Origin: Longimicrobiales bacterium
GTDB lineage: Bacteria > Gemmatimonadota > Gemmatimonadetes > Longimicrobiales > Gaopeijiaceae
Assembly: GCA_965248195.1 (NCBI GenBank)
Contig: CBDFIQ010000001.1
Span: forward strand, 128,001 to 192,000
Direction of reading: 5' to 3'
Length of the DNA stretch: 64,000 bases
Below are positions 1-64,000 of the stretch, one piece after another (position 1 is the stretch's first letter; each line of letters opens with the position of its first letter). The notes beneath the pieces were generated by a model. The model was not told the DNA's origin. It ran no database searches and saw nothing but the letters and a program-made list of their open reading frames with translations. The translations under genes and the position numbers were made by a program.

Positions 1-777
1 CGCGGGGTCATGCCAGAGGAAGAACTCGTGCGATGGTCCGCTGAAATCGTACGGCTCGCTCTGTTGGATGGGCAAGCAGGTATCCATGTCGACTTCGTAG
101 GTTTCCAGCGTTCCGACGGTATTCGTGGTAGCGTTACGCACTAGAATCTGACGTTCTTCCCCCGCCGACGTCGTATAGACGAGAGAGCGAAGCTCACGAT
201 CATCGAATCCCTCGTTGCCGATCACCATCGCGGGGATCTCTCCCACCTGGACAGGGGGCATCGTCTCCGGATCCGGCTGGATCCTGAAGATGTTGATCGG
301 GTGTGTCGAGCCCGGTCCGTTGCGATGGCCGACGTATAGGCACTGACCGGCAATACCGAGCCCGCGTGCGTCCCCGGCTCCCTCGAGATCACCACCGCGC
401 CAGGCACCGGTGCCTGGATCGCGCTCCGAGGGGACGGTAAGGACCCAATGGATTCTCTCGAAATTCCGGAAGAGGTGGAGCTCCGTCTCGAGTGCGGCGA
501 ATCCCGCCCGGGCGTCCGCTTCCGACGAGAAAGGATCCAGCCCTCCCTGAGCATCCACACGGACCGAGGGCATCTGTCCGATTGGCGTGTCGAAGGTGCT
601 CGGCTGGCATCCGGCCGGATCACCCGAGTAATCGACGCACTGTCCGCTATCTGACGACCCGGGTCGAATCGCGCTGCGCGACTGGCCGGTTTCACTCGAG
701 CAACTCGCGACAAAGACGGCCAGGAGGCAGCACGTCGTGAGGCGGCGGAAGAAAGGAGTAACTCCTTGGATAGCCAT
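1..777 (-). CDS. Putative lipoprotein, LVIVD-repeat-like beta-propeller (runs off the left edge of the window)
   Basis: Manually translated; absent from the ORF track because it has no stop in the window. MAIQGVTPFFRRLTTCCLLAVFVASC (lipobox-like), GGAGGA RBS upstream, later GDARGLGIAGQCLYVGH and HEFFLWHDP. Frame is open to base 1. Confidence 0.7.
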   Translation of the reverse strand, partial: MAIQGVTPFFRRLTTCCLLAVFVASCSSETGQSRSAIRPGSSDSGQCVDYSGDPAGCQPSTFDTPIGQMPSVRVDAQGGLDPFSSEADARAGFAALETELHLFRNFERIHWVLTVPSERDPGTGAWRGGDLEGAGDARGLGIAGQCLYVGHRNGPGSTHPINIFRIQPDPETMPPVQVGEIPAMVIGNEGFDDRELRSLVYTTSAGEERQILVRNATTNTVGTLETYEVDMDTCLPIQQSEPYDFSGPSHEFFLWHDPA

Positions 778-819
778 CGATCCTCCACGGGTCGGCGGTG
801 GCGACATCACGTGACCAAT

Positions 820-856
820 CAAAAGCCCTTTGACGGCTCGGGGCAAGGTGAGGGGC
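820..856. repeat. Dispersed 37-bp intergenic motif, copy 1
   Basis: CAAAAGCCCTTTGACGGCTCGGGGCAAGGTGAGGGGC; 32/37 identical to the copy at 24128..24164. Confidence 0.8.
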
Positions 857-986
857 TGCGGAAAAAGGAGTGCCCCGCAGCCCCGGTCGCATCACCTCGC
901 ACCCGAGAGTACCTTACGCCGGACACGAAGAAGGTCGGGGGGTCTGCCGGACAGCCCGACCCGCACCGCGAAAGTCGGAGGACAGC

Positions 987-2720
987 TTGAAGATTCGAAC
1001 GGTCATGCTTGAACGCACTGTTTCTTGGGCGATTTCTTGGGCGATGCTCGCCATCTTGGTTGCGGGCACGGCGGCAGTCGCGCAAACAGAGCTACCGGAG
1101 TGGGATCCGATCACGATGGAGCGGCTGCTGAACCCGGAGGACGGCGACTGGCTGAACTACCGGCGCACCTATGACGTGTTCGGCTTCAGCCCCCTGGACC
1201 AGATCAACAGGACGAACGTTCGAGATCTCCGACCTGTCTGGGCCTACTCGATGCGGGATAACAGCCGATGGGTACCGACGCCGATCATCGCGAACGGGCG
1301 CATGTACGTCGCCGAGGGCAGCGGCCGTGTCGTCGCCTTCGACGTAGTCTCCGGCGACGTCGCGTGGATACACGAACGGACCTATCCCGAGGACATTCAG
1401 CTTTCCCAGGCCTACCGCCGGCACCGTGGCGTCTCCGTCTACGACGACAAGATCTACTGGGGGACGGCCGACTCTTACCTGGTCGCGCTGGACGCGCGCA
1501 CGGGGGAACAGATCTGGGAGGCCAGGACTGGTGACTACCATACGGGCATAGGCCACAACCACCCTCCCTTGATCGCCGGTGGCAAGATCATCCTGGGATT
1601 CACCGGGGGTGACCGTGGCGCCCGCGGTGCAATCGCCGCGTACGATCCCCAAAATGGTGACCTGATCTGGAGGACCTATACCGTTCCCGCCCCGGGGGAG
1701 CCCGGTTCGGAGAGCTGGAAGGATAGTGACTACCCACCACTCGGTGGGGCGACGTGGGGCACGATCAGTTACGATCCCGAGTTGGGGTTCGTCTACTTCG
1801 GCACCGGTCAGCCTAGGCCCTGGTCTTCGACGCTTCGCGGTCTTGGCGATGCGTTGTACACGAACTCGGTCATCGCGCTCGACATCGAGAACGGCCAGAT
1901 GGAGTGGTACTTTCAGGTCGTCCCGGAAGACAACTGGGACATGGACTCACCGTACGAAAGCACCTTGCTCGATATGATCATCAACGGTGAGGTCCGTAAG
2001 GTGCTCATCCATACCAGCAAGATTGGTTGGGGCGTCGTGTTGGACCGGGAGACGGGCCAGTTCATTCACTCATTCAGGACCGCCTACGACAACCTTATTA
2101 TGGGTTGGACCGAAGAGGGGCGCCCGATCTTCAACCCGGATCAGATCCCTACAGCGGCGGACGTCGACTCCGACAAGGTCTTCGAGGTGTGCCCGCACTA
2201 TCACGGGGCGAGGAATCTGAATTCGCCGAGCTACAGTCCGCTCACAGGACTGTATTACATGGGCCTCAACAACAGCTGCATGGATGTCAATTTCGTCTCG
2301 GAGGAGCCGGGTGGGAGATACGCTGGTATGAGGTCTCGCGTAAAGATGGTGCCCGGCTACGACTACGTGGGAGAGTTCGTGGCCTTCGATCCGATCACGG
2401 GGGAGCGGGCATGGGAGTACCGACTGCCCGGCGGGGCCGCGATGACGGCCGCGGCGTTGGCGACGGCAGGTGGCATCGTGTTTGGGGGAGCTGCGGATCG
2501 TCGTTTTTTCGCGCTCGACACGGACACGGGGGAGGCCCTTTGGGAGATGCGCTTGAACGGTGACATATCAGGTGCCCCGGTCACCTTCGAGGTCGGGGGA
2601 AGGCAGTACGTCGCCGTCGGCGCGGGAGGTCGTATCGGCCAGACGACTTCCTACGCGCCGTTGACGGGTACGGACGTTCCGCAAGGAAGCGGCGTCATAT
2701 GGGTGTTCGCGCTGCCATAG
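987..2720 (+). CDS. PQQ-dependent dehydrogenase (alcohol dehydrogenase-like beta-propeller), secreted
   Basis: Signal peptide; DWLNYRRTYD..FSPLDQIN; repeated Trp-docking motifs; WDMD motif; C-terminal GRQYVAVGAG. Start is either TTG 987 (GGAGG RBS) or ATG 1005. Confidence 0.9.
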   Translation: MKIRTVMLERTVSWAISWAMLAILVAGTAAVAQTELPEWDPITMERLLNPEDGDWLNYRRTYDVFGFSPLDQINRTNVRDLRPVWAYSMRDNSRWVPTPIIANGRMYVAEGSGRVVAFDVVSGDVAWIHERTYPEDIQLSQAYRRHRGVSVYDDKIYWGTADSYLVALDARTGEQIWEARTGDYHTGIGHNHPPLIAGGKIILGFTGGDRGARGAIAAYDPQNGDLIWRTYTVPAPGEPGSESWKDSDYPPLGGATWGTISYDPELGFVYFGTGQPRPWSSTLRGLGDALYTNSVIALDIENGQMEWYFQVVPEDNWDMDSPYESTLLDMIINGEVRKVLIHTSKIGWGVVLDRETGQFIHSFRTAYDNLIMGWTEEGRPIFNPDQIPTAADVDSDKVFEVCPHYHGARNLNSPSYSPLTGLYYMGLNNSCMDVNFVSEEPGGRYAGMRSRVKMVPGYDYVGEFVAFDPITGERAWEYRLPGGAAMTAAALATAGGIVFGGAADRRFFALDTDTGEALWEMRLNGDISGAPVTFEVGGRQYVAVGAGGRIGQTTSYAPLTGTDVPQGSGVIWVFALP

Positions 2721-2741
2721 ACCGCGCCCCGCGACGTGAGC

Positions 2742-4466
2742 TTATTTCTCGTCCAACGCCTGGAGCGCGATGAGCGAGGCGCTGTGGTTACTTCCGATCC
2801 AGAACGTCACCGGCGTCGTTGAATCGTCCACGAACACACGGCGAATGTTGACGCCCTTTTCGGGTAGCAGATACTCGACAAACTCCCCCGTCCCGGGAAT
2901 GAGCCGCACCACGCGATCGGTGAACATCGACCCGGTCCAAAGGTCGCCGTTCCTGTCCACGACGGTATCGTACGGCTTGGTGCGGGGCGTTGGCGGCTGC
3001 CACTCCTGGAATTCCTCGGTCCGAGGGTCGAACATGCCGATCACGTTACCACCAAATCCAGCGTACCAGACGCGGTCTTGCGAGTCGACCCCGCCCCTGC
3101 GCGGGCGCGACCCGAGCGTCGGTGTCTCATAGAGGGTGATTCCCCCGGTCTTGGCATCGATCCGACCGATGTGCTCGTTCGAGAAATCCATGAACCACAA
3201 GTTGTTCTCTGAGTCCGGCTGAATACCGTACAGGTTGTGCGAGCTACGTGTCGAGTTGAGGAACGGCTCGAAGGACTCGAATTCACCGGTCGCCAGGTCC
3301 AGACGATGAACCCCGGCGATCGACCGGTTTTGTAGCCAGACCTTTCCGTCCACGTGGGAGCTCTCCGGAGCCGCGTGGTTTATTTGAAAAAGGCGGGTGC
3401 CATGCGGCCCCTTGGGCTGCTCCAGCTCATCGGGAACCTTCCACACCCGGAACTCCTCGGTCTGCCGGTCAAATTTGAAGATGGACCCCTGGAACATGTT
3501 GCCTCCCCAGGGATTGCCGTCTCGGTCCAACTTCAAGGCCAGGATGCCGGTGGGATTTCCAGGCCTCGCCTCGGGAACTTGGTATTCCGTGACCTCACCC
3601 GTCCGTGGGTCGAGCTTGCCCAAGTACTGTTGCCCGAAGTCGACGTACCACACCATGCCGTCCGGATCGACTTCCGCGTCGTGCGGCGCTGTCGATGGGT
3701 TCGGAAGATCATACTCCGTAATGATGACTTGTGTGGCCCGTCCTGTAGGACGGGGGAAGGTCTCGAGGTCGTACTCCCGTTTGCCTGAGCTCAGATTGAT
3801 GCTGGCCAGATAGTCGGCCTGCCGCCGTCGAGCTTCCTGCTGCCGCTCGCTCCGCTCGGCGAACGGTGTCACCTGCTCGGCGGGACGCCTCTGCGGGTTG
3901 CCGGGGAAAGCCGACGTCACATAACCATCCATTCGTTCCAGGACGCCCAGCCAGGCGTCCGCATCGTACTGCGACCGCATGACTCGATCGATGGTATGGC
4001 AGCGCACACAGGACTCGAACATGCGCTTCTGCGCTTCTGTCCCGGGAATGCTCTCGAGCCACTCCGCGTTCGTGAGCTGAGCCTCGAGATCCTGGGTCGG
4101 GCGGAGGGCGAGATCGACTGTGGCCGTCCCCGACACTCCGACTTCCGCGGCCTTCGGGCCCTCAAGATCATAACCCACGGCACGGATGCTGAGTGTATGC
4201 GGCCCTGCTTGCAATCTGCCCTCAGGGAAGTGATACCGGCCCTGGGCATCGCTGATCACGCTGACCGCGATCGTGGAACCCTCCCGCTTTGCGGTGACGA
4301 CCACCCCTTCCATTGAGCCTTCCGCCGCAGAGGTGACCTGTCCGGTCACCGCGACCTCAGCTTGCGGGAGAGGAGCAAGTTCTCTTTGAGAGGCGAGAGC
4401 GATCAGCGCGCCGGCAAGAACCGCCAGGCTCGCAATGACTCCGAAAAACATGCGATTCGTCAGCAT
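2742..4466 (-). CDS. Secreted protein: carboxypeptidase-regulatory-like Ig domain + c-type heme (CVRCH) + Vgb/streptogramin-lyase-like beta-propeller
   Basis: AAGGAGG RBS before ATG 4466; signal anchor; VTGQV..EGVVVTAKR..SDAQGRY; CxxCH; repeated GKLDPRTGEVTEY-type blades. Confidence 0.8.
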   Translation of the reverse strand: MLTNRMFFGVIASLAVLAGALIALASQRELAPLPQAEVAVTGQVTSAAEGSMEGVVVTAKREGSTIAVSVISDAQGRYHFPEGRLQAGPHTLSIRAVGYDLEGPKAAEVGVSGTATVDLALRPTQDLEAQLTNAEWLESIPGTEAQKRMFESCVRCHTIDRVMRSQYDADAWLGVLERMDGYVTSAFPGNPQRRPAEQVTPFAERSERQQEARRRQADYLASINLSSGKREYDLETFPRPTGRATQVIITEYDLPNPSTAPHDAEVDPDGMVWYVDFGQQYLGKLDPRTGEVTEYQVPEARPGNPTGILALKLDRDGNPWGGNMFQGSIFKFDRQTEEFRVWKVPDELEQPKGPHGTRLFQINHAAPESSHVDGKVWLQNRSIAGVHRLDLATGEFESFEPFLNSTRSSHNLYGIQPDSENNLWFMDFSNEHIGRIDAKTGGITLYETPTLGSRPRRGGVDSQDRVWYAGFGGNVIGMFDPRTEEFQEWQPPTPRTKPYDTVVDRNGDLWTGSMFTDRVVRLIPGTGEFVEYLLPEKGVNIRRVFVDDSTTPVTFWIGSNHSASLIALQALDEK

Positions 4467-4537
4467 TGAAGCACCTCCTTGCACCCCCGCATCCAAGCCG
4501 AAACCGTCGGAAAGCTACCGTCGGAATGTGGCACTCG

Positions 4538-4621
4538 CTAGAGGGCCTCCTGCGTTCCCTGGCCCAGGTGCCCGACGTGGAGATCCCTGTTCCCGACCAT
4601 ACGACTCTGTCCCGGCGCCCC
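4538..4621 (+). pseudogene. IS5-family (IS903-like) transposase fragment
   Basis: Translates LEGLLRSLAQVPDVEIPVPDHTTLSRR, matching the IS5/IS903-type motif GxLRSL...VPD[YH][ST]TLSRR. Only ~28 codons remain. Confidence 0.65.
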
Positions 4622-4679
4622 AGTGAAAGTCTGAGACTCTTGCAGCCCCACACGTCTTCGCCGCATGTTCTCCATCAGG

Positions 4680-4790
4680 TCTGATCCTATCTCCCGCCTG
4701 ACCGCCGCCCTTGAGGAGGATTATACGATCGAACATGAGTTGGGTGAGGGAGCGGATGTCTCTCTGGCAGGTGCCGGGCATCTAGATTGA
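4680..4790 (+). pseudogene. Relic of a Ser/Thr protein kinase N-terminus
   Basis: SDPISRLTAALEEDYTIEHELGEGADVSLA resembles the kinase start RLxAALxxRYxIERELGxGGMAxVYLA. AGG stands where ATG is expected; stop at 4788-4790. Confidence 0.6.
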
Positions 4791-7555
4791 AGGCTGTCCC
4801 ATGGCTTCTTGCCTCGTGCGCGATCGCGGGGTCCGTGCTCTTCTGTGCCGCCCAAGTGGTGCTGGCCCAGGCGACCGAGCCGATCGCGGAAGCTACGGGT
4901 GCGTCGAGCGAGACCCCGGCGTCGTATTCTCACGACCCGATGGCCCCCCGGGCACAGGCCATTCGAACGGCCCAAGCGATTGTGGTCGATGGACTGTTGG
5001 ACGAGCTCGTATGGATGACCGCGCCGGCGATCACCGAGTTCCTCCAGACGATTCCCGACGAAGGTCAGTCGGTCAGCGAAGAGACAGAGGTCCGTCTTCT
5101 CTATGACGACGATTATATCTATGTCGGTGCCTGGCTGTGGGACCAAGGAGAGGTGCTCAATCGCATGGATAGGAGGGATTCGGCGGTGCCGGACGCTGAT
5201 TTCTTCGCGGTTGTGTTTGACAGCTACCATGATCACCGTACTGCCTATCGATTCGGTACGTGGCCATCAGGCGTCAAGAAAGATCAAATCATGACCGCGG
5301 GAGGAGGGCTGGGGGGGGACACCTCGTGGGACCCGGTTTGGGACCTCGAAACCACGATCACCGACGAGGGCTGGTTCGTGGAGATGAGGATTCCGTTCAG
5401 CCAGCTTCGATACCGGGCGAACGAAGTTCAGAATTGGGGATTTCAGGTCGAGCGCAAGATCAGGCGCAGGGGCGAAGACGCCGCCTGGGCGTTCACTCCC
5501 CGTAACCAGCCCCGCGGGGTAGCCCGCTATGGCCATCTGGACGGGGTCGAGGGGATTGGGCAAGGAAAGCGTCTGGAGCTTCTTCCTTACGTCACAGGTC
5601 GTGCAGAGTACTTGCGGGTTCCGCGTAGCGAGGCCGCGGGGTTCGACAACCCATTCCGGAGCGGATCGGACTTCTTCGGGAACGCGGGACTGGATCTGAA
5701 ATACCGGCTCGGAACGAACCTCACGCTGGACGCCACGGTCAACCCCGACTTCGGCCAAGTCGAGCTGGACCCGGCAGTGATCAACCTGACGGCGTTCGAG
5801 ACGCGGTTCGAGGAGAAGCGGCCCTTCTTCGTGGAGGGTGCCGAGATCTTCCGCTTCGGAGACCTTGGAGGCCGGCCAGGCGGATCGGAGGTGCAGTTAC
5901 TCTACTCCAGACGCATAGGAAGGACGCCGCAGGGGCTCCTGCCGGGCGGGGCAGCGTATATGGACGTTCCCGGTTCAACGACCATTCTTGGGGCGATGAA
6001 ACTTTCCGGAAAAACGGCGAGCGGCTGGTCGTTGGGATTTCTGGATGCGGTGACCGATCGGGTACGGGCCCCCTGGGTGGATGTGGATGGCGTGAGGGGG
6101 GAGACGGCAGTCGAGGCACGGGCGAACTACATGGCGGCGCGGCTGAGACGCGATATCCGTCAAGGGACGGGCTCGTTCGGGGTGGTGGCGACCGGTGTGA
6201 ATCGGGCTCTCGGCACCGAGGCACTGGAGGCACGGTTGCGGTCGTCGGCGTATTCGATCGGGGTGGACGGCCGGATCGAATGGAACAGCCAGAAATGGAT
6301 GCTCGCCGGGAAGTTATCGGGGAGCACAGTGAACGGGAGCGTCGATGCGATCGCACGTGCGCAAGAGAGTTCGGCACGCTACCTGGACCGGCCGGACGCT
6401 ACCCATCTCCGGTTCGACCCGGCGGCCACATCGCTCACCGGCTTCTACGGGAAGCTCGACTTGGTCAAGCAGGCGGGGAGTTGGCAGGGCAACCTCGGAG
6501 TGACGGGGATCAGTCCGGGCTACGAGGTAAACGACCTGGGGTTTCAGAGCTGGGCCGACCGGATCGAACTGAGGTCGAGTTTCGGGTACGAACAGCCCAC
6601 GGCTGGGCAGCATTTTCGGACGTTGAGCGTCAGCGCGGGCACGACCGGTAGGCTCAACTTCGGCGGTGAGGCGTTGGCGGCCGAGACCAGCCTCTCTCTC
6701 CGGGCACAGCACGTGAGCTTCAACCAATTCAATGCCCGCATCGCGCGTCAGTTCGGAGTCTGGAACGACAGGCTGACCCGCGGTGGCCCGCTGACCCGTC
6801 AGCCCGCCGGTTATTCTGGGAGCGTCGGGTTCAACACCGATCGGCGCAAGGTCTGGCAGCTTCAGGCCGGGTTTTCATTGGGGGAGGACGACGAAGGGGG
6901 ATGGACCCGAGGGGGGAATCTCACCCTGGGGGTCCGATTCTGGGAGAGCTACGAGCTCCAGGTCGGGCCGAATGTGAGCCGTACTCGAACCTCCGCTCAA
7001 TATGTCATGACCGTTTCGGATCCGGCTGCCACTCAAACTTTTGGCCGGCGTTACGTGTTCGCCCCTCTTGACCAAACCACCGTCGGTGTGGAGACGCGAC
7101 TCAACGTTACGTGCACTCCGGACCTTACGTTCGAGCTGTACGCACAACCGTTCGTTTCAAGTGGGAACTACTCCGGACTCATGGAGCTCGCCGCACCGCG
7201 AAGCTTCGATTTCCTTCGCTACGGACAGGACCTCGGCACGGTGACCCGCAGCAGTGACGGCGGGTTCACGGTCGATCCCGATGGCACCGGCTCCAGCATC
7301 TTTCAAGTGAGCGCCCTCGACTTCAACTTCCGGTCACTCCTCGGTAACGCCGTGCTCCGATGGGAGTGGCGCCCTGGGAGCACCCTGTTTCTCGTGTGGC
7401 AGCAGACTCGCTCGCAGCAGCTGGTACGCACGGGCGGGGGTGGGCTGGAGGACGACGTCGGCGAGTTCAGGCTTGGACGGGACACACGTGCCCTGTTCGG
7501 CCTGAAGCCCGACAACGTCTTCATGCTCAAGGTCACCTACTGGTTGAATCCCTGA
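4787..7555 (+). CDS. CBM9-like + DUF5916 domain protein (probable outer-membrane protein), paralog 1
   Basis: Signal peptide; IVVDGLLDE.VW; DSYHDHRTAYRF; DATVNPDFGQVELDP; FEEKRPFFVEG; YSRRIG; C-terminal FMLKVTYWLNP. Confidence 0.88.
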   Translation: MKAVPWLLASCAIAGSVLFCAAQVVLAQATEPIAEATGASSETPASYSHDPMAPRAQAIRTAQAIVVDGLLDELVWMTAPAITEFLQTIPDEGQSVSEETEVRLLYDDDYIYVGAWLWDQGEVLNRMDRRDSAVPDADFFAVVFDSYHDHRTAYRFGTWPSGVKKDQIMTAGGGLGGDTSWDPVWDLETTITDEGWFVEMRIPFSQLRYRANEVQNWGFQVERKIRRRGEDAAWAFTPRNQPRGVARYGHLDGVEGIGQGKRLELLPYVTGRAEYLRVPRSEAAGFDNPFRSGSDFFGNAGLDLKYRLGTNLTLDATVNPDFGQVELDPAVINLTAFETRFEEKRPFFVEGAEIFRFGDLGGRPGGSEVQLLYSRRIGRTPQGLLPGGAAYMDVPGSTTILGAMKLSGKTASGWSLGFLDAVTDRVRAPWVDVDGVRGETAVEARANYMAARLRRDIRQGTGSFGVVATGVNRALGTEALEARLRSSAYSIGVDGRIEWNSQKWMLAGKLSGSTVNGSVDAIARAQESSARYLDRPDATHLRFDPAATSLTGFYGKLDLVKQAGSWQGNLGVTGISPGYEVNDLGFQSWADRIELRSSFGYEQPTAGQHFRTLSVSAGTTGRLNFGGEALAAETSLSLRAQHVSFNQFNARIARQFGVWNDRLTRGGPLTRQPAGYSGSVGFNTDRRKVWQLQAGFSLGEDDEGGWTRGGNLTLGVRFWESYELQVGPNVSRTRTSAQYVMTVSDPAATQTFGRRYVFAPLDQTTVGVETRLNVTCTPDLTFELYAQPFVSSGNYSGLMELAAPRSFDFLRYGQDLGTVTRSSDGGFTVDPDGTGSSIFQVSALDFNFRSLLGNAVLRWEWRPGSTLFLVWQQTRSQQLVRTGGGGLEDDVGEFRLGRDTRALFGLKPDNVFMLKVTYWLNP

Positions 7556-7629
7556 GATTCGAGGCGTCGTGGCGTTACCCCCGTACTTCTCGCTTCTCCC
7601 CGAAGTCGTTGAAGCCGGGGCCCTGTGGC

Positions 7630-8775
7630 TCACATCGCGGACCTGGGCTGCATCCCCGTAAGGGTGAACTTCTGGACCCTCCGGTTCACGGGCTCGAGGG
7701 GTGTGACCTCTGTGACGTAGAGGTTGCCCCTCGAATCCACGTCCATGTGGTGAAGGGTGCCGAAGTCGCCCGGCGCCGATCCCCACCTCCCAAACGAATC
7801 CAGGATCTCCAGCGTTTCACGCTCGAGCACCATGACCCGCGCCTGACTGCGGTTGCCGACGTAGAGGAAGCGCTGCTCAGGGTCCGACGAAAACGCCGTG
7901 CTCGCGGCCGTCGTGCCATTGCCGCATTCCGGCGCCAGGCACTCGCGGCCAATGAACACCTGTGATACGTACTCCCCTTCGAGCGTGAAGACCTGCACGC
8001 GCTTGCCGCCACGGTCGGAGACGTAGACGAGCCCGTCGTCCGATACCTTGGCCGCGTGCACCGGCTGGGAGAAGTGCGGGGGGCCGGGCCCCTCCTGCTC
8101 CCGGGCCCAGGCCGGGTCCGCCTCGACGCCCTCGCTCACCTCGTCGCCGAACGCACCCCACATCCTCTTGAACTCCCCCGTGTCAGCGTCGTAGACGATG
8201 ATGCGCCGGTTGCCGTACCCGTCGGCGATGAAGAGCTCGTTCGTCGTGCGATGGACCCAGACGTCCGCCGGCCGGCCCAGGTTCTGCGTGTCCAGGTTGC
8301 CCTGGCTCTCACCGGGCCGACCGATCTGCATGACGAGCTCCCCGCCCATCGTGAACTTGAGCACCTGGTCCTCCGGACCGTTGCCCCCGACCCAGACATA
8401 GTCGTTGTGGTCCACGAAGATGCCGTGCTCCGACTGGGGCCAGTGGTACTCCGGGTTCGGTCCGCCCCACCCCTGCACGTAGTTGCCTTCAGGGTCGAAC
8501 TCGAGCACCGGCGGCGCGGCCATCGACATCTCGTCGGGCTCCAGCGTACCCGGCCGCTGCAGCACCCATACGTGGTCCCTGCTGTCGACGGCCACGCTGG
8601 CCACCTGGCCCAGGACCCACCCGTCCGGAATCGTCGGCCAGTCCCGGTCGACCTCGAACGTCGGCACCTCGCCACCCGGCGCCACAGTCGCGGTTTCGCC
8701 ACCGTCGCAGCCTAGGAAGATCACTGAGGTGACCGACACCAGAAGAAACATTCCTACCCACACCATCCGCTTCAT
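7630..8775 (-). CDS. NHL-repeat lipoprotein, peptidyl-alpha-hydroxyglycine alpha-amidating lyase (PAL)-like
   Basis: Lipobox FLGC; EHGIFVD, ADGYGNRRI, PVHA, SDR and LHHM motifs typical of NHL_PAL-like propellers. Confidence 0.85.
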   Translation of the reverse strand: MKRMVWVGMFLLVSVTSVIFLGCDGGETATVAPGGEVPTFEVDRDWPTIPDGWVLGQVASVAVDSRDHVWVLQRPGTLEPDEMSMAAPPVLEFDPEGNYVQGWGGPNPEYHWPQSEHGIFVDHNDYVWVGGNGPEDQVLKFTMGGELVMQIGRPGESQGNLDTQNLGRPADVWVHRTTNELFIADGYGNRRIIVYDADTGEFKRMWGAFGDEVSEGVEADPAWAREQEGPGPPHFSQPVHAAKVSDDGLVYVSDRGGKRVQVFTLEGEYVSQVFIGRECLAPECGNGTTAASTAFSSDPEQRFLYVGNRSQARVMVLERETLEILDSFGRWGSAPGDFGTLHHMDVDSRGNLYVTEVTPLEPVNRRVQKFTLTGMQPRSAM

Positions 8776-8952
8776 GACCGATCTCCCAGAAAAGAGGATC
8801 TCAGCGCAATGTAACCGCTAGGCGTCGTCGGTGAATGGCTCCGAGGCTGGCCCTGGCTCGAGTTGACAATAACTTCCGAGCTTCGGAGGTTGCTCAAACG
8901 GGTCAGTCGAAAGTTCGTATGCATCGTTCCCAGCTCTTCTCGAGGAGGAAGC

Positions 8953-11088
8953 ATGATAACGCGATCCCGGATCGCTTGTGGCGTCCTGGCTCTCACGGCC
9001 TTCCTGGGTGGCACCTCAGCAGGTTCCGCGCAGCTGACGGGCCTCGAGAACGGGGAGTGGCATTACTTGGGAGGCGACGCCGGGCACACCCGGTCCGCTC
9101 CGCAGCTGAACCAGATCAACGCGTCCAACTTCTCCGATCTTGAGGTAGCCTGGATCTGGCGGGGAGACAACTTCGGGCCGAGCGTCGAGTACACGGTCCG
9201 GTCCACGCCGGTCTTCGTGGACGGCGTGTTGTACACGGTGGTCGGCCAGCGGCGGCAGGTGGTGGCGATCGACGCCGCCAGTGGCGAGACGATCTGGGTG
9301 TTCCGGGAGCCCGAGACGATGAGGTATCTGCGCTCGCCGAGGACGGATTTCGGAAAGGGCGTCGCCTATGCGGAGGTGGACGGACGGGGCGTGATCTACG
9401 TCACGTCGCCCGCCTACTTCCTCTGGGCGCTGGACGCCAAGACGGGGCGGCCTCTGGAGGACTGGGGCGCGCCCGTACCGGTGGAGGATTTCTCCGGGAC
9501 CGGGGTCGTTGATCTGATACCGGACCTCGTGGCAGACTGGGGCCCGTGGCAGGAATTCATGGCCGACCGGGGCATCTACGACCCGGACCACGGGATCCCG
9601 AGGCAGTTGGGTATGGTCACCAGCTCGTCGCCGCCCATCGTGGTGAACGGCGTGGTCGTGGTGCTCGTCGGCCACGAGCCCAGCTACGACCAGACCCGGA
9701 TCGAGAACGTCCCGGGCGACATCATGGGCTACGATGCCAGAACCGGAGAGCACCTCTGGAAGTTCCACGTCATCCCGCGGCCCGGCGAGTTCGGCCACGA
9801 GACGTGGGAGAACGACGCCTGGCAGTGGTCGGGAGACATGTCGTCGTGGGCTCCCGCGTCCGCCGACCCCGAGCTGGGGCTCGTGTACATCGTGACGAAC
9901 GCCTCCACGGTCCAGTCGTACGCGGGCCATCGCCCCGGGCACAACCTGTTCGGCGGCAGCGTCATCGCGTTGGACGTCCAGACGGGCGAGCGGAGGTGGC
10001 ACTTCCAGATCCACCACAGTGACCAGTGGAACTACGACATTCCTACCGCGCCCATTCTGATGGATCTCACGGTGGACGGACTGGAGATTCCCGCGCTGAT
10101 CCAGAACACGAAGCAAGGCCTCGTCTTCGCGTTCAACCGGGAGACCGGCGAGCCGATTTGGCCGATCGAGGAGCGTCCGGTCATGCAGACTCAGGTCCCC
10201 GGCAACTACACAGCGCCCACGCAGCCCTATCCGACCCGGCCGGAGCCGTTGGACCGCATCGTAACGGATGGGCTCACAGAGGAGTTCGTCATCGACTACA
10301 CGCCGGACCTGAATGCGCAGGCGCAGATTATCCTGAGTCAGTTCCAGATCGGGGGCCTCTACGTGCCGCCGCTTCCCTACCCCCACGACAACGACTACCG
10401 CAATGTCGTCGGCTGCATGGGCGGGTTGAACATCTACCATCCGCCCATCGCGGATCCCTCCACGGGAATGATGTATGCGTCGCACAACCGGCAATGCAGC
10501 GCCCCCGGGTTCATGGTGCCCACGAACGGAGAGGACGAGGAGCGGGGGTTGCCCGGACTGAGTGAGGAGGCCTGGAGGGGGCGGGAGCGACATACGCCCA
10601 CCACGGGTACGACGGTGGCAAGGTACGCGCCGGGCGGTCCTCGCGTGCCACTGCCGCTCATTCAGGGCCTGCCGCTCTACAAACCTCTGTACCAGGCTCT
10701 CGCCGCCTACGACATGAACACGGGCGAAAAGCTCTGGGACATTCCGATCGGCGAGACTCCCGAGCGGATCAGGAACCACCCTCTTCTGGCGGGAGCGGAC
10801 ATTTCCACGGGAGGAACCGGCAACTCCATCCAGATGGTCGTGGGCGACCTCCTTGTGCAAACCACGGAGGACCTGCGGGGCAATACCGAAGTGAACGAGA
10901 ACGGCATGGCGGTCCTGAATGCCCGCAACAAGCGGACGGGTGAAATCCTGGCGCGCGTGGAGCTCCCGAGGCCCGGCCTGTACGGGATGATGAGCTTCAT
11001 GCACGAAGGAAAGCAGTACATCGTGGTGCAGTCGGGCAGCGCGAGACGCGGCCAGCCGGGCGCGCTGATGGCGCTGACGCTTCCCTAG
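8953..11088 (+). CDS. PQQ-dependent glucose/quinate dehydrogenase-like protein, secreted
   Basis: GAGGAGG RBS before ATG 8953; EWHYLGGDAG; SSPPIVV; WHFQIHHSDQWNYDIP; WPIEERPV; GKQYIV. Confidence 0.88.
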   Translation: MITRSRIACGVLALTAFLGGTSAGSAQLTGLENGEWHYLGGDAGHTRSAPQLNQINASNFSDLEVAWIWRGDNFGPSVEYTVRSTPVFVDGVLYTVVGQRRQVVAIDAASGETIWVFREPETMRYLRSPRTDFGKGVAYAEVDGRGVIYVTSPAYFLWALDAKTGRPLEDWGAPVPVEDFSGTGVVDLIPDLVADWGPWQEFMADRGIYDPDHGIPRQLGMVTSSSPPIVVNGVVVVLVGHEPSYDQTRIENVPGDIMGYDARTGEHLWKFHVIPRPGEFGHETWENDAWQWSGDMSSWAPASADPELGLVYIVTNASTVQSYAGHRPGHNLFGGSVIALDVQTGERRWHFQIHHSDQWNYDIPTAPILMDLTVDGLEIPALIQNTKQGLVFAFNRETGEPIWPIEERPVMQTQVPGNYTAPTQPYPTRPEPLDRIVTDGLTEEFVIDYTPDLNAQAQIILSQFQIGGLYVPPLPYPHDNDYRNVVGCMGGLNIYHPPIADPSTGMMYASHNRQCSAPGFMVPTNGEDEERGLPGLSEEAWRGRERHTPTTGTTVARYAPGGPRVPLPLIQGLPLYKPLYQALAAYDMNTGEKLWDIPIGETPERIRNHPLLAGADISTGGTGNSIQMVVGDLLVQTTEDLRGNTEVNENGMAVLNARNKRTGEILARVELPRPGLYGMMSFMHEGKQYIVVQSGSARRGQPGALMALTLP

Positions 11089-11113
11089 CCTCCAACCGCC
11101 CTCCACACTCGAC

Positions 11114-11152
11114 GAGGCCGGGCCCGAGGGAACTCCCGGGCCCGGCCTCTTT
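11114..11152 (+). terminator. Probable intrinsic terminator
   Basis: 13-bp perfect stem GAGGCCGGGCCCG/CGGGCCCGGCCTC followed by TTT, just downstream of the PQQ gene stop. Confidence 0.7.
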
Positions 11153-11223
11153 CCCTAGTGGTGCTTTTTTCTTGAGTTACGGACGAACAAGAACCCACTC
11201 GGCAAGCTTAGGGTAAACACCAG

Positions 11224-11526
11224 ATGGAAGATGTACCGTCACAGGAAGAACAAGCGGTCCGCCTGATTGCCGACCAGAAAGCCGTGGAGCTGGGGTTCGA
11301 CCCGGAGACCACCGGGCCCGAGGTCCTCAGAGAGCTGCGGTCCCACGATCATGACTTCTTGGATGACGAGGGAATCGACGAGCGTGATTCTCTGTGGGCG
11401 GTCAACTACGCTCCCCCCTCTACCTTCTTCCTCGACGGCCAGGAATATGCCACGGCGGGCAGGGATCTGACGGTGTACGTCCATGTCCCCTCGCGGAGAG
11501 TAGTGGCCTATTGGTTGGGGGAATGA
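11224..11526 (+). CDS. Small acidic hypothetical protein (100 aa), possibly PepSY/NTF2-immunity-like
   Basis: Protein-like composition; C-terminus ATAGRDLTVYVHVPSRRVVAYWLGE is nearly duplicated at 59153..59230. Confidence 0.65.
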   Translation: MEDVPSQEEQAVRLIADQKAVELGFDPETTGPEVLRELRSHDHDFLDDEGIDERDSLWAVNYAPPSTFFLDGQEYATAGRDLTVYVHVPSRRVVAYWLGE

Positions 11527-11595
11527 TGTCAAGGGGGATCACCGGCGTGGGCCGGTTGTCGGGGAGGCGGTGAAACGGTGAGGCGGTGAGACGGG

Positions 11596-12841
11596 TCAGG
11601 GCGTGAATAACTCGAGGGGAACGGCGCCGCCCATCTCGAAATAGCCGCGCGGATTGGGATGGATACCGTCGCAGTCGAACGGCGGGGCGATCCGGTCAGG
11701 GTCGGCGGGATCCCGCACTACGGCGTCGAAGTCGAGCACCCCGTCGAACGCTCCGCCGGCACGGATCCAGTCGTTGACCTCCCGGCGGATGCGGGTCTTT
11801 GCCGGAGTCCATACCCGAATTCGAGGCGGTGGGCGGGCGGTTGTGGCGTGGAATGATCGTGGTGCCGATGATGCTCATCCCCCGTGCCCTGACCCGCTCG
11901 GCGATATCCCGCATACCCGCGATGAGGCGCGCCGCCGAGCTCTCCCGGCGAATGTCGTTGGTGCCCATGAACAGGACGACGTGCGTGACGCCGGAGTGCG
12001 ACAGGACGTCCCGCTCGAGCCGCTCGAGCCCCGGCGGCGTGGTTGGCGGAGGCCGTAGCCCCTCATCGGAGATCGTGTTGCCGCCGATCCCCTCGTTCAC
12101 GACCGCGGGGTGCGCGTCAGGCGCTGCGAGATAGAGACGCGTGGCGAGCCAGTCCTCCCACCGGTCGTGGGCATCGAGCGTGGTGCAGCTACCGTCTGTG
12201 ATAGAATCGCCAAAGCCCACGACCGTGCCGGTGGCGGACCGGGAGCGGACGTCGATCGCTTTCAGCCAGAAGGTGGAGGTGGTCGTACCGGTGAAGGCCT
12301 CCGCCGACTCGTCGGCGGTCACGTTGCCGGAGCCGCTGTCGCTCAGATACGACGTCACGTTCGCCTGGCCATGCTGGCTCGGCCGCACGTCGGCCTCCGG
12401 AATGTACAGACTGACCGCCAGATCCTGGCGCGCGATGACGCGCATCGGGACCGGATCGCTCTCGACCGACCCTCCGGGCACGACGGTCACGCTCGGCGAA
12501 CCACCGAAGCGCACAGTCCGGTTGGACCCGGGTGTGAGCGCGGCACCGCGCATGACCGGGCCCACATAGGCCGCCCCGATGACGAGCGGGTCCGTGCCGA
12601 ACGTATTGTCGAGCCGCACGCGCACAGACTCGCCTCCCGCCGTCACGCGCACGATCATGCGCACCGTGGCGTTCGTGATCCGGGTGGTGCCGAGGCCCTG
12701 CTGCGATGTCGCCCACGCGGTCACCCAGCGGGTGCCCTCGGTCTCTTGTGCAGAGCCACCGGAGGGCGCTCCGAACCCGACCACGGCGGCGATCACCGCC
12801 AAGAACGCCACTATCCTGCTGACCCTCGTCGTTCTCATCAT
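11596..12841 (-). pseudogene. SGNH/GDSL hydrolase, secreted, with a +1 frameshift near 11812
   Basis: GDSITDG, NEGIGGN and GTND blocks in the first frame. The C-terminal WTPAKTRIRREVNDWIR...DGIHPNPRGY...LELFTP* lies in a second frame ending at 11596. Confidence 0.85.
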
Positions 12842-12866
12842 CGCCGTACTCGTCCTGGTCGCCCTG

Positions 12867-12949
12867 ATTGCCTCGGTCGGCCCAATATTACCTCGGTCGG
12901 CCCGATATTGCCTCGGTGGGCCCGATATTGCCCTCGGTTCGCCCGATAA
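12867..12949. repeat. Tandem array of ~4 imperfect 20-bp units (GCCCGATATTGCCTCGGTCG)
   Basis: Units begin near 12861, 12880, 12900 and 12920, with a partial unit at 12941; no spacers. Confidence 0.85.
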
Positions 12950-12960
12950 GGATAACCAAA

Positions 12961-12997
12961 CAAAATCCCCTTGACTGGTCGGGATAACGTGAGGGGC
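12961..12997. repeat. Dispersed 37-bp intergenic motif, copy 2
   Basis: CAAAATCCCCTTGACTGGTCGGGATAACGTGAGGGGC; 33/37 identical to copy 3. Confidence 0.8.
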
Positions 12998-13117
12998 GGG
13001 ACCGAGCGTTGCAACCTTCCCGCCCTTCGCGCCGTCCGAGTAGGTATCCCCTCGTAAGCGACCCCGCCGCGGCGACGGGAAGGAGACCACGTGCGGGCGA
13101 CGCTGTGACGGTGAGGG

Positions 13118-15745
13118 GTGGTGCGGATAACGGGGTCTGTGACGGGTCGCGTGCTGATGGTTCTCCTTTTGGGGCTTCCGTACGGGGCAGCCTCCGCTCA
13201 ACAACCCCGTGTCGACGAGGCGCTGGCTCGAGATGTTCCGGCCGATGAGGCCGACACACCCGCCCCGCCAGCCCTGCTCACCATGGCCACCGCCACCCGT
13301 GCGTTAGACCCCCCGGTGATCGACGGCCAGAATACCGATGCGATCTGGCGAACCGCCCCCCAGTTTTCCGACTTCCGGCAGTTCGCGCCCCGCGTCGACG
13401 CGGATCCGTCATTCCGCACCGAGTTTCAGGTGGCCTTCGACCAGGATCGGCTCTACGTCTACGTAAGAGCATGGGACCCCCACCCCGACAGCATCATGCG
13501 TGCGCTGACACGTCGCGACGTGCGCGGACCCTCCGACCAGATCGGGGTCATCGTCGACTCCTACAACGACCGCCGGAGCGGGTTCGAATTCTATGTGAAC
13601 CCCGATGGGGTAAAACGGGACCTGGCGATCTACAACGATGTGCAAGAGGACCGCTCCTGGGATGGAGTATGGGACGTGAGGACGGTCGTCGATTCGGAGG
13701 GATGGACCGCCGAGTTCAGCATTCCACTGTCTCAACTGCAGTATGCGGACGCTCCCCGTCACACGTTCGGGTTCAGCATACGGCGCGACATCGAACGCTT
13801 CGCGGAGCGGGTGGCATGGCCGGAATATTCGCCCACACGACAGGGACTCGCCTCCCAGCTCGGACGACTCGAGGGCATCTCCGAGATCGGTTCGGCTCAG
13901 TCGGTCGAACTGACCCCCTATCTCCTGACGGAGAACGTCACGATGCCGTCCCCGAATGGCGGTTTCGGGCGGGAGCAAAGACTCGCGGTCGGGGGCGACC
14001 TCAAGTTCGGCATCACCCCGGGCGTGACGCTCGACGCGACTGTGAACCCGGACTTCGGACAGGTCGAAGCGGACCCAGCCGTCCTCAACCTGAGTGCGTT
14101 CGAGACATTTTTTCCCGAGCGGCGACCCTTCTTCGTGGAGGGCACGGGACTCTACCGATTCCGCCTCAACTGCTACATCGTCGTCGACTGCAGCACGAAT
14201 GAGGGCCTGTTTTACTCCCGTCGCATCGGTCGCGCCCCCGCGTTGCTAGGCGCGAATGGTGGCCCGGACACCCCGACCGCTACACCCATCGCCGGAGCGG
14301 CCAAGCTCACGGGACGGACACCGGGGGGGCTGTCGTTCGGTTTGCTGGACGCCGTCACTCGGCACGTAGGGGGTATCGACGACCGCACGGCCGAGCCGCG
14401 CACGAACTTCGCGGTCTTACGTGCCCAGCAGGACCTCCGGGGCGGAGAGGCCGACATCAGCGTGATCGGTACCGCGGTGAACCGTTCCCTCGACGCGTGG
14501 ACCCGCCCATGGATGCACGAGAGTGCTTACGCCACCGGCTTGAGCGCCCGCAATCGGTTCGGCGACGGGAATTACGAAGTGACCGGCTCGGTGACCGCCT
14601 CCCGTGTCGCGGGCGAACCCGAAATGATCACACGAACCCAGCTCAACTCGGTGCACTACTACCAACAGCCCGGAGACGACCTGGAGCTGGACTCCACACG
14701 TACGTCGCTCGCTGGCCATGCAGAACAGATCAAGATCGGGAAGTACGGCGGCGGGTACACCCGCTTCGAGAGTAGCCTGGTCCACCAGTCCGCCGGCTTC
14801 GACGTGAACGACCTAGGGTTTCTGCGTCGGGCGGACCGGCTGAATTGGAGCACCTGGGCGTCCCTGAACTTCCGGGATCAACGCTGGATCTATCGGTGGG
14901 CCCTGGTGAACGCCAATCACTGGCAGACGTGGACCACGTCCGGGCTCCAGACCGAGAACGACTGGAACTTCAATGGTCACATGGGCCTGAACAACAACTG
15001 GAACATCCACGTCGGAGGGACCTTCGGCGCGCTCGGACAAACCTTTTGCGATCGCTGCACCCGTGGCGGGCCCGCGCTGCGCCAATCCCGTGGCTTCTAC
15101 CCCTGGTTCGGCTTCAATGGGGACAACCGGCGGACCCTCATCCCGTCCGTGTGGGTGAACCTGCGGTACACCGACGAGGGCGCGACGCATAGCTCGTCGA
15201 TCAGTCCCAGCCTCTCGATCCGGCCCTCCTCCCAGCTTCAAATGTCATGGGGCTTCAACATCAGCCGGGGCCAAACGGACAGCCAGTGGTACGGCAACAT
15301 CGTCGACGGCGCGGGCGCTACCCACTACACCTTCGCCCACCTCGACCAACGCACCCTCTCGCTGACCGCGCGCATCAACTACACCGCGAGCCCTGATTTG
15401 ACCGTCGAGTTCTACGCGCAGCCATTCGTGAGCACCGGCACCTACTCGGATATACGGGAGGTGAGCGCCACGCCCGAGGCTGACTCGTACGAGAATCGCT
15501 TCCAGCCGTTCACGCCGCCGGTAGGCTCACAGAACGCGTTCAAGTCCAGGCAGTTTCGCACGAACACGGTCCTACGTTGGGAGTATCTGCCCGGCTCCAC
15601 CCTGTTCCTCGTGTGGGCCCACGGCCGCGAGGCCTACACGGGTGAAGAAAACCGGCGTTCCTGGGGGAATGAGTTCCTCGACATCTTCGACGTTCACGCC
15701 GACAACACATTCCTGATCAAGGTGGCGCACTGGTTCAACTGGTGA
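13118..15745 (+). CDS. CBM9-like + DUF5916 domain protein, paralog 2
   Basis: Signal peptide; PVIDG; DSYNDRRSGFEF; DATVNPDFGQVEADP; ERRPFFVEG; YSRRIG; FLIKVAHWFNW. Confidence 0.88.
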   Translation: MVRITGSVTGRVLMVLLLGLPYGAASAQQPRVDEALARDVPADEADTPAPPALLTMATATRALDPPVIDGQNTDAIWRTAPQFSDFRQFAPRVDADPSFRTEFQVAFDQDRLYVYVRAWDPHPDSIMRALTRRDVRGPSDQIGVIVDSYNDRRSGFEFYVNPDGVKRDLAIYNDVQEDRSWDGVWDVRTVVDSEGWTAEFSIPLSQLQYADAPRHTFGFSIRRDIERFAERVAWPEYSPTRQGLASQLGRLEGISEIGSAQSVELTPYLLTENVTMPSPNGGFGREQRLAVGGDLKFGITPGVTLDATVNPDFGQVEADPAVLNLSAFETFFPERRPFFVEGTGLYRFRLNCYIVVDCSTNEGLFYSRRIGRAPALLGANGGPDTPTATPIAGAAKLTGRTPGGLSFGLLDAVTRHVGGIDDRTAEPRTNFAVLRAQQDLRGGEADISVIGTAVNRSLDAWTRPWMHESAYATGLSARNRFGDGNYEVTGSVTASRVAGEPEMITRTQLNSVHYYQQPGDDLELDSTRTSLAGHAEQIKIGKYGGGYTRFESSLVHQSAGFDVNDLGFLRRADRLNWSTWASLNFRDQRWIYRWALVNANHWQTWTTSGLQTENDWNFNGHMGLNNNWNIHVGGTFGALGQTFCDRCTRGGPALRQSRGFYPWFGFNGDNRRTLIPSVWVNLRYTDEGATHSSSISPSLSIRPSSQLQMSWGFNISRGQTDSQWYGNIVDGAGATHYTFAHLDQRTLSLTARINYTASPDLTVEFYAQPFVSTGTYSDIREVSATPEADSYENRFQPFTPPVGSQNAFKSRQFRTNTVLRWEYLPGSTLFLVWAHGREAYTGEENRRSWGNEFLDIFDVHADNTFLIKVAHWFNW

Positions 15746-15775
15746 GCGGACGTTGCGGCAGCTTACGCTCGGCTG

Positions 15776-17185
15776 CTACGCCCTCCGCTCCCACGGCCCG
15801 ATGATCGCCAGGGTGAGACCCTGAAGCTGCATATTCACGAACAGCGTCGTGCCGTCCGGTGAGAAGCACGACCCGGCGAACTCCCCAGTCCCCGCCTGAT
15901 TGTGGCCGAACTCATATATCTCACCCGCGGGCGTGACACCGAAGAGATAGTCGTCTCCGGTGCCATCCTCGCACACGATGAGGTCGCCCCATGGGGCAGC
16001 GGTCAGGTTATCGGCGTTTTCGACCAAAGTGCCGTCGTTGGGCTCGATGAAGAGCTCTAGGGTGCCTGATTCTTCCGACTCGCGCGACGTGCCCTCGTAC
16101 GGACTGGGCACGTAGCGCCAGATCTGTCCCTTCCTCGCATCGCCGCCGTTCGTGCAGGTGAAGTACACTGCGTTGTTGGCCCACCACATCCCCTCACCCC
16201 GCGCGAAGCGGGCGGCCCCAGCCGCAAAGCCCCGAAAGCGCAGGTCGTCGTCCGGCGATTCCACGTCGCTCATGTCGATCCAGCTCACCGCGAGGAGCGA
16301 GCCGGGCCGGACGGTCTGCGCCTCCCAGTTTCGCGTGTCCATCGAAGACTGATCGAGGACGCGGAGGGTTTGCAGGCGGCCGCCGGCCGCGAGCTCACCC
16401 GGGCGGTCGGGAATGAAGCGATAGATCAGTCCGTTCCCCTGGTCTTCGGTTTGGTAAACGATGCCGGACGCGGGGTGCACCGCCACGGCCTCGTGCTCGA
16501 AGCGTCCCATCGCTTTGAGGGCCACAGGCGTGACCACCCCTCCGTCCCAGGTCGCAGGCACCTCGAAGTTGTAGCCGTGATCCTCGAGGCGACCTTCGCC
16601 CGCGTTGTCCACTGTCTCCTCGCAGCTGATCCAGCTTCCCCACGGGGTCGGGCCTCCGGCGCAGTTGACGAGCGTGCCCGCGAGGCTCAGCCGGTGCCCG
16701 ACCAGGCGCTGCTCGCGCGTGTCGAACAGGAGCGTCGTAGCTCCGCCCAGCGCCGCCCGCCCGCTCTCTCCGATGTCGTAGACCGCCCCCGGGTCGAGGC
16801 GCCCGAGAAGCTCGTTATCGAGTCCGAACGGCCCCAACCGCCCTGGAGTATCCCAACGCAGCTCGTGATTGCGTACCAGGAGTGTGTATCCGTCGGGCCC
16901 GGGGAACGTGGCCATCCCGTCGTGTCTGGCGGGTACGTAGAAACCGTCGTTCATGCGCTCGCCCACGCGAGAGACGACCGTGTAGCTGAAGCCCTCCGGC
17001 AGCGCGAGCAGACCCTCGGGGTCGTCCATCAGTGGGCCGAAGCCGAGGACAGGTGCGGGAAGCAGGCCATCCAGGCCATAGGAACGCCTCAGACCGGCGA
17101 GGCCCAGGGACATGGCGCCGGCGGCTGCGAAGAAGCTCCTTCGCGAAAGCGACGACTGCGGCGCGGTCATGGCGCGACGTGGCAT
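15776..17185 (-). CDS. phoX: PhoX-family alkaline phosphatase (DUF839), Tat-exported
   Basis: SRRSFF Tat motif; HDGM; NCAGGPTPWGSWISCEE; GRFEHEA; ENADN; CEDG; EFAG. Confidence 0.9.
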   Translation of the reverse strand: MPRRAMTAPQSSLSRRSFFAAAGAMSLGLAGLRRSYGLDGLLPAPVLGFGPLMDDPEGLLALPEGFSYTVVSRVGERMNDGFYVPARHDGMATFPGPDGYTLLVRNHELRWDTPGRLGPFGLDNELLGRLDPGAVYDIGESGRAALGGATTLLFDTREQRLVGHRLSLAGTLVNCAGGPTPWGSWISCEETVDNAGEGRLEDHGYNFEVPATWDGGVVTPVALKAMGRFEHEAVAVHPASGIVYQTEDQGNGLIYRFIPDRPGELAAGGRLQTLRVLDQSSMDTRNWEAQTVRPGSLLAVSWIDMSDVESPDDDLRFRGFAAGAARFARGEGMWWANNAVYFTCTNGGDARKGQIWRYVPSPYEGTSRESEESGTLELFIEPNDGTLVENADNLTAAPWGDLIVCEDGTGDDYLFGVTPAGEIYEFGHNQAGTGEFAGSCFSPDGTTLFVNMQLQGLTLAIIGPWERRA

Positions 17186-17487
17186 GGTGTCTCGATGATG
17201 AGGGGTTTCAAAAGTCGAGGCTAACCTCGCGCCCGCATCGATCTTTGACCAGGGGTCCTCGGATGATCAGCGCCGTCCATCGATCACAATGAGGCATACC
17301 GTCACCTCTGTCCCTGGGCCCCTCCGCACGCGAGACCAAGGTAGGCCGTGATATACGAGGATACCGGAACACGCCATTCTGGGCCTGTGACGGGCCCTTG
17401 CTTGTGCCTACCGGTGGCAACAACCGGGTTCCGTACATACTTTTGTGGCACACATCCGTAGTCCACAGCTCATGCCAGGGGGGCTCA

Positions 17488-19977
17488 ATGAAATCGCTCG
17501 CGACCGCTGTCGTAATCGGGATCCTCGGCTTTGTGGCCACTTCGAATCCTCTTTCTGCGCAGGCGGTGTGGATCGGAGGCGGAGGAACGTTCCCCACGAG
17601 CGACTACGGGGACTTTGCGAACACTGGGTTCCTGTTCATGGCCGGAGCGGGTCTCCCGGTCGGAGACCAAGGCGTGTCCGTTGGCGTGGGCGGTTACTAC
17701 GGTCAGAACAATCACGAGGCCGTCGACGGAGATAAGACCAACCCGTACGGCTTTACGGGCTATGTGGAATATGACTTTGCGGGCCGAGACGCGGAGCGCA
17801 CCTTCTACGTGCTTGGGGAGTTGGGCGTCCTCTGGCACAAGTTCGGTTCAGACACATCCCCGGAGTCGACGGAGTCCGGCTTCGCGTACGGGGGTGCGGC
17901 GGGCTACGCCTTCCCGCTTGGCGGTGTCACCGGATGGGCGGAAGGGCGATTCACGCAGGCAAGCATCTCTGACGCGAACACTCAGATCATCGAGACGGTC
18001 TACAAGGTCGGGTACCGCCTGATCGCGGATGTCGCTCGCGTAAGAGCCCAGACCATGCGACGACTGACGGCCATCATGTTCACGGACATGGTGGGCTACA
18101 CGGCCCTCATGCAGGAGGACGAATCCAGCGCCACAACGTTGCGGGATCGTCACCGGACGGTGCTACGCGAGAGCATCGAAGCGCACCAGGGTGAGATCGT
18201 CCAGTTCTACGGCGACGGAACCCTCAGTGTGTTTCCGAGCGCGGTACAGGCGGTGGACGCCGCCGTCGACATCCAGCGACGCTTCCAGCGGGACCCCCCC
18301 ATCCCCGTCCGAATCGGCCTCCACATCGGCGACATCGTGCACGACCGGGACGGCGTGCACGGCGACGGTGTCAACGTCGCCGCCCGCGTGCAGGCGCTTG
18401 CGGTTCCGGGATCGGTGCTCATCTCGGGCGGGGTCTACGAGGAGCTCAAGAACCATCCTCGTCTTCCCACACGAGCCCTGGGGGACTTCGAGCTCAAGAA
18501 CGTCGAGAGGCCTCTGAGCATCCACGCCGTGGCCGCGTCCGCACTCGCAGTTCCTTCGCCCGCCGATCTGTCGTCGAGCCGCGACCGGACCCAGAAGTCC
18601 ATCGCAGTGCTCCCCTTCGTCAATATGAGCTCGGACCTCGAGAACGAATATTTCACCGACGGGATCACCGAGGAGATTCTCAACACCCTGGTCAAGTTCG
18701 ACGACCTGAAGGTGACCGCGCGCACCTCGTCCTTCGTCTTCAAGGGGAGGCACGAGGACGTCCGGGAGATCGGCCGGGCGCTGAACGTCGGGGCCGTGCT
18801 CGAGGGCAGCGTCCGCAAAGCGGGAAACCGCGTGCGCATCACCGCGCAACTCGTCGACACCGCCGACGGCTACCACCTCTTCAGCAACAGCTACGACCGG
18901 GTGCTCGAAGACATCTTTGCGGTCCAGGACGAGATCGCGCGCACCATCGCGGGGGAGCTGCGCGTCCTGTTCCCCGTGGCGGGGGCGCACACGCCCACCA
19001 CGGTGCGGAAGCCCACCGAGAGCTCCGAGGCCTACAGCCTATACCTCCGGGGTCTGCACTGCTGGAACCAAATGACGCCTGAGACGACTCAGGAGGCGCT
19101 CCGCCATTTCCGCGATGCCTTGGCGCTGGATCCGGACTTCGCCCTCGCCCATACCGGGGTCGCTCGCTGCTACACCCACCTCGGGGCCCAAGGCCGACTC
19201 CCCAGCGAAGAGGCCTACCCTGCGGCGCAAGAGGCCGCCCAACGCGCCATCGAGCTAGATCCGGAGATCGCCATGGGTCACGTGTCGCTGGGGATGGTGA
19301 GGCTCTTCTACGACTGGGACCTGGAGGCGGCCCGGAGCTGCCTGGAGCGTGCCATCGAACTGAACCCGGGATCCGCGGAAGTCCGCCACTGGGCTGGCTA
19401 CTACTACATGGTCTCGGGGCACTTCGACGAGTTTCTGGAAACCGCACAGGTGGCCGCGTCGCTCGACCCACTCTCGTTGCTCTCCCTCGACCTCTTGGGT
19501 ACTGCGAACATCTTCGCGGGAAGGCCCCGGGACAGCCTGATCCACTACGATCGCGCACTCGAAATCGACCCCACCTTCCGCACCGCCATCGAGGGGCGTG
19601 CCATGGCCTACGACCGCCTGGGAGAACACGACCGGGCCATCGAAGAATTCCTGCGCTACCGGGCGCTGACGCCCGGAGGCGTGGGGGGCCTGGGCTCCGG
19701 AGCGTCCTTGTTCGCGCGGGCGGGCCGGACGGAGGAGGCGCTGGGCTACCTCGCCGAGCTCGAGGAGCTGGAGCGGACCAGCCCGGAACTCACCCTCCAT
19801 TTCGACTTCATGGTCGCCCTCACCGCCCTCGGTCGTATCGACGAGGCGGTCGAGCGGCTGGAACGAGCCATCGAGGCCCGCATCGGCTTCGTGGTCTTCG
19901 TCCGACACACATTCCCCTGGGAGAACCTGCGCCCCGATCCCCGTATGGACGAGATCCTGGCCGCCGTGGGGCTGTAG
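17488..19977 (+). CDS. Chimeric ORF: outer-membrane beta-barrel (to ~17982) fused in frame to wHTH tip + class III cyclase + TolB-like + TPR protein
   Basis: Signal peptide and alternating beta-strands, then IIETVYKVGYRLIA (OmpR/CadC wing), MFTDMVGYT, FYGDG, GDGVNVAAR, SIAVLPFVNMS and TPRs. Internal ATG at 18055. Confidence 0.8.
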   Translation: MKSLATAVVIGILGFVATSNPLSAQAVWIGGGGTFPTSDYGDFANTGFLFMAGAGLPVGDQGVSVGVGGYYGQNNHEAVDGDKTNPYGFTGYVEYDFAGRDAERTFYVLGELGVLWHKFGSDTSPESTESGFAYGGAAGYAFPLGGVTGWAEGRFTQASISDANTQIIETVYKVGYRLIADVARVRAQTMRRLTAIMFTDMVGYTALMQEDESSATTLRDRHRTVLRESIEAHQGEIVQFYGDGTLSVFPSAVQAVDAAVDIQRRFQRDPPIPVRIGLHIGDIVHDRDGVHGDGVNVAARVQALAVPGSVLISGGVYEELKNHPRLPTRALGDFELKNVERPLSIHAVAASALAVPSPADLSSSRDRTQKSIAVLPFVNMSSDLENEYFTDGITEEILNTLVKFDDLKVTARTSSFVFKGRHEDVREIGRALNVGAVLEGSVRKAGNRVRITAQLVDTADGYHLFSNSYDRVLEDIFAVQDEIARTIAGELRVLFPVAGAHTPTTVRKPTESSEAYSLYLRGLHCWNQMTPETTQEALRHFRDALALDPDFALAHTGVARCYTHLGAQGRLPSEEAYPAAQEAAQRAIELDPEIAMGHVSLGMVRLFYDWDLEAARSCLERAIELNPGSAEVRHWAGYYYMVSGHFDEFLETAQVAASLDPLSLLSLDLLGTANIFAGRPRDSLIHYDRALEIDPTFRTAIEGRAMAYDRLGEHDRAIEEFLRYRALTPGGVGGLGSGASLFARAGRTEEALGYLAELEELERTSPELTLHFDFMVALTALGRIDEAVERLERAIEARIGFVVFVRHTFPWENLRPDPRMDEILAAVGL

Positions 19978-20078
19978 TGAGACCGGATCCAGGTTCCCGA
20001 CCGGGCTCCTCTATAGAATTGGAAACTCGTCTATCGACTGCCCGGCTGCGGGCGTGTGGGACGTCTCAGAGCGGTCGA

Positions 20079-22412
20079 CTACTTCGGGGAATCAGTGGGA
20101 GACTCTGCTTCGGCCGTCACGATCGGTCGAGACTGTTCAAGCGTGGCCGCACGTAAGCGCTGGGGGCTCCAGCGTCGTCGGGCGCTTTCGGGAATCGCGT
20201 GAGCGGCGCCACGTATCACACCTTCTGTATGGAGCTCGGAGAAGCATTCAACCAGCTTGGGCTCCAGGGCGCCGCCCGACTCCGACTGCACGAACTCCAG
20301 CGCCCACTCCTCAGTCTTGGCTTTTCGGTAGGCGCGCTCGGCGGTGAGAGCGTCGAAGATGTCAACCACAGCGAGTATTCGTGCGCCGAGGGGGATCTGC
20401 TCGTCTTTTAACCCATCTGGATAGCCGTTTCCGTCCCAGCGCTCGTGATGATGCAGGACGCACATCTTAGCCGTTTCGCTGATGGGCGCGTCCTTGAGGA
20501 TTCGGTATCCGAGGACCGTGTGCTGCTTCATGATCTCGAACTCTTTACTCGTCAGCTTGCGGGGCTTGAGAAATACGGAGTCAGGAACGCCGACCTTGCC
20601 GATGTCGTGAAGACTCGCGCCCATCCAGAGACCCTCGAGGAAGTCGTCCTCATGGCCGAGCTCGTCGGCGAGAGCGCACGAATAGGTGGCCAGACGTTGG
20701 CAGTGTGCCTCCGTCCCCTGATCCCGCGCCTCGACCGCCGTGCTGATACCCGTCAGGATCCCCAGATAGGCTTCCTCCAAGCTGCGTGTGAGCGCCCGGT
20801 TGTGGAAGCCCAGATGGAGACCCGAGGCAACGGACAGTAGCGTGTGCCTGTCCAGCGGGCCGAGGCTGCGGCTCGCGTGCACGTAGAGCACCCGGCGGCG
20901 CTCATCCTGGTCGACGACAATCGGCACGAAGGCCTCATTTCCGCCTGGCCCGACCGTAGCTTCGCCGTTGTTCTTCGCCACGACTCGTCGAAGCTCGCTC
21001 CAGTCCTGTGGCGGAGCACCGATCCCGCCCACAACCTCCCAGAACTCACCGCCCTCCTGGAGGAGCAGCACCGAGCTGGCGTCCAGCGCACCACCCAGGG
21101 TCTCGAGCAGTGGCGTAAGGGTCTCGGCGAGTTGAAGCTCGTCGAACCGGATGTCCCGGAGTCTGGCGATTACCTGGATGCTTCGGTCACGGGCGAGGAC
21201 GTCCACTCCGGAGACGTGAAGCCGATAGCCCATCGTCATCGGGAATATGAGCCCCCAGGCGAACGTGGGGCCCGCAACGCCGAAGACCAACCCGGCGGCG
21301 AACGGTAGCCAGAATAAAAGCAGCAAGCCCCCCCAACCCATCGCCCAGATCAGGAAGCCCGTTCCGGGAGACCGCCTGAGGAACACAGTGGCGCCCGCGA
21401 GCGCGAGGACCCAGACCAGCAAGATCTCCAGACCCGGCGGTACGTCGTATCGTATTCGTCCGTCGAGCAGCGTGGCGAGGTCGCTGGCGTCCACGAAGAA
21501 GCGAGGGATCGAGGCATGCATCGGAGTGGTGACCGTTTCGACTCCCGGGCCGTTCGGGCCCACCAGCACGATGGCGTTCTCGAATAGCGGGCGAGCCCGT
21601 GCGGGCAGCTCGCTGCCGCGCAGCAGGTTCTCAAGGGAGAAGGGCGGAAGGACCGTTCGATGGTCGATGTAAGACTCGCGCCCCACCTCGATTCGGTGCT
21701 CGCCAAGCTCGAGGATCCCGCTCGCGAGTCGGACTTGACCAAAAGGCACGTCCAGATGCACGCGCAGGGCTTCCACCGCGAGCGACCAGTAGGGTAGGCC
21801 CAGAACCTGTGACTGGGGCTGAGCCCGCCGGACGACGGAGTCGGGGTCCAAGCTTGCCGAACGGACGCCCACTCCGGTCGCCGCCTCAGTGAAGAGGGGC
21901 GGTGGAAGCGAGGCCTCCTGCACGGAAAGCGCCGTCGCCCCATTGCCCGAGGGCTGGACCCACTTCACGTCGGCGGCCAGCACGATGTCCTCATGCGCCG
22001 ACAGCAAGCTGGCGAAAGCGGAATCCGCTGCCGGGTCACCGCTGTTCTCTGTCAGGATCACATCGAGCACGATCACTGACGCTCCGGCATCACGGACCCG
22101 CTGGATGAACTCCCCCAGCATCCCCCACGGCACACTCCACTCGCTGGCTCTACCCGCTCCAGCTGACGGGCTTGTTCCTACCACCAGCAGGTTGTCCGGC
22201 AGCTCGCGCTCGAGAGCTCGCTGCCGGACGTCGAATGCCCAGCGGTCCAAACCCGCAGTCCACGCGGTGATCGGGAAGCGGTCGCCACCCAGGATGGCCA
22301 AGGTCAACATGGCGGCCAGGCCTCCCCCAGCGCTCACGGCGAAATAGCTGGATCTTCGGCGCAGGGTAAACCGTGGCATGGCGGCGAACAGCTTTTTGAG
22401 TAAACGACGCAC
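20079..22412 (-). CDS. CHASE2 + transmembrane + GAF-like + HD-GYP c-di-GMP phosphodiesterase
   Basis: GASVIVLDV and DPDSVVRR (CHASE2); three TM helices; EARD..TEAH, LHDIGK, HHERWDGNGYP, VDIFDALT. Exact start uncertain. Confidence 0.9.
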   Translation of the reverse strand: MRRLLKKLFAAMPRFTLRRRSSYFAVSAGGGLAAMLTLAILGGDRFPITAWTAGLDRWAFDVRQRALERELPDNLLVVGTSPSAGAGRASEWSVPWGMLGEFIQRVRDAGASVIVLDVILTENSGDPAADSAFASLLSAHEDIVLAADVKWVQPSGNGATALSVQEASLPPPLFTEAATGVGVRSASLDPDSVVRRAQPQSQVLGLPYWSLAVEALRVHLDVPFGQVRLASGILELGEHRIEVGRESYIDHRTVLPPFSLENLLRGSELPARARPLFENAIVLVGPNGPGVETVTTPMHASIPRFFVDASDLATLLDGRIRYDVPPGLEILLVWVLALAGATVFLRRSPGTGFLIWAMGWGGLLLLFWLPFAAGLVFGVAGPTFAWGLIFPMTMGYRLHVSGVDVLARDRSIQVIARLRDIRFDELQLAETLTPLLETLGGALDASSVLLLQEGGEFWEVVGGIGAPPQDWSELRRVVAKNNGEATVGPGGNEAFVPIVVDQDERRRVLYVHASRSLGPLDRHTLLSVASGLHLGFHNRALTRSLEEAYLGILTGISTAVEARDQGTEAHCQRLATYSCALADELGHEDDFLEGLWMGASLHDIGKVGVPDSVFLKPRKLTSKEFEIMKQHTVLGYRILKDAPISETAKMCVLHHHERWDGNGYPDGLKDEQIPLGARILAVVDIFDALTAERAYRKAKTEEWALEFVQSESGGALEPKLVECFSELHTEGVIRGAAHAIPESARRRWSPQRLRAATLEQSRPIVTAEAESPTDSPK

Positions 22413-22500
22413 GGCGTTCCTCAGCCTATCTATGACGTACGATCCCGGCCGCTAGCAAACGGTAACTTCCGCCCGCAGGCTGGTTTTCGGGCGCGGACCA

Positions 22501-22535
22501 TATTTAGAGGCAGGGAATATTTAGAGGCAGAGAAT
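22501..22535. repeat. Two 17-bp direct repeats (TATTTAGAGGCAG[G/A]GAA)
   Basis: Read directly from the intergenic sequence upstream of the HD-GYP gene. Confidence 0.75.
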
Positions 22536-22709
22536 CTTTAACGTTGCTGCCTCGCCCGCGGAGATGCAATGATTACGGTCGAAAGGCTCGACGCGGGCCT
22601 CTTCGAGGTCTATTTGGTATCCCTACGCCCGCCCCGGCAGGCCGGAGTACTCCCCCCGGTTGAGGTGTCGGTTGGGCCGGTTTTGTGTGTCGATTCGTCG
22701 CTGATCCGG

Positions 22710-24029
22710 CTAGCGTCCTTCTTTCCTCGCGATCCGTCCGTTGACGCGAACCCAGGTGACGGCTCCGCTTTCGTCACGGATGAATTCGACCGGCATGCCG
22801 GTATATGCGCGCGGCGGGCCGGAATACGCGAGGTCGGGCCCCCAGAAGACCAGCCGGTAGGCATTCTGGCCGCTTCCGACGACGAGCCGTCCGGCTGTGG
22901 CGCGGATCTCCACGACACTCCCAGGCGGTCTCAAGTAGCGCCCTACGTACTCCTCGAGCGGCGGCTGCGTGGCGAGCGGCTCGGCATGGAGCGTCATCCG
23001 CTCGTTGCCGCCTCGGTTGCCGCCGGTCGTCTGATTAGGCGAGAGCGCGAGTCCTTCGTAGGTGTCGAGGATGACGGTCGCGACGTCTTCGTTGAGCCTC
23101 CAGCCGACTCGGTGATTCGTGAGGATCGCGAAGGCGAGATTCCGGTCCGGCACGAGCTGGACGTGCAGACAGTGGCCGCCGAGCGAGCCCCCGTGCTGCG
23201 CGGTGAGCACACCGTTCAGCCTGCGGAGGTGCCACCCGAGACCCATCTCGTCGGTCGTGCTGTTCTTCTGGATTCGTGCGGTGCGTGTCGCTTCGAGCGA
23301 CGACCGCTGCAGGAGCCGCTGGTCATCTCCGGTCGTGCCGTCACCGAGGTGGAATTCGGCGTAGCGTAACAGGTTCTCGATGCTCATCGCGCAGCCACCC
23401 GCCGGGACGTTCGCCGGAAGCTGGAACGGCCGGATGACGACCGTCTGGCTCCCCTGCTCCCGGTGCGGCGCAGCGAAGCGGTGCGTCATCGCCTCGCCGG
23501 TGCGCGTGAAGGCTCGGTCGAGCCCGAGCGGATCGAAGACCAGGTCGCTCAGCGCCTCGCCGATGGTGCTGTCCGTCACGACCTCCAAGACACGTCCCGC
23601 TACGCCGAAGCCCGCGTTGTTGTAACTCCAAACCTCGCCGGGCCTCGCGAGCTGCGGCAGGTCGGTGAGCCCATCGGTGAAGCTGGCGAGCGTCGCGGGT
23701 CCGCGGTCCGGAGTCCCGAGCTGGCCGTGCCACCCCGGCGTGTGCGTGAGGAGATGCCAGATCCGCACCCCGCGGCTTGCCGCCTCGTCCGCGACACGGA
23801 AGTCAGGCAGGTACTCCCGCACCGGTGCCTCGACGTCGACGCGGCCCGCGTCGTGGAGTCGCATCATCGCGGTCGCGACAACCGTCTTGGAGATCGAGGC
23901 GATCGGGAAGACCGTGTCGGGCGAGACCGGCTGAGGGTTGTCGACGTTCGTGAGGCCGAAGCCCCGCCTCTGTGACCCCCCGTTCCTGGAGAGGCCGAAG
24001 GCGACGCCCGTGACCCGGTACTCGGCCAT
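22710..24029 (-). CDS. Serine hydrolase, beta-lactamase class C/AmpC-like family; probably 5'-truncated
   Basis: SxxK (ASISK), LLTHTPG, YNN, HGG. The in-frame upstream region LDPRFDDISGLIEAK has no start codon or signal peptide. Confidence 0.88.
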   Translation of the reverse strand: MAEYRVTGVAFGLSRNGGSQRRGFGLTNVDNPQPVSPDTVFPIASISKTVVATAMMRLHDAGRVDVEAPVREYLPDFRVADEAASRGVRIWHLLTHTPGWHGQLGTPDRGPATLASFTDGLTDLPQLARPGEVWSYNNAGFGVAGRVLEVVTDSTIGEALSDLVFDPLGLDRAFTRTGEAMTHRFAAPHREQGSQTVVIRPFQLPANVPAGGCAMSIENLLRYAEFHLGDGTTGDDQRLLQRSSLEATRTARIQKNSTTDEMGLGWHLRRLNGVLTAQHGGSLGGHCLHVQLVPDRNLAFAILTNHRVGWRLNEDVATVILDTYEGLALSPNQTTGGNRGGNERMTLHAEPLATQPPLEEYVGRYLRPPGSVVEIRATAGRLVVGSGQNAYRLVFWGPDLAYSGPPRAYTGMPVEFIRDESGAVTWVRVNGRIARKEGR

Positions 24030-24127
24030 CTTCGCTTCGATGAGCCCACTGATGTCGTCGAAGCGCGGGTCGAGCTGGGGGGCGCCCCGTCCACGCTGCC
24101 ATCCCCTGCCGTAAGGATTAGGTAAAC

Positions 24128-24164
24128 CAAAAGCCCTTTGACGGGTCGGGATAACGTGAAGGGC
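24128..24164. repeat. Dispersed 37-bp intergenic motif, copy 3
   Basis: CAAAAGCCCTTTGACGGGTCGGGATAACGTGAAGGGC. Followed at ~24186 by AATATCGGGC, the reverse complement of the GCCCGATATT core of the 12867 array. Confidence 0.8.
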
Positions 24165-24228
24165 AGGAGCAAAGCGGTCAAATCAAATATCGGGCGATGC
24201 GTCAATGGGATTCATGCCTCTCCCCGCC

Positions 24229-24426
24229 CCGCAACTCGGGAGTCCCGGCATTGGCGATCACGATATTGCCGTTGCTGAGCCGTCGCGCTCCGCTCGCCTG
24301 AAAGAGCAGATACTCCTCCGGGCCATCGAACGCGCCGATCGTGAGGGTCGGGTCGCTCGACAACCGCCACGCCGTCGCCTCCGGGCACTCCTCCTCAAAG
24401 TTTTCGTAGATCGTGACGCCGGAGCT
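24229..24426 (-). pseudogene. Fragment of a 6-bladed beta-propeller protein
   Basis: SGVTIYEN..WRLSSDPTLTIGAFDGPEEYLLF..ARRLSNGNIVIANAGTPELR resembles the N-terminal part of that family; no proper start or continuation. Confidence 0.6.
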
Positions 24427-24712
24427 CGTCCTCGATCGCGGCCAGATCCTTGCCGGTCTGTCGGTGGAATCGCCCCAGCAAGGCATCCAGCTCGGGACCG
24501 AGGTCGACAGGCAACGAGTCGCCCCGGACGATGAGCGTTCGGGGGTGCGCTTGCATCTCGTCCAGTACGATGAGCTCGCGAAGGAGTCCCTGCGAAGCCC
24601 CGTCGAGGAACACGACGACGAGCGTTGCACGACGAATCAGCTCGTCGGCGACGGTGCCCCAGAGCGGATCTTCCCCTTCCGGGCGTGGTTGAGCAGTCAT
24701 GTCACCTGACAA
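24395..24712 (-). CDS. Short ORF or relic resembling the C-terminal half of a TIR-like alpha/beta domain
   Basis: W..VADELIRRATLVVVFLDGASQGLLREL pattern; overlaps the TIR-NLR start head to head. Confidence 0.4.
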   Translation of the reverse strand: MSGDMTAQPRPEGEDPLWGTVADELIRRATLVVVFLDGASQGLLRELIVLDEMQAHPRTLIVRGDSLPVDLGPELDALLGRFHRQTGKDLAAIEDELRRHDLRKL

Positions 24713-26576
24713 CGACCCATCTTGGGACGTCTTTCTCTCCTACGCTCGGAAGGACGACGAGAAGTTCGTCAAAAAGCTCAGAGACGACCTGGTATCCGAG
24801 GGCAAGAGCGTCTGGTGGGACCGCGAGGCGATGGAGAGTCGCGGCCGGGGATTCCCGCTCGAGATCCGAGACGCCATCTGGCATTCCAATAGGGTGGTCG
24901 CTGTGCTCGGTCCGGTAGCTCTCCAGTCCGACTACGTGCGGTTCGAATGGTCGCACGCTCATCTCTACGCGAAGGCCGTCGTTCCGATCCTGAGGAAGGG
25001 AGCGTACGACGGCCTGGGGCAGGATACGGCGACGCTTCTGTTCCGCGACGAGATGGAGGGCCTCACCGAAGAGCTACGACCCGCCGAGTTGGCGGAGCGG
25101 CACTGCATCGACTTCACTGATGACGAGAAGTATCCGGACGCCCTCGAGGAGTTGTTGGACAAGCTGGAGGGAGAGATTCTCCCGCTGGCCGACCTTCATG
25201 CTGCGCCCAGGTTCCCTCCACCAAACTTCGTGCCGCTCCCGAAGATCGTGGGCATGCTGTCCGATCTCCTGATCTACGACGTCGATGACCCGCGGTCACT
25301 GCGCACGGACATCAGGACCACCGTCTTGCGCGGGCGAGGGGGAATGGGCAAGTCCGTCATGGCGAACGCCTTCGCCAATGCGGTCAAGACTCGGTGGGCG
25401 TTCCTGGATGGGATCTTCTGGGTGCCCATCGGGCGGAGTCCCAACGATGAGAGACTGCTCGAGGCTCTTCGCCACATCGCGCTCCACGTAGACAGGAACC
25501 AGCTACCGACATACACGGACCGGCGGATCGCGAGGACGCTTCTGACTGAAGCCCTCAGCGAAACGCGATGTCTTCTGATCTTGGACGACGTGTGGGAAGC
25601 CGGAGACGTCCGGGACTTCACAGACGTCCTCGGACCCGCTTGTTCACTGCTCATCACGACCCGGAACGACGACGTCGCGGCTGGTCTGGGTGCGAGCCGC
25701 GTCGACCTGGAGACGTTGCCGCTCAAGAAAAGTGTCGCCCTTCAGCTGCTTGGCGATTGGGCCAAACAGTCGCCCGAGACTCTCCCACCCGAGGCCGAAG
25801 TGGTGGTGAAATTCTGCGATCACGTTCCGCTGGCTCTTGCCCTGTGCGGTGCGCTCATCCAGAAGGGTGAGACCTCGTGGCCGCGACTGCCGACCGTTCT
25901 GGCCGAGGCGAGGGAGCGAGTCCTGGACTCCTCGCTCCCCGCGTACGATCCGAAGGAGATCAACGTCTTCACGCCTATCGCCGCCAGCCTTCAATACCTG
26001 AAGGAGCTCGATCAGGAGGACGAGAAGGTCGGCAAGGAGCCGCTTCATCGATACGACAGCTATGTCGACCTGGCCGTCCTGCCCAACGATGCCCTGACCC
26101 CGGAAGCGGTCGTGTGCGCCCTCTGGATCGCCAACCAGGCCTTGGACCAGGATCTGTCGGTGAAGCTCCTCAGCCAATTGGACAGCAGAGCCCTGCTGCG
26201 GTTCCTTGGGGACCCTCCACTCGGGGAGATCCTGCTCCACAACCTGCAACACTTCTTCCTCGCCTCCCGGATCGACGCGGAGGAGACGACGGTGCTCCAC
26301 GGTGTGCTCGGGAGGGCATTGATGCAGCTATGGAGCACCGATCGGTCCCGGGGGGGGGGGGGGGGGGGGGCCGGAACCGGAGCGAGCTCTGGAGCTGGAG
26401 GAAGACGACACGGTGACGAGCTACTGCGTACGGTTCCTATGTCGGCATCTCCGGGAAGGCTGCTGTTGGGAAGAGCTGGGACGGCTTCTGGCAGATGTCC
26501 GATTCCTGCGGAGGAAGCAGGAGCCGGCCGCCCAGCTCGGATTGGAGGAGGAGATCCTGGATCTGTTGGCCGATGA
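24699..26576 (+). CDS. TIR + NB-ARC (STAND/NLR-like) protein, N-terminal part; goes out of frame at the G21 tract
   Basis: TIR: DVFLSYAR, VWWD, SDYVRFEW. NB-ARC: Walker A GRGGMGKS, Walker B LLILDDVW, LLITTR, HVPLAL, MHD-like LHNL. Sequence after 26370 in this frame looks non-native. Confidence 0.9.
   Translation: MSPDNDPSWDVFLSYARKDDEKFVKKLRDDLVSEGKSVWWDREAMESRGRGFPLEIRDAIWHSNRVVAVLGPVALQSDYVRFEWSHAHLYAKAVVPILRKGAYDGLGQDTATLLFRDEMEGLTEELRPAELAERHCIDFTDDEKYPDALEELLDKLEGEILPLADLHAAPRFPPPNFVPLPKIVGMLSDLLIYDVDDPRSLRTDIRTTVLRGRGGMGKSVMANAFANAVKTRWAFLDGIFWVPIGRSPNDERLLEALRHIALHVDRNQLPTYTDRRIARTLLTEALSETRCLLILDDVWEAGDVRDFTDVLGPACSLLITTRNDDVAAGLGASRVDLETLPLKKSVALQLLGDWAKQSPETLPPEAEVVVKFCDHVPLALALCGALIQKGETSWPRLPTVLAEARERVLDSSLPAYDPKEINVFTPIAASLQYLKELDQEDEKVGKEPLHRYDSYVDLAVLPNDALTPEAVVCALWIANQALDQDLSVKLLSQLDSRALLRFLGDPPLGEILLHNLQHFFLASRIDAEETTVLHGVLGRALMQLWSTDRSRGGGGGGAGTGASSGAGGRRHGDELLRTVPMSASPGRLLLGRAGTASGRCPIPAEEAGAGRPARIGGGDPGSVGR
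26350..26370 (+). repeat. G21 homopolymer tract
   Basis: 21 consecutive G inside the NLR-like gene, exactly at the frame switch. Confidence 0.95.
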
Positions 26577-27588
26577 GGAGGCGCCGATGGAGCGTGTCCT
26601 CGAGGGCATCGCTTCGGCCATCATGGATGGGATGGAGCTGTCGCGGGAGAAGGCGGATTGGCTGGACACGCTCGCCTATTGGATGGGCAGTGCGAAGCCG
26701 GCCGGTGACGAGCGACGCCGGGAAGGCCTGAAGCGGGTCGCGATCGAGTTGGATGAGGCCTGCGGCGAAGTATCGAGGGACCTTGCTGAGAAATACCTGA
26801 ACGAGGGGGAGCTCGATTCGGCTATGCGCTTCGCGGAGTTGCGAACCTGGGTTTGCCAGCGGAGAGGGGACTACCGGGCACTGGTCGACGCGTGCGACGC
26901 AGGCGAGGCGATGTGCAGGACGGAGCAAGTTGCGGCAGGGTACCGAACACTGGGACTCTCCGAGTTCATACGCATGCGGGCGTACGCACTAACGCATCTG
27001 GCCGGGACGGCTGGCGGCGATGGCAAAGACGTGCGGGCGCGCGTCGCGCCGGAGTTCGATGAGCTGAGTCGGGTCTTTGCCGAGATCGGAACTGAGGGAT
27101 GGAGGCTCAGCAGAGAGGAGTGGCTGGCCCTGCAGGAGAGGGGAGCCGGAGGCTTCGCGCTGTCACATCGGCGTTCCCGCGATGACTCGATGACCTTCAA
27201 AGCAAACGTCGTCTCCAACGAACATGACGCCATCGGTGCGATGTATCTGATTCAGGTCCTGGAGAGTCGCGGGGGTTTCGTGAACTGGATCCACCATAAG
27301 GACTTCGAGCCCGGGCAACTCGATCAGGAGGGTGCCCGGCTCACCGTCCTGCTCGGCGGCCCCAAGACTCCCGATTTCTCAGACGTGGCACACCGCTTCT
27401 ACGAATCCGACCGCGACGCCTACCTGCGAATGTACTCGGGGCTTCACTTCGGGCCTATCGCTCTCAAGCTCGTGGACGAGGAGACTCGCTCCGTGGCGTT
27501 CATGTTAGGGGGGGCCTCCAAGCTCCACACGTTGCAGGCGGTCCACGACTTCGCGAATAGCGATGAGGTGACCCACATCATCGGCTAG
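26413..27588 (+). CDS. C-terminal part of the NLR-like protein: APAF1-type helical domain, TPR-like helices, small alpha/beta domain
   Basis: Frame is open from 26371. YCVRFLCRHL..WEELGRLLADVRFL resembles the APAF1 helical motif that normally follows NB-ARC. Confidence 0.8.
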   Translation: MTSYCVRFLCRHLREGCCWEELGRLLADVRFLRRKQEPAAQLGLEEEILDLLADEEAPMERVLEGIASAIMDGMELSREKADWLDTLAYWMGSAKPAGDERRREGLKRVAIELDEACGEVSRDLAEKYLNEGELDSAMRFAELRTWVCQRRGDYRALVDACDAGEAMCRTEQVAAGYRTLGLSEFIRMRAYALTHLAGTAGGDGKDVRARVAPEFDELSRVFAEIGTEGWRLSREEWLALQERGAGGFALSHRRSRDDSMTFKANVVSNEHDAIGAMYLIQVLESRGGFVNWIHHKDFEPGQLDQEGARLTVLLGGPKTPDFSDVAHRFYESDRDAYLRMYSGLHFGPIALKLVDEETRSVAFMLGGASKLHTLQAVHDFANSDEVTHIIG

Positions 27589-27650
27589 TATCGGGCCTCT
27601 TTGTTATTCCGGGGGCTGACGATCACCACGCCTTCCACGAAGACGCCAGG

Positions 27651-29339
27651 CTAGCGTCCGTCCGCCTCGACCGGGAGGGCGAAGACGTAGATCGCGTTGC
27701 TCCGATTGCCCCCAACCGGCGCCGCCACGTATTGCCTGCCGTCGACCGCGTAGGTGATCGGGAACCCCTGCACCGAAGCGGGCAATCGCGTCCGGAACAG
27801 GACGTCGCCGGTGGCGGCATCGTGGAAGTACAGATTACGGTCGGTGTCGGCACTGACCACCAGGCCGCCGCCCGTCGTAAGCGCCGCCGCGTGCGGGGCC
27901 GTGGGCGTGGAGTGCCGCCACAGGATCTCGCCGCTGTTGATGTCCATGGCGATCAGGTGGCCGCGGTGGTCCGGGCTGTCGGGGTGCGCCGTGGTTCCTT
28001 CCGAGCGCCACCCGCTGTTCGAGTAGTAGGGCGCTTGGATTACCTTTTCGATCTCGGTGAACGTCCCCCGTACACAGGTCGGGTGTATGGGGATGTATAG
28101 CGCCTGCGTCTGCGGGTGATACGCCGACGCCGGCCAGTTCCTGATGCCTCGGAAGTCGGGGCAGAACCCGAGCTCCACCCCTACCTGAGGGATCGTTCCG
28201 GGCCGGTAGGTCACCTCGCCCGTCCGTGGGTCTACGTCGATCAGAGTTTGATACCCGAGGTCGTGCGCCGCCACGAACGCTCCACTCGTCCGATCGATCT
28301 CCCAGAGGATGCCCATCTTACCCATCTTGAAGAGCGAGCGTCGGCCGTCGTGGTCGATGAGCACGCTCTCGAACACGTCATCAAGATCATGGGTCTCGCC
28401 CGGCACGAACTGGTAATACCACTCCAGCTCGCCGGTCGCCGGATCGAGCGCGAGCACGCTGTTGCTGTAGAGCGCGTCGCCGTCGGTCCCCCGGGTCAAT
28501 CGGGCCCAGGGCTTGGCCTGTGACGTCGACCAGTACGTCAAGTTGGTCTCCGGGTCGTAGCTGCCCGGAATCCACGAGTCGGCGCCGGCTCGATATTCGA
28601 GGAGCAGGTCGCCCCAGGTGTCACCTCCGGGCTCGCCGGGAGCCGCGATGGTCGAGGTACGCCAGACCTCTTCGCCCGTGTCGGCGTCATGGGCCGAGAT
28701 GAAGCACACATCCTCCTTGAAGCGCTCGCACCCGCTCATTCCGGCCACGATGTTTCCGTTCACCACGATCGGGCCACTGGTGTACCGGTAGCCGAGCGCT
28801 CGGTCCGCCACGGTGTGATCCCAGGCCACCTCGCCCGTGCGGGCGTCGAGCGCCACGATGTGCGCGTCCGAGGCGTTGAGATAGATCTTGTCGCCGTAGA
28901 TCGCGATCGACCGGGAGCGGCTGCTCAAGGTCTCGTCCGGGGGGCCCTCCAACACACGGTCGTACTGCCATAGCAGGTCTCCCGTGACGGCGTCGATCGC
29001 CTGAATGATGTTGTTCGGATTCGCGATGTACATCACGCCATCGTAGACGAGCGGCGTCGGCTGGCTGGCGCCCGGCTCCATACGCCAAGCCCAGACGAGC
29101 TGGAGCCGATGCACGTTGTCGGTGTTGATCTGGTCCAGCGGGCTGTACCCCCACGCATCTAATGTGCGCCGCCAGTTCAGCCAGTCTGCCGGGTCGGGGT
29201 TCGCCAGCATCGCTGACGTGACCGGGGTGAATTCGCGATCCTGGGCGGCGGCTCCGGTCGCCCCCACTGCTGCGAACAGTACCGTCGCCGTAATCGTGAT
29301 GGGCGACCCGAAAAGTGAAGTCCGATTCCGAATGCTCAT
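27651..29339 (-). CDS. PQQ-dependent dehydrogenase (alcohol dehydrogenase-like), secreted
   Basis: Signal peptide; DWLNWRRTLDAWGYSPLDQIN; PTPLVYDG; HDLDD; GRQYVA. Confidence 0.9.
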   Translation of the reverse strand: MSIRNRTSLFGSPITITATVLFAAVGATGAAAQDREFTPVTSAMLANPDPADWLNWRRTLDAWGYSPLDQINTDNVHRLQLVWAWRMEPGASQPTPLVYDGVMYIANPNNIIQAIDAVTGDLLWQYDRVLEGPPDETLSSRSRSIAIYGDKIYLNASDAHIVALDARTGEVAWDHTVADRALGYRYTSGPIVVNGNIVAGMSGCERFKEDVCFISAHDADTGEEVWRTSTIAAPGEPGGDTWGDLLLEYRAGADSWIPGSYDPETNLTYWSTSQAKPWARLTRGTDGDALYSNSVLALDPATGELEWYYQFVPGETHDLDDVFESVLIDHDGRRSLFKMGKMGILWEIDRTSGAFVAAHDLGYQTLIDVDPRTGEVTYRPGTIPQVGVELGFCPDFRGIRNWPASAYHPQTQALYIPIHPTCVRGTFTEIEKVIQAPYYSNSGWRSEGTTAHPDSPDHRGHLIAMDINSGEILWRHSTPTAPHAAALTTGGGLVVSADTDRNLYFHDAATGDVLFRTRLPASVQGFPITYAVDGRQYVAAPVGGNRSNAIYVFALPVEADGR

Positions 29340-29565
29340 CTAACGTCCTCCGGGTCGATGGGACTCGTAACGTCTCGTCGTCGGGGCGGGCGTCCTATAG
29401 GCGTCTACAGCGGCGGCGGGAGCAGAAGGCCCCATTTGCTCAAGCTCTGATGATAGATGGCTCGCACCTCCTGCGCCATCCGTCGCGGATGCGACCCGAA
29501 AGCTACTGAATTAGGCGGGGGTGCCATGGCTTGTGGCTAACATCAGGGCAGAGTAGTATCTCAGA

Positions 29566-30594
29566 ATGCGAAGAGTGCTTATGTCGCTTAGACGGCCTCG
29601 GGTCGGCCCGATTTTCGCCCTTTGCCTCGCGACCTCGTTGGTGGGGCCGGTCTCGTCTCTAGGGGCGCAGACCGCGTGGGTCGTGCCCCGGACGCCCGAC
29701 GGCCACCCGGATCTCCAGGGTAACTGGACCAACGAGACACTCACTCCGCTCGAGCGCCCGCGTGACCAAGGTCGCATTCTCACCCCGGAAGAGGTGACCA
29801 GGATCGAGCAGGGACAAGCGGGTGGGACCGACGCGGTCTGTTTCTATGGACCCGGGACATGTACCGACCGTATCACGCTAGTCGAAGGAGTCGACTTCCA
29901 TGTGGCCACCGTGAATGGTGAGCCCAGGAGCTCGCTCGTCACGCATCCGCCTGATGGCCGTGTGCCGTCGCTGATTCCTGAGGCGCTTATGCGGTCCGAG
30001 GACCCTCGGGCGCCCTGGAACCGGTTCGGGCAGTACGACCATCCGGAGCTCGCACCCCTCTCCGAGCGGTGCCTCATGTCCTTCGGTAGCAGCGCCGGTC
30101 CACCGATGATCCCCAACCGCCGCCTGTACAACAACAACTACACGATTGTGCAGACCGCCTTACACGTGCTGATCATGGCGGAGATGATCCACGATGCGCG
30201 CATCATCCGGATCGGCGATGGCCCGCGGCTTCCCGCACACATGAGACCGTGGATGGGTGACTCGTGGGGCCATTGGGAAGTTGATGTGCTCGTGGTCGAG
30301 ACCACCAACTTCCATCCGTTTCAGCGGTTCCGTGGCAACGCATCGGACAATCTGAAGGTGACCGAGCGGTTCCGCCGGGTCGACGAGGAGACCATCCTGT
30401 ACGAGTTCACGATCGACGACCCGACGACGTACGCCGAGCCCTGGGGAGGCGAAGTCCCGATGAAGGCGCTACACGACCGACTCTACGAGTACGCGTGTCA
30501 CGAAGGGAATCATAACCTGGTGGGTATACTGCGCGGCGCACGCTATCAGGAACGCCTGGAGGCCCAGAGCCGAGCGTCGGCGAGCCTTCGATAG
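29566..30594 (+). CDS. Conserved secreted hypothetical protein (PDLQGxW...EYACHEGN family), copy 1
   Basis: PRTPDGHPDLQGNW, ERC, WMGDSWGHWE, VETTNF, EYACHEGN; homologous to 62574..63740. Confidence 0.8.
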   Translation: MRRVLMSLRRPRVGPIFALCLATSLVGPVSSLGAQTAWVVPRTPDGHPDLQGNWTNETLTPLERPRDQGRILTPEEVTRIEQGQAGGTDAVCFYGPGTCTDRITLVEGVDFHVATVNGEPRSSLVTHPPDGRVPSLIPEALMRSEDPRAPWNRFGQYDHPELAPLSERCLMSFGSSAGPPMIPNRRLYNNNYTIVQTALHVLIMAEMIHDARIIRIGDGPRLPAHMRPWMGDSWGHWEVDVLVVETTNFHPFQRFRGNASDNLKVTERFRRVDEETILYEFTIDDPTTYAEPWGGEVPMKALHDRLYEYACHEGNHNLVGILRGARYQERLEAQSRASASLR

Positions 30595-30616
30595 ATCCAA
30601 ATGTCCTCCGCGAGAC

Positions 30617-30648
30617 GAGCGGAGGGCGCCGAAGGCGCCCGAAGCTCA
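30617..30648. terminator. GC-rich hairpin between convergent genes (terminator or REP-like)
   Basis: GAGC..GGGCGCC GAA GGCGCCC..GCTC. Confidence 0.5.
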
Positions 30649-30709
30649 ATCCGGATGAGCCCAGGTAAGCTTCCCTGGCCGCCTTGCCACCTGCGGGTGC
30701 GGATCTAAC

Positions 30710-31606
30710 TCAGGAGAGAGCCGCTTCGTACAGCTCGATCAGCTTGCCCCAAGCTCGCTCGGCATCGGCCTCATCGTAGATCGGCGTTCCGCCCTGAGCC
30801 GGCATGTCCGTGACGCACCAGCCGTGGGCACCGGAATACACTTCGACCTCGGCCTCGACGCCCGCGTCCGCGAAGCTCTCTCGTAGTACGTCCTTGGCTT
30901 CAGGCTGTTGTGCGTCGTCGTTGGAGGCGATGCCGAAATACATGCGTGCCTGGATGTTCGGCGCCAGCAGATGCGGGCTATTCGGGTTGTCGGTCACCAG
31001 TCCCCCTCCGTGGAAGGATGCGGCGGCGCCGATGCGATCCGGCAGGGCGGCGGCGGTCCTGACGATCAGCGGTCCGCCCATGCAGTAGCCCTGCGTGCCG
31101 ATCTTCTTCGATGTATCCACCTGCGGTTGCGCGTCCAGAAACGCGATGTAGGGGGCGGCGTCCCGTTCGGCTGCGCCCGGCGCGGTCACCGAGCCCATCA
31201 GCGGACCCAGCCTCGCCCGGTCCTCTTGATTCGAGAAGTCGAAGGAGGCGACGTCGTCGAACACCGGCGCCCTCTCGACCCGATAGAACGGGTTCGGCAC
31301 CAGCACGGAGTACCCTTCCGCTGCCAGCCGCCTCCCCATTGCGCGAAAAGAGGGCCGCAGTCCGAATGCGTCCGTCCAGATAAGCACGCCCGCATAGGCA
31401 CCTGTCCGCGGGTGAATATAGGCAGCGTCCGCGGTCCCATCGGGGGTCGTAATCTCGACGTCCTCTTCGACCACCTCAATGCCTTGTGCCGTGCAGCCCG
31501 CGGTGACTGCAACGCCCGCGGTCACCGAGAAAGCTACAAAGTCGCGGCGCGTCATCTCGCCAGGCTGCGCATCGCGTTTCGGTTGCTTCGCTGGACCTTT
31601 GGCCAT
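30710..31606 (-). CDS. Dienelactone hydrolase family protein, Tat/lipoprotein signal
   Basis: TRRDF Tat motif and TAGC lipobox; DAFGLR; GYCMGG nucleophile; SFHGG; AHGW. Confidence 0.92.
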   Translation of the reverse strand: MAKGPAKQPKRDAQPGEMTRRDFVAFSVTAGVAVTAGCTAQGIEVVEEDVEITTPDGTADAAYIHPRTGAYAGVLIWTDAFGLRPSFRAMGRRLAAEGYSVLVPNPFYRVERAPVFDDVASFDFSNQEDRARLGPLMGSVTAPGAAERDAAPYIAFLDAQPQVDTSKKIGTQGYCMGGPLIVRTAAALPDRIGAAASFHGGGLVTDNPNSPHLLAPNIQARMYFGIASNDDAQQPEAKDVLRESFADAGVEAEVEVYSGAHGWCVTDMPAQGGTPIYDEADAERAWGKLIELYEAALS

Positions 31607-31754
31607 GGTTACCCCCTTTGGAGGAAGGTATCATCCGGTTTCCTCTCGTGCTTGAGGTCGTCCGCCAGAGTTGTGTTAGATGGGTCGGGTACAACCTAGG
31701 ACGGGAACCAAGAGCCACGAGACGCCAATCCCCACCTCGACCCTTGGACCTACC

Positions 31755-32783
31755 ATGACCGCACGGACTGCTCGTCGGCTTCGCTCCACCTTCTGGATTA
31801 CGGTGGTGTGCGTGATTTACGGGACTACTTTCGACATGCTCCTGACCCTTTACGAGACCGGAGCCGTCGGCCGGCCCGCGTTCGGCGCCAGCGTCGGGGT
31901 GGGCCTCGGGGTCTGTCTCGCACTTCTGGAGCACTCCAGGTTCGCCGGATGGATGGTGCGTCTTCCGTTTACCGTCGCTCTCCTAACCAAGACGATCACC
32001 TACGTCCTCGTCCTGACCGCTGTGCTTGTCTTCTTCGGCCTCGTTTTCGGGACCATGACGCTCCTCGGACCGACAGGGGAACCATCGTTGTTGACGCAAC
32101 CGGATTTTTATCTGTTTCTCGGAATGACTCTGTCGCTCTACTCGGTCATCATCTTCTTTCGGCAACTCGATCGACTCCTGGGCCCGGGAGTGCTCGTAAG
32201 GGTCCTCCTCGGGCGTTATCATCGCCCGCGGCGGGAACACCGCGTGTTCATGTTCCTCGATATCAAGTCCTCCACCAGCATTGCGGAACGACTGAGCAAA
32301 GAGGCGTACTACTCGTTCGTGAACGATTTCTTCAGGGACATCTCTCTTCCGATCTTGAACGCCGGCGGCGAGATCTACCAGTATGTCGGAGACGAGGTGG
32401 TGCTCACGTGGAAGCAGGAGCTGGGCACGAGAGACGCGAACTGCCTGCGGGTCTTCTTCGCCATAGACGCAGCGATTGAAGACAGGAAGCAACACTATCT
32501 GAATCGATACGGTATCGTGCCCGAGTACAAGGCAGGAGCGCACCTCGGGGAGGTGATCACGGCCGAGATCGGTGATCTCAAGAAGGAGATCGTGTACAAC
32601 GGCGACGTCCTGAACACGGCCGCCCGGATCCAAGCCATGTGCAACGAGTTGGAGAGGCGGTTCGTTGCCTCGAAGCAACTCATTCAGGCGCTGGTGGTGC
32701 CCGAGGACTTCTCGATCGAAGAATTGGGCGCTGCCACCCTCCGAGGGAAGGCGCAGCCGTTGGAGTTGGTCGGACTCGCATGA
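31755..32783 (+). CDS. Membrane-bound class III adenylate/guanylate cyclase
   Basis: Four TM helices; FMFLDIKSST; QYVGDE; GDVLNTAARIQ; LRGK. Start at ATG 31755 or 31680. Confidence 0.9.
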   Translation: MTARTARRLRSTFWITVVCVIYGTTFDMLLTLYETGAVGRPAFGASVGVGLGVCLALLEHSRFAGWMVRLPFTVALLTKTITYVLVLTAVLVFFGLVFGTMTLLGPTGEPSLLTQPDFYLFLGMTLSLYSVIIFFRQLDRLLGPGVLVRVLLGRYHRPRREHRVFMFLDIKSSTSIAERLSKEAYYSFVNDFFRDISLPILNAGGEIYQYVGDEVVLTWKQELGTRDANCLRVFFAIDAAIEDRKQHYLNRYGIVPEYKAGAHLGEVITAEIGDLKKEIVYNGDVLNTAARIQAMCNELERRFVASKQLIQALVVPEDFSIEELGAATLRGKAQPLELVGLA

Positions 32784-33201
32784 TCCTCTGCGCCGCATGC
32801 ATCCAGAAGGCTACTAGGCTAGCCTGGCGCCGGTCCGAGGGTACCTGCTGGGCGAGAACCAATAGTCCGCGTCGAAGCCGATGCGGGGAAAGGGCGAGGC
32901 GGTAAACCTCTATGCCGTCAGTCTAGCCGGCGACGGCACGGGCGGGAATGGAGACCACTCTTCGAGCGCTCCGGAATAGCTGAGCGTCGCAAGTGCCGGC
33001 CAGCGGTTCTCAGCGTGTGGGGCGGCAAGCTACCACTACACCTCTAGATACTGGACAGGGCCTGTGAACTTTCCCATCCTGATTTCGGCAGCTCCGTAGG
33101 ATCGAAGAGGTAGTGGCGGAAGGCCGCGTGCAGGGCACGGGAGCCCCATCGCATTAAGAAGAGCGGGGGAGCGCCCATCACATGAGGAACGGAGACCTAA
33201 C

Positions 33202-34836
33202 ATGAGCAAGGACAAGCCCAAGGGTGCGATCAGCAGGCGAGGTTTCGTCAAGACCGGCGCGGCTGCCGGCCTCGGTGCGACTGCCTTCGCGGGGATGGTC
33301 GAGACCGACCTCGAGGGACAGAGTCCCGCGCAAGAGTGGGGCATGACCGCGGATGTCGTGATCGCCGGAGCGGGTGTTTCGGGGCTCTCCGCGGCGATTG
33401 AGGCCCTTGATCGTGGCGCCTCCGTAATCATGGTGGAGGAGAACTTCGACTGCGGTGGCCATGGAATCGTGAGCGGCGGACGTGTCAACCTGGGCGGAGG
33501 AACGACTCGCCAGCGGAGGCACGGGGTGGAGGACTCAGCCGACGCCGTGTTTGCGGATTGGATCCGCCCCCAACCTTATCAAACCCGATACACGGACCGG
33601 GATCTGACTCGGGTGTACGCGGACCTGAGCGCCGAGACCTTCGAGTGGATGGTTGAAAACGGCGTCCAGTTTCAAGACGAGGTGGTAGGAGCTGACTCGA
33701 GAAATGGGCGGACTGTTCAGTGGCCCGTTTACGAGGAGCTGATCACGTCGGTGGAGACCCGGCTCGGGTCCGGGCTGGTAAGGGCGCTGGAGAAGAGCGC
33801 CCGGGCCAAAGGTGCCCAAATCCTGCTGCTCCATAAGATGACGGAGCTCGTTCAGGACCCCTCCACGGGAAGGGTCGTGGGGTTGGCGGCGGTCCATGAA
33901 GGTCAGCCGGTGCGGATCCGGGGGACCAGGGGAGTGATCATCGCGACGGGGGGCCATACGAGCAACGTGAACTTTCGGCGCATGTTCGACCCCAGGCTGA
34001 CCGAGGAGTATCAGGTGGCAGGCGAGCCATACTCCAAGCAGACTGCGGATGGAGAGCTCGCGGCCATGGCGCTTGGAGCGGCGCTCTGGGGGACCGCCAG
34101 CCAGACCATGGAGGCGGGCAACTGGATTTCGAAGACGGCTCATATCGGGTGTCAATACGGCTATTCGAGTCTCCATTGGCAGCCCGATAGTCCCATCTTC
34201 GAAAAGGTGCGCGCCTCCGGTTTGACGGGTGTGGATTGGCGGAACACCATTCTCGTGAAGCAGACGGGGGAGCGGTTCCACAATGAGATGGACACAGGCC
34301 ATGACTTCTTCGCAGCCTGTCTGTCGTACAGTGGGGATCCGAACAAGAAGAACGGTGGAGGACCGATCTGGGCGATCTTCGACGCAGAGGCGGTAACGCG
34401 CCAGAGGTGGGATCCCACCCCACCGAACGTGGATCCGAACGGGTACTTCTACAGCGCGGATACGATCGCGGAGTTGGCGGGGGAGATTAAGAATCCCTAT
34501 CAGACTCTGTCCATGCGAGGTGCCGTGTTGCAGGAAACCGTGTCCCGTTACAACTCGTTCGTGGACACGGGCACGGACGAGGACTTCGGTAAGCCGACTC
34601 CCCGGTACAAGATCCAAACACCGCCGTTCTACGCTGCGTGGTCTACGCCCATCCTGCACGACTCCTTGTGTGGACTGAGAGTAGACACCAGGGCTCGGGT
34701 GGTCGACGTCCATGGAGAGGTGATTACCGGTCTATATTGTTGCGGTGAATCCATGGGTGGATTTCCGCAGCATGGCCTGGGTAGATCCTCGCTGTTTGGC
34801 CGCGTCGCCGGCAGGGATGCAGCCGTAAATGGGTGA
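33202..34836 (+). CDS. Tat-exported FAD-dependent oxidoreductase (flavocytochrome c/fumarate reductase flavin subunit-like)
   Basis: GGAG RBS; SRRGFVK Tat motif; DVVIAGAGVSG; IIATGG; DEDFGK; ITGLYCCGE; FGRVAG. Confidence 0.9.
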   Translation: MSKDKPKGAISRRGFVKTGAAAGLGATAFAGMVETDLEGQSPAQEWGMTADVVIAGAGVSGLSAAIEALDRGASVIMVEENFDCGGHGIVSGGRVNLGGGTTRQRRHGVEDSADAVFADWIRPQPYQTRYTDRDLTRVYADLSAETFEWMVENGVQFQDEVVGADSRNGRTVQWPVYEELITSVETRLGSGLVRALEKSARAKGAQILLLHKMTELVQDPSTGRVVGLAAVHEGQPVRIRGTRGVIIATGGHTSNVNFRRMFDPRLTEEYQVAGEPYSKQTADGELAAMALGAALWGTASQTMEAGNWISKTAHIGCQYGYSSLHWQPDSPIFEKVRASGLTGVDWRNTILVKQTGERFHNEMDTGHDFFAACLSYSGDPNKKNGGGPIWAIFDAEAVTRQRWDPTPPNVDPNGYFYSADTIAELAGEIKNPYQTLSMRGAVLQETVSRYNSFVDTGTDEDFGKPTPRYKIQTPPFYAAWSTPILHDSLCGLRVDTRARVVDVHGEVITGLYCCGESMGGFPQHGLGRSSLFGRVAGRDAAVNG

Positions 34837-34884
34837 GGCTGATGGGTGAGGCTGATCCTCGGCACCGTGGAAGGGTGAAGGGCC

Positions 34885-35856
34885 GTGGCTAGATCGGCCG
34901 GCGGCGGGGAAGGCCGGACATCAGCGACGGGACACCAGCCGACCGTCGAGCTCCGTGAGGCCTTCCCGCCGGAGGTGGAAGCCGGAGCGGATATTGTGGT
35001 GAGGGCACGAGTCTCGTGCCCCGAGGGGTGCGACCTGCGGGGCGGGCTCGTGAACATCGCGAGCTCGGAGGAGGTCGTCCTGACGAGGGAGCTCGGGGGA
35101 CCTGAAAGCGCTGAGACCGCGGAGACCGAGGACCTCGTTCTGAACGCGCCGGCTCAGGTCGGCGAAGAGGTATGGTCGATTACGTTCCCCAGGCAGGAGG
35201 TCGGGGACGTCGTCCACGAGGAATACGTTCTCACCGTCACCTCCACCATTCTGCCACACGCCACGAGCGTGGCTGTATGGGATGTCCCGTCGCCGGTGAG
35301 GGGCAGTCGTTTCGGGGTCAGGGTTGGGATCAAATGCTCTGCCCTCTGCAGTTTGGGGGGGCAACTCGTAGAGATCCGGGATGAGGCGGGGGTCAAGCTG
35401 GGCGAAGGAAGACTCGGCGAGGACCCGCGGCCGGGCACGAGCGCCCTGTACGAGGCAGAGGTGAGTCTGGTCGCACCGAGCCAAGCGGGTGTGTTTTCTC
35501 GTTCCGTCAGCTTTGCGCCCACAGAGTTGGACTTGCCGCATCGAGAGGCCTCGGGGGACTTTACGTTCCGCTCCCTCGAGCCGCCCGAGCATACCGTCAC
35601 CGTGCGGGTCGTTCCCAAGGACTTCGACGCTCCCATGGACAACATCGAGGTGCGACTGGGTGCTTATCGGGCGGAGACCGACGAGCGAGGACTGGCAAGC
35701 GTGGAGGTGCCGAAAGGCACGTACGAGTTGAGCGCTTGGCGGATCGATATCGAACCCGTGTCGACGGAGCTGGAGGTGACGGGGGACGCCACGGTCGAGG
35801 TCGACGCCGCGCCAAGGCGCGTCGTCGATGAAGATGAGGAGCGGATGTGGATGTGA
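34885..35856 (+). CDS. Acidic multi-Ig-fold hypothetical protein with a C-terminal carboxypeptidase-regulatory-like domain
   Basis: Two related beta-sandwich units each with CxxxCxL; TDERGLASVEVPKGTYELSAW. Confidence 0.7.
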   Translation: MARSAGGGEGRTSATGHQPTVELREAFPPEVEAGADIVVRARVSCPEGCDLRGGLVNIASSEEVVLTRELGGPESAETAETEDLVLNAPAQVGEEVWSITFPRQEVGDVVHEEYVLTVTSTILPHATSVAVWDVPSPVRGSRFGVRVGIKCSALCSLGGQLVEIRDEAGVKLGEGRLGEDPRPGTSALYEAEVSLVAPSQAGVFSRSVSFAPTELDLPHREASGDFTFRSLEPPEHTVTVRVVPKDFDAPMDNIEVRLGAYRAETDERGLASVEVPKGTYELSAWRIDIEPVSTELEVTGDATVEVDAAPRRVVDEDEERMWM

Positions 35857-35925
35857 TAAGGCTCGCCCGTCCGCGAAGCAAGGGCGGAAATTCTGACCTG
35901 CGGTCCGACTATGCGAAACCACCCG

Positions 35926-36102
35926 TCAGCGTGTAAAGGCGTAGTAGATCACGTAGACCCACGACAAGACACCGTGGATGACAGCCCATAGGATGGACTG
36001 ATGAAGTGACCAGGAAATGACCATTGCAAGGGCGCTGCCGAAGCCGATCCCGCCACGCACCACATGCCCTCTGGTGGCTCCCCTCTTCCATTTCGCACTC
36101 AA
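35926..36102 (-). CDS. Small conserved membrane protein (~58 aa)
   Basis: GGAGG RBS + TTG start; GIGFGSALAMVISWS..SILWAVIHGVLSWVYVIYY. Confidence 0.7.
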   Translation of the reverse strand: MSAKWKRGATRGHVVRGGIGFGSALAMVISWSLHQSILWAVIHGVLSWVYVIYYAFTR

Positions 36103-36360
36103 GGCGTCCTCCGATGATCGAGTCCTTTCGCGGCTTGCCCTACGGATCCGCGAATCTGCTGCGCAGCTAAGATGGTGACCGAGGGCGAAGCGAGCGAGCG
36201 TTATAGAGCAGACAGCCTCCTCCGCCACCACCTGCCGCACGGTCTCACTCCAGAACGGCGTCTGCGCCCGGACGCAGATCTGTGGTGCGTAAACCAGTGC
36301 TTGCACGTCGAGGCGAGGAACCGCAGTATGCTTCAGGTCCCACACAGGAGGAAGGTCGCG

Positions 36361-37929
36361 ATGAACCCCTCAGGTCTTATGGTTTGGCACCGGGCGCTCT
36401 CGAGTCTTTCGCTGATGGCCGTGATGGGAGGTATCGGCGCGCCATCGCTGACCGGTCAGATTTCCGCCCCGGTGCGGGATGCCAGCCTCGCCAACACCGA
36501 GCCGTATCTCTACGCCGCGGAAGATTTCGGGATCGATCCGGCAGGGGTGACCTACCACAAGGACATCGGCCCGATTCTCCGCGAGAACTGCGTGAAGTGC
36601 CACACGACCGAAGGCATGGCGCCGATGGCGCTGACGACGTACCCCGAGGTGCGGAGGTGGGCGCGGAGGATCAAGGATCGGACCGCCATCCGGGACCGGA
36701 GGGGGGCGATGCCGCCGTTCTTCGTGGAAAGGAACATCGGGATCCAGGAATTCCGCGACGCCGAGTACCTCAGGGATGAAGAACTCGCGAAGATCCAGGC
36801 CTGGGTGGACCACGGAGCTCCCGAGGGCGATCCTGCCGACGCGCCTGATGGCGCCCCGGCCCTCGCTGAGGCGGGCGGCGAGGCGTCAGCCCACCGCTCG
36901 TCCGGCGCCGTACCGTGGGAGCTCGGGGAGCCCGACCTGGTGGTGCTGATGGACGCGGTGACGGTGCCGGTAGTCGGCCCAGACCAGTGGGGCGATTTCG
37001 GCATGCTCCCGACTGGGCTCGTGGAAGACCGGTATGTGAAGGCCGTGCAAGTCCGAGAGGTCAGCGATCTCTCCTTCGACGACCCGGCCCTCGAAAACAC
37101 GGTAGGAGGACGCTTCGTCTGGCACCACATGAGCTATGGGGTCCGCGTCCTGGACGAGGACGGCAATGTTTCAGACGACAGGATCAGCTATCCCATTCAC
37201 GAAGTAGGACGGAACGCGGACATTTTTCCGGAGGAGGTCGGCTATTCTTTGCCGGCGAACTCCGTAATACATCTGCGTAACGGGCATTTTCGACCGAACC
37301 AGGTTCGAGAGACCACGGCGCACCTCGAATTCGGCTTCTACTTCCATCCCAAAGGTTACGAGCCGCAGTACCGGCGCCAGGGCAGCGTGGCCATGGGCAA
37401 TGGTATCGACGTCTATGCGAAGCCGGGGGAAGCGAACCAGCGGTTTGAGACCTTCACGGTGCTGGATCAGCACACGAAGTTCTACGTCTGGGAGCCGCAC
37501 CTCCATGCACCAGGAATGCGCGCGTGCATCGAAGCGATCTGGGGCCCCATCGTGCACACCCTCAACTGCGCGGGCTACGATCACAATTGGGTCAAGCAGT
37601 ATCTGTACGCCCCGGGTTCCGAACCGCTGCTGCCGAAAGGCACCGTGGTGCGCTACGTCGCCTATCTCGACACCACGGATAACAACGAGAACATGGCCGA
37701 CAATAGAAACTGGCAGGGAAGCGGCAGGCGCTCACAGGCGAATATGTTCCTCGAGCTGGGTTGGGTCGTCCGCCTGACGGACGAGGAGTTCCAGGCCGAG
37801 ATGGCCGAGCGGCGAGCGCAGATGAAGGACAGGAATGACTTCGACATCGGTTGTCCGCTCTGTTGGGCCTTCGAGGAGGAGAATTTCGAGGCGCCGCCTG
37901 CGGCGGATGACGGAGACGGCCTCCCGTGA
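36361..37929 (+). CDS. Secreted cytochrome c fused to a copper type II (PHM/DBH-like) monooxygenase domain
   Basis: AGGAAGG RBS; signal peptide; CVKCH; MPP (possible axial Met); WHHM, NGHF, PHLH, ANM; YDHNW. Confidence 0.8.
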   Translation: MNPSGLMVWHRALSSLSLMAVMGGIGAPSLTGQISAPVRDASLANTEPYLYAAEDFGIDPAGVTYHKDIGPILRENCVKCHTTEGMAPMALTTYPEVRRWARRIKDRTAIRDRRGAMPPFFVERNIGIQEFRDAEYLRDEELAKIQAWVDHGAPEGDPADAPDGAPALAEAGGEASAHRSSGAVPWELGEPDLVVLMDAVTVPVVGPDQWGDFGMLPTGLVEDRYVKAVQVREVSDLSFDDPALENTVGGRFVWHHMSYGVRVLDEDGNVSDDRISYPIHEVGRNADIFPEEVGYSLPANSVIHLRNGHFRPNQVRETTAHLEFGFYFHPKGYEPQYRRQGSVAMGNGIDVYAKPGEANQRFETFTVLDQHTKFYVWEPHLHAPGMRACIEAIWGPIVHTLNCAGYDHNWVKQYLYAPGSEPLLPKGTVVRYVAYLDTTDNNENMADNRNWQGSGRRSQANMFLELGWVVRLTDEEFQAEMAERRAQMKDRNDFDIGCPLCWAFEEENFEAPPAADDGDGLP

Positions 37930-38954
37930 GGTCATGGAAGTCGAGAGGAAAGGTCGACTCCGTGGTAGGCTGCCGGGGGTACCTGCTGCTGATGGCCCCG
38001 CTGGCGGCGCTCTTCGTCTTCGACGGAGTGGCCGCTCAGACCATGCACTTGCAGGGCGAGAGGTTGTTTCCGGCCTTCGACGGTTGGGAGCAGCAGGAGG
38101 ACGGGTCGATCAAGCTCTGGTTCGGCTACTTCAATGAGAACTGGGAGCAGGAGTTCGACCTCCCCCTCGGCCCCGACAATCATTTCGTAATCGTCGAGAT
38201 GGGGGACTACCCGGACCTACAGCTGGATGGGGCGTTCGAGGTGTCCTACGATCCCGAAGGCGCCGACCAAGGACAGCCGACCCATTTCTTTCCCCGTCGC
38301 AATCCCTTCCTCTTCACCATCACGGTGCCGGGGCGCGAGGAGTTCGGCGGCCCGGAAACCCGGCAGGTGGTCTGGACGCTCACCGCCAACGGGAAGACGC
38401 AGCGAGTGTACGCCTCGCTTTCCGGGAACTACGCGATCGATGGCCAGGCGATGTCCACGGATGTGGGAGGAAACTTCGGTAGTACCCATCAGGATCTCCG
38501 GACCAACAAGTACCCGGAGATCGAGATCGACGGCGGGGGCGAACGGACCGTAAGGGTTGGGGAGTCATTGAGCTTGGTGGCGTTCGTCGACGATCCGGAC
38601 GACTACCCCCCGAGAAGAGAGCGACCGCGGCCACAGTCAGTGGAGGATCTCTATACCCCCCCGCGGGGATCAGTCGTCAGGAGCATACCTGGCCTGCGGC
38701 TCTCGTGGATCGTCTACCGGGGTGACGCGGAACACGCGACTTTCCGCCCCACTCAGATGAAGACGTGGATGGACTCCCGTATGTACGCGAATTCTCCGTG
38801 GTCGCCTCCGTTCATCCTTCCCATGCCGCCTGAGGACCAGAGATGGGTGTCTGACGTGAGCTTCGACGAACCAGGAGAGTACGTGGTTCGGGCGGTTGCC
38901 AGCGATGGTTCCAGGTTCAGCTACGAGAACGTGAAGGTAAGAGTGACGCCCTGA
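37926..38954 (+). CDS. Secreted hypothetical partner protein with a C-terminal PKD/Ig-like domain
   Basis: GTGA overlap with the upstream gene; WFGYFNEN, GQPTHFFPRR, WTLTANG, SFDEPGEYVVRAVASDG. Confidence 0.75.
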   Translation: MRSWKSRGKVDSVVGCRGYLLLMAPLAALFVFDGVAAQTMHLQGERLFPAFDGWEQQEDGSIKLWFGYFNENWEQEFDLPLGPDNHFVIVEMGDYPDLQLDGAFEVSYDPEGADQGQPTHFFPRRNPFLFTITVPGREEFGGPETRQVVWTLTANGKTQRVYASLSGNYAIDGQAMSTDVGGNFGSTHQDLRTNKYPEIEIDGGGERTVRVGESLSLVAFVDDPDDYPPRRERPRPQSVEDLYTPPRGSVVRSIPGLRLSWIVYRGDAEHATFRPTQMKTWMDSRMYANSPWSPPFILPMPPEDQRWVSDVSFDEPGEYVVRAVASDGSRFSYENVKVRVTP

Positions 38955-39090
38955 CTCGGGCACGCCGCATCGATCCAGCACCCTCGACAATTTCCGTTCG
39001 ACCGCGTAGTAGATTATCGACGCAACGCACAAGCGAGCTGGAAAGGCACAGGAGAGGTTGGATGAAAGGCAAGCGCGAACAGGCTGCGAG

Positions 39091-40053
39091 GTGACATTCA
39101 CAGCCGCAGTCGTGCAAGCAGGATCCGTCGTCATGGATCGGGAAGCGTGTATCGAGAAGGCGGCAAAGCTGATCCGTGAGGCGGGGAAGCTGGGTGCACA
39201 ACTGGTCCTTCTTCCCGAGGGATTCGTGCCGGCCTACCCGTGGGGTCTCACCTTCGGCGCACCCGTGGGCGATCGCACGGCTGAGGGGCGACGTCTCTTT
39301 GAGCGGTACTTCAGCAACGCGGTCGAGGTGCCGAGCCCCGAGGTCGATCGACTCTGCGAGGCCGCGAAGGACGCCGCAGCGTTCGTCGGCATGCCGGTCA
39401 TCGAGCGCGAAGGTAGCCTGGGCCGTGGCACGCTCTACTGCACCCTGCTTTACATCGGTCCGGATGGCACACTGCTCGGCAAACATCGCAAGCTGAAGCC
39501 CACCGCCGCGGAAAGGGTGATCTGGGGAGAGGGTGACGGCTCCACCCTGACCAGCTTCACGACGGAACTCGGCACCGTCGGTGGCTTGATCTGCTGGGAG
39601 AACATGATGCCGATGGCACGGATGGCGATGTACGGTAAAGGCGTGGAAATCTATCTGGCGCCTACAGCGGATGCGCGGGACTCTTGGCAGGCCACCCTGC
39701 GGCATATCGCGAACGAGGGGCGCTGCTTCGTGCTCGGCTGCAACCAGTATCTGACGAAGAGCATGTACCCGGCCGATCTTCCCGGCATCGAAGACCTGGC
39801 CGACATGCCGGAGGTGGTGAGCCGAGGCGGGTCGGCGATCGTGTCGCCCTTTGGCGAGTACCTGGCCGGGCCGTTGTTCGACGAGGAAGGCATCCTCACC
39901 GCCGAGCTCGACATGGCCGAAATTGCGCGTGGCCGCTTCGACTTCGACGTCACCGGCCACTACTCCAGGCCGGACGTCTTCCGCCTGATCGTTGATGAAT
40001 CGGAGAAAAAGTCCGTGGTGAGTGGGAGCGCTACGAATCTCGGGGAGAGCTGA
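39091..40053 (+). CDS. Nitrilase (carbon-nitrogen hydrolase family)
   Basis: Catalytic triad contexts LPEGF, HRKLKPT, ICWEN; DVTGHYSRPDVF. Confidence 0.93.
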   Translation: MTFTAAVVQAGSVVMDREACIEKAAKLIREAGKLGAQLVLLPEGFVPAYPWGLTFGAPVGDRTAEGRRLFERYFSNAVEVPSPEVDRLCEAAKDAAAFVGMPVIEREGSLGRGTLYCTLLYIGPDGTLLGKHRKLKPTAAERVIWGEGDGSTLTSFTTELGTVGGLICWENMMPMARMAMYGKGVEIYLAPTADARDSWQATLRHIANEGRCFVLGCNQYLTKSMYPADLPGIEDLADMPEVVSRGGSAIVSPFGEYLAGPLFDEEGILTAELDMAEIARGRFDFDVTGHYSRPDVFRLIVDESEKKSVVSGSATNLGES

Positions 40054-40107
40054 AACGCAAGCGGAGTAGCCTTTCGTGGCCAACTTGCTCTGCTGCGGCA
40101 CATGGGC

Positions 40108-40131
40108 CTGGACTGCGCCGGCGCAGTCCAG
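40108..40131. promoter_or_regulatory. Perfect 24-bp palindrome
   Basis: CTGGACTGCGCCGGCGCAGTCCAG, followed by TATACT and TAGAAT hexamers, upstream of the coiled-coil gene. Confidence 0.5.
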
Positions 40132-40221
40132 CTTATACTTTGTAGAATCGGGACCTGGCGCGCTTGTGGCACGCGCCTCAGGTTCACGTGACAAAATCGA
40201 TGGAGCGGACGGAGAGGTATC

Positions 40222-43188
40222 ATGCCCTGGCTCAAAGCGTGGTTCGGTAGCGGAGAACTCAAGGAACTTCCTGAGGAACTGACGAAGCTCCTCGACCAAG
40301 CAAAGCGTGACAGCAAATCGCTTCGCGAGCTGCTGAAGAAGACTAAGACGAGCGAAGAGAAGTTCGAGAGTCTCATGGGCCGTCTGGAGGCCATGCAGGC
40401 CACCTCAGAGTCGCTGAGTGGGCAAGTGTCGGAGCTACAAGTGCAGGTCAAAGCGTTCGAAGGAGCTGCTTCCGCCATAGATGCCGTCGCCGAACGGGCG
40501 ACCGGTCTCGCCCAGTCGCAGGCCGCTCACGCTTCCTCCGCTGATGAAGCGGAGCGCACGATCAGCGAGTTGACCCAGAAAGTGGATGACCTCAGGAGCG
40601 TGGTCGACCGTGCGACCACGGCGAGGGACGAGGTGGCGAAGCAGGTTACGGACCTCATGGGTCCAGCGAGTGAAGTCACCAAGGTCCGCGCGGACGTGGA
40701 TGAGCTCATGGTGGACGTCAGTCGACTGGAGGTGCGATCCAACTCCTTCGGCCCGGTCTCGGAACAGTTCGCCGGGATATCCGAGCAAGCGCGCGGGCTG
40801 GAGCAGGACCAGGCAGCGATGGAGCGCTCCTTCGAATCGGTGTCGAAGCGGTTGGCCGAGACCGACGCAAAGCTGCTCGAGTTCGGCGATGGACTTCAGT
40901 CCGCCGCGCTCGTAGAGCGGGAGCTCGAAGATCTCATGGGGCCGCACGGAGCGCTCGCCAAGGTTCGAACGAAGGTCGAAGAGGCTCGTGAACAGTCGTT
41001 GGACTACGGGCAGGAGGTCGCGCGAATTGCCGAGGACCAGGCGGGTGTGCGTGCCGCACAGGAGAGCGTTTCATCGGAGTACAGGGAGTTGCGGTCCAAG
41101 GTGGAATCGGTCAGCGAGGGTGTGGATAGAGCGAACGCAAGCGTGGCCCGCGTCGATAAAGCGAAGCTGGACCTCACCAAGGCCGAGGAGCTCGGAGCCC
41201 GAACGGAGCGGCAGCTGAACGCCCTCCAGACGTTGTCGGACCACATCACCCAGAAGCTCGGGTCGGTGGAACGGCAGCGCGAGGCATTGGATCGAACGGA
41301 GGCACAGGCTCGGGCGTTGACCGACCTCCATTGGGAGCTCGAGGCGAAGCTCAAGGAAGCCCGCTCGCAGATCCAAGAGGTCAAGAAGGCACACTCGAGC
41401 GTCGAGGACCTGCGAGACATGAATGCCAAGGTGGCCGAGCGGACGGGCGAGTTGAGGGGAAAGCAAGCCGAAGTCGAACGGGAAAGTAAGACGCTGAGGT
41501 CTGGGCTTGAGGGGCTCAAGGAGCAGATGCGGCACGCCACCAGGCGCTTCGAGCTGGAGCAGAGCACCTTGGAGACCGACGGAAAGAGGGTCATCGCCCT
41601 CCGGGCCGATGTGACCGGCCTCGAGACCCGACTCCACGAACTCGAGGAGTCGGGCCCATCAGTGAGCGAGGCCAACCGCAAAGCCGACGAGATGGCGGCA
41701 CGTCTCACATCGCTCTCGGGCGATTTGGGCCGGATCACCGAGCAGATGGAGGCGGTCGAGGGGATGCGGGAAGGGATGTCGGAGGCCCAGCGCGTGGCCG
41801 TCGACGTGGCCGCGTCTCTCTCGAACCTCGAGGCTCGCCAGGCCGACGTTCAGGAGAGCATGAACGATCTGCGGACGCTTCGTGGTGCCAAGGAGGAGGT
41901 CGCCGATGCGTTGGCGAGCGTGCAGTCTACGAGGTCGGAGCTCGAGAAGATGCAAACAGGGCTGGCAGATACGAGCACATGGCTTGCCCGGACCCACGAG
42001 TCGATCGTAAAGCTTCGAGCGAAGGCAGCGGACCTGGGCGATCTAACCGCGAACATCGATCACATGCGGGACAACGCGGATCGCGTGTTGGCGGCGGCAT
42101 CCGATCTGGACGAGCGTCGCGGATCCTTCGAAGAGCTCGATGTGCGGATGTCGGAGCTCCAACAGATCGGTACGCAATTGGACGAGCGCACGAGCAACCT
42201 TCTCAGCGGCCTCGCTGACGCGGACAACCGGTTCAAGGCGGTGGCGCGTAACGCCGACAAGGCCGAGGACGCACGGGTGGTGGTCGAAGGGATCACCGCG
42301 GCGGTTGAGCAGGCCGAGCAGCGAATGGCCGAGCTGGGCCAGGGGGTCGACTCCGCGGCCAACCGCGACGAGGCGCTCACTTTGCTTTCGCAACGGGCCG
42401 ACCGCGTGATTTCGGATATCCGGAGCGGGGAGAGTGCGCTATCCAAGGCCGTGGAACAGCTCCAAGGCCTGTCGACCCTGCGGAAGGAGGCGGCGGAGGC
42501 CGTCCAGTCCTTAGAGGATCAAGTCCGAACATTGAAGGAGGGTCTCGTCGTCGCCGAGGAGCAGTCCGACAAGATTGGGCAGCGCGCCGACCTGCTGGAG
42601 GCGAGGGCCGGCAGCCTCCGCTTTGCCGAAAAGCGGATCACACAATTCGAGGAAAAACTCGGGCGGCTCGACCGGGTTGAGCAGGAGCTCGAACGGTCCA
42701 TCGAAACCCTGCTCGCCAGAGAGGAGAGCGTCGGTCAGGTCCGGAGCGACTTGCAGGAGCTCTTTGCTACGTCGGAGAAGACGCTCGAGGATGTCAAGGC
42801 CATCTCCGCGGCGCGTGACGAGGTACAGAGCGCGCCCGAAGTGCTCGAGACAGTGCGGACCAAAGCGGATGCCATGATCGAGGTGCTCGAGGGCATAGAC
42901 GAGCGGCAACATCAGATCGAGCAGGCAGAGGGGCGTCTCGAGCGTGCGGATGCGTTACTGAGAGAGATTCGTGCCAGCCTCGAGTCCCTGACCAGTCAGA
43001 GGGCAGTCGTCGATCAGGTGATCACGACGTCGGGGCGGTTGAACGTCGAGGCGAGGGAGGCCGAGGGGCTCCTCCACGCGCTTCGTGAAGAGCGCGAGCT
43101 GACGCAGGGCATTCACGAAGCGCTGAAGGAGCTTCGGCAAGAGGAATCCGAAACGGTTCACGTCGACTTCGGGAAGAAAGAGGCCTAG
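40222..43188 (+). CDS. Long coiled-coil protein (988 aa) with no recognisable catalytic domain
   Basis: GGAGAGG RBS; continuous E/L/A/R-rich heptad pattern; very few Pro; no Walker motifs. Confidence 0.85.
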   Translation: MPWLKAWFGSGELKELPEELTKLLDQAKRDSKSLRELLKKTKTSEEKFESLMGRLEAMQATSESLSGQVSELQVQVKAFEGAASAIDAVAERATGLAQSQAAHASSADEAERTISELTQKVDDLRSVVDRATTARDEVAKQVTDLMGPASEVTKVRADVDELMVDVSRLEVRSNSFGPVSEQFAGISEQARGLEQDQAAMERSFESVSKRLAETDAKLLEFGDGLQSAALVERELEDLMGPHGALAKVRTKVEEAREQSLDYGQEVARIAEDQAGVRAAQESVSSEYRELRSKVESVSEGVDRANASVARVDKAKLDLTKAEELGARTERQLNALQTLSDHITQKLGSVERQREALDRTEAQARALTDLHWELEAKLKEARSQIQEVKKAHSSVEDLRDMNAKVAERTGELRGKQAEVERESKTLRSGLEGLKEQMRHATRRFELEQSTLETDGKRVIALRADVTGLETRLHELEESGPSVSEANRKADEMAARLTSLSGDLGRITEQMEAVEGMREGMSEAQRVAVDVAASLSNLEARQADVQESMNDLRTLRGAKEEVADALASVQSTRSELEKMQTGLADTSTWLARTHESIVKLRAKAADLGDLTANIDHMRDNADRVLAAASDLDERRGSFEELDVRMSELQQIGTQLDERTSNLLSGLADADNRFKAVARNADKAEDARVVVEGITAAVEQAEQRMAELGQGVDSAANRDEALTLLSQRADRVISDIRSGESALSKAVEQLQGLSTLRKEAAEAVQSLEDQVRTLKEGLVVAEEQSDKIGQRADLLEARAGSLRFAEKRITQFEEKLGRLDRVEQELERSIETLLAREESVGQVRSDLQELFATSEKTLEDVKAISAARDEVQSAPEVLETVRTKADAMIEVLEGIDERQHQIEQAEGRLERADALLREIRASLESLTSQRAVVDQVITTSGRLNVEAREAEGLLHALREERELTQGIHEALKELRQEESETVHVDFGKKEA

Positions 43189-43355
43189 GCTCCGGCTCTT
43201 TCGCTCTTCGTCGAATCCTCTTAGGGAGCTCTCGAGGCCTCTCTCCGGGCCTCCGGCACGCCGTGGCGAAGATCTTGGACCCACCTCTGGACCCCCTCCC
43301 CCAACCATTTGTAGCTTCCGACCGCCTTGAACGGGCTCGTGAATACGGAGAACCC

Positions 43356-44702
43356 ATGAGTTTGGTGATCGTAGTTGGCGGCGGTGAGGTCGGTTTCCAC
43401 CTCGCTGAACGCTTGTCGGAAGAGACCCAGGACGTTGTGCTGATCGATTCCAGCGCGGCGCGCGCCGAGGATGTCGGGAATCGGCTCGACATCATGACCG
43501 TGGTCGGTAACGGAGCGTCGCTGTCCGTTCTCGAAGAGGCGGGAATCGAAAAGGCTCAGAGGGTGCTCGCGGTCACGAGTATCGACGAGGTCAATCTCAT
43601 CGTGGGCCTCGCCGCCCGACGGCTGGGCGTCGAATATGTCGCGGCTCGTATCTCGAGTCCGGAGTACTATCAGCGGAGCAGCGTGCTGTCTGGCGAAGCG
43701 CTCGGCATCAATCTCATGATCAACCCGGAGCGCGAGTGCGCGCGCGAGACGCTGGAGTTGCTCCGTAGCGAGATCGCTATGGACGTCGCGTCGTTTGCGG
43801 ACGGACGCGTGCACATGATCGGCCTCAAGGTCAGAGAGGGTGCCCGCATCGCGGGCAAGTCATTGAGGCAGTTGGCTGCCGAACTCCCTGAGCATCACTA
43901 CGCCACAGCCGCGATTCAGCGGGGTGAGCAAACCATCCTACCGGGGGGCGATGATACGATCGAGGCGGGGGACCATATCTATTTGCTCTCCCCCGAGGAC
44001 GAGCGGGAGGACATCCCCCAACTGACCGGGTATGCGCCGTTCGAGCTCCAGCGAGTGATGATCGCCGGCGGCAGTCAGGAGGGTCTGCACATCGCCGAAT
44101 TACTCGAGCAGATCGGCGTCGAGGCGACGATCATCGAACGCGACCGCAAGCGTTGTCTCGAGCTTGCCGAGGCACTGCCGAAGGCGCTCGTTCTGAATGG
44201 TGACGCCACCGACCTGGAGCTCCTGGAGATGGAGGGTGTGGCGGGCATGGACGCCTTCGTCGCGAGCACCGGCAACGATGACACCAACCTGCTGACCAGC
44301 CTACTCGCCAAGACCGTGGGCGCCCGGAAGGTCGTGGCGCTCATCGACGATTTCTCCTACCTACAGTTGATCCCGCGCCTGGACATCGATGCGTCGGTGT
44401 CACCGCGCCTGTCTACCGTCAATGCTATCCTCCGCGACGTGCGCGGTGAACGCATCGCGAGCGTCGCGACGTTGAAGGGCATCGACGCCGAAGCGATCGA
44501 GTTCCTGGTGGCTGGGTCGTCGAAGATCGTCGGCAAACGACTGGATGAAGTGCGTTTTCCTCCTGGCGGCCGCCTAGGCATACTGGTCCGCGGCGAAGAG
44601 GTCATCGTGCCACAGGCAGACACCGAAGTCCGTGCGGGCGACATCGCTGTGGCATTCGCTCTACCGACGTGCATCCACGAAATCGAGAAGCTCTTCGCCT
44701 GA
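43356..44702 (+). CDS. trkA: Trk potassium uptake system NAD-binding subunit
   Basis: IVVGGGEVG; two RCK N/C pairs; INPE; VLNGDATD; GGAG RBS before ATG 43356. Confidence 0.93.
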   Translation: MSLVIVVGGGEVGFHLAERLSEETQDVVLIDSSAARAEDVGNRLDIMTVVGNGASLSVLEEAGIEKAQRVLAVTSIDEVNLIVGLAARRLGVEYVAARISSPEYYQRSSVLSGEALGINLMINPERECARETLELLRSEIAMDVASFADGRVHMIGLKVREGARIAGKSLRQLAAELPEHHYATAAIQRGEQTILPGGDDTIEAGDHIYLLSPEDEREDIPQLTGYAPFELQRVMIAGGSQEGLHIAELLEQIGVEATIIERDRKRCLELAEALPKALVLNGDATDLELLEMEGVAGMDAFVASTGNDDTNLLTSLLAKTVGARKVVALIDDFSYLQLIPRLDIDASVSPRLSTVNAILRDVRGERIASVATLKGIDAEAIEFLVAGSSKIVGKRLDEVRFPPGGRLGILVRGEEVIVPQADTEVRAGDIAVAFALPTCIHEIEKLFA

Positions 44703-46204
44703 TGTCCGTCCGGCACCTCATCAACATCATCGGCCTGCTCCTCGTCTTCGTCTCCCTCGCCATGGCGGCTACGGGTCTCGGCGCCTCGTTCTACGAGAAC
44801 GGGGCCGCCTTCGCGCTCTTCGCCTCCTCCGGGATCACACTCTTGGTGGGTCTCGCCGCGTACAGCGTCACGAGGTTCGAGGGTGAGCTCACGGCCCGTG
44901 AGGGCTACGCCATCGTCACCTTCGCCTGGACCGCGATGGCGGTGTTCGGCGCTCTGCCTTTCCTGATCTCCGGTACCCTGGACGGCGTCATACCCGCGAT
45001 CTTCGAGGCGATGTCCGGTTTCACGACGACCGGGGCCACCGTGTTCACCGATGTGGAGGCGCTGCCGGAGGGCATCCTCCTGTGGCGCTCGGTCACACAC
45101 TGGCTGGGCGGAATGGGGATCATCGTGCTCGCCATCGCCATCCTGCCCTACGTGGGCGTGGGCGGCATGCAGCTGTTTCGGGCTGAGGTGCCCGGACCCA
45201 CGCCGGAGCGGCTCCGCCCCCGCATCACGCAGACGGCCAAGCTGCTCTGGGGCGTGTACGTGGGACTCACTGGCGTGCAGATCGTGCTGTATCTGTTTGG
45301 GGAGATGTCGCTGTTCGACGCTGTGAACCATGCGTTCGCGACCCTCGCGACGGGGGGCTTCTCGACGCGCAGTGCCTCGCTCGCCGGCTTCGACTCGGCG
45401 TACATTCACTACGTCACGATCATCTTCATGTACATCGCCGGCGTGAACTTCGCGCTGCACTTCCGGGCCGCCACAGGACGCCTCGAGTACTTCAGGAATG
45501 AGGAGTGGCAGTTCTTCACCCTGATGATCGTGGGGGCTGGCCTCTTTCTCATGGTCAGCAACCTGATGGCCGGTACCTACGAGCTCACGGTGGCCGGGGT
45601 GGAGAGCGCATTCCGTCACGGCATGTTCCAATCGGTGGCGATAACGACCACCACGGGCTTCGTCTCCGCCGACTACGAGATGTGGGTTCCGGCTGCTCAG
45701 GGGGTACTCGTCACACTGATGTTCGTGGGTGGCATGGCCGGGTCGACCGGTGGCGGGATCAAGGCGGTCCGGGTACTCGTGCTACTGAGGCACACCGCCA
45801 ACGAGATCCGTAAGCACTTGCATCCGAGGGCGATTCTCATGGTCCGCGTCGGCCGGCGCACGGTGCGGGAGGACGTACTGCTGAACATCCTCGGGTTCGT
45901 GAGCCTCTACGTTATCCTGGTGCTCTTCGGCGGCATGCTTCTGACCTTCTTCGGCATGGATATCCTCACTGCGGTGGGCGCCAGTGCCGCGTCGGTCGGA
46001 AACATAGGCCCAGGACTCGGTGGCGTGGGCGCAACGGATAACTACGGGTGGATCTCCGACCCGGGCCTGGTCGTGATCGTCTTTCTCATGCTGGTGGGGC
46101 GCCTGGAAATCTATACGGTCTTGTTGCTTTTCCACCCCGATACGTGGAAAGGACAGCGCGCCCAGGGTCTGAGGGAGGCACAGGCGGGACGCCGGGGCAA
46201 GTAA
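44702..46204 (+). CDS. trkH: Trk potassium uptake membrane protein
   Basis: [46 protein letters not shown]; coupled to trkA by TGATG. Confidence 0.95.
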
Positions 46205-46278
46205 CTAACCAGAGATCCTACCGGGACGACCTAGGACGAGGGCCCCTGTACACAAGAGGATTGGTAAGAAGTACCTCT

Positions 46279-46307
46279 TTGATGAGGTGTCCAAAATCTG
46301 ATATAAT
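46279..46307 (+). promoter_or_regulatory. Sigma70-type promoter
   Basis: TTGATG-N17-TATAAT with an extended -10 TG, ~45 bp upstream of the 46352 start. Confidence 0.6.
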
Positions 46308-46351
46308 GCCTGGTTCCCCCGCGCGCCTCTGACACCGACCGATTCGGAAGA

Positions 46352-48721
46352 GTGATGATCCCACTGTCTCTTAAACGTGAAGGGCGGCTTAGCTGCCTCT
46401 CATACATGGCGGTTATTGCCGTGATCTATGCTGTGGCGGCCGGGCCCGTTTCTGCGCAAACCGAGGAGGCTGCGGCGCCGCGGCCCACCGTTGGCGGGGC
46501 TTTGCGGATGTCGGCGGGCCGCGTTTCGGAGGCTCCGAGTGCAGAGAACTGGCGGGATCCGTTGGTCTGGGGGGGAGCGGAGGTCATCAGCAACTTCATC
46601 CAGAACGAGCCGGTCGAAGGGTCACCCGCCTCGGAACGGACCGAGGTGCGGGTCGCTTTCGACGAGGAAGCGATCTACGTCGGGGCGTGGCTCTACGACT
46701 CGGAGCCGAGCGAGATCGTCGTTGGGGAGCAGCGTCGGGACGCGAGTCTCTCTCGCTTCGACGCGTTCCTTCTGATCTTAGACACCTATAACGACCGCGA
46801 GAACGGTTTCGTTTTCGCAACGAATCCGGGGGGCATCGAGCACGACGGACAGGTGATCGACGAAGGTCGGCAAACCGGAAGGGGTAGCGGTGGCGCTCGC
46901 GGGAACAGCGGACGCCAGCAGGGCGGCGCTCAGGGGGGGTTCAACGTCAACTGGGATGGCAGCTGGACGGTATCGACGGAGCGCGACGAGCGGGGCTGGT
47001 ACGCCTTTTTCCGAATTCCATTCTCCACCCTCCGGTACGCGGCCGGAACGGAGCAGGAGTGGGGAGTCAACTTCGGCCGATACATCGGCCGAAAGAACGA
47101 GCAGGTGTACTGGGCTCCCCTCGCTCGTCAGGACAACCTCTACCGGGTGTCGTACGCGGGGGTGCTGGAGGGGCTGAGCGTTCCTGCCCAGCGGTTGATC
47201 ACCTTCACGCCCTATGCCCTCAGCTCAGCGCAGAAAGTCCCGGCCACCAGTGCGGCGGTCGACTATCCATTCGAGGTGGGCGCCGACGCGAAGATCGGGA
47301 TTACTCCAGCCCTTTCGCTCGATCTGACGGTCAACACCGACTTCGCACAGGTCGAGGTGGACAACGAGCAGGTGGATCTGACCCGATTCAGCCTGTTCTT
47401 CCCGGAGAAACGTCCCTTCTTCCTCGAGAATGCCGGACGATTCGCCGTGGGCAATAACCAGTCGGCTCAGATGTTTTTCAGTCGGAGGATAGGGATCGGA
47501 GAAGACGGGGCACCCGTCCCGATCGAGTGGGGGAGCCGCTTGAGCGGGCGGGTGGCGGGCCTCGACGTGGGGCTGATACACATGCGCACAGAAGCGGTCG
47601 AGGGCGGGACGCCGGGGAATGGCTACTCGGTAGCCCGTCTGGCGCGAGAGCTTCCGAACCGCTCAGGAGTAGGCGTGATGTTCACTGAGCGCTCCTCTAT
47701 CGGCGTCGCGAACGACCATGGGCGTACCTTCGCGGCAGATGCCAACGTCGGCATCGGCGAGTTCTTCAACTTCACAGGTGTGCTGGGAGCGACGACGTCG
47801 AGCGTTCCGGGAGAGCAAAGCCCGACCGACGGTCGTGAGGCGGTTATCGTTACGGCCAACTACCGGGACTCGAACTGGCAGTTCAGAAGCTCCTACGATC
47901 GGATCGGTGCGAACTTCAATCCCGAGGTGGGTTTCCTCCGCCGCTCGGACTTCCAACAGGTCTCGGGGACGATTTGGCGCGACATCCGGGTGCCGTCGTC
48001 GGACTGGATTCGGCAGTTTAGTCCCCACACGAGTTACACCACTGCGTACGGACTCGAAAGTGGAGTCAAGGAGACCGCCACGTGGCACATGCATAACATG
48101 ATGCGCCTCGAGAACGGCGGTCAGTTTAGTTTCGCGGGCGATTGGATCTACGACGGACTCACCGAGCCGCTCAGTCTTACAACGGGCGTCGATGACCAAG
48201 GCGACCAAACCTTCGTTGAAGTGCCAACTGGGGAGTACTCCGGTTGGCTGTTCAATCCCTCGATCAACACGAGCACTCAGGTGCCCGTCGTGTGGCGTAC
48301 GAATCTCCTGCTTGGACAGTTCTTCTCCGGGACTCGCAAAGGCGGGAGCACGTCGCTGTCATTCCAGCTCGGGGGTGCGCTGGCCGGAGCGATCGCTGTG
48401 GAGTACAACAGGATCGAACTTCCGGGGCCGGGAGGAAAATTCGATGCCACCCTGCTCAGCAGCCGGATTGGCTACTCGTTCAGCCCCACCGTCTACATTC
48501 AGTCCCTCATCCAATACAACACGCAGACGGCGGTTTGGTCGGGAAACCTCCGGTTCGGCTGGGTTGATACGGCAGGGACGGGTCTGTTCATCGTCTTCAA
48601 CGAGCGGCAGAGTGCCAGGCTCGCGGGCCTCACCAGTAGCCTACTCGAGCGGACAGTCTCGATAAAATTCAGTCGACAGCTGGATTTGGCTCGAATCGGG
48701 CGCGATGGGTTCGGCTTGTAG
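46352..48721 (+). CDS. CBM9-like + DUF5916 domain protein, paralog 3
   Basis: Signal peptide; LDTYNDRENGF; DLTVNTDFAQVEVD; FFPEKRPFFLE; FSRRIG. Confidence 0.88.
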   Translation: MMIPLSLKREGRLSCLSYMAVIAVIYAVAAGPVSAQTEEAAAPRPTVGGALRMSAGRVSEAPSAENWRDPLVWGGAEVISNFIQNEPVEGSPASERTEVRVAFDEEAIYVGAWLYDSEPSEIVVGEQRRDASLSRFDAFLLILDTYNDRENGFVFATNPGGIEHDGQVIDEGRQTGRGSGGARGNSGRQQGGAQGGFNVNWDGSWTVSTERDERGWYAFFRIPFSTLRYAAGTEQEWGVNFGRYIGRKNEQVYWAPLARQDNLYRVSYAGVLEGLSVPAQRLITFTPYALSSAQKVPATSAAVDYPFEVGADAKIGITPALSLDLTVNTDFAQVEVDNEQVDLTRFSLFFPEKRPFFLENAGRFAVGNNQSAQMFFSRRIGIGEDGAPVPIEWGSRLSGRVAGLDVGLIHMRTEAVEGGTPGNGYSVARLARELPNRSGVGVMFTERSSIGVANDHGRTFAADANVGIGEFFNFTGVLGATTSSVPGEQSPTDGREAVIVTANYRDSNWQFRSSYDRIGANFNPEVGFLRRSDFQQVSGTIWRDIRVPSSDWIRQFSPHTSYTTAYGLESGVKETATWHMHNMMRLENGGQFSFAGDWIYDGLTEPLSLTTGVDDQGDQTFVEVPTGEYSGWLFNPSINTSTQVPVVWRTNLLLGQFFSGTRKGGSTSLSFQLGGALAGAIAVEYNRIELPGPGGKFDATLLSSRIGYSFSPTVYIQSLIQYNTQTAVWSGNLRFGWVDTAGTGLFIVFNERQSARLAGLTSSLLERTVSIKFSRQLDLARIGRDGFGL

Positions 48722-48728
48722 TCGACTC

Positions 48729-48788
48729 TCTTAACCTGCCTCCGACGATCTTAACCTGCCTCCGACGATCTTAACCTGCCTCCGACGA
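48729..48788. repeat. Three perfect tandem 20-bp repeats (TCTTAACCTGCCTCCGACGA)
   Basis: Identical units at 48729, 48749 and 48769; no spacers. Confidence 0.92.
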
Positions 48789-48852
48789 TTCGCTCGACCA
48801 AAAGGTCAATTCCGCCTAAATAGAGCGAACGTGAGAACAAGCTGGAAAGGCG

Positions 48853-49047
48853 TCATGATCCTCCGCTATTGCCGATATCGTCGAGGTTGATCCAGCCGGC
48901 CCGGAAGACGAGGACCCACCAAAGCACGCTGATGGCCAAGCTCACGACGAACCCCATATCCGGAAAGGTCCAGAAGAACATCGTGGGCACGAATAACGTG
49001 AAGGCCACCACCGGCAGCTTGTCGAGTACCGCGAGGAGCTTACTCAT
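48853..49047 (-). CDS. Small two-TM membrane protein (64 aa)
   Basis: GGAG RBS, ATG start, two hydrophobic segments. Confidence 0.55.
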   Translation of the reverse strand: MSKLLAVLDKLPVVAFTLFVPTMFFWTFPDMGFVVSLAISVLWWVLVFRAGWINLDDIGNSGGS

Positions 49048-49254
49048 TCTGATCTCCGCACCATGCGAACCGAGGAATTGCCTACTCTATTGGTACAACG
49101 GCTTCGCGTCTCACAGCAACGGAAAAGGATTCAGTGGGTCGGTGCAGCGTCAGTTCCCCACGCGGTCCCCGTCGGCTTTATCCTGCTGGCGTTGAGGCGA
49201 AGTCAGGGATACAATCGTTGGAATTCTCTCGTGGCTTAGAAGGAGGTTCCCACC

Positions 49255-50361
49255 ATGTCGAAGAGAGTTCAAAGCGTGCCTACGATGGTGCTGGCGGCGG
49301 CGGTGGTGGCGATCGCTGTGCTTCACGCGGAGGTAGGGGCCCAGATGGGACCGAATCCCTACCGACCCGCAGACGGTCTGCAGGCCGGAAGCGGCGAGGG
49401 CCTCATCGGAGAGGGGTGGGCGAAGTTGCCGTACGGGAGGGAGATGGGGTCCCCGGGTGGGATCGAGGTCGATGTGGACGGGGAGAGCATCTGGGCAATC
49501 GTGAGATGCGGGAACGACGGCACGCCGCGCGGAAGCCAGACCTACTGTGACAGCTCAGATCTGGACCCGATCATCAAGTTCGGTCCGGACGGCAATGTGG
49601 TAACGATGTTCGGCAGCCGCATGTTCGCATGGCCGCATGGGCTCCACGTGGACCGGGACGGAAACGTGTGGGTGACGGAAGCGGGAAGCGGAGAATCACC
49701 ACTGGTGCCGGGATTGGTCTTCGGACATCAGGTCTTCAAGTTCTCCCCGCAGGGCGAGCTCCTCATGACCCTGGGCGAGGCGGGGGTTCCGGGGGATGGA
49801 CCCGATCACCTCATCTCACCGAGCGACGTCGTCACCGCCCCCAATGGCGATATCTTCGTTGTGGACGGGCACAACCAGAATGGCAACAACCGGATCGTCA
49901 AGTATTCGAGGGACGGGACGTTTATCAAGGACTTCGGGGGAACCGGGCACGGCCCGGGTCAGCTCTACGGCCCGCACGCCATTGCCATGGACGCGAATGG
50001 AAGGCTCTTCGTCGCCGACCGGCAGAACATGCGAATCGTCATCTTCGACCAAGAAGGCAACTTCGAGAATCGATGGACGCAGTTCGGAATGCCGAGCGAC
50101 ATCTCGATCGACGACAACGGCAAGATCTACGTGGCCGACTCGGAGTCGGACATGACTCAGAATCCGGGCTGGGAAAAGGGGATCAGGATCGGGGACGTGG
50201 AAACCGGTTGGGTCGAGTACTTCATCCTCGACACGGGCGACAATCCGCCGATAACCGCCGGGGGGAGTGGGGCCGAGTCCCTCACCGTAGATCGGCACGG
50301 AAGCATCTTTTCCGGCGAGCCGCGTCCACAGCGCGTACGCAAGTATGTGAAGGTGCGGTAG
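49255..50361 (+). CDS. NHL-repeat (PAL-like family) secreted protein
   Basis: AAGGAGG RBS; signal peptide; WPHGLHVD, PSDV, GNNRIVK, PHAIAMD, VADR. Confidence 0.88.
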   Translation: MSKRVQSVPTMVLAAAVVAIAVLHAEVGAQMGPNPYRPADGLQAGSGEGLIGEGWAKLPYGREMGSPGGIEVDVDGESIWAIVRCGNDGTPRGSQTYCDSSDLDPIIKFGPDGNVVTMFGSRMFAWPHGLHVDRDGNVWVTEAGSGESPLVPGLVFGHQVFKFSPQGELLMTLGEAGVPGDGPDHLISPSDVVTAPNGDIFVVDGHNQNGNNRIVKYSRDGTFIKDFGGTGHGPGQLYGPHAIAMDANGRLFVADRQNMRIVIFDQEGNFENRWTQFGMPSDISIDDNGKIYVADSESDMTQNPGWEKGIRIGDVETGWVEYFILDTGDNPPITAGGSGAESLTVDRHGSIFSGEPRPQRVRKYVKVR

Positions 50362-50406
50362 TGCAGAGGTGACCAGGAGCGTTCACGTAGCTGTCGGCGG
50401 TGACCG

Positions 50407-51654
50407 CTAGCTTTCGCTCCCACCTTCCTTGAACACGATCGTCACCGGACTCCCCGTCTCCACCACCTGGCCCGTCGGCGTCAGCTCGCCCGTCTCTTGA
50501 TCGATTCGGAAGGTGACGACCATGTCACTCCCCTGATTGCACGCGTAGAGCAGCGTCCCGGTCGGATCGAGCCCGAAGTAGCGGGGTTGCTCGCCCTGAG
50601 TGGACTCCCAACCCACCGGCGTCACCAGGCCGCTGCTTTGGTCCACCGCGAAGATCACGATGCTGTTGTGACCCCGGTTCGAGCCGTAGAGAAACTCCCC
50701 CCCAGGGTGCACCTTGATCTCCGCGCACGTGCTCTGCCCCGTGAAACTGGACGGTAACGTGGAGGATACTTGTAGCGGGCTCAGCTCCCCGTGGTCCGCA
50801 TCGTACCCGTAAGTGGCCACCGTGGAATCCAGCTCGTTGATGACGTAAGCGTACGGCAGACTCGGGTGAAAATCCACGTGCCGTGGGCCGGCGCCCGGCC
50901 GGGTGGCAACGAACGGTGGGTCGGCCGGCACCAAAGCGCCGGTTGCGGTGTCGAGCCGGAACACGAAGAGGCTATCCAGACCCAAGTCCGGCACGACGAG
51001 GAAGCGCCCACCGGGGTCAAACGGATTGTGGTGAGGGTTTGAGCTCGTCTGCCGGATCGGATGCGGCCCCGGCGTGCCCTCCAGCTCGACGAGATCGCTC
51101 CGGAGCGCGAGAGAGCCGTCGGCGTTGATCGGGAGCACCGCCATCGAACCGGAGCTGTAGTTGGAGACCACCAGGAATCGGTTGGTCGGATCGACCGCCA
51201 AATGTACGGGATTCTCTCCTCCCACCTCCTGCTGATTGAGCCTGGTCAGGCGACCGCTCTCCGGGTCGATGACGAACGCCGTTGCATACGTCCTCCCCCC
51301 ATGGACCGAGTAGAGAAAACGCTGGCGCCGGTCAAGAGCGAGAAACGAGGGGTTCTCGAGGCCTGCGACGAGTTGGACGTGCGACCAACGGCCCGAGGCC
51401 GGGTCCATTCGGTAGACGTTGATGCCCTCGCCGTTCCCGTCGCGGTCCGGCGTGCTGTAGCAGCCGACATAAGCGTAAAGCGCGCCGCCCACGCCCCCCT
51501 CCGCCATCACCCGCGCCGCCCGCGAAACGCACCCCGGCACGGCCAGCACGGCGACGAGACTGCCCACACCGCCCAAGAAGCGACGGCGCGGAACCGAACG
51601 ACTCTCCTCCGCCTCGAAAGGCCCGTCGGCTTGTCGGATAACTGGATCGGACAT
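50407..51654 (-). CDS. pgl: 6-phosphogluconolactonase-like lactonase (7-bladed propeller), Tat signal
   Basis: RRRFLG; NPSFL; SNY; PDLGLD; GAGPRH; INELDS; SNRGHNSI. Confidence 0.88.
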   Translation of the reverse strand: MSDPVIRQADGPFEAEESRSVPRRRFLGGVGSLVAVLAVPGCVSRAARVMAEGGVGGALYAYVGCYSTPDRDGNGEGINVYRMDPASGRWSHVQLVAGLENPSFLALDRRQRFLYSVHGGRTYATAFVIDPESGRLTRLNQQEVGGENPVHLAVDPTNRFLVVSNYSSGSMAVLPINADGSLALRSDLVELEGTPGPHPIRQTSSNPHHNPFDPGGRFLVVPDLGLDSLFVFRLDTATGALVPADPPFVATRPGAGPRHVDFHPSLPYAYVINELDSTVATYGYDADHGELSPLQVSSTLPSSFTGQSTCAEIKVHPGGEFLYGSNRGHNSIVIFAVDQSSGLVTPVGWESTQGEQPRYFGLDPTGTLLYACNQGSDMVVTFRIDQETGELTPTGQVVETGSPVTIVFKEGGSES

Positions 51655-51909
51655 GGGCGCACTCCGGGATCAGACCGAACGTCAACATCCGAGAGGGGGC
51701 CGGTAGGCGCAAGCCGAAGCCGGCCAGACGCTCAAAATCGCCGTTTAAGCGCTACCCCTGGTCGCCACTCCTGAGCGTGGCTCTTCCATCATCTAGCTCG
51801 ATCATCGTGCCGTGGCGACACTCTTGTTTGCGGCGCTCCGGACTGGGGGGCACTTTGAGTGTGGATGAACGGTGGGCCGCTAGGACCAACCTTTGCAACG
51901 GACGATCGA

Positions 51910-53040
51910 ATGATGAGGAAAACGTATGCTGGGTCGAGAAATCCGGTCGGAGCGCTGAGTGTGCTGACAGTTCTCGCGATCTGTGCTGTATTCACACGCC
52001 CTGGCCTCGCGCAGCAAGCCGATGATATGACGTTCAGGCTCCTGACCTTCGATATCGGGAACAGCGGCCCGCGCTTGGGAGCCACTCGGGGAGACGGTGA
52101 CCAGGACATTGTCGATGTCCACAACGCGATCACCTATCTGTATCGGTCAGGCGTGTCCGACTTGCCGGCGATTCCCATCGATATGCGATCGCTTATCGAG
52201 GCGGGCGATGTGCCGATCCAGGGAGTCCGGGATCTGTATGATGCCATAACTCGTGCCCGTGCCTCTGGGGGCTTTGCAGAGCCGGGCGGTAGTCGCCGCG
52301 TGTTTCACCCTGCGACCGGCGTCCGCTACCTCCCCCCGATCACAAACCCCTCAAAGGTCCTTGGCCTGGCGGGGGCTTATCAGAGGCGACAGGCCGATGG
52401 CACGCCGGGTGGTTTCGATGCTGCGGAGTACCCCAGCTTCTTCTTCAAATCTCCGGCGTCGCTCACGGGTCACGAGAGCGACATCAATCTTTGGGGGCTC
52501 CTCACGAGGGGAGTGTACGAACCGGAGTTCACCGTGGTTATCGGCAGGACTGCTCGGGCCGTGCCGGCGTCGGAGGCTTTGGACTATATCGTGGGCTATA
52601 CGATGGCGAATGACGTGAGTTCGCGTGACCTGCCACAAGGAAGTCATAGTCAGCAGGGTGGGTCGATGAGTAAGTCTCTGGATACCTTTACCCCTTTGGG
52701 GCCGTATATCACGCTGAAAGAGGACGTCCCGAACCCCAACGCCCTAGAGGTCTACGGGACGGTGAACGGGGTGCGTCATGAATGGCCGATCCCGAACGGG
52801 AACACGTCGTTTCTGACCTTCACGGTGCAAGAGTCGATCGCGTACCTCAGCGAACGGATCACGCTTCTGCCGGGGGATATCGTCCTTCTGGGTGTGCCAC
52901 AGCCCTCGATGTTCTTCGCAGAGGGAGAGACGGTCGAGGTGATCATCGGAAACCTGGGAACGCTGCGGAATCACGTGGTATCGGTTCCGGTACCCGGACA
53001 TGTGCCGATTCCTCCCCGCCGCGTGAGCGCCGGTAGATGA
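51910..53040 (+). CDS. Fumarylacetoacetate hydrolase family protein with a signal peptide
   Basis: PSFFFK; YEPE; GYTMANDVSSRD; SKSLDTF.PLGP; TLLPGDI. Confidence 0.88.
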   Translation: MMRKTYAGSRNPVGALSVLTVLAICAVFTRPGLAQQADDMTFRLLTFDIGNSGPRLGATRGDGDQDIVDVHNAITYLYRSGVSDLPAIPIDMRSLIEAGDVPIQGVRDLYDAITRARASGGFAEPGGSRRVFHPATGVRYLPPITNPSKVLGLAGAYQRRQADGTPGGFDAAEYPSFFFKSPASLTGHESDINLWGLLTRGVYEPEFTVVIGRTARAVPASEALDYIVGYTMANDVSSRDLPQGSHSQQGGSMSKSLDTFTPLGPYITLKEDVPNPNALEVYGTVNGVRHEWPIPNGNTSFLTFTVQESIAYLSERITLLPGDIVLLGVPQPSMFFAEGETVEVIIGNLGTLRNHVVSVPVPGHVPIPPRRVSAGR

Positions 53041-53052
53041 GCGTGTGTTAGC

Positions 53053-53814
53053 TCAACTCCGGCAATCTTCGACCGAATCGATATCCTGGAATCGCACGTA
53101 CTCGAACTGGCCTTCGACCTCGGCAGTGCCGGCCAGATAGTCGTTGATCATGACACCGGCCCCGAGCCTGGTTCCGATGGCGTGTGTAAAGTTGTTCCGT
53201 TCGGTCCACGCCGGATCGGCGTCCAAGCGGGTGAAGACAGTGATGACGTCGCCGACCACGCACAGTCGCACGCTACCGGAGAACTCCTGTCCGGTTGGGT
53301 ACAGGGTGAGCACGGAGTTGTCATTGACGGTTGTCTTGTCTTCGAAGCCAAGCACGCCGTTTTGCAGCCCAATGTTCGCCACGACCCAATCATTCATCCG
53401 AGCGACGTCGGGGTAGATGACCAGTCCTGCCGAATGAAACGTTTCGGTTGGCGCACCACCGGACACGGGGTCCACCACCGTGATATGGGCCTCGATCAGG
53501 AAACTCGGGTTCTCGGCCGACTCGATGTTCTTGAAAAGGCTCAGGCCTTTGTTGCCATTTAGGAAGTAGTGATCCTGCAAAGGGCGAAGCAGCAGCTGGC
53601 CTCCGTTTATCGAGACCGATCCGTCGGATGGGTCCCCTTCGACCTCGGCACGGATCAGCCACGTCGAGATCGAGCTCGGATCGCTAAACTCGTCGCTAAG
53701 CCCGCTCAACTCCGGGTCCCCGTCCGTAACGAGATTTACCCCCGTGCTTGTGCCGCAGCCAGCGAGTACCATCATCAAGCCAAGTCCACGTGCCACCGTT
53801 TTGTGAAAGACCAT
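53053..53814 (-). CDS. Putative lipoprotein with a ConA/DUF1349-like beta-sandwich
   Basis: Lipobox LAGC; beta-rich; FHSAGLV, EDKTTVNDNS, FEYVRF. Confidence 0.7.
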   Translation of the reverse strand: MVFHKTVARGLGLMMVLAGCGTSTGVNLVTDGDPELSGLSDEFSDPSSISTWLIRAEVEGDPSDGSVSINGGQLLLRPLQDHYFLNGNKGLSLFKNIESAENPSFLIEAHITVVDPVSGGAPTETFHSAGLVIYPDVARMNDWVVANIGLQNGVLGFEDKTTVNDNSVLTLYPTGQEFSGSVRLCVVGDVITVFTRLDADPAWTERNNFTHAIGTRLGAGVMINDYLAGTAEVEGQFEYVRFQDIDSVEDCRS

Positions 53815-54207
53815 GTGCCGCCTTCATCGGTATCGGAATCCAAAATTCTGCAGTCGCCACATCGCGACAGACGCACGCCCCACTAATTAACGTTGCACAC
53901 GCTGGGCGCTTTGTATCAAGTGAAATCTTGCTCCGCCGAAGGAGTAGCTTGAGATGACTGATTACCCTCACCAACAATCGTTGCGGAACTCGTGGAACGG
54001 CTTAATATCGGTTTGGGTGCGTCGGAGATGCTGATGCCCGCGTATGCTCTGAACCCAGGACAGCTCTTCCTGGATCAGGAGGACTTAGAACGGCGGGTCG
54101 GGTGACGACGCGCTTCCCGCCCGGACTCTAGCGTTGGAGCTCGGATCGCATCCGGCGGGTCTGCTCAGCGTGCAACGAGTCAACAGAATCACAGCGGAGG
54201 ACGAATC

Positions 54208-55722
54208 ATGGTAACGCGATTTTGGCTGTCACTGAGCCTCACCGCACTGACGGCAGGATCAGCTGCGGCGCAGGATGTACGCAGCGTCTTGCAGACCGCC
54301 GCGACCGCGATGGGCGCGGCCAACATGGAGTCCATCCACTACTCCGGCACCGGTTGGCAAGGCATGGTCGGGCAGAATGTCGCGCCGGATCAGGATTGGC
54401 CGCGAGTGGACCTGACGAGTTATTCCATGACGATCGATTTCGAGACGATGTCCTCGAGAGAGGAATACGTCCGGGTACAAGGCAACAATTCGCGCCAAGG
54501 TGGCGGCCGCGGGTTCCCGTTCCTGACCGAACAGCGGGTCACCAATCTCGTCAGCGGCGACTACGCTTGGACCTTGAACGCGCAGGGACAACCGGCTCCG
54601 CAGCCGGCCGCCGCTGAGCTGCGGCGGCTCGAAATCTTCCTCACGCCCTGGGGGTTCCTCAAGGGCGCGATGGCGCCTGGCGCCAACCCGACCATGGTCT
54701 CTCGCAATGAGTATGGAGGCAGGGTGAGCGTGGTCTCGTTCGTCGCCTTCGGGAAGTACCGGGTGAACGGAACGATCAATCGTCAGAATCTGGTCCAGCG
54801 CGTGCAGACCTGGATTCCCAATCCCGTCGCTGGCGACCTGTACTATGAAAACGTATACACCAATTACCGGGATATGGGCGGTGTGAAGATTCCCCGGTTT
54901 CATCAGCATCAGGATTATGACGATGGCGCGCACGCACCGAATGTCAGCGGCGGCGACCATTCGTTTGGTCTGGAAACCGTCTCGGACGTTCAGGTGAATG
55001 TGGCGAACGCCGCACTCACGGTCCCGAACGAAGTGCGGAGCGCCCGCCTTGAGCCTGTCCGCGTGCAGTCACAAAGGTTGGGCGATGGCTTGTGGTTGAT
55101 CGGGGGCGGCTCCCACAACAGCGTGGCCGTCGAGTTCCGCGACCATGTGGCTGTTATCGAGGCACCGTTGAATGAAGAACGGTCACTTGCGGTGATCGGC
55201 GAAGTGAACAGGCTCATTCCAAACAAGCCGATCCGGTTTATCGTGAATACGCACCATCACTGGGACCATATGGGTGGAATCCGCGCGTATGTCCATGAGG
55301 GCGCGACCATCATCACCCATGAAGGCAACCACCCTTACTACCAAGAAGTCTTGCGGGCAGGGCCGTGGACCTTGCAGCCCGACCGGTTTTCGTTGTATCC
55401 GCCGGAGGAGTGGTCGGAAGGATACATCTTCGAGACAGCGCGGGACAAATACGTGCTCGCCGACGACACGAGAACGGTCGAACTTTACCGCGTCCAGGGT
55501 CTCGCCCACGCTGCGGGCATGCTGATCGCGTATATCCCGAGCGAGAAGATCGTCGTGCAGGCCGACCTATACAATCCGGGAGCGCAAGCCCCCAACGCCA
55601 GCAGCCGGACGTTTTACCGAAACTTGCAGCGCCTGGAGCTGGATGTGACGACCATCGTGGGTATCCATGGGAATCCAGTTCCGATGGCGCAATTCGTCGA
55701 GTTCGCGAGCAGAGGTCAGTGA
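54208..55722 (+). CDS. Secreted MBL-fold metallo-hydrolase
   Basis: GGAGG RBS; signal peptide; THHHWDH; HAAGM; QADL; IHG. Confidence 0.9.
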   Translation: MVTRFWLSLSLTALTAGSAAAQDVRSVLQTAATAMGAANMESIHYSGTGWQGMVGQNVAPDQDWPRVDLTSYSMTIDFETMSSREEYVRVQGNNSRQGGGRGFPFLTEQRVTNLVSGDYAWTLNAQGQPAPQPAAAELRRLEIFLTPWGFLKGAMAPGANPTMVSRNEYGGRVSVVSFVAFGKYRVNGTINRQNLVQRVQTWIPNPVAGDLYYENVYTNYRDMGGVKIPRFHQHQDYDDGAHAPNVSGGDHSFGLETVSDVQVNVANAALTVPNEVRSARLEPVRVQSQRLGDGLWLIGGGSHNSVAVEFRDHVAVIEAPLNEERSLAVIGEVNRLIPNKPIRFIVNTHHHWDHMGGIRAYVHEGATIITHEGNHPYYQEVLRAGPWTLQPDRFSLYPPEEWSEGYIFETARDKYVLADDTRTVELYRVQGLAHAAGMLIAYIPSEKIVVQADLYNPGAQAPNASSRTFYRNLQRLELDVTTIVGIHGNPVPMAQFVEFASRGQ

Positions 55723-56873
55723 TACGCGGAGGCCGGGAACGAAAAGCGGATGAAGGGCTGGAAACCTATATCGCGGACGATACGATTATCGACCGCATCC
55801 TCCAGAGGAAAAGTAGGGGGAGGCAGCCCGCCAGGAAGGTCGATTTAAGAGGGGTTCTCAGGGAAATCCTGCTGAGGGCGAACGAATTCGTCCCTTCCGA
55901 TTCCGGCTCTATTCTCCTCGACGACCCTCTCCTGAAATGGGACGAGGATCAAAAGGGGAAACTTTATTTTCTGGCCTGCTTCGGGGCCGGCTCGTCGGCG
56001 CTTGCGGGCACCCACCTTCCTGACGATGTGGGGATCGCTGGGGCCACCTATCAAAGCGGTATGCCTTATCTCAGCAAAGACGTCTCGAGAGACGACAAAT
56101 TCTACGACGTAATCGACAAACAGACCCAATACGAATCGAAGTCGATTCTCGCCATGCCGATCAAGATCGACGACTCGGTCGTCGGCATTATCGAACTGAT
56201 CAACAGGAAGGAAAAGGTCAATTATGACGACAGGGACCTCTCCATCCTCGAAATTTTTGCGAGCTATACTTCCACACTCATCAAGAATGCGCTCGACGCG
56301 AGACGCTTTGAGGACCTGTCCAAAGAGGACAATCTGACGGGCCTCTACAACGATCGGTATTTCCATGAAAGACTGGACATGGAAACGCAAAAAGCGATCG
56401 ATGAGGGGGGCGACCTCTCGTTGATATTTTTCGACCTCGATCACTTCAAGGAAGTGAACGATACGCACGGGCACCTCATAGGAAGCCAGGTGCTCAAGGA
56501 GGTGGCCATCATCGTAGAGGAGGTGTTTCTCGATTCAGGCGCGGCGTTGGCCAGGTACGGCGGGGATGAATTCGTGATTCTCATGCCGGGATACCCACTC
56601 GAAAAAAGTAACGACTATGGTGAAACGCTGCGGGAGGCCATTGAAAGGAATGTTTTTGTCAGGGAAGGGCCTTCCCCGGGAGAACCGCCCCTGAATATCG
56701 AAGGGGTGATTACCTGCAGTGTGGGGATCGCCTCTTTGGAGAAAGAGGAGGGGAAAGAGCTGAAGAAAATGAAGGAGGCTCTCATCCGTGCGGCAGACAG
56801 CGCCATGTACCGAGCAAAAGACCTCGGGAAAAACCGGGTCTCCCTCGATAAAGACTTGGAACCGTCCGGCTAA
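55719..56873 (+). CDS. GAF + GGDEF diguanylate cyclase
   Basis: GAF motifs GIAG, SILAMP, GIIELIN; DNLTGLYN; DLDHFKEVND; RYGGDEF; ADSAMYRAK. GTG 55719 overlaps the MBL stop. Confidence 0.92.
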   Translation: MIRGGRERKADEGLETYIADDTIIDRILQRKSRGRQPARKVDLRGVLREILLRANEFVPSDSGSILLDDPLLKWDEDQKGKLYFLACFGAGSSALAGTHLPDDVGIAGATYQSGMPYLSKDVSRDDKFYDVIDKQTQYESKSILAMPIKIDDSVVGIIELINRKEKVNYDDRDLSILEIFASYTSTLIKNALDARRFEDLSKEDNLTGLYNDRYFHERLDMETQKAIDEGGDLSLIFFDLDHFKEVNDTHGHLIGSQVLKEVAIIVEEVFLDSGAALARYGGDEFVILMPGYPLEKSNDYGETLREAIERNVFVREGPSPGEPPLNIEGVITCSVGIASLEKEEGKELKKMKEALIRAADSAMYRAKDLGKNRVSLDKDLEPSG

Positions 56874-56915
56874 CCCCGTTTTGAAACCTGTCTCGTAGCT
56901 CTAGCAGCCTCGGAT

Positions 56916-57341
56916 ATGCGTGAGCGGAAGTCGACGGCAACGTCAGGTTGGGTATTCGCGGATGGTTTTGTCGCCATCACCATCCTGTCGGTAGGAGCCT
57001 TCGTCGTTGTCTCACTTTCCGCCGGTGTCGGTCCTCCGTTCCTTACGACTGCCCTCAGCTACCTGGGTTCTTGTCTCGTAGCGTTTCTTCCGATCCTCGG
57101 CGTCTTTGTTACCGTGGTTCTCGCGAAGGGGGGCGAAGAGCCAGACTTCTCACCGCTCGTGTTTATAATCATGTACGTGGGGCCGGCGATCCTCGGAGCT
57201 GGCGTCTACTACATGATTCATTACATGGTGGGAGTGCAGTTCCTTGTATTCTTGAGCGAATTGCTGGGTGGCTTCGTCGTCTTCGGCGGCGGATGGATGG
57301 TGTTGGTCACTATTATGGAGCGCCGACGGGAGCCTAAGTAA
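56916..57341 (+). CDS. Four-TM hypothetical membrane protein
   Basis: 141-aa ORF with four hydrophobic segments. Confidence 0.6.
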   Translation: MRERKSTATSGWVFADGFVAITILSVGAFVVVSLSAGVGPPFLTTALSYLGSCLVAFLPILGVFVTVVLAKGGEEPDFSPLVFIIMYVGPAILGAGVYYMIHYMVGVQFLVFLSELLGGFVVFGGGWMVLVTIMERRREPK

Positions 57342-57395
57342 GGAGATCCGTTAGGCAGTCCGAATAGATAGGAGGATCAGATGGCGTTTCTGGGT

Positions 57396-58771
57396 GGTCA
57401 AGTCCCGATTTGTGTGTAAAAGCGGAGGAAGCTCCTCGCCTTCGGCTAGGCTGCTTGGGCGACCTCCTGTTTCTGGAGGAGTGAGAGGTCGAGGTAACGC
57501 CGGTCGCCCCAGACGTGTGTGGTCCTGAGTGCGACGGCCGTGATGAGCCTGAGGGCGCTGGCCCGGTCCGGGAAGGCGCCGGCGGCCTTGATCCTGCGTT
57601 TGATCTCGCCGTGCAGCCGCTCGAGGCTGTTGGTGGTACGCAGCCGGGGCCAGTGCGCCTCGGGGAACGCGTAGAACTGCGTCGCTGCCCCGAAGCCCCG
57701 CTCCAGGACCTCCACGGCCTCGGGCAGCTCCTTCTTCCAGCGTGCGCCGAACTCGCCCAGGAGCTTCTTCGCCTCGGCGAGTCCGGATGTCTGGAAGATC
57801 ACCGAGACCTCACGCGCCACGCGCTTGCGTAGGCGGTGGGGGACCCTCGCCCCCACATTACGCTGCAGATGGACCGTACACCTCTGACGGCGTGCCTCGG
57901 GCAGGAAGCGGCGGACCGCAGCTGCCAGGCCTGCGTGCTCATCGGCGATCACGAGCTCGACACCGCCGAGGCCGCGGTCCTGGAGTTGCTCGAGGAGCTC
58001 CGACCAGCTCTGCTGCGACTCCTCAGCGCCCAGCGTGACGGCCAGGAGCCGTCGGTGACCCTCAGGGCCCACTGCATACGCCACGAGCGCACTCACGTTC
58101 TCGACTTTGCGGGCCCAGCGGGCGTCCAAGAACGTGGCGTCCAGGTACAGATAGGGGTGAGGCCCCTCGATCGGCGCACGGCGCAGCCCTTCCACGGCCT
58201 CGTCGAGCCGTTTTGCCACACGACTCACCGTCGAGCGCCCAACACGCTCGCCCATCAGCGCCTCGGTGACGTCGCCCATCTTGCGCTGTGACACGCCGCT
58301 CACATACGCCTCGACCATCATCTCGTCGAGCTCGGGGCTCCTGCGCTGGTAGCGGCCGATCACGTCGGCCGGCGAACCGTTGTCCCGGCTCCGGGGCATG
58401 GCGACCTCGATCTGCCCCAGGCTCGTCAGCAGCCGCCTCAGGTATGTGCCGTTCCTATGGTCCTTCCGGCTTCCCACCCGCTCGAAGCGGCGTGCACCTA
58501 CCATGGCCTTCAGCTCCTCTTCCAGCACCATCTCGAGCGTCAGCCGGATCGCGCCTTGAAACAGCTCGCGCAAATCATCGCGTAGCTCGTCTTGCGTGGC
58601 CCGACCGATCTCCACAATCTCTTGCATCGGAAGCTCCTCTCCGGTTCCGAGCCTGCTCTGCAGACCCGGACTCCCGGGTTCATGTGACAGTGAACAACAA
58701 CAGAGGAGCTTCCGTTTTTCTTTCCCTCCTGTCCAGCTTATCCGCTTTTACACAAATCTAGGGACACTACC
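57396..58771 (-). mobile_element. IS256-family insertion sequence (1376 bp) with 8-bp TSD TTCTGGGT
   Basis: Imperfect TIRs GGTCAAGTCCCGATTTGTGTGTAAAAGCGGA and GGTAGTGTCCCTAGATTTGTGTAAAAGCGGA; TTCTGGGT at 57388-57395 and 58772-58779. Confidence 0.95.
57446..58627 (-). CDS. IS256-family (Mutator-like) DDE transposase
   Basis: RNG; YLYLDA; VIADEH; QRCTVH; RTTNSLERLHGEIKRR. Confidence 0.96.
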   Translation of the reverse strand: MQEIVEIGRATQDELRDDLRELFQGAIRLTLEMVLEEELKAMVGARRFERVGSRKDHRNGTYLRRLLTSLGQIEVAMPRSRDNGSPADVIGRYQRRSPELDEMMVEAYVSGVSQRKMGDVTEALMGERVGRSTVSRVAKRLDEAVEGLRRAPIEGPHPYLYLDATFLDARWARKVENVSALVAYAVGPEGHRRLLAVTLGAEESQQSWSELLEQLQDRGLGGVELVIADEHAGLAAAVRRFLPEARRQRCTVHLQRNVGARVPHRLRKRVAREVSVIFQTSGLAEAKKLLGEFGARWKKELPEAVEVLERGFGAATQFYAFPEAHWPRLRTTNSLERLHGEIKRRIKAAGAFPDRASALRLITAVALRTTHVWGDRRYLDLSLLQKQEVAQAA

Positions 58772-59152
58772 TTCTGGGTTGGCTCGGCGCGCTGGTGGTG
58801 CTGCTCGTCGGGGCGCTCATACTGAACGGCGTAAGCCAGTCGCTCGAAGGCCGGGACTCGATCTTCATCCACTACGGATGGGTCGCGCTGATCCTCCTGG
58901 TCGGGGGCGCCCTCTTCCCGTTCTGGGGATGGACGTCGACGGGCTGGGTTCTCGGTGTGGCGGCGGCATGGAGCATCGTGCCGCCCCTTGCGGGCCGACT
59001 CCGGGGCGGCGGGGCGCCCTCCGGATACATTTATCACGGCGACCCGCACGGCAGCGGCGACGCCGAGGACAGTGCTAGGCCGGATGATGACCCGTAAGAC
59101 CACTCCCACCGGACTACCCCCTCGCCAGCCATCTCACGGAGAGTTCGGGGAA

Positions 59153-59230
59153 GCCACGGCCGGAGGCGATCTGACGGTCTACGTCGACGTTGCCTCGCGG
59201 AGGGTGGTGGCCGTTTGGCTGGGCGAATGA
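59153..59230 (+). pseudogene. Orphan 3' fragment homologous to the gene at 11224..11526
   Basis: ATAGGDLTVYVDVASRRVVAVWLGE* versus ATAGRDLTVYVHVPSRRVVAYWLGE* (21/25 aa identical, same stop position). Confidence 0.75.
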
Positions 59231-59774
59231 CCAGCCGCCGAGAACCGCGAGGGGCAGTGACCCTTTTCCATCTTCTTGGTCTGATCGGCGCGGTCGTGGT
59301 AGCTGCGATCGGTTAGAAGGTCGGCGCCTGCTCGGAGTCGTGCTCGGCGTCCCGACCGGATTCCTCGTCGGAGTCTTTGGTCTGGTGGGGCTTGGGCTGA
59401 CCGTGGCGTGGCTCGAGACTCGCCGCGACCAGCTAGCTCTGCGCAGCTCATTCGGCCCGTATTGGCGGGCCGAATACCGCACAGATTGGGAGGAGCTCAA
59501 GGCGTCGCTTCGCCCTGGCACCGTTGTGAATGGAGTTGTGGTCAAAGTGCGATATCACGGCGCTTTCCTTGATCTCGGGGAAGGATTTCCGGGGATTATC
59601 CAGGCCTACCACCTCGTGACTGAAGGTTCCGAGCTGCCGTCCGTCGGTGAGAACGTTCGCGCATGGGTGAAGGAGCATGATGACGACCTTCGGGCGGTAG
59701 TGCTCACGATGAGCGAACGGTCGCTCTCAGGACTCGCTGACGTCCGACCCCCGGATGCTCAGGATCAGCTTTGA
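59190..59774 (+). CDS. TM helix + S1 (OB-fold) domain protein; start uncertain, possibly truncated
   Basis: WEELKASLRPGTVVNGVVVKVRYHGAFLDLG...VGENVRAWV is an S1 pattern; the first ~45 codons look non-coding. Confidence 0.65.
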   Translation: MPRGGWWPFGWANDQPPRTARGSDPFPSSWSDRRGRGSCDRLEGRRLLGVVLGVPTGFLVGVFGLVGLGLTVAWLETRRDQLALRSSFGPYWRAEYRTDWEELKASLRPGTVVNGVVVKVRYHGAFLDLGEGFPGIIQAYHLVTEGSELPSVGENVRAWVKEHDDDLRAVVLTMSERSLSGLADVRPPDAQDQL

Positions 59775-60133
59775 GGTGCAAGGCTCAGTTCGCTGCAACC
59801 GCCAATACGCTCTGCCAGTTCGTGACGACCCGGAGCATCGATACCGGCGGTTCCTCCAAGAGGAAGCGTGGAAAACAATGCCCGGGATGCGGAAACATTT
59901 CCGGCGAATGCCGTTTCGCCTCCGGCGGTTTCCTTTCCGTAACTCGATCCTACTCCTGGCATGGCCATTGCACGAGTTCTGCTATGGAAAGGTCCGTGCG
60001 CGGAGAGGGACATGAGGTCTCCGCTGAGGATTCGGGCTATGGCGCATGGGAGCGGACGCGCCGGAACACGAGTGGAGCGGTAGGCAAAAAGCAGTGATCT
60101 CCGGCGTTTCGCGAAAAATGCACGGAGATCGAT

Positions 60134-61642
60134 ATGAGACGAATATGGCTTACGGAAGGCAGGGGGCGACTACTTGCCCTCACGCTGGCCGCCGCGTCGA
60201 TCCTCCCTTTCACCGCTGCCTCGGCAGCCGTGGGCGCATCACCTTCAGCCAGCGTCGTCGACGCACACCAGCTCGAGATCGAGGGCACCGCAACGGCCCT
60301 ACAGCTCGGCAACGCCTTCGCAGCGGTGGCCGACGCCGTTCGGCCCGCCGTCGTCTTCATCATGGTCGAGACGGTGACTACGGGCCTCCGGATGCCGCCG
60401 GCCATGCCGACAAGTCTGCGGGGTGCCTTCGCCGGCGCCTTTCCCCGCGCCACAACGTCCAGCGGAACCGGATTCATCGTCCTTTCAAACGGCTACATCG
60501 TCACCAATCATCACGTCATCGACGGCGCACGTCGCGTTCTCGTCCGTCTCTTCGACGGTCGTGAGTACGAAGCCGAGATCGTCGGGGAGGACGCCCTGAG
60601 CGACATCGCGGTCCTGCGGATCGACGAGACGAATCTGCCGACGGCGTCCCTGGGGGACTCCGACCAGATTCGGGTGGGCGAGTGGGTCCTGGCCATCGGC
60701 AACCCCATGGGCAACGCGCTGATGTTCAGCGTGACGGCGGGGATCGTGAGCGCGACCGACCGCTCCATGGGCCCGGGCTCGGTGGAGGAGTTCATCCAGA
60801 CCGACGCCGTGGCCAACCGCGGCAACTCGGGGGGCCCGCTTGTGGACCTTCACGGACGCATCATCGGCATGAACTCCGCCATCCTGAGCTGGTCCGGATA
60901 TTACCAGGGGTACACCTTGGCCATCCCGGCCAACCTGATCCTCCCGGTGATATCGGAGCTGATCGAGCGGGGACATGTCACACGGGGCGTCCTGGGCGCC
61001 ACCACCTTGCTAGCGACCGCGGAGGACGCTCTCGCGGTCGGCCTCGACACGGTCTGTGGCGTCGTGGTGCAGGACGTGGGGGACGAGAACAGCCCGGCGT
61101 ACCTCTCCGGACTCCGACCGGGCGACGTGATCGTCGAATTAGACGGCCGCCTCGTGATGTCCGCGGCCCAGCTGCAACGGAGCGTCTGGTTCAAGGCACC
61201 AGGAGACAGCGTGGTCCTGAGGGTGCACCGGGAAGACGGCATCCGCGCGACCGTGACGGTGTATCTGGGCGCCGAGAAAACCGACGATCGTACGGCTTCC
61301 GCTCGGGCGGAGCACCACCAGCGTGATGTGGAGGTGCCGTGCGCGAACAACCCACTGGGTGTCTGCCTGGTAGCGTTCGAGAAGGCGTTCCGCCTGCCGA
61401 GGGATGTCATCGACCTGAAGGACGCCGGACTCGTGGTCACGGGCGTCCAACCGGCCGGCCCGTCCTATGGCAAGATCTTCGCCGACTACGACATCATCAC
61501 CCACGTGAACGACGTGCGCGTGCGCTCCGAGCGTGAGCTTGAGGACGCACTGCGCGACGCTGCTGAGGGTGACATCGTGTCCGTCCAGACCTACCGCCTC
61601 CGCTCGGAGAAAACCGGCTTCGCCCGAATCCGGATTCGTTGA
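60134..61642 (+). CDS. HtrA/DegP-family serine protease with two PDZ domains
   Basis: GGAG RBS; signal peptide; TNHHV, DIAVL, GNSGGPL; GLRPGDVI; DIITHVN. Confidence 0.93.
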   Translation: MRRIWLTEGRGRLLALTLAAASILPFTAASAAVGASPSASVVDAHQLEIEGTATALQLGNAFAAVADAVRPAVVFIMVETVTTGLRMPPAMPTSLRGAFAGAFPRATTSSGTGFIVLSNGYIVTNHHVIDGARRVLVRLFDGREYEAEIVGEDALSDIAVLRIDETNLPTASLGDSDQIRVGEWVLAIGNPMGNALMFSVTAGIVSATDRSMGPGSVEEFIQTDAVANRGNSGGPLVDLHGRIIGMNSAILSWSGYYQGYTLAIPANLILPVISELIERGHVTRGVLGATTLLATAEDALAVGLDTVCGVVVQDVGDENSPAYLSGLRPGDVIVELDGRLVMSAAQLQRSVWFKAPGDSVVLRVHREDGIRATVTVYLGAEKTDDRTASARAEHHQRDVEVPCANNPLGVCLVAFEKAFRLPRDVIDLKDAGLVVTGVQPAGPSYGKIFADYDIITHVNDVRVRSERELEDALRDAAEGDIVSVQTYRLRSEKTGFARIRIR

Positions 61643-61663
61643 GGCGCACCTAGGGTAGTCCAA

Positions 61664-62050
61664 CTAGGGGAAGTTCGGGTTGGGCGCCATCGAGACGAGT
61701 ACCACGAGCTGCCCATCGCTGCGGTTTTCCACGCCGTGCGCTTCATCGGGCACGGACCAAGCGAGGTGGCCGGGCCCGACGGTGCGCGTGGCATCCCCGA
61801 CGGTGAAGGTGCCCTCGCCCTCGATCACGTAGTAGAACTTCGTGGCTCCGGCGTGTGCGTGCAGCTTCTGCGCCTGGCCTGGCTCGAGGCAGTACACATC
61901 ACAAAACATCTGTGGCGTCTCGAACAGGTTCACCTTCTGCATCTTATCCGCCGCGAAGCGACGGAAGGCGCTCGTGTCCAGGAATCCCATGAGTGCAGTG
62001 TAGCGCCCCGAGGAAGACGTCGCACGGATCTGGGTCCCGACCAGGCTCAT
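61664..62050 (-). CDS. Cupin domain protein
   Basis: LHAH..YYVIEGEG..AHGVEN. Start at 62050 (coupled to DUF309 gene) or 61990. Confidence 0.85.
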   Translation of the reverse strand: MSLVGTQIRATSSSGRYTALMGFLDTSAFRRFAADKMQKVNLFETPQMFCDVYCLEPGQAQKLHAHAGATKFYYVIEGEGTFTVGDATRTVGPGHLAWSVPDEAHGVENRSDGQLVVLVSMAPNPNFP

Positions 62051-62529
62051 GGGGTAGGTTCTCTTCCCCCCCGCCGGAGCTCTGGCTCGTCCCCGCGCAC
62101 GAGCCGTGTGTCGAGCTCGAGGCGAGGCACGTCGGCGACTCCCAGCCACGAGCGCGGGTCCTCGTCCCGGCGACGTTCGACGAGCTCGCGGCAGCGAGCC
62201 GCGTGGGCGAGCACGGCGTCGACGTCGACACCCAGGTAGTATGGCCGGTACCCGGCCAGCTTCCGCTCTGCCTTCTCGAGCTGCGCGCCGACGCCGCGTG
62301 CGTTGCCCCTCTGGGCGTGTACGAACGCGCTGGCGTAGAGGATCAAGCCCTGGTAGAAGTCGCTCCCCTCCTCGCGCCATGGGCCCTCGAGCACCTCGTG
62401 GCTCTCCCAGTACTCCCGCGCATTGAAGAGCTCGAGAAAGCGGTGCAGCGCCTGAGGAAGGTCCTGGCGGTCAGGGCCGCCGCCCTTCGTTTCAGGGTCT
62501 GGCGGTGTCGGGCCTCGTCGACGACGCAT
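62047..62529 (-). CDS. DUF309 domain protein
   Basis: LFNAREYWESHEVLEGPW...FYQGLI...H...GN; start uncertain. Confidence 0.85.
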   Translation of the reverse strand: MRRRRGPTPPDPETKGGGPDRQDLPQALHRFLELFNAREYWESHEVLEGPWREEGSDFYQGLILYASAFVHAQRGNARGVGAQLEKAERKLAGYRPYYLGVDVDAVLAHAARCRELVERRRDEDPRSWLGVADVPRLELDTRLVRGDEPELRRGGREPTP

Positions 62530-62573
62530 AGCAACACATCTCGACCAGCGGATTGGTCAGCAGCGTGGGAGGT

Positions 62574-63740
62574 CTAGGGAACCACGAACCGTCTGCTGCT
62601 TCCCCCAGTGGCGTTGTCCTGGGTGGCTGGATCGGGACCGCGGCCTTCGGCGAATGCCCTCTCCACCGCCCGCGTGTTCACGAGCAGACCGGTCATCCCA
62701 TAATTACCCTCATGACAGCCTCCCTCATACACTTGATTCGCCTCATCACTGTTCTTCGTCAGCTCTTGCAGGATGGTCCAGGGTCGCGTCCACGTCCTGG
62801 GATCTTCAATCGTAATTTCGACCGAGAGCGTAGTATCATCGACACGCCGATAGCGTTCGATGAGATGCAAGTTCTCCCGGGAGCCTCGAAAGCTAGTCTT
62901 CTCGGTGAAATTAGTGATCTCGACGACCAGCGTATTACCCTCCCATCGGCCACGCGCGTCGCCGTGGCGCAGCCGAATGTGCTCTGGCAATGACGGACGA
63001 TCCGTGATAGGAATGCTCCGGCTGAATCCCTGTCCCTGGCCGACGTCATAGTAGATCCCGACGATCCCAGGAGACTGCACGACCCGCATCACCCCGCCGA
63101 ACGTTCCGGACTGGAGCACGAGTGGCAGGCTGTTTCCGAAACAGCGCTCCGCACTGCTGCGGTCTTCCGGGCCGTCGGAGCGGTTCAAGCGATCCAAGTT
63201 GTAGTCGGGAGAAGGCTCCGCTCTCCTCGGTGACACAGGTCCCGGCCTCCCCCCCGAGGTGCCTTGCAGAAGGGCGCCCAGATACTCTCGTTTGGTGGCT
63301 CTCCTCTGCTCGGCCTCTTGCGCCAAAGGCGGAATTCTCCCGTCCGGAGGATCGATCACCTGCGATGTCCGCTTGCCCCGAACCAAGGATGGGTCGCCGA
63401 ACCAGTGCTCGTTGTAAGCCTGGGCGACGTCCGCTTCACTCCCCGCCTGGTCGCGGGCGTCACGACCGAGACCCTGAGATATGTCGAAGAGTGCTCGTTC
63501 GGCTGCCGCGATTTCCTCTTCGGTCAGAAACTCCCTCGTGCCATACTCTTCGGCGCGCTCCAGGGGCGTCACGGCCGCATTGTTCCAGATCCCCTGGAGG
63601 TCCGGCTCACCCCACGGCGTGCGGAGCGAGGACGCCAGTTGGGCCTGCTGAGACGCCACCGACACGAGCCCTAACAACACGAACATGATCACGACAGCCA
63701 GCGCGCTCGCTAACGCAAACTCCTGATCCCTCATCGTCAT
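62574..63740 (-). CDS. Conserved secreted hypothetical protein (PDLQGxW...CHEGN family), copy 2
   Basis: RTPWGEPDLQGIW, ERC, GDARGRWEG, VEITNF, EGGCHEGNY; ATGA coupling to the upstream gene. Confidence 0.8.
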   Translation of the reverse strand: MTMRDQEFALASALAVVIMFVLLGLVSVASQQAQLASSLRTPWGEPDLQGIWNNAAVTPLERAEEYGTREFLTEEEIAAAERALFDISQGLGRDARDQAGSEADVAQAYNEHWFGDPSLVRGKRTSQVIDPPDGRIPPLAQEAEQRRATKREYLGALLQGTSGGRPGPVSPRRAEPSPDYNLDRLNRSDGPEDRSSAERCFGNSLPLVLQSGTFGGVMRVVQSPGIVGIYYDVGQGQGFSRSIPITDRPSLPEHIRLRHGDARGRWEGNTLVVEITNFTEKTSFRGSRENLHLIERYRRVDDTTLSVEITIEDPRTWTRPWTILQELTKNSDEANQVYEGGCHEGNYGMTGLLVNTRAVERAFAEGRGPDPATQDNATGGSSRRFVVP

Positions 63741-64000
63741 CGGGGGGCACCGGTACCGGACGAACCGACGAACAATGTGCGTCCATCAGGCAGCGTGATA
63801 TCCCTCCCGTTTGCTCTCCGCGACCCGTCCTTGGCCTGATAACCATCAATGACGATTTCTGTTCCTGGTGGCAGTGACTGCCTCGTGATGCCTCGTCTAA
63901 ACAGCACGTTCGGCGTCCCTGCTTCGATGGCCCACTCCTCGACTGTGCCGTTCGGCTGCTGCACTTCCACGTGGATCCAAGCGTGAGGATTGACCCACTG
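63737..64000 (-). CDS. DUF6152-like small secreted protein (5' end outside the window)
   Basis: QWVNPHAWIHVEV...WAIEAG.PN.L.RRG...GYQAKDG...LPDGR; frame open to the window edge. Confidence 0.75.
   Translation of the reverse strand, partial: QWVNPHAWIHVEVQQPNGTVEEWAIEAGTPNVLFRRGITRQSLPPGTEIVIDGYQAKDGSRRANGRDITLPDGRTLFVGSSGTGAPR

Follow-up and report, generated by a model that had tools for sequence, protein, structure and literature searches.

A precedent for a defence gene switched by a G tract comes from the high-GC bacterium Streptomyces coelicolor, in which a tract in pglX is reported to switch the Pgl/BREX-like phage defence at rates of 1e-2 to 1e-4 (PMC4365076), contraction and expansion of the tract turning Pgl off and on (PMC4365076, citing Sumby and Smith 2003). 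Intragenic G/C runs that set the reading frame are also described in Campylobacter, Neisseria and Haemophilus, concentrated in surface-structure and restriction genes (PMC8355987, PMC5084427, PMC2831843). For the type of protein considered here, a comparison can be made with the Avs sensors, most of which are reported to be TPR-like and to be relieved of autoinhibition by target binding (PMC13581612).

The locus analysed here resembles Pgl in that a G homopolymer lies inside the coding sequence of a (putative) defence gene in a high-GC, free-living bacterium. It differs in that pglX encodes a methyltransferase of a multi-gene system whereas this gene would encode a single-protein TIR-STAND receptor, in that its tract of about 20 nt lies in an interdomain loop, and in that switching, with a known rate for pglX, is here inferred from sequence. 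The tracts of Campylobacter, Neisseria and Haemophilus are usually 8-13 nt long and near the 5' end, in host-adapted and mostly low-GC bacteria, whereas here runs of up to 21 nt occur, the tract lies in the middle of the gene, and the bacterium is a marine Gemmatimonadota with 63% GC. The mid-gene position speaks against a switch, as classical contingency genes mostly carry their tract near the 5' end. With Avs/AVAST proteins the predicted protein shares the order of effector, NTPase and helical-repeat sensor, but it has no PADLOC Avs match, its NTPase scores as NB-ARC and not as an Avs family, and it carries an extra C-terminal alpha/beta domain. It is like plant TNLs and Apaf-1 in joining an NB-ARC, with Walker A, Walker B and TTR motifs, to a C-terminal repeat sensor, with a TIR in the one chain, and its LHxLQ presumably sits at the position of their MHD motif. 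It is, however, bacterial, related to them by NB-ARC and TIR profiles only, and its sensor consists of TPR-like helices and an alpha/beta domain, not of LRR or WD40 repeats. Phase variation is established for restriction-modification and BREX/Pgl systems, where it presumably distributes the cost of immunity and weakens selection on phage. NLR-like STAND receptors, once triggered, kill or arrest the cell, and with a stochastic on/off switch the price of so risky a receptor would be paid differently. Our literature search found no paper linking Avs, NLR-like or STAND receptors to homopolymer phase variation.

In the window, i.e. the whole 64,000-nt stretch of DNA that was analysed, positions 26350-26370 (+) are 21 consecutive G, a G21 homopolymer coding for a stretch of six to seven Gly and flanked by ...GATCGGTCCC on the 5' side and CCGGAACCGG... 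on the 3' side. One ORF (24699..26576, +, ATG start, 625 aa) runs through the tract, and a second (26413..27588, +, GTG start, 391 aa) follows in frame +1 relative to the first, in a frame that is open already from 26371 (PEPERALELEEDDTVTSYCVRFLCRHL...). The original prediction was that G21 splits a single gene, which G20, G17 or G23 would fuse into a protein of about 962 aa, and ORF and frame analysis confirms this. By arithmetic, the G20 product comprises 551 aa (to CGG 26349-51), 6 Gly and 405 aa, giving 962 aa, with 961 aa for G17 and 963 aa for G23. The features of the locus are as follows.

24699..26349 (+): portion of the gene 5' of the tract (551 codons; ORF from ATG 24699), with TIR, NB-ARC and winged-helix/linker
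24729..25157 (+): TIR domain, aa 11-153, with Glu83 in YVRFEW (PF13676 TIR_2, E 9.6e-19)
25317..25907 (+): NB-ARC NTPase module, aa 207-403 (PF00931, E 8.3e-22, profile positions 20-223 of 248)
25908..26349 (+): helical/winged-helix part with a conserved LHxLQ (H514) and W545 at its end, followed by STDRSR (from the alignment)
26371..27588 (+): portion of the gene 3' of the tract, read in the +1 frame (405 codons and stop), with linker, TPR-like repeats and alpha/beta domain (from homology and AF2)
26407..27135 (+): TPR-like alpha-helical repeats, presumed sensor, C-part aa 13-255 (helices only in the AF2 model)
27196..27585 (+): alpha/beta domain at the C-terminus (C-part aa 276-405); its conserved motifs are VVSNxHD, GGPK, YSG and GGxSK
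26371..26576 (+): tail read out of frame when the tract is G21, 68 aa counted from codon 26370 with its stop at 26574-26576, the tail AGTGASSGAGGRRHGDELL... of the 625-aa ORF
26414..26416 (+): stop codon of the third frame, used in the G19/G22 state; ORF 25877..26416 ends ...GGGGGGGRNRSELWSWRKTTR, for a product of about 571 aa

As at contingency loci, a long simple repeat lies within an ORF and its length sets the frame, G17, G20 and G23 being in frame and other lengths truncating the product after the NOD. Since the tract follows the conserved LHxLQ of the winged-helix part by about 35 residues, the out-of-frame products would be a sensor-less TIR-NOD. The suggestion that tract length acts as a toggle stands to this extent: length decides the frame, and the short products are predicted to lack the sensor. 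Reading through the gene with a four-letter step was dropped, because CGGG, GCCG and CCGG occur in frame at 4, 8 and 10 places, none of them tract-specific; the gene was instead handled as two halves together with a homologue, P0001. In 24000-27900 a scan for promoters and terminators gave 0 promoter-like sites and, on the minus strand, 1 terminator-like site, which does not exceed the numbers in shuffled sequences.

The N-terminal part is well defined by profiles. The N-terminus, MSPDNDPSWDVFLSYARKDD, aligns with the starts of the homologues, and both domains score above their thresholds (68.5 bits for TIR_2, cut-off 28; 78.1 bits for PF00931, gathering cut-off 23.5). Glu83 of the TIR, which had been predicted to be retained, occupies a nearly invariant column of the homologue alignment; from the TIR literature we take it to be the catalytic Glu of a putative NADase. 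All NB-ARC motifs are present (Walker A GRGGMGKS, Walker B LLILDDVW and TTR), residues G212, G214, G215, G217, K218, D296, T320, T321 and R322 are nearly invariant in the alignment, and this is the sole NB-ARC match in the genome. H514, L516, L541 and W545 in the winged-helix part are likewise nearly invariant, and the region matching this part forms helices 478-556 in the P0001 model. Searches with PADLOC 2.0/NCBIfam returned only matches at the level of the TIR domain (ThsB, SAVED_TIR and PDC-S66 models; the best, PDC-S66, at 6.4e-09), all system-model matches being far below curated cut-offs; no Avs model and no named system matched the protein, and the C part had no match at all. The label 'APAF1' in the original prediction fared less well: neither half matches the APAF-1 helical domain at E <= 0.01, although two homologues do carry a precomputed PF17908 match.

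For the C-terminal part, an AF2 model was obtained with pLDDT 88.4 and pTM 0.89. A Foldseek search returned TPR proteins (KLC1, OGT/SPY) as the top rows for the repeats, with no row at E <= 1e-3, and VIA-align gave Z 9-10 to repeat/TPR proteins for the same region, a range that is common for helical repeats according to the tool. In the alpha/beta domain, D286 is invariant and S282, N283, G329, G330, P331 and K384 are nearly so. Foldseek gave no row at E <= 1e-3 for this domain. Its VIA-align matches include 9fsa_A (Z 11.1, rmsd 3.0, 113 aligned residues) and, at Z 8-9, the N-domains of GH67/GH115/GH84 and MoaB/MogA. We assign no function from these folds, as the matches at Z 8-11 are to unrelated sandwich domains. 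On the model, the C-terminal 405 aa are best described as putative TPR-like repeats followed by an alpha/beta domain of no assigned function. A repeat-type sensor in the same polypeptide, as in STAND proteins, is seen in the contiguous homologues and the model, while in the G21 assembly the sensor is out of frame.

The longer proteins that match the C part all cover 94-100% of it (14/14), at 37-45% identity. Ten of these were aligned, and each is one contiguous protein of 917-993 aa that also aligns with the N part, with the domain order TIR, NB-ARC, TPR-like helical repeats and small alpha/beta domain in all ten. This bears out the prediction of a single TIR-NB-ARC gene with a helical continuation, broken only at the tract. 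Nor is the gene a chimera joined at an artefactual poly-G: the two flanks align in register with the same protein family, and 3 of 4 runs bridge the tract site. The C-part family is rare, with 41 representatives at E <= 1e-3 among 1.84 billion proteins, and most full-length proteins among the matches listed match through their C-terminal parts. In the 47 homologous sequences (P0001-P0047) no Gly run of 4 or more was found at the tract site, so the tract is an insertion. In P0001, the closest homologue, this site is a loop (557-566) between helices 536-556 and 567-587, and in our AF2 model of the C part the first 10 residues after the tract have a pLDDT of 55.

The searches turned up no close relative of the gene. 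A DNA search of 40 related genomes found it in none (0/40), with only two short matches at chance level, and single-protein scans of metagenome_contigs and genome_contigs found no close relative. A profile scan of genome_contigs yielded a single distant locus, L065, where a Sedimenticolaceae MAG has an intact ORF of 969 aa. Near relatives do exist somewhere, as is shown by two short fragments that stop short of the tract, P0027 (95% identity across 92 aa) and P0033 (89%). With no match in the 40 relatives, the TIR gene is accessory.

Tract length was compared between the contigs of four runs from one sample, probably the source of the assembly; these are contigs and not raw reads, at a depth of 6-15. 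Fourteen runs with small shares of the sampled words (0.05-0.14) do not enter the comparison. Against 21 G in the assembly, they have 19, 19 and 20 G and one break (26340|26385), so that none of the three bridging contigs reproduces G21 and one gives the in-frame G20. No gap rows are given inside 26341-26384, and the placement of the missing letters in the tract is deduced from record coordinates. Three contigs report an equal total length (3334) although their gap counts differ. The tract is real, its exact length varies between data sets, and with contigs switching cannot be separated from a miscounted G. The caveat that a poly-G sequencing or assembly error might underlie the split was right: no contig repeats the length in the assembly, and in one data set the gene is in frame. 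At G20, slippage in sequencing and PCR would by itself produce differences of 1-2 between contigs of 6-15x depth, which speaks against a switch.

We favour, at a probability of roughly 0.5, the reading that a hypermutable tract makes an uncharacterised STAND gene phase-variable in effect. The comparison of contigs also suits a simpler account, that the cells hold one fixed in-frame length, most simply G20, and that G21 and the 19s are consensus or polymerase errors: no bridging contig shows G21, one shows an in-frame G20, and depth is only 6-15. The gene would then be an ordinary intact STAND gene with a Gly-rich linker, its family, of TIR-NB-ARC-TPR type, being rare, uncharacterised and unusual in its C-terminal domain. 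We consider this account rather unlikely: slipped-strand mispairing means that a real G20 run cannot keep a single length in a growing population.

Other long runs in the genome bear on the same question. The 4.86-Mb genome holds 8302 G/C runs of 5 nt, 1894 of 6, 487 of 7, 129 of 8, 31 of 9 and 4 of 10, with single runs at 11, 13, 14, 15 and 21 nt, making 9 runs of at least 10. Counts drop about 4-fold with each added base, so that runs of 13 or more would be expected well below once per genome, and G21 is far beyond chance. The G13 is intergenic (C2:1595488). Six of the 9 runs of at least 10 lie in Pfam-supported genes, and 5 of the 6 are out of frame.

G21, TIR-NB-ARC gene: out of frame
G15 (C1:958340), VWA lipoprotein gene: out of frame
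G14 (C1:707496), phosphodiesterase lipoprotein gene: out of frame
G10, Big_2-LRR protein gene: out of frame, the break inside a recognisable repeat unit
G10, Ig-like protein gene: out of frame, the break inside a recognisable repeat unit
G11 (C2:225387), BamA gene: in frame

Several of these points tell against a miscounted tract as the whole explanation: the two G10 tracts, of a length that is not hard to sequence, also break genes within recognisable domains, every broken gene is a surface or defence gene, and BamA is in frame. Nor do runs of 6-9 nt break genes to excess. Split-ORF signatures were found at 10.2% of 6-nt runs (240/2360), 11.1% of 7-nt runs (70/631), 13.6% of 8-nt runs (26/191) and 12.2% of 9-nt runs (5/41), compared to 10.75% of random positions (430/4000), so the assembly is not generally indel-ridden. 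The split-ORF test was used in place of a GC3 phase test for homopolymer frameshifts, whose signal threshold was not reached at 15670 of 20000 random positions.

In related genomes of high contiguity, long G/C tracts are likewise found internal to contigs: six of 13-25 nt in G016, at least 13 in G014, and two each in G005, G006 and G011. By our own reading, 13 of 20 such tracts are intergenic or at gene ends. Of the loci with G13 or more, 17 of 28 are cut by a contig end, which marks poly-G as a technical trouble spot in these assemblies and lends weight to miscounting; so does a G15 in G014 that splits a DAHP synthase gene (FXD domain and DAHP_synth_1), a housekeeping gene unlikely to be switched off. 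That the relatives' tracts lie mostly outside genes, with one in DAHP synthase, counts against a switch and fits neutral mutation or miscalls equally. At the phosphodiesterase site, where this genome has G14, one congener has an in-frame G6 (Gly-Gly-Ser-Gly) and three have an in-frame G8-G9 (Gly4). The long tracts probably grew out of ordinary runs of GGG codons. For the VWA gene, orthologues in the genus numbered 0 of 11.

The same observations could be read as decay, with runaway expansion having inactivated the gene for good and the tracts being a mutational hazard of the lineage that is tolerated only in dispensable genes and has no role in switching. The contig-internal tracts of the high-contiguity relatives, mostly outside genes, are in keeping with this, as are the lineage-specific expansion of an in-frame G6-G9 in the phosphodiesterase gene and the accessory nature of the TIR gene, with 0/40 relatives matching. 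The proportion of intragenic tracts out of frame (5/6) is also close to random expectation, near the two-thirds expected without selection for the ON state. Permanent loss is nevertheless improbable: both halves are open over 2.9 kb besides the tract and keep the nearly invariant residues of the family, one data set gives an in-frame length, and so long a tract reverts as readily as it breaks.

Under recoding the DNA would stay stably out of frame, and a low level of full-length protein would come from slippage of RNA polymerase or frameshifting by the ribosome at the tract. Scarcity might suit a dangerous NADase receptor, and a 21-nt homopolymer would fill the entire RNA:DNA hybrid, making realignment cost-free. 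Rescue of frameshifted genes by transcriptional slippage is established for long A/T runs; to our knowledge it is documented mainly at these and not at G runs. The DNA length itself is unstable between data sets, the homologues are contiguous and need no recoding, and 0 of the 18 listed runs is recorded as RNA. We regard recoding as very improbable.

In the preferred reading of a phase-variable gene, the locus is one gene for a STAND (NLR-like) protein of about 962 aa, in which an N-terminal TIR serves as effector, the NB-ARC as switch and the TPR-like repeats as sensor, with a small alpha/beta domain at the C-terminus. Judging from Avs and other TIR-STAND proteins, its most likely role is that of an anti-phage receptor, which would oligomerise upon trigger binding, whereupon the TIR would destroy NAD+. 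The run of about 20 G occupies the loop joining the NOD module to the sensor; a run so long must slip often in replication, so the population should hold a mixture of lengths. Cells with G17, G20 or G23 would make the full receptor, and those with other lengths a sensor-less TIR-NOD (571 or 625 aa). Real cell-to-cell heterogeneity in length, the role in defence and any selective value of switching are inferred.

The TIR-STAND gene is one of a small set with long G tracts in this genome, the others encoding lipoproteins and Ig-like/LRR surface proteins. Our broader proposal is tentative, namely that this free-living marine-sediment member of the Gemmatimonadota (Longimicrobiales-like) has a poly-G contingency set made up of two lipoproteins, two Ig-like/LRR surface proteins and a TIR-STAND receptor, the last of these bet-hedged by slippage at an interdomain Gly loop. 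If true, slipped-strand switching at that loop would hedge an abortive-infection-type receptor, the first homopolymer-switched NLR-like receptor, and the phylum, for which no contingency loci are described, would prove to have them; the OFF-state TIR-NOD without its sensor may have an effect of its own, inert or dominant. Long poly-G tracts are suggested to be a feature of this whole family within the Gemmatimonadota, which matters for genome annotation, as pseudogene or two-gene calls for tract-split genes need read-level checks first. Loss of mismatch repair was rejected as a cause of the tracts, since the genome has genes for both MutS and MutL, with open frames of 880 and 618 aa.

An uninterrupted run of 21 G residues lies at 26350-26370, where two ORFs meet:

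24699..26576, forward strand, upstream ORF, 625 aa
26413..27588, forward strand, downstream ORF, 391 aa

Their frames are offset by +1; that of the downstream ORF is open already at 26371. By arithmetic, a G20 tract would give a single protein of 962 aa (551 + 6 Gly + 405), and G17 or G23 also fuse the two frames, as the original prediction of a gene split at G21 had described. G19 or G22 instead lead into the third frame, with a stop at 26414-26416.

Homology indicates one gene. The 405 aa encoded from 26371 (the C part) match nothing in Pfam, PADLOC or NCBIfam, but a search for longer proteins with this part gave 14 matches of 734-993 aa (coverage 94-100%, identity 37-45%), most of which also contain TIR_2 and NB-ARC. 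When ten of these were aligned with both halves, all homologues were contiguous, with 34-49% identity to the N part (24699..26349) and a junction of variable length that lies between conserved Trp (W545) and Tyr residues. Members of the family are few, with 41 representatives among 1.84 billion sequences at E <= 1e-3; in species genomes we see one family locus, an intact 969-aa ORF in a Sedimenticolaceae MAG.

In the N part, TIR_2 (68.5 bits) and NB-ARC (78.1 bits) each score well over the Pfam cut-off. The nearly invariant alignment columns include Walker A (GRGGMGKS), Walker B (LLILDDVW), TTR and Glu83 of YVRFEW, so the TIR glutamate is retained, as originally predicted. Modelled with AF2 (35-sequence alignment, pLDDT 88.4, pTM 0.89), the C part is all-helical over residues 13-255 and ends in an alpha/beta domain (276-405). 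For the helical part, the top Foldseek rows were TPR proteins, none at E <= 1e-3, and VIA-align gave repeat proteins at Z 9-10. The alpha/beta domain resembles an S-layer anchoring domain (Z 11.1, rmsd 3.0, 113 residues), and also glycosidase N-domains and MoaB/MogA (Z 8-9), likenesses that are structural and assign no function. A PADLOC search of the protein returned TIR-level matches only and no model for Avs (antiviral STAND) proteins. Its TIR_2 and NB-ARC domains, helical C part and lack of an Avs match make the protein an NLR-like STAND carrying a TIR effector that falls outside the named systems. No other gene of its genome, G000, has an NB-ARC domain. Its domain order and knowledge of Avs proteins suggest a defence role. 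PMC13581612 describes most Avs sensors as TPR-like, with target binding relieving autoinhibition.

The stretch STDRSR-Gly(n)-PEPE aligns to a loop (557-566) that joins helix 536-556 to helix 567-587 in the structure predicted for P0001, the homologue closest to this protein (966 aa, pLDDT 83.7), and in the C part's own model pLDDT is 55 for the ten residues directly after the tract. No Gly run of four or more occurs at this site among homologues P0001-P0047, a check that the original prediction had called for. The tract therefore codes for 6-7 extra Gly within an interdomain loop, ~35 residues past a conserved LHxLQ. Out-of-frame lengths yield a complete TIR-NOD (NOD, the nucleotide-binding module) that is sensor-less.

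The tract length was checked with contigs from four sequencing runs, aligned to 25300-27400. All four runs belong to a single sample that is probably the source, depth is 6-15, and contigs hide minor variants, so the comparison bears on the tract and its called length and not on differences between cells. Three contigs bridge the site, with 2099 (X15), 2099 (X17) and 2100 (X18) letters against 2101 in the reference, that is, two, two and one fewer. The deepest run, X16 (13-15x), gave two contigs ending at 26340 and 26385. All remaining letters are identical to the reference. The gap rows within 26341-26384 were dropped from the alignment output, so we infer that the missing letters are tract Gs, giving G19, G19 and G20. 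Oddly, three contigs show one and the same total length despite differing gap counts. A long G run is thus truly present in all four runs, and its called length varies between data sets. In short, the original observation is confirmed, and the proposal of a phase-variable immune switch holds in part: there is one gene whose frame is set by tract length, and among the three bridging contigs one has the in-frame G20 and none has G21. A pure length miscall in an intact gene is a lesser possibility, and recoding across the tract seems very improbable.

In G000 (4.86 Mb, 63% GC), G/C runs of 5, 6, 7, 8 and 9 nt number 8302, 1894, 487, 129 and 31, a roughly four-fold drop per extra base. Runs of 10-21 nt nevertheless exist (four of 10 nt; one each of 11, 13, 14, 15 and 21 nt), so the long runs are no chance tail:

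G13, intergenic, ~330 nt upstream of a PQQ dehydrogenase gene
G10, intergenic, between divergent genes
G10, in an ORF that matches no Pfam family
26350-26370, forward strand, G21, TIR-NB-ARC gene, out of frame
G000:C1:958340-958354 (L002 4341-4355), minus strand, G15, VWA protein gene, out of frame
G000:C1:707496-707509 (L001 2997-3010), minus strand, G14, type I phosphodiesterase gene with lipoprotein-like signal, out of frame
G000:C1:681547-681556 (L061), G10, Big_2 x4-LRR gene, out of frame
G000:C2:1347189-1347198 (L062), G10, Ig-like gene (Big_1/He_PIG), out of frame
G000:C2:225387-225397 (L004), G11, Omp85/BamA gene, in frame

Two of the nine are thus intergenic and six lie in Pfam-supported genes, five of them out of frame; the BamA run, the only one in an essential gene, is the sole frame-keeper. 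In the VWA gene, which has no orthologue in 11 congeners, 84 N-terminal codons with a lipoprotein-like signal are in a different frame from the VWA domain. The phosphodiesterase halves match profile positions 1-109 and 212-317, and the two out-of-frame G10 tracts fall within repeat units (LDLSLNGWGGG|IADMSAL of the LRR; ...VATVSMGGG|VVTASGPGSATV... of the Ig-like gene). One G fewer or two more would repair the TIR-NB-ARC, VWA and Ig-like genes, whereas the phosphodiesterase and Big_2-LRR genes need one more or two fewer; the corrections go both ways, so no single systematic bias is at work. Split ORFs are not in excess at runs of 6-9 nt (10.2-13.6% versus 10.75% at random positions); indels are thus not widespread in the assembly. 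MutS and MutL genes are both present and open, and MutS matches put G000 in Gemmatimonadota, close to Longimicrobiales.

Runs of G13 or longer occur in 28 of the 41 genomes searched, G000 included. Among 28 loci (L008-L035), 11 are internal and the other 17 are truncated at a contig end, which is probably technical. High-contiguity relatives carry internal tracts: six of 13-25 nt in G016, at least 13 of up to 24 nt in G014, and two each of up to 27 nt in G005, G006 and G011. An approximate classification of 20 internal sites by stop-to-stop ORFs and Pfam placed 13 between genes or within ~20 codons of a gene end, left four unassigned, and found three intragenic:

L046 (G016:C1:1618004-1623021), tract 2501-2518, G18, DUF1156-containing ORF, in frame
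C16 tract, in a relative's Spondin_N/Big_2 protein, in frame
L055 (G014:C15:516617-521631), tract 2501-2515, G15, DAHP synthase (FXD domain and DAHP_synth_1), split

DAHP synthase is a housekeeping gene, and its split is a caution that these assemblies may give wrong lengths for long tracts. A G27 tract (L041, G011:C5:410211-415237, tract 2501-2527) lies ~400 nt upstream of a NERD-nuclease gene; this and the G18 at L046 may be further defence-linked tracts. G13-pattern matches are numerous in G040 (964) and G015 (202), many at extreme contig ends (L014, L015, L027, L029, L031, L034), and these look like sequencing artefacts in draft assemblies. Phosphodiesterase orthologues in four of 11 congeners (82-91% identity) have an in-frame G6 (Gly-Gly-Ser-Gly, one) or G8-G9 (Gly4, three) at the site of the G14. 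The run has thus lengthened within the G000 lineage, which indicates that tracts grow from ordinary GGG-codon runs.

We give roughly even odds to a truly hypermutable, in effect phase-variable, STAND gene. Slippage frequency climbs steeply with homopolymer length, so a real run of ~20 G would mean several lengths coexisting in the population, with the gene switched on at about one length in three and yielding a sensor-less TIR-NOD at the others. Such a mixture could be bet-hedging for a costly cell-killing receptor, or may just be tolerated. In favour of a designed switch, the broken genes in G000 are all surface or defence genes and include some broken at G10 tracts, which are easy to sequence. 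Against it, the tract sits mid-gene, the out-of-frame share is near random, and relatives' tracts are mostly non-coding, with one breaking a housekeeping gene. Decay of the gene, both halves of which are intact apart from the tract (a further point for a switch), appears unlikely. Homopolymer phase variation is well documented, and PMC4365076 describes it for a defence gene of a high-GC bacterium, the Pgl phage defence of Streptomyces coelicolor, with switching proposed as bet-hedging for costly immunity. Open-access and bioRxiv searches found no literature joining it with anti-phage, NLR, STAND, TIR or Avs, or with Gemmatimonadota.

Two further observations concern G000. At L003, overlapping same-strand ORFs (840..2474 and 2410..2817; G000:C2:1593339-1595316) share a repeat pattern (..TVQESSGGVHDFEITATG.. 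and ..TVQELSGGVHEFTVEETG..) and may be another split gene, away from any long homopolymer. Seven copies of one element (C1:1075812, C1:1471828, C2:77161, C2:832757, C2:868032, C2:1421889 and C2:3348587) carry an A8/T8 run with an abutting ORF pair (110 and 143 codons), and the element resembles an insertion sequence that produces its transposase through programmed frameshifting.
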